Shown here in pieces: positions 1-64,000 of a stretch of DNA of 64,000 bases; position 1 is the stretch's first letter, and each line of letters starts with the position of its first letter. Position numbers and translations under genes: made by a program. Where the stretch lies: assembly GCF_964213995.1 (NCBI RefSeq), contig NC_135819.1, positions 67,146,001-67,210,000 on the forward strand. The letters run 5' to 3'. The notes under the pieces were generated by a model. The model had not been told where the DNA came from. It was given only the letters and a program-made list of their open reading frames with translations, and made no database searches. The DNA comes from Mustelus asterias (lineage: Eukaryota).

Positions 1-424
1 ATCTCGCTGTTTTTAAACTCCAGCCCTCTGGCAATGAAGGACAAAATTCCATTTGCCTTCTTAATTACCTGCTGCACCTGCAAACCAATTCCTTCTGATT
101 ACTGCACAAGGACACCCAGGTCTCTCTGCACAGCAGCATGCTGCAATTTTTTACCATTTAAATAATAGTCCATTTTGCTGTTATTCCTACCAAAATGGAT
201 GACCTCACATTTACCAACATTGTACTCCATCTGCCAGACCCTCGCCAATCACTTAGATTATCTATATCCCTTTCAGCGTCCTCTGCACACTTTGCTCTTC
301 CATCCATCTTAGTGGCATCTGCAAATTTTGACACACTACACTTGGTCCCCAACTCCAAATCATCTATGTAAATCGTAAACAATTGCGGCCCCAACACTGA
401 TCCCTGAGGCACACCACTGGTCAC
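1..424 (-). mobile_element. CR1-type LINE fragment (RT region, degenerate)
   Basis: ORF 158..424 has TSGVPQGSVLGPQLFTIYIDDL...SKFADATK, the CR1 RT motifs; truncated by the window edge. Confidence 0.85.
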
Positions 425-1649
425 ATCCCATTGGTTTTAAAACAGTAAGCAAAATCCATCAATAGTTACCACATCAGGCACCTATATCTTTTGAGTTGCT
501 TCCAATTTAGAATAGAGACAACAGACTTCTCAATAGCGATTATTTCCAGATACAGCTTGTTGGGAGTAGACACAGCTTGCTGCTGTGGTCTCAGAACCTT
601 GCACAAGGTGAACTTTCTTCTGATGTACTGCTTTCATTTTGATCTTCCCTAATTTAAACTAATTTCTCAGAAGTCCCTCTTAATTACCATTATTACATGG
701 GCTCAATTTTTAGAATGTAAGTGTGAAGTTTACCCCCATCTATTCTTTTGAGTATACCATCTCTAGATTTAACTTTACAGTATATCATGTTTCCCATTGT
801 TAACAACTTGCCTTGGGTAAACATTTGTTCAGTGTTGCTTGGCTAATCAGCATATCAAAGCCCTAGTTCTATCCACCCAGCCAATCTGTTCTTTTTCCAA
901 TTTCCATTTAAAAATAGTTTGTCTCCTTTAAACATACAACCACCATAGCAAACTCCCAATTATTGGATTTCTTATTTTTCCCATTTTACTACGATGTCCT
1001 AACACTATCAGCACTGAAATCTAGATAATCAAATCCTATTGCTTTAAAAAGAATTCTCCTCCCACTACTGGCTTTTTGATATTTATCTTAAATTGGTGTT
1101 TTCTATTTACTCTCAAACATCTCCTGAACCCCCTTCCCAACCAGTGGAAGTATTTTCTCACGATTTACTCTACACCCCTGTTAAATCTCTAACTCCTCTG
1201 CTCCAAGGGGAGCAATTCCAACTTCTCCAGTTGTCCACAGAAATGAAGTTCTTCTTCCCTGCTACCATTCTAGTAAACCTCCTCTACATCTTGACATCTT
1301 TCCTGTTTGGTACCTAGAAATGAACACCGTTCTCCAGCTGGAACCTAACCAGTGGATTATAAGGGTTTACCGTGGGTCAAGTAGTGGAGTTATGGTTGGA
1401 AATGTATTGATGGGGAGGAGGGAAGATAGCATTCAAATAAATGATTTTATAACATGTGTGTAGAGGCACCGTACATCATTCACTCATAATCCTTAATAGT
1501 ATGAAAGGAATAATATGCAGTTGTACTAATAGACTTTTTGGCACAGGTCATTCTGTTCAACCACTCCCTGCAGTTGGCTACGCTGCTTTATCAGCAAGCA
1601 CCTTCTATTCCTTATCCCCACAAGTGAAAATCCAGCTTTGCCTTTTCTT

Positions 1650-2000
1650 TATTCATTCATGGGACATGGGCGTTGCTGGCTGGCCAGTATTTATTGTCCA
1701 TCCCTAGTTGCCCTTGAATTGAGTGGTTTGCTAGGCCATTTCAGAGGTCAGTTGAGAGTCAACCACATTGCTTTGCATCTGGAGTCACATGTAGGCCAGA
1801 CCAGGTGAGGACAGCAGATTTCCTTCCCCAAAGGACATTAATGAACCAAATAGGTTTTTACAACAATCAACAATGGTTTCATTGTCACAATTAGACTTTT
1901 AATTCCAGATTTTTTAAATTGAATTCAAATTTCACCATATGGCGTGGTGGGAATTGAACCCAGGTCCCTAGATTCCTAATCCAGTGACAATACCACCAGG
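1650..2000 (-). mobile_element. SINE sharing its 3' tail with the LINE remnants at 12720-13330 and 15880-16200
   Basis: The tail TTTATTGTCCATCCCTAGTTGCCCTTGA recurs in those LINE remnants; tRNA B-box-like end near 1950-1970; related copies at ~19125-19410 (-) and ~19703-19947 (+). Confidence 0.55.
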
Positions 2001-2749
2001 CCCCTGGAGGTCAGACCAGTTATTCTGGGGGAGTCTCTGTTCCTCTTTAGAAACCCACGTCAGTCACATTGTGTCAGCCTCTCTCTGCTGTGATGACATG
2101 AGCAGTCAGTGCTGCCCACAATGCACTATTCTTATTCATGACATCACAGCAACTGATGCATTAGGTGATAAATCTACCTCCAAGGCCCTCCTAACCACCA
2201 ATTCTGAAGCCAAAATCCAGGTCAAGTGGTTGGCTGGTAAGTGTACAGATATAAAGGTATTTAGAACATAGAACAGTACAGCACAGAACAGGCCCTTCGG
2301 CCCACGATGTTGTGCCGAGCTTTATTTATAGCATTGAATTACCTGATATTTATTGGGTAATTCAGTAGGATAAACAAATGGAAATTGATGAAGTTAAAAA
2401 TGCACATGCAAATTGGTAAATACTGGGGAAGGATGTATGGGAGCGGTGAGAAAGAAATCTTGATTTGTTTACAATCTTTGGCCAGTTTGTTGTGTGAAGC
2501 AGGAAATCCTTAGAAACACAAACATTTTGGGATTGAGAGATGTCCAGCAATGTTAACAGCACTGGACCTGATAAAGTTTACTTCATGGAAGGAAATCATT
2601 TGGCCCATTGTGTTTGTACTAAAACAATGCAATACTGCTTTCATCTCATTGCTGTTTTTCTCCACCTGTTCCAAATATTTAATTTCCCCTTAACAGAAGC
2701 AGTGATCTCTGCTGCAACCTTTCCACATGGAATAGCATTTCTCTATGTT

Positions 2750-3073
2750 GGGTGGCACAGTGGTTAGCAGTGCTGCCTCGCACTGTTAGGGACCCAGATT
2801 CAATTCCAGCATTGGGTGATTGTCTGTGTAGAGTTTGCATGTTCTCCCCGTGCCTGCTTGGGCTTCCTCCGGGTGCTCTAGTTTCCTGCCACACTCCAAA
2901 GATGTTCGTGTTAGGTGGACTGGTCTTGCTAAATTGCTCCTTAGTGTCAGGGGGATTAACAGGGTAAATACATGGGGTTACGGGGATAGGGTTTGGGTGG
3001 GATTGTTATCAGTGCAGGCTCGATAGGCCGAATAGCCTCCTTCTGCACTGTAGGGATTCTATGATCCTATGAT
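2750..3073 (+). mobile_element. HE1-type V-SINE (tRNA head, CR1-like tail)
   Basis: GGTGGCACAGTGGTTAGC A-box, B-box-like GATTCAATTCC, V-domain core, tail ending in (ATTCTATG)n. Confidence 0.85.
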
Positions 3074-4137
3074 GTGATCCTCTTGCTTTGCTACCTTAGT
3101 GACTGTTCTAACTGAAGAAAAAATCTTTACCTATTTACAATCAAAACTTCTCCATTTTAAGAAATGTAATAAAATCTTCTCTCCAATGGAAATTATCCCA
3201 GGATCTCGAGTCTCACCTCCTACGTAGGATCAGGAGTCAGCCATTCCATCCCTTCCTGCTTGTTTCACCATTCAGTCAGATCATAGTTGAGCTATGTTTT
3301 ACCTGCCTCAGCTCCCTGTCCCCTGATATCCTTACCTATTGATCCCAGCCTTGCATTGGTACCATGTGACTGAGGTTGGCCTCCAATGATGACCACCTTT
3401 GTAAGTGATATGGCTCCAGCCATTTTAGGGTTTTCCCCTTGAACACAAAGATTCCCAGTTTTCCTTTGTGGTCAAATGCTGTCTTTAATATTCCATTTAG
3501 TCTCGATGCTGTAGTCGATTCTTGTTGCTACATCTCAATCAAGGCATTGACGGAAGTCTGAAGTCGTGCTTCTAGCTGAACCTACTGCTTGGCAGATTAC
3601 TGGAGACTGGGTCATGTGATGGCACTGTTGATAACTCCATGCATTATTTTATTAATGAATTGGAGAAGATAGGGCAGAAATTAGCTGGTTAGATTTATTC
3701 TGTAAAACATACCAAGGTAATCTTTCATATTGTTAGGTGTCCGAGTTAACTTGACTTAACCAGGTCAACCCAATTATTCTGAGAGGGAAAAATCTTACTG
3801 CCCAAAAGGTGGAAAAGAACATCATCAATACATTTATCCGTCTTCACATTTCTACTTTCAACCTTCGGCTGGCAATTTTCCACACATCCCTCTTTGGTCC
3901 ACAGAATAGATTTCAATCTTGCTCATGGCGTATTTGAATGTATTGACCTATATTTACCCCTAAAACCACCAAATCTATTTTTTCCTTCACACATTTGTAT
4001 ACATTTCAATGCTTGACCCTGATCTTTTGTGCCACCAAACAATTGCCCTTTGTGTTGACAATTGTCTGACTTTTCTACCTTGTGGCCAAGCTATTCCAAT
4101 GCTGACACTTGCACCTTACACCCATCTCACAGTATAA

Positions 4138-4875
4138 AGATGCCGGTGTTGGATTGGGGTGGGCAAGATGAGAGGTCACACGACACCAACAGGTTCATTT
4201 GAAATCACAAGCTTTCGGAGTGCTGCTCCTTTGACAGGTGAAGTGGAGAGAAGCGCGTATGCACAGAATATGTGAGCGGAGTGACAATAGCCCGATACTC
4301 TCAGGTAATCAAGCATGTCAACGGATAAGTGCAGTGTAGGCCAGCTAAATAACAATTACAGATAAGCACGAGTGCGAATAGATAAGTGCAAGCAGTTAAG
4401 TATAATCAGTATATGTAAAGTGTCGACAGGCTGTATAACAAGTGAAGGGATGACCTAAGAACCGATAATTTAAGGCAGAGAGATAATTACAAATAATCAA
4501 AGATGGTGCTAAACACAATGCAAACTAATTCAGGCAGAGCGATTGTCACATGGAATAAAGGTGTGTATGGTGTCAAAACAAGAACATTAGGAAGATTTTT
4601 ACCCCACAGAACAGTATGATGGGGTCACATATAGTGCAACATGAACCTGAGATCCCAGTTAAGGCCATCCTCATGAGTGTGGAACTTGGCTATCAGTTTC
4701 ACCTGTAAAAAAATTGTTATTCAGCCGGCCTACACTGCATTACACTGTACTTATCTGTTGACACTCTACCTGAGAGTGTCGGCCTATCATCACTCCGCCC
4801 ATATATTGAGTGCCTGCATGCCTCTCTCTGCTTCACCTGACAAAGGAGCAGTGCTCTGAAAGCTTGTCATCTCAC
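4138..4875 (-). mobile_element. Penelope-like element fragment with inverted pseudo-LTR segments
   Basis: Minus strand near 4645-4700 reads KLIAKFHTHEDGLNWDL, resembling the C-terminus of a Penelope GIY-YIG ORF; inverted segments with decayed hammerhead cores at ~4200-4243 and ~4831-4870. Confidence 0.7.
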
Positions 4876-7680
4876 GGTGACTTATGTTTTGGACTGCTGT
4901 GACTGTAGTTCCTGGAAGCCAATATGTTTGTCATTTTGCATTAGCAGCACTTTATAAATTGCATTCAGCAAATTACCTTATCTTTCTCTCCTGCTTTGCT
5001 TCTTTGACCAACCTTCAACTAATATTTCCCTGTGGCTCAGTGTCAAATGTCTGTTAACCACTCCTGTGTATTGATATATTTTACTACCTCAGGGCACTAT
5101 ATAAATGCAAGTTGTTGACAGTTTTTAAAAAAATAATGTTTTTATTGAAAGTTTTCCATGTTACATTTGACCACAAAATGCAACAAATTCCCAAAATCCA
5201 GCATAGTACAGTAATCATTATTCCACATAAGCATACTAAAAAGACCAGCAAATACTCATACAAATGATTCAATTTATCAATCATTGTAGTCGCTGTCTCC
5301 CCTTGTACAGAAAAAGAAAGGATACCAGAAAGAAGGGGGGGTATCTCAGGGTAACAGGGTAAAGCCATGAGACATGGCCCTACATCCTCCTCCATAACAT
5401 AACCGGGACAGAGCTACACAATATACAGGATCCCTTATGGAGTAATATACAACCAACTGGGACCAAACTCAACTTCCCCGGACTTCCGGGCAATGAAAGG
5501 ATAAACCAGAAAAGGGGAAACATCAGGATACTGCCATCGGTACAAGATGTGACGTGGCAGTGTATGCTTTCACATTTAGTAACCAGTAAGCCAAGGATTC
5601 ATGCACCTAGGCTCATTACACTACAAGCCTCCCTCCTCTCCAACCATATCCGAGGCACCGATCTGGCTCCCCATCACCAGAAAACATAAACCATTTTCCA
5701 CAAAGGAAACCTTACCATCAAAGAGAAGAAGAAACAGCAAGACACTCATCCACACGGTATCTCAGGGAGAGATAGAATCCTCCTCCTCCTGACAAGATAA
5801 GGGAAACACTCTAAGATTAACAATAACAAATCAGAGTATATCAACACCTCACCTACCTGGATAAAGAAAGGAAACCCCAAAGAGAGAGGAGCACCAGGAT
5901 TATCCAATAGACACCAGATGTGATCTTCGCAGGATGGATGCTAGGAACAGAACAAGAAACAGGAGACTGCCCGCCCCCCTTCCCCACAGGGGAGCCCAAC
6001 TCTCAAGAAGACTGACAGACTGGAAGTCTCCATATAAGACCACTTGGAAGAGGAAGCTTTCTCCTTCAAACAGTGTAATCTCCGACTGAAGAAAGATTCT
6101 GACAATGCTGAACCAAGGCACCCAGACTCTCAGTCAGGCCCTGCAGCCAACAGGGTGCTACATCCCCAAGAGAACCAGGTCTCAAGAAAGAGAGCAATCC
6201 AGAAGCCTCCAAAAGGGGATGTCTCGGGGGAGGGCAATCTATTCCCTTGTTCAACATACCATCCACGTGACGCAGGTACACACAGCCACTATTACTCTAA
6301 TCAAGGGCCAACAAGCCAAGAATACTCATCACTCTTATACATTGAACAAAGCAAACTACCCTGGTCTCTACACACCCCAGAGGAACCATTTAGGCCTCGC
6401 CATCATCATGATTTGACCTATTTCCCCTCATCAGAGGAATTCTAACAACAGGATAAATGCCCACATTCACGAGCCAAGTAATCAAGTAAGCACTCACTAC
6501 CTGTTCAGCCAAATCAAAGTAGAAGTCCAACCTAACAAGGGTAGATATCCAAGGATTAGTCAACTATCCCTGAGCAATCATATATATATATAATTCCTCC
6601 ACTCCTATGACACCAGAGATGCCAACGACAAAAAAAGCACCCAGTCTTTTCCAGGATACATGATCTGTCTGTACCTTCATAGAAACAAGCACGCATTCCT
6701 TAATCCCAAAATAACAAAAATAAAAAAGTAGACTATGACTCTAATAATTTTAACGAGGGAATTTCCACAGCCACAACAATGACTTATAAGGCCATACCAA
6801 CCATGTTTACACCAACCCACCTACCCACCACCCTGCTGTGACACTACTCATCGAAACAATAAAGTGAAGTGAACTAAAAATTGTATTCTCTCGGTGTAAA
6901 TGCAAGGACTACAGCACAGCACAAAGCAGGTAAATACCACGCAACTTTCATGTTGTACAACTAATTCAGCAAGCTCCTCAATAGAAAGAAGGAGATCCAC
7001 AAACAATCCCTAAACTAGCAAATATCTCCAGATTGCAAATACTGAAACCCAAGATTTAGTATTTGACAAAGGGCTAGAAGCAGTGGGGGGCAGATCCTCC
7101 CACCCACCCCATTCCCCTGGTACCAGCCATCTAAACCAAGACTGAATGCACAGTATACTATGGCTTCCCTCGTTCCACCATTAGAGCTCACCGGTGGACA
7201 AATACCATCAAAAAGAAAATATTAACAATCCTGATTATTGCAGTTTAACAGGTCGACAGGCAACAAACACCCCTGTGCTCATATATCATACACCCTCGTC
7301 AGGATAAAAGACAATATCACAATCAGGAGTATAATCACAAAGGAACAAAGTTCAGGATTAATGATAAACTGCAGGATAATATAACCATCATTGGAACTTG
7401 AAAGGGCCAAAGACATGACAAGATCATCAAGCAATGTCCAGGATCCATCCAGAGTTTCACCTCAGCCATGTCGTCATCCCGAAGCTCCCTCTCAGAGTGC
7501 AGATTACACACATCAGGATCGAATAATTATGAGTTTTGCATCAGAATAAAAAACAAATTAAAAGATGAGTGGTGACCGAGCTCCTCGAAATGCAGCCGTT
7601 CCTGTGCTTGCATCAAGTAACCCTGTAAGAAGTCTCACAACACCAGGTTAAAGTCCAACAGGTTTATTTGGGAGCAAAAG

Positions 7681-7721
7681 CCACTAGCTTTCGGAGCGCT
7701 GCTCCTTCGTCAGGTAAGTGG
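7681..7721 (-). ncRNA. Minimal type I hammerhead ribozyme motif
   Basis: Minus strand ttac-CTGACGA-a-GGAGC-agc-GCTCC-GAAA-gcta-gtgg: intact CUGANGA/GAAA core, perfect stem II, palindromic AGCT stem III. Confidence 0.7.
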
Positions 7722-7840
7722 GAGTTCTGTTCACAAACAGGGCATATAAAGACACAAACAAAGACACAGACACAAACAAAATGAGTTTGTGTCTGTGTCT
7801 TTGTTTGTGTCTTTATATGCCCTGTTTGTGAACAGAACTC

Positions 7841-7881
7841 CCACTTACCTGACGAAGGAGCAGCACTCCGAAAGCTAGTGG
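7841..7881 (+). ncRNA. Minimal type I hammerhead ribozyme motif
   Basis: CTGACGA 7849-7855, stem II GGAG/CTCC, GAAA 7870-7873, then gcta|gtgg. Confidence 0.65.
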
Positions 7882-8361
7882 CTTTTGCTACCAAATAAAC
7901 CTGTTGGACTTTAACCTGGTGTTGTGAGACTTCTTACTGTGTTTACCCCAGTCCAACGCCGGCATCTCCACATCAAGTAACCCCGCCATTGACAATTGTT
8001 AGAAGGGGCTTTCTTTGGTGTCTATTGATTGAAGACTTATGACTAGGACATGAGGATGCTACCCCTCTTCTTCAAAGAGTACCCCTGTTCTTGATAGAGC
8101 AGTTTGACTGCTCCTGGGTTCTAGTACAGGATGCTGTATTTCTAAAAGTCTAAGCAGATGTTGAACCGAAATTTCATCCTTCTTGGAGATTTTAGCAAGT
8201 GGCCATTGACCTTTGATTTTGCTGAGTGACCCCTATCAATAACTGAGTCGCCGAATGCTCTGACCGTGGACTAGTTGCATGCTGCTAATTGTCCTTTATG
8301 AATCCCTACGTAGCAAGCAAATTACCATCAAAGCAAGTTTGGTAAAGGGTGAGTAGGTTCA

Positions 8362-8683
8362 CCATCAACCAGCATAATTAAGGACCCCATGCACCCCGGA
8401 CATGCTCTCTTCCACCTTCTTCCATCAGGTAAAAGATACAAAACTCTGAGGACACATACCAACCGACTCAAGAACAGCTTCTTCCCTGCTGCCATCACAC
8501 TTTTGAATGGACCTACCATTAAGTTGATCTTTCCCTACACCCTAGCTATGACTGTAACACTACATTCTGCACCCGCTCCTTTCCTTCTCTATGAACGGTA
8601 TGCTTTATCTGTATAATGTGCAAGAAACAATACTTTTCACTGTATACTAATATATGTGACAATAAATCAAACCAAATCAAATC
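8362..8683 (+). mobile_element. Rex1/Babar-type LINE 3' end
   Basis: HPGHALFHLLPSGKRY...RTHTNRLKNSFFPAAITLLN is a typical Rex1 ORF C-terminus; tail GTGACAATAAA followed by degenerate (TCAAA)n. Confidence 0.8.
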
Positions 8684-9079
8684 ATCCACACCTTTCCACC
8701 ACTGTGCGTGTTGAGAATGAATGAAATGGGCTGTAATGGTACAAGATTACAAGCCAATTTGGTATAAATATCATCCGAGTTTGCAGATTATATTACAGCC
8801 TCTTTCATTCTCTAATACTAATTTTTCTTCTGAATATGGCTGGCACGATGTAATCAAATTATACAAATAACCATTCATAATAGGAATCGCTGCAGGGTAC
8901 TCCTCCATTGAGTATTCATTCATTGAGTAACTGCAGAATATTCACTTTGAAGTGATTTGCTATTGAAGGAGTAATATTTCAATGAAGTGATGGAAGGTGT
9001 TGTTCGCAGTGCTATCACACAAAATTTGCCCGGTTTGGATTCCATCAACATCAAATTAAGCAAGATGTACTTACATACT

Positions 9080-11110
9080 CAAAATTTGTGTAACGTTCGA
9101 GCTTTGTCTTCTAAGTGGTACGTCATATTGTTACCACACAAATGCCAGGTGATGACTCTCTGCAAGTGGTGAAAGTCCAACCATCTCCCCATGACATTCA
9201 ATGGCATTGCCATCACAAATCCTCTGACCAGTAACGTCCTGAGGGGTTATCATCAACCAGAAAGTCAACTGGACCGGCCACATAAATACTGTGGTGCTGA
9301 GCAGATCAGAGGCTGGATATTCAACAGCAGCCAGCTCACCTCCTGCCCATCATTGTGAAAGCAGTATGATGGGATACTCTGTACTTTCCTGGGTGAATGC
9401 AGCTTCAACAATATTCAAAGCTCAATCATCCCAGGGGAAAGCAACCCACTGCTTCAGCACTCCATCCACCACCTTAAACATTCATTCCTTCCATCATCAG
9501 CACAACACGTGCAAGATATGCTGCAGCAACTCACCAAGGTTCCTTTTGCAACACCTTCCAAACTCACAACCTATACCACCGAGAAAGACAAAGGGAAAAC
9601 CGCCACCGACATATTCTCCTCTAAGTCACATACCATTCTGATGTAGAAATACATCAGCCAGCCTTTCACTGTTGATGGGTCAATATCCTGGAACTCCCCA
9701 ACACTGTGTGAGAACCACATGAACTGCAGTGGTTCAAAGATAGCAGGTCATCACCTTCTCTACTATAACTGGATGAGTAATAAATGCTGGCTTTTCCTTG
9801 ACTTAATAAAGAAATTACTGCAGAGTAATGCTCCATTAATTTTTAATTAAGTAATGGGGTGTGAGTGTTGCTTCCTTCCTTCCTTCCTTAATTGCCCTTG
9901 TGAAGGTGATGGCAAGTTGGTACATGTGGTGTAGGTGCACCCGCAGTGCTGGTGGGAAGGAGTTCCAGGTTTTTGACCTGGTAACAGTGAAGGAACGGTG
10001 ACCTAGTTCCAAATCGCGGCACGGTAGTGCAGTGGTTAGCACTGCTGCTTCACAGCTCCAGGGACCTGGGTTCGATTCCCGGCTTGGGTCACTATCTGTG
10101 TGGAGTTTGCATGTTCTCCCTGTGTCTGCGTGGGTTTGCTCCGGTTTCCTCCCACAGTCCAAAGATGTGCTGGTTAGGTTGATTGGCCATGCTAAAAAAA
10201 TTGCCCCTTGGTGTCCTGAGATGTGCAGGTTCGAGGGATTAGTGGGTAAATATGTAGGGATATGGGTGTAGGGCCTGGGTGGGATTGTGGTCGGTGCAGA
10301 CTCGATGGGCCGAATGGCCTCTTTCTGTACTGTAGGGTTTCTATGATTCTATGGAGTCAAACTAATGTGTGGTCTCGAAAGAAAACTGATGATGTTCCCA
10401 TGTGACTGCTACCCTTGTCCTTATAGCTGGGAGAGATTCTGGTTTGGAATGTGCTGTTAAGGGAGAATTGACGTATTGCAGCAGTGTGTCTTGTAGACGT
10501 TACACTCTGCTTCCCCTGTAGTGGATAGAGGGACGTTTGGAGTGGTGGACGGGATGCCGATCAAGCAGGTTGCTTCTTGCACTCAAACTTCTTGAGTGTT
10601 GTTGGAGCTGCGCTCATCCAGGCAACGTTCCACCACACTTTTGACTTGTGCCTTGTAAATGCAGGTCAGACTCTGGCGAGTCAGAAGGCAAGTTACTTAC
10701 TTAGCACACCATTCTAAGTCTCTGAGCTGCTTTTGTCAGCACCGCAAATATCTGGCTTGCCCAGATCAGTTTCTAGACAGTGCTAACCCCTCAGGATGTT
10801 GACAGTGGTGAAATTCAGCAGCTGAACATCACGGGGAGATGGTTAATCACACGTTTTGGAGATGATCATTGTTGTTTGCCACTTGCCAGCCCAAGCCTGA
10901 TTATTGTCCAGATCTTGCTACATGCAAGGACTGCCCCCCTTATCTGAGGAGTTGCAGATGCTACTGAACTGGGTGCAATAATCACCAATCATCCCCATTC
11001 CGTCCTTATGCTGGAGGTGGTTGGTCTGAAGATGGTCGGACCTGGGACACTCTTCTGAGGAATTGCTGCAGTGATACCCTGGGACTGAGATGATTGACCT
11101 CCAACCATCG
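9080..11110. mobile_element. Cluster of old LINE remnants (same family as 12720-13330) in both orientations
   Basis: Degenerate matches to the MEYSPLA..AAPTTLKKLDTIQD-coding segment and the shared tail; interrupted by the SINE at 10016. Confidence 0.5.
10016..10353 (+). mobile_element. HE1-type V-SINE
   Basis: A/B boxes, V-domain, CTATGATTCTATG tail; near-identical to 23055-23402. Confidence 0.85.
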
Positions 11111-12719
11111 CGACCCTTCGGACTAGGCATTCAGAGTAATCGTTGCAGAATAGAACAAAACCTCGTTTTTGTGACATCCAGCAGGTTCTCTCTCACGCAT
11201 AGAATTCGAAGGCACCTTCTCCACAGAGATGCAACTGCATTCTCTGTTACCTTGCATTTTCACAGTGCTAAGGGGAGCTAAATTGTTCGACAGATGGGAA
11301 CAAAGCAAAGATTCTCGGTTTATCCTGACGCGCATTCAATTGCAGTCCCCAGCACCTCCCCAAGGTTCACATACAGAGGGTGACGGTAATATATATTCTA
11401 GTGCTTTCTGCGTCCCTTGAGGGGATAATTAGAGAAAGGAGCAGAGATTGAGGGTTCCCCAGGGAACCTCCCTGCTCTGACTCCCTAATGACAGGGACAG
11501 GATCGGGAGGAGGTATTTGGATTGGGAGGGGGATGGACACCACCAGCTGGGAGCTCCTGTATACATCTCTGTGTCTACTGAGCGCCTTGAACTGGAGCTG
11601 GGCACCTGAGTCCCAGTCTTATTGCTCACACTTCTCTACTCAATTGGCCCCATTGCCGGTGTCCTCTCTGTAGTCACAGGGCTATTGATCCCAGGGACAG
11701 TGACCCAGGGTGTTAACAATTGCCTGAACTCAGGGAATCACCAATGATCCTCGGCTGGGACATTTCCAGATTGAAGTTACTTATCTCTCCCATCAGCAGG
11801 TTGCATTTTTATAGGATTTTATGACAATCCCAGAATTGTTACGGTGCAGGAGGCCATTTGGCTCATCCTGTCTGCCCCCGGACCCTGCACCCGGAGGCAT
11901 TTACCCCTCAGATGCCCTCCTGCCAGGGCATTCAATGACTTCAGCCAATTGCCAGGCGGAATCTGTGAATGTGGCGCCTTTCTGAAAGTGTTTCTAAGGA
12001 GACGGGTTGTCAACAATTCATTTCCACTCGAGTTCTCAGGGAGAGTTTGTGACTGGCTCTGATTCAGACTCCGGACAAGGTGAGTGCTCAGTAAATCTCT
12101 GCTACAGAGAGCAGAGTTCCTTCCACATTTCCCGGCTCCAGCAGCAAACAGAACTCCAGCAAATCCGTTTCTGAGGCAGAGACAAGGTGTTTGCAAACCC
12201 CGCAGACGCTCTTCCTCAGCCGGCGCTGCCTCTTTGTTTGTCTTGGTCCCTCCTGTGACCTGAACTCCTTCTGCTACAGGTCGGAGACAGTTCGATCGGA
12301 GAGGGAACGCTGGACATATCCACCGCCACCCCGTGAGGCGCATCCAGTAAGTATTTCAGACCCAGTGATCTAGACTGTAATGGTTAGAACAAAACCCTTG
12401 CTGGTCAGTGAATAAGGCTGCCACTAATATTCCTCATGACATGGGTAAGATGTTTCCATTTAGCAGCGGCACCTTAGGGAGCAGAAATATAAAATAGCAA
12501 CAGTTAGAAATGCAATAGGGAATTCAGGAGAATCCTCTTTACCCAGACAGTGCTGAGAATGTGGGACTTCACGCAGGGGATAGTTGAGACCAATGGCCCA
12601 GATGCATTTAAGGAAAGCCAGAGTAACACATTAGGGAGAAGAGATGGGTATTGATGGAGTTAGAAGGAGGTGGAGAGGATGGTGGGAAGCATTAACATGG
12701 ATTTTATAAAATCATTTAC

Positions 12720-13330
12720 AGGATGTGGGTGTCGCTGCCTGGGCTTTGTAAATGCAGGTCAGGTAATAATAGTATTACCCTTAATTGCCCTTGAAAAGAT
12801 GGTGGTGAGCCACGTCCTTGAATCGCTGCAGTACCTGAGGTACACCCCCAGTGCTGGGGAGGGAGCTCCATGGTTTAGACCCAGTGACAGTGAAGGAATG
12901 GTTATATATTTCCAAGTCAGGATGGTGAGTGACTTGGAGGGGAACTTGCAGATGGCGGTGTTCCCAGGTATCTGCTGCTCTTGTCCTTCAAGGAACCTTG
13001 GTGAGTTCCTGCAGTGCATCTTGTAGATGGTACACACTGCTGCCACTGTGCCCTAGTAATGGAGTGAAAGAATCTTTGTGAAAGGTGTCCCAATCAAAGG
13101 GGGCCGCTCTGTCCTGGATGGTGTCGAGCTTCTTGAGTGTTGTTGGAGCTGCACCCATCCTGGCAAGTGGGGAATATTCCATCACACTCCTGACTTGTGC
13201 CTTGTAGATGGTGGACAGGCTTTGGGGAGTCAGGAGGTGAGTTAACCGCCGCAGGATTCCCAGCTTCTGACCTGCTGTCGTAGCCTCAGTATTTGTATGA
13301 CTGGTTGAAGTTGGCTTCTGATCAATGGTG
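12720..13330 (-). mobile_element. LINE 3' remnant (CR1/L2 group)
   Basis: ORF 12988..13185 MEYSPLARMGAAPTTLKKLDTIQDRAA resembles a LINE ORF2 C-terminal region. Confidence 0.65.
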
Positions 13331-13638
13331 ACTATTTTAAATTACAGGCTTTGGGCGATCAGCTCTAGCCCAGCGAGGTCAGCATGAAGGGCAAACATGA
13401 GTTGTTATATGGAATAAAGTTTGGAGAACAGCCTTTTGAATGTTGGCTGGGGATGGGATTACCATCCTGGTGAACACTGGGATAATTGAGTCCAAAGTTG
13501 ATATAGAGGAGGGTTTCAGCAGTAGATAGGCTGAGGTGGAGGCGGTGACCAACAAAATGCTGTTGTGGTAATGCTACTAATGGATTTATTTGGATTTTGG
13601 TTGTCAACGGTTACTGTCCAATTGTTCTTTTCCTCTAG

Positions 13639-13703
13639 GAAATGGATCCCTTTGAACAAGATTAGGAAGTTACACCCCATACGATCCATACAATTTCACA
13701 ATG
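13639..13703 (+). CDS. SMKR1: Candidate SMKR1 upstream exon ending in the initiator ATG (13701-13703)
   Basis: Acceptor TTCTTTTCCTCTAG|G at 13638/9 and ATG|GTACAG donor; a phase-0 join to 14127 gives MPTKSGK..., like human MPAKGKK. Confidence 0.55.
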
Positions 13704-14126
13704 GTACAGTATTGATTCATCTTCTCTGTTTTAAGGGTGTTTACACATTGATAGGGGCAAGCTTCCAGCAGTTTCCTCTCTCTCATGTCACTAAGTGCTG
13801 TGCCTCTGTTGGGATGAGAAGGGATGGCTCGTCTAATCTCTATCCACCTCTTTGTTTGACCAGTGGCTGATTGATGACGTCCCTCCCCATCTCTTTCTTT
13901 CAAATTCCAAGCAGCGTAAAACCACAGGCTCCCATGGCACCTCACACTGCCCATGTCTTGGTTGCTCAACAGGGTTGGAGGTTGGCAGAGTGGCATTGGC
14001 TACCAGTTGTTTTGGCGGGGGGGAGGCGGGGGTGGCGCAGGTGTTGGGACGCGTGGCATTAGACACCTTCTGCGGTGAGTGACCATTTGGTTGGATTGAA
14101 GCTGAATTTGTCTGCTTCTGTTGCAG

Positions 14127-14387
14127 CCCACTAAAAGCGGCAAGACAAAGGGAAAGGCCAGCAGTGCCGGCAGTAAGAAGGGAAAGGGCGGCAAGAAAGC
14201 TGGGGGTGGCAAGAAGAAGAAGAAGAGGGACAAGAAGGAGAAAGGTTCCAAATCCGAAACTGAGTTGGATATTCTGAGTCCGGCAGCCATGTTCAACCTG
14301 TACTACATCTCGCACAATGTGGGGGACAGTTTAGCCTTTCGAGGCTTTGCCTGGCCTGGCAGTCCAAAGAAGAAAGGGCGGAAGTAA
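14127..14387 (+). CDS. SMKR1: Small lysine-rich protein 1, main coding exon
   Basis: Acceptor TCTGTTGCAG at 14126; Lys-rich N-terminus then [41 protein letters not shown], matching human [20 protein letters not shown]...RGFHWPG; AATAAA at 14400 and 14434. Confidence 0.92.
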
Positions 14388-16804
14388 ATTGGTTAATTAA
14401 ATAAAGAAAGAAAAACAAAGACATGTGCCGAGGAATAAATATTTTAATATCTTAATACGTCTCAACTGGGGGCAAAAACTCTCCCTCTTGGTCTGGGTTG
14501 AATCTTTAGGCTTCATTTCACTCCATCTGCCTCATGTCAAGGCAGCTGGGTACAGTCCCAACAGGATGGGTGCCATCTGAACATTTGGCAATGTGCGGGT
14601 AGGGTGTAAAAAAGAAAAATTGATTGTATTTTGTCAGTAAACAAATGGTAGAAACGTATACCAGGGATGTGCTACAGTGTCGCTGTTGTGTTAACCAGCT
14701 CACATCAAAACACAGACTGTCCATATAGCTGAAAGAGGTAAGCTGTGTCTTATCTCGTTTGTATAGTTTCCCCAGGCAACTATAGCTAAAAATAACCAGG
14801 TGGGTATAAAGGATCCATGGCACTAGTCATGTTCACCTGGCATCCTGGCCAACATTCCTCCCTCAGCTAGCAGCACCAAAAAAGGTTCAGTGGCCATTTA
14901 TCGTTGATGTTCAGACTGTCTGCCAGATTTCCCTCTGTAACAACAGCAACTACATTTCACTGGTAGTTCATAGCTCATGGGGTGGTGTGAGATTCCTGAG
15001 AATGTGTAAGTTCTTTATAAATAGATTTTTTCTTTTTTTCATGTATTCTATTTAAAATGGTTGATCTGATGCAAGATGGCAGAATTCTTCTGCCCTGCCC
15101 ACCACAGAATCGGAGCAGGCTTGAGGGGCCAAATGGCCTCCTTCTACACTGCATGGATTCTATGATTCTATAATTGAACTGAATAACAGACTCAAGGGTT
15201 GAATGGTCCCCTGTTCCTATGGTGTTATATGGCCCTCATACTAAGTGTGATGTACTGTATTTATACATGAAGTTAACTGCTCAGTGCCTTTGACTGGGAG
15301 CCGGCCATCGACTGCCCCTTTCACCAGAATGGCAATGACTTGGAGGGAAACCAAGCGGAACCAGGAAGCAACAAAATCAACTCACAGGGTATATTAATTT
15401 CAATAAAGGAACCCAAACGCTGTAATTAGGGCGTTCCCAGTGGTGATCATTAGATATTATTAGATCAAGTTGAAGATCCCGTTTTCCTGTAACATAACCT
15501 TGGATTCAGAAAATACTTTATTCAGGCATCTCCCTGCCCAGACCAGTCAGTTTTTAATTTCAATCTGCCTTTCTCCTGTCTTCTGTCATGGCATTGACTC
15601 CCTCCTGGGGACCCTTCCAGTGACTATCCGACAGCTCATAAAAGCATTCGCTCAGACATCCGTCCATGGGCTATTTTACCATGGCCCTCCTCCAAAGACT
15701 GTGCATATAAATTAACTCGAGTGAGCATGGTGGTCACTGAATGATCAGTAGAACCACAAAATCTGACCTGTTTTCCCAGGTTCATCTGTCTTGCATCTCA
15801 CTCCAACCCAATGGACATCTTAGCAAATGATTGAAGTTAACAATTTGTACCCATCTGGATGGTTCAATCATTTTTTTTAGCACATTCTTTCATGGGCATC
15901 GCTGGCTAGGCTAACTTTTATCGCCAATCCCCAATTGTCCTTGAGAAGGTGGTGCTGAGCTGCCTTCTTGAACGACTGCAGTCCACGTCATGTAGATAAC
16001 CCACAGAGCTGTTAGGAAGGGGTTTTCAGGATTTTGACCCAGCGATGGTGAAGGACCAGCGATATATTTCCAGATTAAGGATGGTGAGTGGCTTGGATGG
16101 TAAATTGCAGGTGGTGATGTTCCCATGTGTCTGTTACCCTTGTCCTTCAAGATGCTAAAAGTTGTGAGTTTGGAAAGTACTGTCGAAAATATACCTGATG
16201 GGCAAAGGTGCAACCAATGTCTTTCCTAATTTAAGGACAACCATTTCGCTAAAATGTTGCAGTCTGTTACTATTAACAGCAACATCAACTTGCACTTAGA
16301 TAATCTCTTTAATGTAGGAAAATATCCCAAGGCTCTACACAGGAGTGTAATCTAATAAATGTGAGGTTTGAGGCAAAGAAAGAAATTAGGAAAAGTGCCT
16401 AATAGCTTGGTCAAAGAGATGGATTTTACGAAGAGTCTTAAAGAACAAGAGAGAACCAAATTGAGAACCACACAGGTTTCGAGACATTTGAGCTTCCATG
16501 TTGTTACCAAGGAAGCACAGTATTTTTGGAGCTTTCAGATGAATGGCAGCCTGACTCAATGGTTGCACTTGTGCCTCAGTGTTAAACCAAGGCCCTGTCC
16601 AGCTGCTTAGCTGAATATAAAAGATCCCATGGCATTATTTGAAGCACAGGCCAGCTCCCCCAGAGTCCTGACCAACACTTGTCCCTCAATGCCCAGGTAA
16701 ACAGATTATCTGACCTTTCACCTCATGGATTTTGAACTTTGCGTGTACAAATTGACTGCCGCAATTTGCCTGCAAAACAGCAGCAACCACACATCTTAAG
16801 AATG

Positions 16805-17115
16805 AAATGACTTGCATTTATATAGCACCTTTCACAACCGCAGAACGCCCCAAAACATTTCATAGCCAATGAAGTGCTTTTGAAATGTAATAACTGGTCT
16901 AATGTAGGAAGACACAGCAGCCAATCAAAGACCAAATAATCTGTTGTTGATTGAGAGATAAATATTAACTAGGAGAACCTTCCCATTCTTCTCTGGATAG
17001 AGCCATTGGATCTTCTACATCCACCTGAGAGGGCAGGCAAGGCCTTGGTTTAATCTGAACGATGGCACCTCAGACAGTATGGCATGGCCTCAGTACGACA
17101 CTGAAATATTGTTCT
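16805..17115 (-). mobile_element. DeuSINE (SacSINE1/AmnSINE-like) remnant
   Basis: Recurrent TTGCATTTATATAGCACCTT...CCCAAA...AGCCAATGAAGT block; other copies near 18185, 19530, 22940, 28590, 34450, 42620, 46085, 57995, 59170 and 61990. Confidence 0.55.
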
Positions 17116-17913
17116 GAATGATGCCCAAATCTCTGGACTGCAGCTTGCACAGTACTTCATTGGTTCTGATTGTTGCAACCATGCAGAGTTGGAGCAACAA
17201 AGTGAACCTTCAAGACCTAGATATAGGAAAATGACATGAATTCCAATGTCCAGGAAAGTGCACACCCTTTGGGGTTTTCTGAGAGTGTGAAAAGAGCGAT
17301 TAAAAATGCAAGTAGTTTTTTTTTCAGCATTTGGAGATGGGTTACCTATGACTGGGGAAGAGAGTTTGATGATTGGTTTACTGGTGATGGGGTTTACTAT
17401 TGATTCTGGGGGGAGGAGAGGATTCACAAGTGATTAGGGGAGGGGATACTAATTAGTGGTGGGAAGGGTTCATCCACGATTGGGGGAGTGTGTCGCAGGA
17501 GGATATTCAGTGAGGGTGAACTCTTATGATCCTAATAGTTTTTTCTCTTTTTATTTAAACTTCCTTACACAACTATTGCCCAATAATATGAGATGAACAC
17601 AGGACCAGATTCCTCAGCCACTCAGGAATGTTGTTTCTACTCGTCTCTGAATCCAGTCTGAAAACCTTCAGCTCAGTTTAAAAAGATTGAATTTCAGATA
17701 TCTGCCAGCGTTGACCCTTTCTGATCTTTATTTTTATTTGCAGGGTAGGGCGGTGGGTGTTGTTTATTCACTACATTAATAGAAATACAAATAAAATAGA
17801 AGCAGTTTGATGGGAACTGTCACAAATTACAACACATTCGACATAATGAACGATCATCAAAGGACAAGATTAGCCATAACTCGAGCTCTGCGTTGTTCCA
17901 GTTGGTATTAAGA

Positions 17914-18098
17914 TCATGAGCGGTTGCTAATGTACTCCATGATTGTCTTCATTGCCAGCCAAGTCTCCTGAGCAGTTGGGAGAATCTCCCTGGTTGGTAG
18001 CATGAAACCATAGCGACCAGTGTCACGGAGCTCAAAGGCAAAGGAGTACTTGACGCCCTGGTCATACGTCCAGTCAATGCTGCCTCCGCTGGCCTGGT
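17914..18098 (-). CDS. CPA2: CPA2 exon 11 (last coding)
   Basis: (Y)[34 protein letters not shown]...SNRS*; AATAAA on the minus strand at 17763-17768. Confidence 0.95.
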
Positions 18099-21000
18099 CT
18101 GAAATGGAAAAGGAGAAACAATTATCCACCTTAAGTGTGTCTTATCTTCATAGTCCATCCATTTCCTTACTTGAAAAAAAAGGATTTGCATTTATATAGC
18201 ACCTTTTGCAACCTCAGAACATCCCAAAGCATTTTACAGCCAAATCAATTATTTCTGAAGTGTAGTCACTGTTGTAATGTAGGAGATGTGGCAGCCAATT
18301 AGTCAATGGTTAGCTCCCACAAGCAGCAGGGATGAATGGTTAGCATTGTTGGTTGAGGGATAAATATTAGTTAGGACAGTCGGATGAACAGCACTACTCT
18401 TCTTGAAGATGGTGCAGTGAAATCTTTTAGTGTCCAACTGATCGAGCATGCAGAGTCTCATCTTCCGACACTGCAGCACTTCTTCAGTACGGCACTGGAG
18501 GATCAGTCTGGTCTATCTGCTCAGTTCCCTGGGACTTGAACCCATGACCTTCTGACCTGGGGGCAAAGAATGCTCCAGATTCAGCCAAGGATGACCCAGA
18601 AAGAAAGCTTTGTTTCCCCATCTCCAAAGATGTGCAGGTTAGGGTGATTGGCCATGCTAAATTGACCCTTAGTGTCAGGGGGATTAGCATGGGGAACATG
18701 GGGTTATGGGGATAGGTCCTGGGTGGGATCATTGGCGGTGCTGGTTTGATGGGCCAAATGGCCTCCTTCTATACTGTAGGGATTCTATGATTCTGTGATT
18801 CTATGATCTACGTGACTGTTACTTGCACAGTTACTGTACTTACAGATTGCTTCACAGATAGACCCAATCTTATACCGTGTTCCATACAGTGAGGTTAAAG
18901 AGCTGACAGCAGACTTAGCGAGCATCTCCTGCAGGGAGAAAACAGAATCACTTTACCGATCTCATTTATTTACTTGCTGTAATCCAGTCTGGATCACCAA
19001 TCATAGAAAATAAAGAACAGCATTAGAAAAGATCACTTAGCCCCTGTGTTATGGGATCTACCCAACCACCAATCTCTTGCTATGATCTGTCCCCTGTGTA
19101 ATGGGAAGTATTTTCTATTATTGATCATTCGCAGGGTGTGAGTGTCACTGGCAAGGCCAGCATTTATTGCCCATCCTTATTACAATGGAGGCTTGCTAGG
19201 CCATTTCAGAATGCAGTTACCACATTGCTATAGACCTGAAGTCACATTTGGCCAGCGGATTTCCTTTCCTGAAGGATATTAGTGAGCTAGATGGGTTTTG
19301 ACAACAATCTGGTAGTTTTATGGTCACCATTGCTGATACTAGCTTTTTATTTTGTTCCAGATTTATTCAGTTCTGATACTAGTTCAATGACATAACCACT
19401 GTGCTACCCAAATTCCTCCATGACCCACTGTATCATGGGAGCTACCTAGTCATTTAATATCTTGCGGCTGGGTTGTGTATAAATAGTCCCTAAAGTGTAA
19501 GGGAGAAAAGGGCAAAGGTGAAAATAAAGAATTGAATTCGCTTAGCACCTTTCATGGTTGTGGGGCATCCCAAAGCACTTTACAGTCATTGGAGGGCAGT
19601 CACTGTTAGTGTAGGTTGTAATAACCAAAATAACTCTTTCACTGTCCTTTAAAAAGCACCAGAGGATATTTTACATTCTCCTGAAGCATAGTATCTCCGA
19701 CAGGGCAGGCAGTGGTGTAGTGGTATTGTCACCGGACTACTAATCCAGGTAATGCTCTGGGGACTTGGATTCAAATCCTGGCGGATGGTGAAATTTGAAT
19801 TCAGTACAAATCTGGAATTAAATATCTATTGAAACCATTGTTGCAAAAACCAAACTTGTTCACTAATGCCCTTTAGGGAAGGAACTATGTTGTGACTCTT
19901 AAGTGCCCTCAATAAATATTGGCCCAGCCAGTGACATCCACATCCCAGCTATCAGTCTAGATTATGTTGCCTCTGGATTAGGACTTGAACCCACAACCTA
20001 ACTCAGAGACAGGAGAGCGCCCAACTGAGCCAAAGCTGCCAGTTGGATGAGAAAAAGATACTTCAATAATCTGGTGACTAAAGTGAATTTTTCACTGCCT
20101 TTAAAGAGGATGCTTCGAAAATTGATTAAACTAAATCTGAAATAAGAAAAGAAAATGGAAAGACCCAGCAGGTCTGGCAGCATCTGTGGAGAGAGAAACA
20201 GAGGGCCCAATTTTACCATCAAATTTGTGCCTGTTTTTGGGCGTGAAAACTTGGTAAAGTCGGGCGTGAGGCGAGTAGCGTGATCCACACCTGCCTCCGC
20301 GCCGGTTCCCCCTTTACCAAGGCCCGAAAATGGCCACGATCAGGACCGCACCCGAAACAGGCATGATGGCTATTTAAATGTATTTGCCTGCATTTAAATT
20401 GACTTAATGGGCTGCACGCCCAACTTACTGGCATTCCCCCCTTTACCACCGCGTTCGCCCATCCAGAATTGGTGCAAAACAGACATGCTCAACAGAAATC
20501 TGATTCGGGCGCTCCGGTTAGTGAGGAGGTAAGTACCGAGCGTCAGGCGGCTCGCTGCTTGAGATTGGTGGGGGGGGGAAGGGGGAGTCCGCTGCCACTC
20601 TGCCTGAGATTAATGAGGGGGAAGGGGGGGGGTCTGCTGCCACTCTACCTGAGATCAATCAGTGGGAGGGGGGGGGAGTGTCCCGTGATCAGTCTGGGTG
20701 GCGGGAGGGTGGGGGGGTAAGGGGATCATAATGTTGTGGGGGTGGGGCAATGTCTATGGGGACCAGGGGGAGGCATTATCTGGCCCGGGAGCGATGTGGC
20801 AAGGGAGCCGCATTCCATCATTTTTTTCTGCACATGCGCAGTTGAAGGCGCTGATTGGAGCTGCAGGATTTCGGGCGCTTTAAGCCCCGCCCACAGGCTT
20901 GTGCAGCACCACTCGGAATTGCTGATATTTTTTTAGGCAGGGTGCCTATCGGGGCGCCGGAGAATGGGTCTAAAAGTCGGATCTGAAACACTCCCAGTTT

Positions 21001-24000
21001 CAAGTCCGCCCAGCACTTAGAATCAAAATGTTAAAATAGGACCCAGAATTAACATTTTGAATTTATATGAGCTCTGAAGAAGAGTCAAATGGACTGGAAA
21101 TATTAAGTTTTGATCTCTCCTCACACATGTTGTCAGAACTAAACTAATACAAGTTGCTTCCCCTCCCCCATGAGCTCAATAGGTTACGATCATGACTATC
21201 TGCAAACTGAATGGAACAGGTCAATTTTTGGTCAGTGTTGCGCCAACTGGCCACAAGCAGGATTGCACACAGAGACTTTAAACTCAGCAGCAGTGACTCT
21301 GGACTGGGGAAAGGAATATCAGGCAAGGCCCCCTTTCCTGATTGTTCATCAGGGATTCCTCATGGAGGGGGAAGGCCAGGGAGCAGGACAGCACTGGGCC
21401 TGCTGGTGATGTTGGGTAGACTAACCATCTGGAGGAGTTAATGGAGGAAACTCACCCTCAGTGAATCGGTCCCCTCCCACTGTCGAGGGGTCAGGCCTGC
21501 TCAGGAAATGAGGGAATAATCATGGGAGATGGAGGAAGAAGTGTGGGGATGGGGGAGGTTGTAGGAAAATGGACAATGAAGAATGTAAAGAAGGTTTGAC
21601 CTACCAGTTCCTGGTAATCAGCAGGGGGCACACACTTGTACCCAAAAGGGAACATGAGCAGCTGTGAGTAACTATGAATGGTGATGAAGCTCTTGATGTT
21701 TTTGTGACTCTGCACAAAGTTGACAATGGCCGCCACCTCAGGTTCAGAGTTGGGATAGGGCCCATGGTACGTCGCCATGCATGGATTGTCACTGGTTCCA
21801 GGACCTGTCACATGGACAGCAGCTGACATTAATCTTTACACAAAGCCCTTACTTTCTCTGTATTGCTCTCATCACACCTTCCGCCTCTGCCGCTAATTCC
21901 CAGGCACTGGTTACCACCACCATCTTGCCCAAATGGCAATGACCAGCTATTCAACCACAGGGGCATCATAAACAAGATTGGTCACCTCCACACCTGAAGT
22001 CCGGACTCTCTCACTTCCAGGCATGGTCTTGATGTGACATTTTGGAACCCACTTGTCTTCAGCTAACCTCTCAGTCTCTGTTTTCCTGGGAAGAAGAAGT
22101 TTCAGCCAGCACTCTGACACCTGGTGGCTTATCCAGTGAGAACCACAACTCCCTCAGCCTACCTTTGTGCAGGGTCTGCATGTATGATATTGGAATAGTG
22201 TAGGTTAGAGGGGCTTTAGATTGGTTTCACTGGTCGGTGCAACATCGAGGGCCGAAGGGCCTGTACTGCGCTGTAATGTTCTATGTTCTCGATGTCGGGT
22301 GAGAGCAAGACTAGACACAGCAGTGATATCTACAGTAGTCAAATAGCTTTCTGGCACTCACTACCTGATGCCCTGATTGAGGCCCAGTCTTGAGGGTAAT
22401 ATATTCCTATGAAGCTAAAGGAGGAAGAAAAAATATCTCACACACCTCCAAACCCAGCGTCAAAGTTCCTGTTGGCATCGACCCCAACACATTTCCTTCC
22501 AGGGGCGGTGGATCTGGTCTTACGCCACATTCGGTTCTAGAAAAAGGTCATATGATCAGAACATCAGCATTGAACCAGACCTTCAGCCCTTCAACCTCCT
22601 GAAATATCTGCCTTCCTCTAATTCTGGCCTCTTGAGCATCCCTGACTTTAGTGGCTCCACGTTAACTGCCAAGGCCCCAAGCTCTGGAATACTCTCCCTA
22701 AACATCACCACCTCTCTTTCTTCCTTTAGGACCTTTGACCAAGCTTTTGCTCATCTGACCTAATACTTCCTTCAGCATCAGTGTCATATTTTGTTTTATA
22801 GTGTTCCTATAAAGCATTTGGGAGATATTATGACATTAAAAATGCTATAAAAATGTAAGTTGTTGTTATACTGTTGTCCTCGTGAGCACAGGGCACAAGC
22901 ATTGCAACACCTTCATGAGGTCAAGGGAAAGAGAAGGAAACTGCATTTCTGTTGCGCCTTTCATGATCTCAAGGTTTCCCAAAGCGTTTACAACCAATTA
23001 AATACTTCCTTAAAATGTGGTTAAGGGAAATGCACAGCAAGCTCCCACAAACGTGGGGCGGCACGGTAGCACAGTGGTTAGCACTGCTGCTTCACAGCTC
23101 CAGGGACCTGGGTTCGATTCCCGGCTTGGGTCACTGTCTGTGTGGAGTTTGCACATTCTCCTCGTGTCTGCGTGGGTTTCCTCCGGGTGCTCCGGTTTCC
23201 TCCCACAGTCCAAAGATGTGCGGGTTAGGTTGATTGGCTATGCTAAAATTGCCCCTTAGTGTCCTGAGATGTGTAGGTTAGAGGGATTAGTGGGTAAAAT
23301 ATGTAGGGGTAGGGCCTGGGTGGGATTGTGGTTGGTGCAGACTTGATGGGCTGAATGGCCTCTTTCTGTACTGTAGGGTTTCTATGATTCTATGATTCTA
23401 TGAAACAGTAGCGTGATGAGCCACCAGATCACCCTGCATTTACTGAACTGTCAGTTTGTGTACATCACTGACAGTATAAGATATTCCTCAGTCATAAGCA
23501 GACAGTTTCCTTTACATCGGGGATCAAAGGAAGGTGATATGTGTGTGGTGATTATTGACAGATCCGAATCCAAAGGTTTGGAGATGTCAAAGTGTCTCGA
23601 TCAAGCTGGAAGTCCAGGGGGTACTGACCTTGGTGTGGGTGTGAACATAACCATCTGGATTCACCACAATCTCCATGTAGATGTCTATCTTCCTCAGGAG
23701 TGCCGTGATGAAGGGTTCCTGGCCATAGTCAGTGACAATCTGAAAGAGAGATTTTGTGATGTAACGAATAGTGTTTAATCCCTGATCTTTTCCTCAGTGT
23801 TGCTCGGGACTGGGTTAAAGTTCGATAGATGTGAGCAGCCACACATCACTCAAGGATCAAACCTGGTGCTTTGCAGGTGGGCAAATCTCAGTACCCACCC
23901 CCCCCACCCCCACCCCCCCCCCCCCCCCCCCCCCCCCCCCAGGAACCCACACTGCCATCCAGCGCAGTGAGAATGCTCGAGCACCCTGTCTGCATCTTGG

Positions 24001-27000
24001 CAGCGAGGAAGGAAAGAGAAATAAAAGCTAGTGAGAGAAGAGAAAATCAGACAAACTAAGAGAGTGAGATAGAACAGGTCACAAATATAGTGAGTGAGAG
24101 TAAGATGAAAGAGTGAGACAGAACGAGACACAAATAAAGAGGTAGAGTGAGACAGAGTAAAGTGAAGAGAAGGAAAACGAGATGGGAAAAAACAGATAAA
24201 GAGAGACAGAGAGTGTGACAGAACAAGAAACAGAGAAACAGAGCAGGGGAAACAGCTACCCTGCCACTGTGTCACTCAATTGCCATCTGTCACATAAAGA
24301 CTCAATTCTATCCACCCTCAAACCGCAGGGTGCTGAGGCCGACTGTACTACCTCCCTGCCAAAGGGTCCTGAGGCCAACCCTGCCTCACCTTCCACCCCT
24401 CCCCCAACCCACCTAAGTACTGAGGTCACCTAACTGAGCACAGAGCAGGAATGGACCCCAGACCTGGCTCAGTTTGATCTATGATTGGGTGTTAACCACG
24501 TCCAACACCTCGGTATGTTTGTTTACCTTCTTCACCATCCAGATTGCGCTGGCAGGAGAGACCCACTCGCGGGCATGGATCCCACTGTCAATCCAGATCG
24601 CCGGGCGTCCAGTTCCACCAGTGCTGAACTGTCAAAGTGAATGGGATATGGTTACAAGGAGAAACATGGCTCTGTACCAAAGGGGGGCAGATTTCCCTCC
24701 ATTGAACTTGGGAGGCTGAAAGCATCATTTAGGAGAAGCAGAGAGGAAACTGAGAACAGCTTGAATCACAATCCACCTGATTTTCCAACTGTTCCCTCAA
24801 ATGGACCCAATACCAGGGGCAGGATCTGGTCACATTTCCCCAAACTGCACCCAAGCAATAGTTTCTACCCCAAACACTAATGAGGAAACTTAGTCCTCAT
24901 GGAAACACATTCAGCAGATTCCCAGTGTGACGCACACAATATTGGCGAAGGATTAACAGAAGATGGTTTTATTGGAAGGGGTGGTAAAATCTCCAGGAAT
25001 TTGCTCAGAGTTGGCCAGCCTTCAGTCCCTGACTGACCCACTCAAATTGCTTTGTCTGTCTTGGTGCTGGATTAAATCCCATCAATGGAAGAAGATTCTT
25101 ATTGTTTCTGTGAGAACTGAACAAAGCTTGTTTCAGGTCCTGGGGTCTTTGCTGGTTGAGCTGGGTCCTGGAGCAGAGGGCCTGGGATGATGATCAAGCC
25201 AGTGCTGGCTCCACATGGTAGCTGGGCCCAAGCCCCCTGGCTGGCTTGGAACTGCCCAATGACCCCCACAACCAGGAGAAAGATTCAACTTTCAACCCCT
25301 CACTCTTGGTTGGATGTGAAGAACCCAGTGATGAGAGGCCAGTGAATAATTAGTCCTTAATTATGATCATTTCTATACCTTTAACACATAGAGTGGGCGG
25401 CCTTCGAACGACGTTCCAATCTGTAGCTTCTCTACCAGTCCTGGAAACTCAATAGCAAGACTGTCCATCCAGCTGTAGATCTGGGGCAAGAGTTAAAGAT
25501 AAATCAAAACATTGCTGACAAACATTTCTGTGAAGAGGGAAAAGAGAGGAAGCAACACACAAAAAGAAGATGGCGATTGAAAATATTTCAGCAATGGTTA
25601 TATACACTCGCCACTCTAGCTAGCCCTGGTCATACTCACTACACCAATCTAACTAGTAATTGACTATTCAGATCTGTCATAATAACTAAAGTAAGTCGTT
25701 GGAGATGTGTAATGAGATTGCGGTTAGATGGGTTGTCTGGAATGTTGCAGAAAGTATTCCTGTGGAGGGAAGTGAGTGAAAGGTTTGTGGATGGAGGGAG
25801 CCTAAGGGTCCAGTGTTATTTCCTTCTCCTTATCCCTGTCCAACCCTCCCTCATGCTTTCATTGACTGTATCTGCAAAGCCTTCACACAGTGACCAAGAG
25901 CATTGGGAGCTGGTGTCGGTGTAATATCCACTCAGGTGGGAGTGACCCACCCTCACCACCCTCTCAGTGGACAAATGTGATGCGACATTTTCCCAGTAAA
26001 GCCCCCTGAGTGCATACCTCACCCAGCGTGTGGTATTTGCCGTAGTTGAAGGAGGAGGTGGTACGTTCCATCATGGTCGTCTGCTCCAGTTCAGCTTTTT
26101 CATTGTCAATCATCACCTAAAGGTAAGAGGTGGTTTTATACAAAATCTATCAAACTCTCAGCACAGCTCACTGTGCTTCACACAAATACTTCTCAGGTGC
26201 TGTCTCTGTGGTAATGCAGAGGACGACAGCAGTCTGTTAGCACGCAACAAGATCCCACAACCAGCAATATGCTAAAGGACCAGTTCATCTGTTTTAGTGA
26301 TATTGGTTGGGAAGAGCAGTATCATTAATAGTCACTTTCTCTTCCATTTTATTCCTCTCTTCATCTTCCCTCAATAGGTTCTCCAAAGCATCACAAACCA
26401 ATGTTCTCAACTAATTTTGTTCTCATATGACTCTTCATACATCCTCCCAGACATACACGCCCCCGACACACCACTGTTCGCATATGTACATACCCCATAT
26501 ACCCCAAACCGCTATTCACATACACTTATACACTTCACCATGCACATCCTACACAGACATGTACACACCACACTGCTGACATACACAAGTACCCCAGATA
26601 CCACCAAACACACAACACAACCCTACTCACACTTACATAATCCCTCATACACATCAAAACACATATTCCCCACACACGTGCACACCACCATGTATCCTTT
26701 TCGTACACATCCAAATAAACACAAATCTGTTCACACATCCCACATACTTCCAATGCCCACCCCTATTCACATATACATATCCCCACAAGCACGCACAACC
26801 CTATGCACCCCCCCGCTAGCATATGCTCACACACATGGTCACACACACTTATATATACCCCTACTCATACATAGGCCCTCACATACAGCCCATATATGCA
26901 GCAACTTGCACAGGTTCCTACACATCCCATTCACAGACAGGTCCAGCAGGGACCACTAGAATAAAATTAAGAATAGGGAACCTGGCCAAATATCTCCCTC

Positions 27001-30000
27001 TCCAACCCAAGATGCTGAGCCCCATTGTAGCCCCTTTTGCCTGGCTTAGGTTAGTGTCATACCTGCAGATCTTCAATCATCACTGAGTACTGAATATTAT
27101 TGTGCTCCAGAAAGACTTTGAAAGACTGAAGACTGTTCTCTGGAACATGGATATCGATAATGAGATCAGACCTTACCGGACTGCGCCATATATCAAGCTG
27201 GAGAGAGAGGGAGAAGGCAGTCATGTTTAACGTCGAGAATATATTGTACAGTACATTATATAATATAGGCTGCATTTCCCATCGACTAGTGGACAGCCAA
27301 ACACAACAACTGGTGTTGTCATTAGAAGCAGGAAGTTTCTCAAAAACCAGTTGTTCCCGCATTATGTTGCTGATCATTGTGTGTAATACGTTGGCCAGCT
27401 CCCAATGATAAGCTGAATTTATTGTCAGAGTTTTCACATTGCAAACCGTCTGAACCCACTTTCACACAGAGGGTGGTGAATGCCTGGAACCCGCTGCCAG
27501 AGGAGGTGGTGGAAGGAGATTCTATAACAGCATCCAAGAGGCATCTGGATAGATACATGAATAGGCAGGAAATAGACGGATATGGACCGCGCAAAGGCAC
27601 GAAAATATTCGATTAAAGCGGCATCTGTGTCGGCACAGACTTGGTGGGTCAAAGGGCCTGTTCCTGTGCTGTACTGTTCTTTGTTCTTTGAACCCAGCTT
27701 TATTCTACTTCTGTGACAGAAAACACAACAAGAAGGAAAATCGATCAGTTACTGATCATATCCATCTTACAGCTTGTTTTCACATCCTTTGTCCGCTCTA
27801 CCTCTGTAATCTCCTCCAGCGCCACAACCCTCTGAGATATCTGAACTCCTCTAAAGCTGGCCTTTTTCGCTCCACTAATGGTGGCCATGCCTTCAGTTGT
27901 CTAGGCCCTAAGCCCTGGAATTCCCTCCCTACACTTCCCTACATCTCCACCTCGCTTTTCTTCGATAAGACGCTCCTTAAAATCGATTTCTTTCACCAAG
28001 CTTTTGGTCATTTGACTGAATAGCTCCTTATTTGGCTCAGGGTCACACTTTATTTAATAATGCACCCATGGAGCCTTAGGATATTTCATCACATTAAAGG
28101 CGCTATATAAATACATGTTGTTGTTGTTTCGCTATGTAGGCAAAATAAATATTAAAAAGAAGGGAGAGAAGGTCATTTATTGACCTAGAGTGTGAGCTTT
28201 ACAATTGCTTAGAACTGCTTTCTGGTCCCAGCAGTTAATAAGTAGCTACAAAGCCTGGATGAGCCCAGTTTGAACGGCATCTGAAAGAGACAGGACAAAT
28301 TTACACTCTGACATTACAGTGCTGAAGCAGACTTTGGTCTATCTTTGCCAGTGTCCACTGATGGAAGAGTTCCCATGTGTTTGTAGTTCCCTCTGTACCT
28401 TATGGTGAGAGATGCAGTTTTACTCTCTGACTCACCTGGAGATGCTCCTGATCCTCCAAGGACATCACCAGGCTCACCTGTTGCTCATCTCTGGCCGTAA
28501 TCCGCAATACCTGATCACTGCAAAGAAGCCAAGTATCAGTTCCAGTGTTTCATTTTTGGGCTTTTAATTAATTATTAAGAAAGGAAAAAGTTGCATATTT
28601 ATAACACCCTTTCCTGATCTCAGGATGTCCCATAAGCAATGTACTTAAAGATATAATCATCATTGAAATGTAGCAAACCACAGTCAATTTGCACAACAAA
28701 GTTCCACAAACAGCGATGAGGTAAATGACCAGATAATTTGTTACAATAATGTTGGCTGAGGGATGAAGATTGGCTCAGAACAATGGGGCAATACGTTCTT
28801 CATCCAGTAGTGCTGTTTTTTTTTACCTTCATCTAAGAGGGCAATCAGGGCTTTGGTTTAACATCAAGATAGCATCTCTGACAGTTCAGCACTCCCTCAG
28901 TGTCAGCCTAGAGGTTGTGCTTCAGTTTCTGAAGTGAGACTTGGACCCACAACCTTCAGAAGTAAGAGTTTGCCCCGAGCCAACACAACATTGGCACCTC
29001 ATGAGAGGAGAGATGTTAAAAGATACTTTCTGAAGGTATGAAAGAACTTCAGGAATCATTTTGATCTGCAGAATGCACCACAACTTCTGGAAACAACTAA
29101 AATGAACAAATATATTTTAGCAATTATTTGTATCTCCCCTCCGTCCCTCCTGGCTCCTGCTAAGGTCTGGTTCCCAAATCTTTCCTTACGAGAGTCTTTA
29201 TAGTGGCAGGCAGGTTTAGTGTAAGATTAATACTAGGGATGAGTTATAAATCCCAGAATCAATTTTTAAGTGTAAACCGCAGCTTCAACCTCTTAGGAAA
29301 AAAAATTCAAAAGAACGGGTTTAAACCCCAGGATCACTCAGATGAAAGACAATTCTGCAGTCATAGTCATAGAGTTTTACAGAACAAAAAGTGGACCTTC
29401 ACCCCACCATGTCTGCACTGGCCATCACGCACCTATTCATTCAAACCCCATTTTCCAGCACTTGGTCCATAGCCTTGTATGCTATGGCATTTCAAGGTCA
29501 GGCGTGAAGTCTAGCAGATATTACCAGTTCATGGGAAGAGATATGAACCGGAAGAGGTGTAGAAACTGATAATCAGGCAGGTAGAGACTAGACACCATTA
29601 AATGAGTGACATTGTATCAGGCGACCAGTACATTTGCAGGAAAACCTTCAGACTGTTGCCATCCATATTACCAGCATACGAATTCGGAACAGGAGTGGAC
29701 CCTCCAACCTGTTCTACCAGTCAGTAAGATTATGGCTGATCTGATTGTAACTTAAAATCCACATTCCTGCCTACCCCCAATATACTTTCACCATCCCACC
29801 CCCCCTTGTTAATGGAGAATCTATCTGCCTCTGTCTCAGAAATATTCAGACACTACTTCCACTGCCTTTTGAAGAAGAAAGTTCATAAAGTGAAAACTAA
29901 TGCTAAGAAAAGCCAATGGATGGAACTGCTATTCCTGTAGCTATTTCAGGGACTCCATGGAAGCACGTCCAGCAGTCTTTGTTACAGCCCAAAGTTGGTC

Positions 30001-31308
30001 TCTTCCTTCTGATCTTCCAGGACTTTAATTCCTTGATTCCCCCAACTTGATAGACTCAGCTACAGAATGGTCAGCTAATCATTATACAGCTCCCCACTCA
30101 GCCTGGGCCACATGCCTCAGAACCATGCAGGACCACTACTACAAGGTGACAATTCTCCACGTTCCATACCCAGTTTCCTTGATTGTCAATTCAGATTTAT
30201 GGACCGTTTTGCCTTGTTGACCCATGAGGAATTGGAGTAAAGACTTCCCAGTCATTCTGTAGACAACCCCTCGAGAAGAGAGATAGAAGCGACCTACCCC
30301 CTTCGGTTTGGACAGTGTTTGAACTTAGATGTCAAAGATGTAAGATCAATGTACTAATCACAGATTAAAGTTTCATTTGCTATAGATTAGTGGGGTTTTC
30401 CAGTTCAGTCACTAATGGTGCTGCTCCTTAAACCTCAGCAATCAGATCACATTTAACAGTCTGGAGTTGAACAGAACACTTGACTGCTCTCAGTATGTTC
30501 ACTCTTGGAACCAATGATGCAAGCCCTTTGGTACCAACCTGGGGTTGGTTAGCACACCACAGACTTGTGATTAGCCATCAAGAGAGCCACTCTTTCCCAT
30601 GTACTCTCCAAGGTTCTGAGGCACCTGGATCATTCAAATACCTCATCTAGGTGCTCCATGTGGGAATCTCGGCAGATAGTGTTGGTTGGCTATTTTAGGA
30701 GACATCCCAGCTGAACCTAATTCTCTTTGCAAACATATATCTTTGGGTTCGATTCCTAGCTTGGGACACTGAATGTGCAGAGTCTGCACGTTCTCCCTGT
30801 GTCTGTGTGGGTTTATTCCGGGTGCTCCAATTTCCTCCCAGTCTGAAAGACGTGCAGGTTAGGTACATTGGCCAAACTAAATTCTTCCTCAGTGTACCTG
30901 AACAGGTGCTGGAGTGTGGCGACCAGGGGATTTTCATAGTAACTTTGTTGCAGTGTTAATGTAAACCGACTTGTGACACTAATAAATAAACTTAAAACTT
31001 AAATTTAAAACTCTTTTAGAAGGAGGTTCCCTGGTTGAGTTCCCCTTCCCCATCCCAACTCCAAGCTCAGGGCTATCGTGACCAATGGTCTAACCCCCTC
31101 CACTCTGCATCAGCAAACTCAACAAATGACAAGGATTGAATCTGGGAGCTTTCTAATTCCACACCAAGAGGTAAGGGCCTACCACCCTTACGTGTGATTT
31201 GGAATATAAATTTGTGGAACCTGGCCACAAGGTAGCAACTCACCCCTCGAACCCTTTCTGAGCACAGATAGCCACCAGCAGAGCCACGAAAATCAAAAGC
31301 GTTCTCAT
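17914..31308 (-). CDS. CPA2: Carboxypeptidase A2-like preproenzyme (M14A), 11 exons, 418 aa
   Basis: Exons 31244-31308, 28436-28517, 27063-27197, 26018-26116, 25379-25480, 24527-24628, 23629-23739, 22446-22536, 21605-21804, 18844-18928 and 17914-18098 total 1257 nt, all GT-AG and in frame. Signal peptide [16 protein letters not shown]; Zn ligands in IHAREW and IHSY; [25 protein letters not shown]. Confidence 0.9.
18844..18928 (-). CDS. CPA2: CPA2 exon 10
   Basis: [28 protein letters not shown]; 85 nt; CAG/GTAAGT. Confidence 0.92.
20203..21044. mobile_element. Non-autonomous DNA transposon (PIF/Harbinger-like) nested in a Penelope-derived repeat
   Basis: TIRs GGGCCCAATTTTACCAT and ATGTTAAAATAGGACCC (14/17 match); AGA on both sides; flanks ~20135-20202 and 21045-21140 join into the repeat type seen at 59228-59436. 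Confidence 0.7.
21605..21804 (-). CDS. CPA2: CPA2 exon 9
   Basis: [24 protein letters not shown]...[25 protein letters not shown]; 200 nt. Confidence 0.95.
22446..22536 (-). CDS. CPA2: CPA2 exon 8
   Basis: [30 protein letters not shown]; 91 nt. Confidence 0.95.
23055..23402 (+). mobile_element. HE1-type V-SINE inserted into a DeuSINE remnant
   Basis: Full-length copy with (ATTCTATG)n tail; host sequence resumes after 23402. Confidence 0.88.
23629..23739 (-). CDS. CPA2: CPA2 exon 7
   Basis: [37 protein letters not shown]; 111 nt. Confidence 0.95.
23894..24245. repeat. Poly-C tract followed by GA-rich low-complexity sequence
   Basis: C-runs 23894-23940; degenerate (GA)n ~24020-24245. Confidence 0.85.
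24527..24628 (-). CDS. CPA2: CPA2 exon 6
   Basis: [34 protein letters not shown] (HxxE Zn motif); 102 nt. Confidence 0.96.
25379..25480 (-). CDS. CPA2: CPA2 exon 5
   Basis: [34 protein letters not shown]; 102 nt. Confidence 0.95.
26018..26116 (-). CDS. CPA2: CPA2 exon 4 (end of pro-segment, start of mature enzyme)
   Basis: [18 protein letters not shown]|[15 protein letters not shown]; 99 nt. Confidence 0.93.
26430..26935. repeat. Degenerate CA-rich low-complexity repeat
   Basis: Irregular (CA)n/(CATA)n sequence that produces a spurious His/Thr/Pro ORF. Confidence 0.85.
27063..27197 (-). CDS. CPA2: CPA2 exon 3 (pro-domain)
   Basis: [45 protein letters not shown]; 135 nt. Confidence 0.95.
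27450..27690 (+). mobile_element. CR1 LINE 3' end
   Basis: [20 protein letters not shown]-terminus plus CR1 3' UTR tail. Confidence 0.75.
28436..28517 (-). CDS. CPA2: CPA2 exon 2
   Basis: (G)[27 protein letters not shown]; 82 nt. Confidence 0.93.
30743..31000 (+). mobile_element. V-SINE with alternative tail (5'-truncated)
   Basis: V-domain followed by a ...GTGTGGCGAC...TTGTGACACTAATAAATAAACTT tail, as at 41848 and 52153. Confidence 0.75.
31244..31308 (-). CDS. CPA2: CPA2 exon 1 (signal peptide)
   Basis: CACCATG context; [22 protein letters not shown]; GG|GTGAGT donor; 65 coding nt. Confidence 0.92.
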
Positions 31309-31344
31309 GGTGAAGTCTTGTGAAAAGATACAATATGTCGGCCG

Positions 31345-31410
31345 TATTTAAAGGGTGAGAGGTGCCAAGGCAGTGACTTGGGCCAAAGATTAATGACCAA
31401 CATTAATCTG
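31345..31410 (-). promoter_or_regulatory. CPA2 proximal promoter (TATA-like box)
   Basis: TTTAAATA on the minus strand at 31345-31352, ~40 nt upstream of the ATG; two ATTAAT half-sites at ~31388-31408 loosely resemble HNF1 sites. Confidence 0.45.
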
Positions 31411-31734
31411 AAGAAAGGTGGAAGAATTCCCACACAAATTGAAACTGTTTATACCAAAACCTTGTTTGTTTTTCCAGCAAACTCCTGATGCTCATGAATA
31501 AAAATATCTATCTGTTCATAACTCACAATGTGCAATCAAATTCAAGAATGGGAAAGCTGTGCGTTGGTGTCTTCCTAATCATTCAACACTGTTTCCTTTG
31601 CGATTATTTATTAAATTTACTTTTGGGGTTAGGGATGATGACGTGGGAGACAGTGGACAGGTGGTTTTGTAAGTTGACGTGTTACTGACTCCTTCACATC
31701 AGGGAGGAAGCGGCGTCAAAGCTTTTTACATACC

Positions 31735-32042
31735 ATAGAATCCCTACAGTGCAGAAGGAGGCCATTCGGCCCATCGAGTCTGCACCAATCGCAATCCCAC
31801 CCAGGCCGTATCCCCTTAACCCTACTTATTTACCTTGACACTAAGGGGCAATTTAGCATGACCAAACAACCTAACCCACACATCTTTGGAGTGTGGGAGG
31901 AAACCGGAGCACCCGGAGGAAACCCACGCAGGCATGGGGAAAATGTGCAAACTCCACACAGACAGTAACCCAAGCTGGGAATTGAACCAGGGTCCCTGGC
32001 GCTGTGAGGCAGCAGTGCTAACCACTGTCCACCATGCCGCCC
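31735..32042 (-). mobile_element. HE1-type V-SINE (left arm of the inversion)
   Basis: Reverse-complement SINE with head at 32042. Confidence 0.85.
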
Positions 32043-32047
32043 CTATT

Positions 32048-32172
32048 GGGCTGGATTTTCCAGCCTCGCCCGCCCTGAAGCTGGAGAATTCTGTCCGAGG
32101 TCAACGGATCTTTCCATGGTCCGCACTCGCCTGCTCCGATTCCCGTGGTGGACAGAACGGGAAAATTCGCTC
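32048..32172. mobile_element. Short MITE
   Basis: Imperfect TIRs GGGCTGGATTTTCC / GGAAAATTCGCTCC; related fragment near 15078-15120. Confidence 0.45.
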
Positions 32173-32524
32173 CAAAATTGAGTTATCTAACCTCACCTGG
32201 AGCGGTTGTTGGGGAATGAGGGAAATGCTCTACAGATTACTTTTAAACACCTCGACAAGATCACCCTACAAACTCTCATACTTAATAGTAGACAAATCAA
32301 AATTTATGCTGTCCTGTCAATTTAACCCCTTTAAAGCCCCAGTATCATTCTAGTGAATTTGCACCACACTGCACTCCCTCCAAAGCTAATTTGTCCTTCC
32401 TGATGTATAGTAAATGCAGTTACTCCAGACAGGGTCTAACCAAAGCTCTGCACAACTGATGAATCACTTCTTCATTCTTGTGTTCCAACCAATGGCAAGT
32501 TATGTAGTTGGCAGCAAGATTCAA

Positions 32525-32778
32525 TTCGATTCCCGGCTTGGGTCACTGTCCATGTGGAATTTGCACATTCTCCCCGTGTCTGCGTGGGTTTCCTCCGGGT
32601 GCTCCGGATTCCTCCCACACTCCAAAGATGTGCGGGTTAGGTTGAATGGCCATGATAAATTGCCCCTTAGTGTCAGGGTAAATAAGTAGGGATATGGGGA
32701 TATGGCCTGGGTGGGATTGTGGTTGGTGCAGACTCGATGGGCCGAATGGCCTCTTTCTGCACTGTAGGGATTCTATGA
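32525..32778 (+). mobile_element. HE1-type V-SINE, 5'-truncated (right arm of the inversion)
   Basis: Shares the shortened internal segment GTCAGGGTAAATAAGTAGGG with the left-arm copy. Confidence 0.85.
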
Positions 32779-32923
32779 TATGTAAGAAATTTTGACGCCG
32801 CTTCCTCCCTGACATGAAGGAGTCAGTAACACGTCAACTTACAAAACCACCTGTCCACTGTCTCCCACGTCACCACCCCTAACCCCAAAAATAAATTTAA
32901 TAAATAATCACAAAGGGAATAAA

Positions 32924-33452
32924 GGTCTGGGGCAGGGGGCGGAGTCTGGGACAGGGGCGGGGCCTGTGGGCGGGAGCCGGGTCTGGGGCAAGGGTCCGTG
33001 GAAGGGACGGGGTCTGTGGCAGGGGGCGGAGTCTGGGACAGGGGGCGGGGTTTGGTGCAGGGGGCGGAGTCTGGGACAGGGGGCGGAGTTTTGGACAGGG
33101 GGCGGAGTCTGGGACAGGGGGCGGGGCCTGTGGGCGGGAGCGGGGTCTGGGGCAGGGCTCCGTGGAAGACGCGGTGTCTGGGACAGGGGGCGGGGTCTGG
33201 GACGGAGGGCGGGGTCTGTGGCAGGGGCGCAGCTTGTGGGCGGCTGGGGAAGGGGCGGGGTCTGGAACAGGGGCGGGTTCCCGGGTGAGGTCTGAGGAAG
33301 GGGCGGGGTCTCGGACGGCGTCTGGGGCAGGAGGCGGAGTCTGTGGAAGGGGTGGGGTCTGGGGCGGAATCTGTCATGATGTGGAGTTTTCACATTCTCC
33401 CTGTGTCTGCGAATCTGTGGGCAGGGCGGGGTCTGGGGAAGGGCGGGGTCTT
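32924..33452 (+). repeat. G-rich minisatellite, ~20-bp unit GGGGCGG(A/G)GTCTGGGACAG
   Basis: More than 20 imperfect tandem copies, most containing a GGGCGG GC box. Confidence 0.9.
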
Positions 33453-33454
33453 GG

Positions 33455-33540
33455 ATCACGTGTTAAGTTTCCCGCTTCCGTTCAAAAGGTTCTGGCTGAC
33501 GTCAGAGCGGAAATATGTCATGGCATTTCCGGTGGCGGTA
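33455..33540 (+). promoter_or_regulatory. Probable TMEM209 core promoter and first exon region
   Basis: CACGTG 33457-33462, TTTCCCGC 33468-33475, TTCAAA 33481-33486, TGACGTCA 33497-33504 and several CGGAA/TTCCG ETS cores, ~700 nt upstream of the first coding exon. Confidence 0.65.
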
Positions 33541-33694
33541 AAGCGGGTGGGAGAGGAGCGGTGGAGAGTGAGTGAACACAGTGAGGAGTCTAACACCAGG
33601 TTAGAGAGTGAGTGAAGGCAGAGAGAGAGGGGAAGGGGTGAGAGAGAGGGGAAGGGGTGAGAGAGAGAGAGTGTGTGCGAATGAGTGAGGGAGA

Positions 33695-33925
33695 CCCGGT
33701 TTGGGTCACTGTGTGGAGCTTGCCCCGTGTCCGCGTGGGTTTTCTCCGGGTTCCTCCCACACGCCAAAGATGTGTGGGTTAGGGTGATTGGCCATGCTAA
33801 ATTACTCCTTAGTGTCAGGGGATTAGGAGGGTAAATAGGTGGGGTCACAGGGATAGGACCTGGGTGGGATTGTTGGTGCAGGTTAGATGGGCCAAATGAC
33901 CTCCTTCTGCACTGTAGATTCTATG
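33695..33925 (+). mobile_element. HE1-type V-SINE (partial)
   Basis: V-domain and CR1-like tail. Confidence 0.75.
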
Positions 33926-34222
33926 AATAAGCAAGGAGGGAAAAAGATTGGGGAGATAGGAGGGGGGAGAGGAAGAAGAGCGAGCAGTGAGTGAATGAAT
34001 GGGGTGAGGAGGGGTATGAGCTTGTGACTTCCAAGGGCAGGGGTGCGTGTAGGGCCTGCAGGAGGGAGAGTGATGCCTGACTTGGGTACCAGGTGCTCAG
34101 GAACTGGAAATCTTCTAATTCCCACACGCTGCTGAGTGTATTTATGCTGCTTATTCGAGGAGAGAAAACTTCACTTCACCAGTTTATCCTTTACTGAAAA
34201 TCGGTGACTAGAAGACTGTTGA

Positions 34223-62733
<28,511 letters not shown>

Positions 62734-64000
62734 GGAACAATTAACAGAAGATGTAACTGCCTGTATTTGATTTGTGCAGAAACTGAACAGCTTCAGCATT
62801 TGTTCTTCCCTCCACCCCACTTTAATTCTCCATGACTTTTCTCATACATCCAACTGGGACTCTGGAACAGAAACTCTGAAGCCAACCTTGATTTTTCTCT
62901 GTGACTCTGCCATCACTCTGTGCTCAGAGTATTTGGCTGCAGTGCATCCGCTTCAGTGCTGAGAGAGAGAGAGAGCTGTTGTATCTTTTTTGAAACGGAA
63001 GCTTTTTTTTCTCTCCCCAACGTTTGAAGAAAAGGACTTCATTTATACTCGCCAGCGGAAGTGTGTACACCTTTTACGATCTTCATAGTGTTGCCGCAAA
63101 ATGTGACTGTGTGTTTGCTGTGAAGGAACAACATTAGTTCCTGTCAGCATTGTGGTATTTCTGCTCGGAGAGTATCCTGGGGTGGGAGTGGGTGACAGAA
63201 TTTGTGTTTTCTGTTCTGCTATCGTTGTGAGGACACAGACACACCATTGATGCCTTAAACTGCTGGAATAGTGGCATTCATAGCTGCATTCTCGTGGTCA
63301 CCTCTCTGCCTTTTTAAAAAATTGGTATCGATGAGCCTTTTATTTGGATTTTGTTTAGGTATGCTGGACAATGTGGTTGTAAAGTACTGCAGGAATAATT
63401 TGGGATGAAAGAGACAACTATCTCCATTTAAGAATTGCCTGAGTTTGGAAATAGGTGAAAATGAAAAGCTGATGGGTTTCACTCGAAGGAAAGAAGGTGG
63501 GTTATGGCAAATAATTAACTCTGGAATTAGTTCAAAATGTTTGGGTCCTTTCCATTTAAGGGTTGGATCTGGACAGACGCACAGAGCTCATCTGACCCAG
63601 TTTGGGGAAATTGGTTTTGTAAGGAGTGGTCTGTCAGGCATAGCTGATTTATGCTGTGTCCCCGGGGAGGGAGCTTTCCCCTCAAACCAGTTTAGGAAGT
63701 GCTGGACCTCTTCCCTGTCCCACAATCACTCACCCATCACTGACAAATGTATCTTTTTAATTATCTGAGCAAATTCTGACTCCAGTGTTTTGTTTTGTTT
63801 TTTTTTAAGATCAGAATCAATCAGTTGTTGTAAGTTGGAGATTTGTACATATTTTAACATTATTTTAATACCCCAAGTCACTAATAACCAGGATAGTTTT
63901 GAGATTCAGTTCCAGGGAAACATTAAAGCCAGCTGCTCTATTTAAAGGAAGCATCCATCCTGAGCTGTACATCCCTGAATAACAGAAGCCTTCCAGTACC

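What the first reader, a model, noticed from the sequence alone, without database searches (positions are those of the whole stretch)
7624..7970. Palindromic mini-element carrying a hammerhead ribozyme on each strand
Seen: 153-bp arms with only 2 mismatches around a 7-nt loop, a 13-bp flanking direct repeat, and a CUGACGA-stem II-GAAA-GCUA core on both strands (7681-7721 minus, 7841-7881 plus). Established: Penelope-like elements carry minimal type I hammerheads in their pseudo-LTRs, thought to act as dimers through a palindromic stem III (here AGCT), and non-autonomous retrozymes exist. Inference: this ~350-bp ORF-less unit is a young foldback retrozyme-like element. Its RNA would be a rod-like hairpin with a ribozyme in either polarity, mobilised in trans by a Penelope RT/GIY-YIG protein.
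Basis: partly seen in the sequence, partly recalled or inferred. Interest (0 to 1): 0.7.

Follow-up and report, generated by a model that had tools for sequence, protein, structure and literature searches.

The report
One-off mirror-image Penelope insertion scar
This palindrome is a real but one-off, mirror-image stub of a very common jumping gene (a Penelope-like retrotransposon), not a self-copying ribozyme element; its two ribozyme motifs are predicted to be locked shut, and a private copying slip present in both arms likely records how the two halves were joined.

Summary
It is not a mini-element family. Its junction occurs once in the 3.68-Gb genome, while the arm sequence has 58,123 exact matches and belongs to a 3.2-kb RT/GIY-YIG Penelope-like element. 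Head-to-head inversion is this family's usual insertion product: 74 of 99 sampled ends, with turn points from about 60 to over 1,000 nt. The one recurring junction tested arose independently. The layout is published (PMC3846280, PMC4209133, PMC8557442). In a whole-unit RNA both ribozymes are predicted to be trapped (+72 kcal/mol). Family statistics favour priming from both cut ends: one tailed plus one tail-less arm, and the tail-less arm is sometimes kilobases longer. This copy adds an 18-nt slippage insert found nowhere else yet mirrored in both arms, which suggests DNA-templated snap-back at the join. The scan found such palindromes and the two-ended reading many times before on other DNA.

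The parts
7611..7623 (.). left copy of the 13-bp target-site duplication
   Evidence: duplications of 9 nt or more in 54 of 65 sampled inverted copies, mode 11-13
7625..7777 (-). inverted, tail-less arm: 5'-truncated pLTR of a Penelope-like element
   Evidence: matches the pLTRs of a full-length element in L149
7681..7721 (-). minimal type I hammerhead motif (C3 7713, H17 7685; stem I 4 bp with two G-U, stem II 5 bp)
   Evidence: family covariation
7743..7750 (-). TATA-like motif of the left arm, pointing outward (function not tested)
7760..7777 (-). 18-nt non-parental slippage duplication, left copy
   Evidence: unique to this locus; family contigs diverge after 7759 (table 7)
7778..7784 (.). 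7-nt loop at the head-to-head junction
   Evidence: junction unique in the genome
7785..7802 (+). 18-nt non-parental slippage duplication, right copy (exact mirror of 7760-7777)
   Evidence: family contigs diverge before 7803 (table 7)
7785..7937 (+). sense arm: 5'-truncated pLTR, parental sequence from position -172 relative to the ORF start region
7812..7819 (+). TATA-like motif, about 30 nt upstream of the inferred RNA start near -132
   Evidence: function inferred
7841..7881 (+). minimal type I hammerhead motif (C3 7849, H17 7877; the fifth stem II pair is broken by the arm-specific change at 7865)
7938..7970 (+). 33-nt Penelope 'tail', on this arm only; in full-length copies the ORF starts just after it
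   Evidence: PMC3846280, PMC11167929
7971..7983 (.). right copy of the target-site duplication; its first 5 bases also match the element's continuation, so the boundary is ambiguous by up to 5 nt

Best explanation
This is a single, 5'-truncated, head-to-head insertion of an abundant RT/GIY-YIG Penelope-like retrotransposon, likely made when the element's enzyme cut both target strands 13 bases apart and started one DNA copy from each cut end, after which the copies were likely joined by one folding back on itself. Steps. (1, inferred) The endonuclease makes staggered nicks, giving the 13-bp duplication. (2, inferred; matches in vitro data on another Penelope) One 3' end primes reverse transcription at the end of the tail and the other about 33-38 nt further 5' on the same RNA or RNA from the same source, giving one tailed and one tail-less arm. 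(3, shown in sequence) Synthesis left the template near -172 and repeated local sequence twice, adding 18 non-parental nt. (4, inferred) That 3' end snapped back over a 7-nt loop and copied itself, which mirrors the insert, then annealed to the other cDNA; repair finished the palindrome. (5, predicted) The product is inert: RNA through the whole unit forms a 153-bp duplex that hides both hammerheads. The hammerhead is a feature of the parent's pLTR, not a function of the palindrome. About 0.93 for 'one-off Penelope by-product'; about 0.5 for this exact two-ended plus snap-back route.
For: Uniqueness: junction matches 1 place; insert matches 2 places, both arms of this unit. Parent: full-length copy in L149 with inverted pLTR + pLTR + ORF + pLTR, about 3.2 kb; Pfam RVT_1 E 1e-8 in L094, GIY-YIG E 0.0014 in L114 (below the curated cut-off). 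Abundance: 58,123 exact 36-mers; 17,963 tailed 35-mers; 210 palindromes turning within 60 nt of one anchor. Sample of the first 100 tail matches on contig C1, one used as reference: 74 of 99 have an adjacent inverted arm, 65 of those 74 stop at the tail boundary, 3 carry a full second tail, 6 end elsewhere; shorter-arm lengths run from 64 to 1054 nt. Two-ended priming: the tail-less arm is longer by more than 100 nt in 9 of 65, up to 2.2 kb, with 12-15-nt duplications in 5 of the 6 inspected. In 30 ends picked without regard to tail, 16 have a tail and 14 do not; 12 of 13 distinct head-to-head pairs have exactly one tail, 1 has two, none has zero (read by eye). Common template: 12 variants shared by both arms and absent from the other sampled loci in 10,343 sites of 57 loci, against about 0.5 expected from the 198 single-arm private variants (expectation is my arithmetic). 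Equal arms (within 20 nt): 34 of 65 against a shuffle mean of 7.5, maximum 18 in 10,000; 21 of 52 against 4.1 after removing the -118 to -141 cluster. Folding: +72.0 and +73.6 kcal/mol to form the hammerhead in the whole unit. Literature: an anole Penelope protein cleaves and extends both strands and starts at two sites that define the tail, and hammerhead mutants do not affect insertion (PMC11167929); cDNA snap-back is seen at R2 5' junctions (PMC11371274).
Against: For this one copy, pure fold-back of a single cDNA fits as well as the hybrid route. A mirrored multi-base insert is rare: none of the 27 symmetric sample loci with a clean centre showed one (7 more had no clean centre). Among 31 other palindromes walked none had an obvious one, though several belong to subfamilies poorly covered by my reference words. 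The one other palindrome with a similar slip (L229) has it on one arm only. Some junctions have 0-1-nt loops (L070, L003, L072, L087), which snap-back cannot easily make. Contigs of a second organism label (X5, X7) cover the loop region at depth 6-7, and one runs from 7951 through the flank with 17 differences in 443. Only 20 letters of it lie on the element side, below the tool's 31-letter bar, so this is a hint. If the insertion is that old, about 6 arm mismatches are expected and 2 are seen (P 0.066), which allows later arm homogenisation as the source of the mirror. 25 of 99 sampled ends had no inverted arm detected. The sample is from one contig and selected for an exact 48-mer, so it leans to young copies.
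Confidence: 0.8

Rival explanations
1. Pure fold-back: one cDNA is primed at the tail, slips, snaps back, copies itself to about -38, and an endonuclease cut or repair step joins it to the other target end.
For: Private insert mirrored exactly; 7-nt loop; excess of equal arms; arms share private variants. Self-priming was proposed for such junction palindromes, on an antisense template (PMC3846280 Discussion); the tail has been ascribed to endonuclease resolution (PMC8557442 passage).
Against: Cannot make copies whose tail-less arm is the longer one (18 of 65 by more than 20 nt, 9 by more than 100 nt). Needs an extra fixed stop at the tail boundary. 0-1-nt loops in other copies.
Confidence: 0.2
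2. Two-ended priming with simple end-joining; the mirror of the insert arose later by template switching or gene conversion between the arms, or both cDNAs copied an RNA that already held the insert.
For: Arms are more alike than the possible age suggests; other slips are unmirrored (L229, L092).
Against: No source copy with the insert in the assembly. Each arm keeps one private change (7672, 7865), so any homogenisation was local or old. Older palindromes in the sample show 5-13% arm divergence, so homogenisation is not general.
Confidence: 0.2
3. One reading: a non-autonomous, self-propagating palindromic retrozyme whose rod-like RNA self-cleaves in both polarities and is mobilised in trans.
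For: Intact core motifs on both strands; family-level covariation of stems I and II; short palindromes are very numerous; retrozymes derive from pLTRs (bioRxiv 10.64898/2026.07.22.740005, abstract and first part).
Against: Junction unique. Continuous size range, 97 to 2657 nt. The recurring junction tested (12 loci) spans several subfamilies with the tail on the right in 9 and on the left in 3. The same palindrome forms the 5' end of a full-length element. The hammerhead is trapped in the hairpin. Retrozymes are head-to-tail tandems.
Confidence: 0.04

Closest known systems
Inverted-pLTR insertions of endonuclease-bearing Penelope-like elements (Adineta Pen2a/Pen2, PMC3846280; general scheme, PMC8557442)
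   Same: Head-to-head inverted 5'-truncated pLTR, 30-40-bp tail on one side, target duplication, palindrome at the junction, TATA and Inr-like motifs in the pLTR.
   Different: This copy has no ORF remnant; its junction carries an 18-nt non-parental insert mirrored in both arms.
Opposite-strand pairs of minimal hammerheads 100-700 bp apart (PMC4209133)
   Same: Minimal type I motif with extra base after A9, G10.1-C11.1 pair, palindromic stem III; the authors relate dispersed and opposite-strand motifs to truncated Penelope-like elements.
   Different: Described there for Schistosoma; activity of this variant is untested.
Anolis Poseidon element studied in vitro (PMC11167929)
   Same: Two reverse-transcription start sites bounding the tail; both target strands cut and extended; ORF start close to the pLTR end.
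   Different: Poseidon clade, ORF starts within hammerhead stem II; here the ORF starts after the tail and the protein has a cysteine-rich RT-EN linker. The parts read do not explain inverted ends.
Non-LTR retrozymes (bioRxiv 10.64898/2026.07.22.740005)
   Same: ORF-less, pLTR-derived, type I hammerhead.
   Different: Retrozymes are head-to-tail repeats of a fixed unit with two or more same-strand ribozymes; this is a single head-to-head unit with a unique junction.
L1 twin priming and R2 cDNA snap-back (PMC11371274 passages; twin priming itself recalled)
   Same: Inversion from second-end priming; antisense sequence from cDNA self-priming.
   Different: L1 twin priming inverts without duplicating the 3' end (recalled); here both arms copy the same region from two fixed start sites.

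Membership tests
EN+ Penelope-like element insertion | Sequence continuous with an RT + C-terminal GIY-YIG ORF | tested here: met
   (RVT_1 above cut-off in L094; GIY-YIG E 0.0014, below cut-off, in L114)
EN+ Penelope-like element insertion | pLTRs at both ends of full-length copies, with adjacent inverted truncated copy | tested here: met
   L149: inverted pLTR 1177-1326, pLTR 1331-1510, ORF, pLTR ending 4503
EN+ Penelope-like element insertion | 30-40-bp tail on one side and a target-site duplication | tested here: met
   33-nt tail, 13-bp duplication; family-wide
EN+ Penelope-like element insertion | Minimal hammerhead motif in the pLTR | tested here: met
   260 motif instances, 176 distinct; stem I pair 1 C-G 192 / U-A 46, stem II pair 2 G-C 194 / A-U 36; 95-99% paired at stem I pairs 1-3 and stem II pairs 1-4. 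Core required by the pattern; counts are instances, not events
Neptune/Nematis clade | [quoted passage not shown] | tested here: met
   Cys/His cluster before the endonuclease in L113, L114, L149 translations; criterion from PMC8557442
Neptune/Nematis clade | RT phylogeny places it in the clade | not tested
   no reference RT set was at hand
Non-LTR retrozyme | Head-to-tail tandem with two or more same-strand hammerheads | tested here: not met
   single head-to-head unit
Non-LTR retrozyme | Multi-copy unit of fixed structure | tested here: not met
   junction matches 1 place; sizes 97-2657 nt
Non-LTR retrozyme | Self-cleaving, circular RNA | not testable with these tools
   only contigs were available; folding predicts occlusion

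The most novel reading that the evidence does not exclude
Penelope inverted ends are made by a dimer that primes reverse transcription from both cut target strands at two fixed RNA sites (one tailed, one tail-less), and the two same-sense cDNAs are joined by more than one route: run-off at the RNA 5' end near -132, annealing at micro-palindromes, or snap-back synthesis. This copy, with a genome-unique slip mirrored in both arms, is a rare direct fossil of the snap-back route and would reconcile the self-priming and two-ended models.
Probability: 0.45. Interest if true: 0.55.

Novelty: new member of a known kind. Interest (0 to 1): 0.22.

Why it matters
As an object it is ordinary: one of many thousands of Penelope stubs in this genome, in a published layout. 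Its value is as evidence on an open question: how Penelope-like elements make inverted ends, which PMC8557442 and PMC11167929 describe as unresolved. The family gives thousands of datable products and two testable predictions: tailed and tail-less arms pair one to one, and joining includes DNA-templated snap-back. Tens of thousands of near-perfect palindromes could also be a source of long double-stranded RNA or cruciform instability, which was not tested.

Tried and rejected
Rfam: no hammerhead family matched in the whole window (E up to 5) or in 7790-7990 (E up to 10); the miRNA and sRNA hits are generic hairpin matches below gathering scores. Self-propagating family: rejected. A variant shared by the two same-junction loci did not mark a palindrome clade: 51 matches, and the 30 examined have many different junctions (one gave no alignment). 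Run-off at the RNA 5' end (lead from earlier notes): supported for the family, since 23 of 164 arm ends fall at -128 to -137 against 21 in the 28 positions before and 11 in the 30 after, but rejected for this copy, whose arms reach -172, upstream of the TATA-like motif at -163. Empty-site allele: not seen; the left flank 7589-7605 had no cover in X5, X7 or X10, which proves nothing. Pfam found no domain in the 412-aa L149 frame and only a weak RVT_1 in the other. Single-arm monomer folding gave hammerhead probabilities of 2e-9 and 5e-8, but ignores tertiary contacts, dimers and protein help, so it is not counted as evidence of inactivity. Three paper searches showed no paper proposing two-ended priming for Penelope inverted ends or describing this family; the library lacks most subscription papers and Repbase, and no supplements were read.

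Full report
Observation. The window shows a palindrome with arms 7625-7777 and 7785-7937 (153 bp, mismatches at 7672 and 7697), a 7-nt loop, and a perfect 13-bp direct repeat at 7611-7623 and 7971-7983. The right arm continues for 33 nt (7938-7970) with sequence the left arm lacks. Each arm holds a minimal type I hammerhead motif: core, an extra base, stem II, GAAA, a self-complementary 4-mer and a 4-bp stem I. Rfam does not detect it.

Parent element. A search of the own genome (3.68 Gb) returned 87 matches from 40 of 2,452 candidates scored, both palindromes and single arms 96-98% identical. Long copies continue upstream into reading frames with a reverse transcriptase motif, a Cys/His linker and a GIY-YIG-type endonuclease. 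Pfam gives RVT_1 at E 1e-8 and GIY-YIG at E 0.0014, the latter below its cut-off. Locus L149 holds a decayed full-length copy of about 3.2 kb: inverted pLTR, pLTR, ORF starting just after the tail, pLTR. This is the arrangement described for Adineta Pen2a (PMC3846280, passages and Discussion read) and drawn as typical in PMC8557442 (passages). The linker suggests the Neptune/Nematis type; no tree was built. Earlier scan notes call such families shark; I did not test the host.

Is it a family? No. The junction 27-mer with 1 mismatch allowed matches only this place. A 36-mer of the arm matches 58,123 places, a tailed 35-mer 17,963, and 210 palindromes turn within 60 nt of one anchor; the 50 listed have visibly diverse centres, one perfect micro-palindrome appearing twice. 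I took the first 100 of 3,664 exact matches of a tail 48-mer, all on contig C1, and used one as reference. Of 99, 74 have an adjacent inverted arm and 25 have none detected; 65 of the 74 stop at the tail boundary; 54 of those 65 have a duplication of 9 nt or more; unit sizes run from 97 to 2657 nt. One pair shared a junction. That junction occurs at 12 loci from several subfamilies, with the tail on the right in 9 and the left in 3, so it is a hotspot. Opposite-strand pairs of minimal hammerheads 100-700 bp apart were noted in 2014 and related to truncated elements (PMC4209133, parts 1-2 of 4 read). Non-LTR retrozymes are defined as tandem repeats (bioRxiv 10.64898/2026.07.22.740005, part 1 of 5 and passages), which this is not.

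The ribozyme. Across 260 motif instances in the fetched loci, stems I and II covary between subfamilies, so the fold is probably selected in the parent. In the palindrome it is predicted to be silent. In either polarity the sense motif follows its complement (nt 226 after 62 on +, 258 after 94 on -), and forcing stems I and II costs 72.0 and 73.6 kcal/mol. Published minimal hammerheads cleave weakly and only as dimers, and hammerhead mutants did not affect insertion by an anole element in vitro (PMC11167929, parts 1-2 of 4 read). No RNA data bear on this locus.

Mechanism at family level. The tail-less arm is longer than the tailed arm in 18 of 65 copies, by more than 100 nt in 9, and by 2.2 kb in L138, which has a clean 12-nt duplication. 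Fold-back of the tailed cDNA cannot give this, so the second end is likely primed on RNA. In 30 ends picked without regard to the tail, 16 are tailed and 14 not, and 12 of 13 distinct head-to-head pairs have exactly one tail (read by eye). This matches the two start sites and the extension of both strands reported in vitro. Arms of one insertion share subfamily variants and 12 otherwise absent variants in 10,343 sites, about 0.5 expected by chance (57 loci with 30 or more shared sites; 5 loci with split alignments left out). Arms are equal within 20 nt in 34 of 65 (shuffle mean 7.5). Part of this is a peak of ends at -128 to -137 (23 of 164), about 30 nt after a TATA-like motif, which fits run-off at the RNA 5' end, a lead taken from earlier notes. 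The excess remains without that peak (21 of 52 against 4.1).

This copy. Its arms reach -172, upstream of the TATA-like motif, so it is not a run-off product. Inside that point both arms carry the same 18-nt duplication of local sequence. It matches only these two places in the genome. A looser pattern finds three other slips at this spot: two in copies without an inverted partner and one in a palindrome, on one arm only. The simplest reading is that one arm's inner part was copied from the other as DNA. Snap-back of cDNA 3' ends is documented at R2 junctions (PMC11371274, passages). I therefore favour two-ended priming with snap-back joining for this copy (about 0.5), against pure fold-back (0.2) and later homogenisation or a lost template (0.2).

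Against my reading. Mirrored inserts are rare. Some junctions have 0-1-nt loops that favour annealing between two cDNAs. Contigs of a second organism label cover the loop and the right junction, with 17 differences in 443 flank bases; this is below the tool's bridging bar but hints that the insertion is older than 2 mismatches imply (P 0.066). The sample comes from one contig and favours young copies. Supplements of the cited papers were not read and may show junction data.

Verdict. A real feature, known in kind, and seen many times by this scan on other DNA. Interest 0.22. The most novel open reading is mechanistic: probability 0.45, interest 0.55 if true.

Noticed in passing
window 37418-37725: A second head-to-head palindrome from a sister subfamily, with a different, asymmetric junction and a hammerhead motif in each arm; neither arm shows a tail in the stretch printed.
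   Followed up: partly
window 41260-41423, 4138-4246, 4621-4867, 33572-33606: Older fragments of related Penelope-like families; 41260-41423 has a short inverted end.
   Followed up: no
L100 junction (G000:C1:46078863-46083210) and L007 about 1640-1694: The filler between the arms matches the start of the element's ORF (about 70 nt in L100, about 30 nt in L007), which lies 3' of the tail. This suggests a template jump on an RNA that extends beyond the initiation site, in line with internal initiation (compared by eye).
   Followed up: partly
L196-L225: In a separate set of 30 matches, 8 arms end at exactly -131 to -133, with or without an inverted partner; likely the RNA 5' end. The pattern excludes shorter arms.
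   Followed up: partly
L060 (G000:C1:25901463-25904510): Palindrome whose tailed arm holds a direct duplication of about 53 nt containing the hammerhead, giving two same-strand ribozymes head to tail: a possible seed of a retrozyme-like tandem.
   Followed up: no
window 9665-9697 and 9959-9991: 33-nt inverted repeat, 82% complementary, 261 nt apart; possibly a small DNA transposon.
   Followed up: no
window 40724-40810 and 61598-61687: Short hairpins that give sub-threshold miRNA matches.
   Followed up: no
window 7869-7888: In single-arm RNA the bases just after the cleavage site pair with the GAAA side of the core, giving an alternative hairpin that would block the ribozyme in this subfamily.
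   Followed up: no
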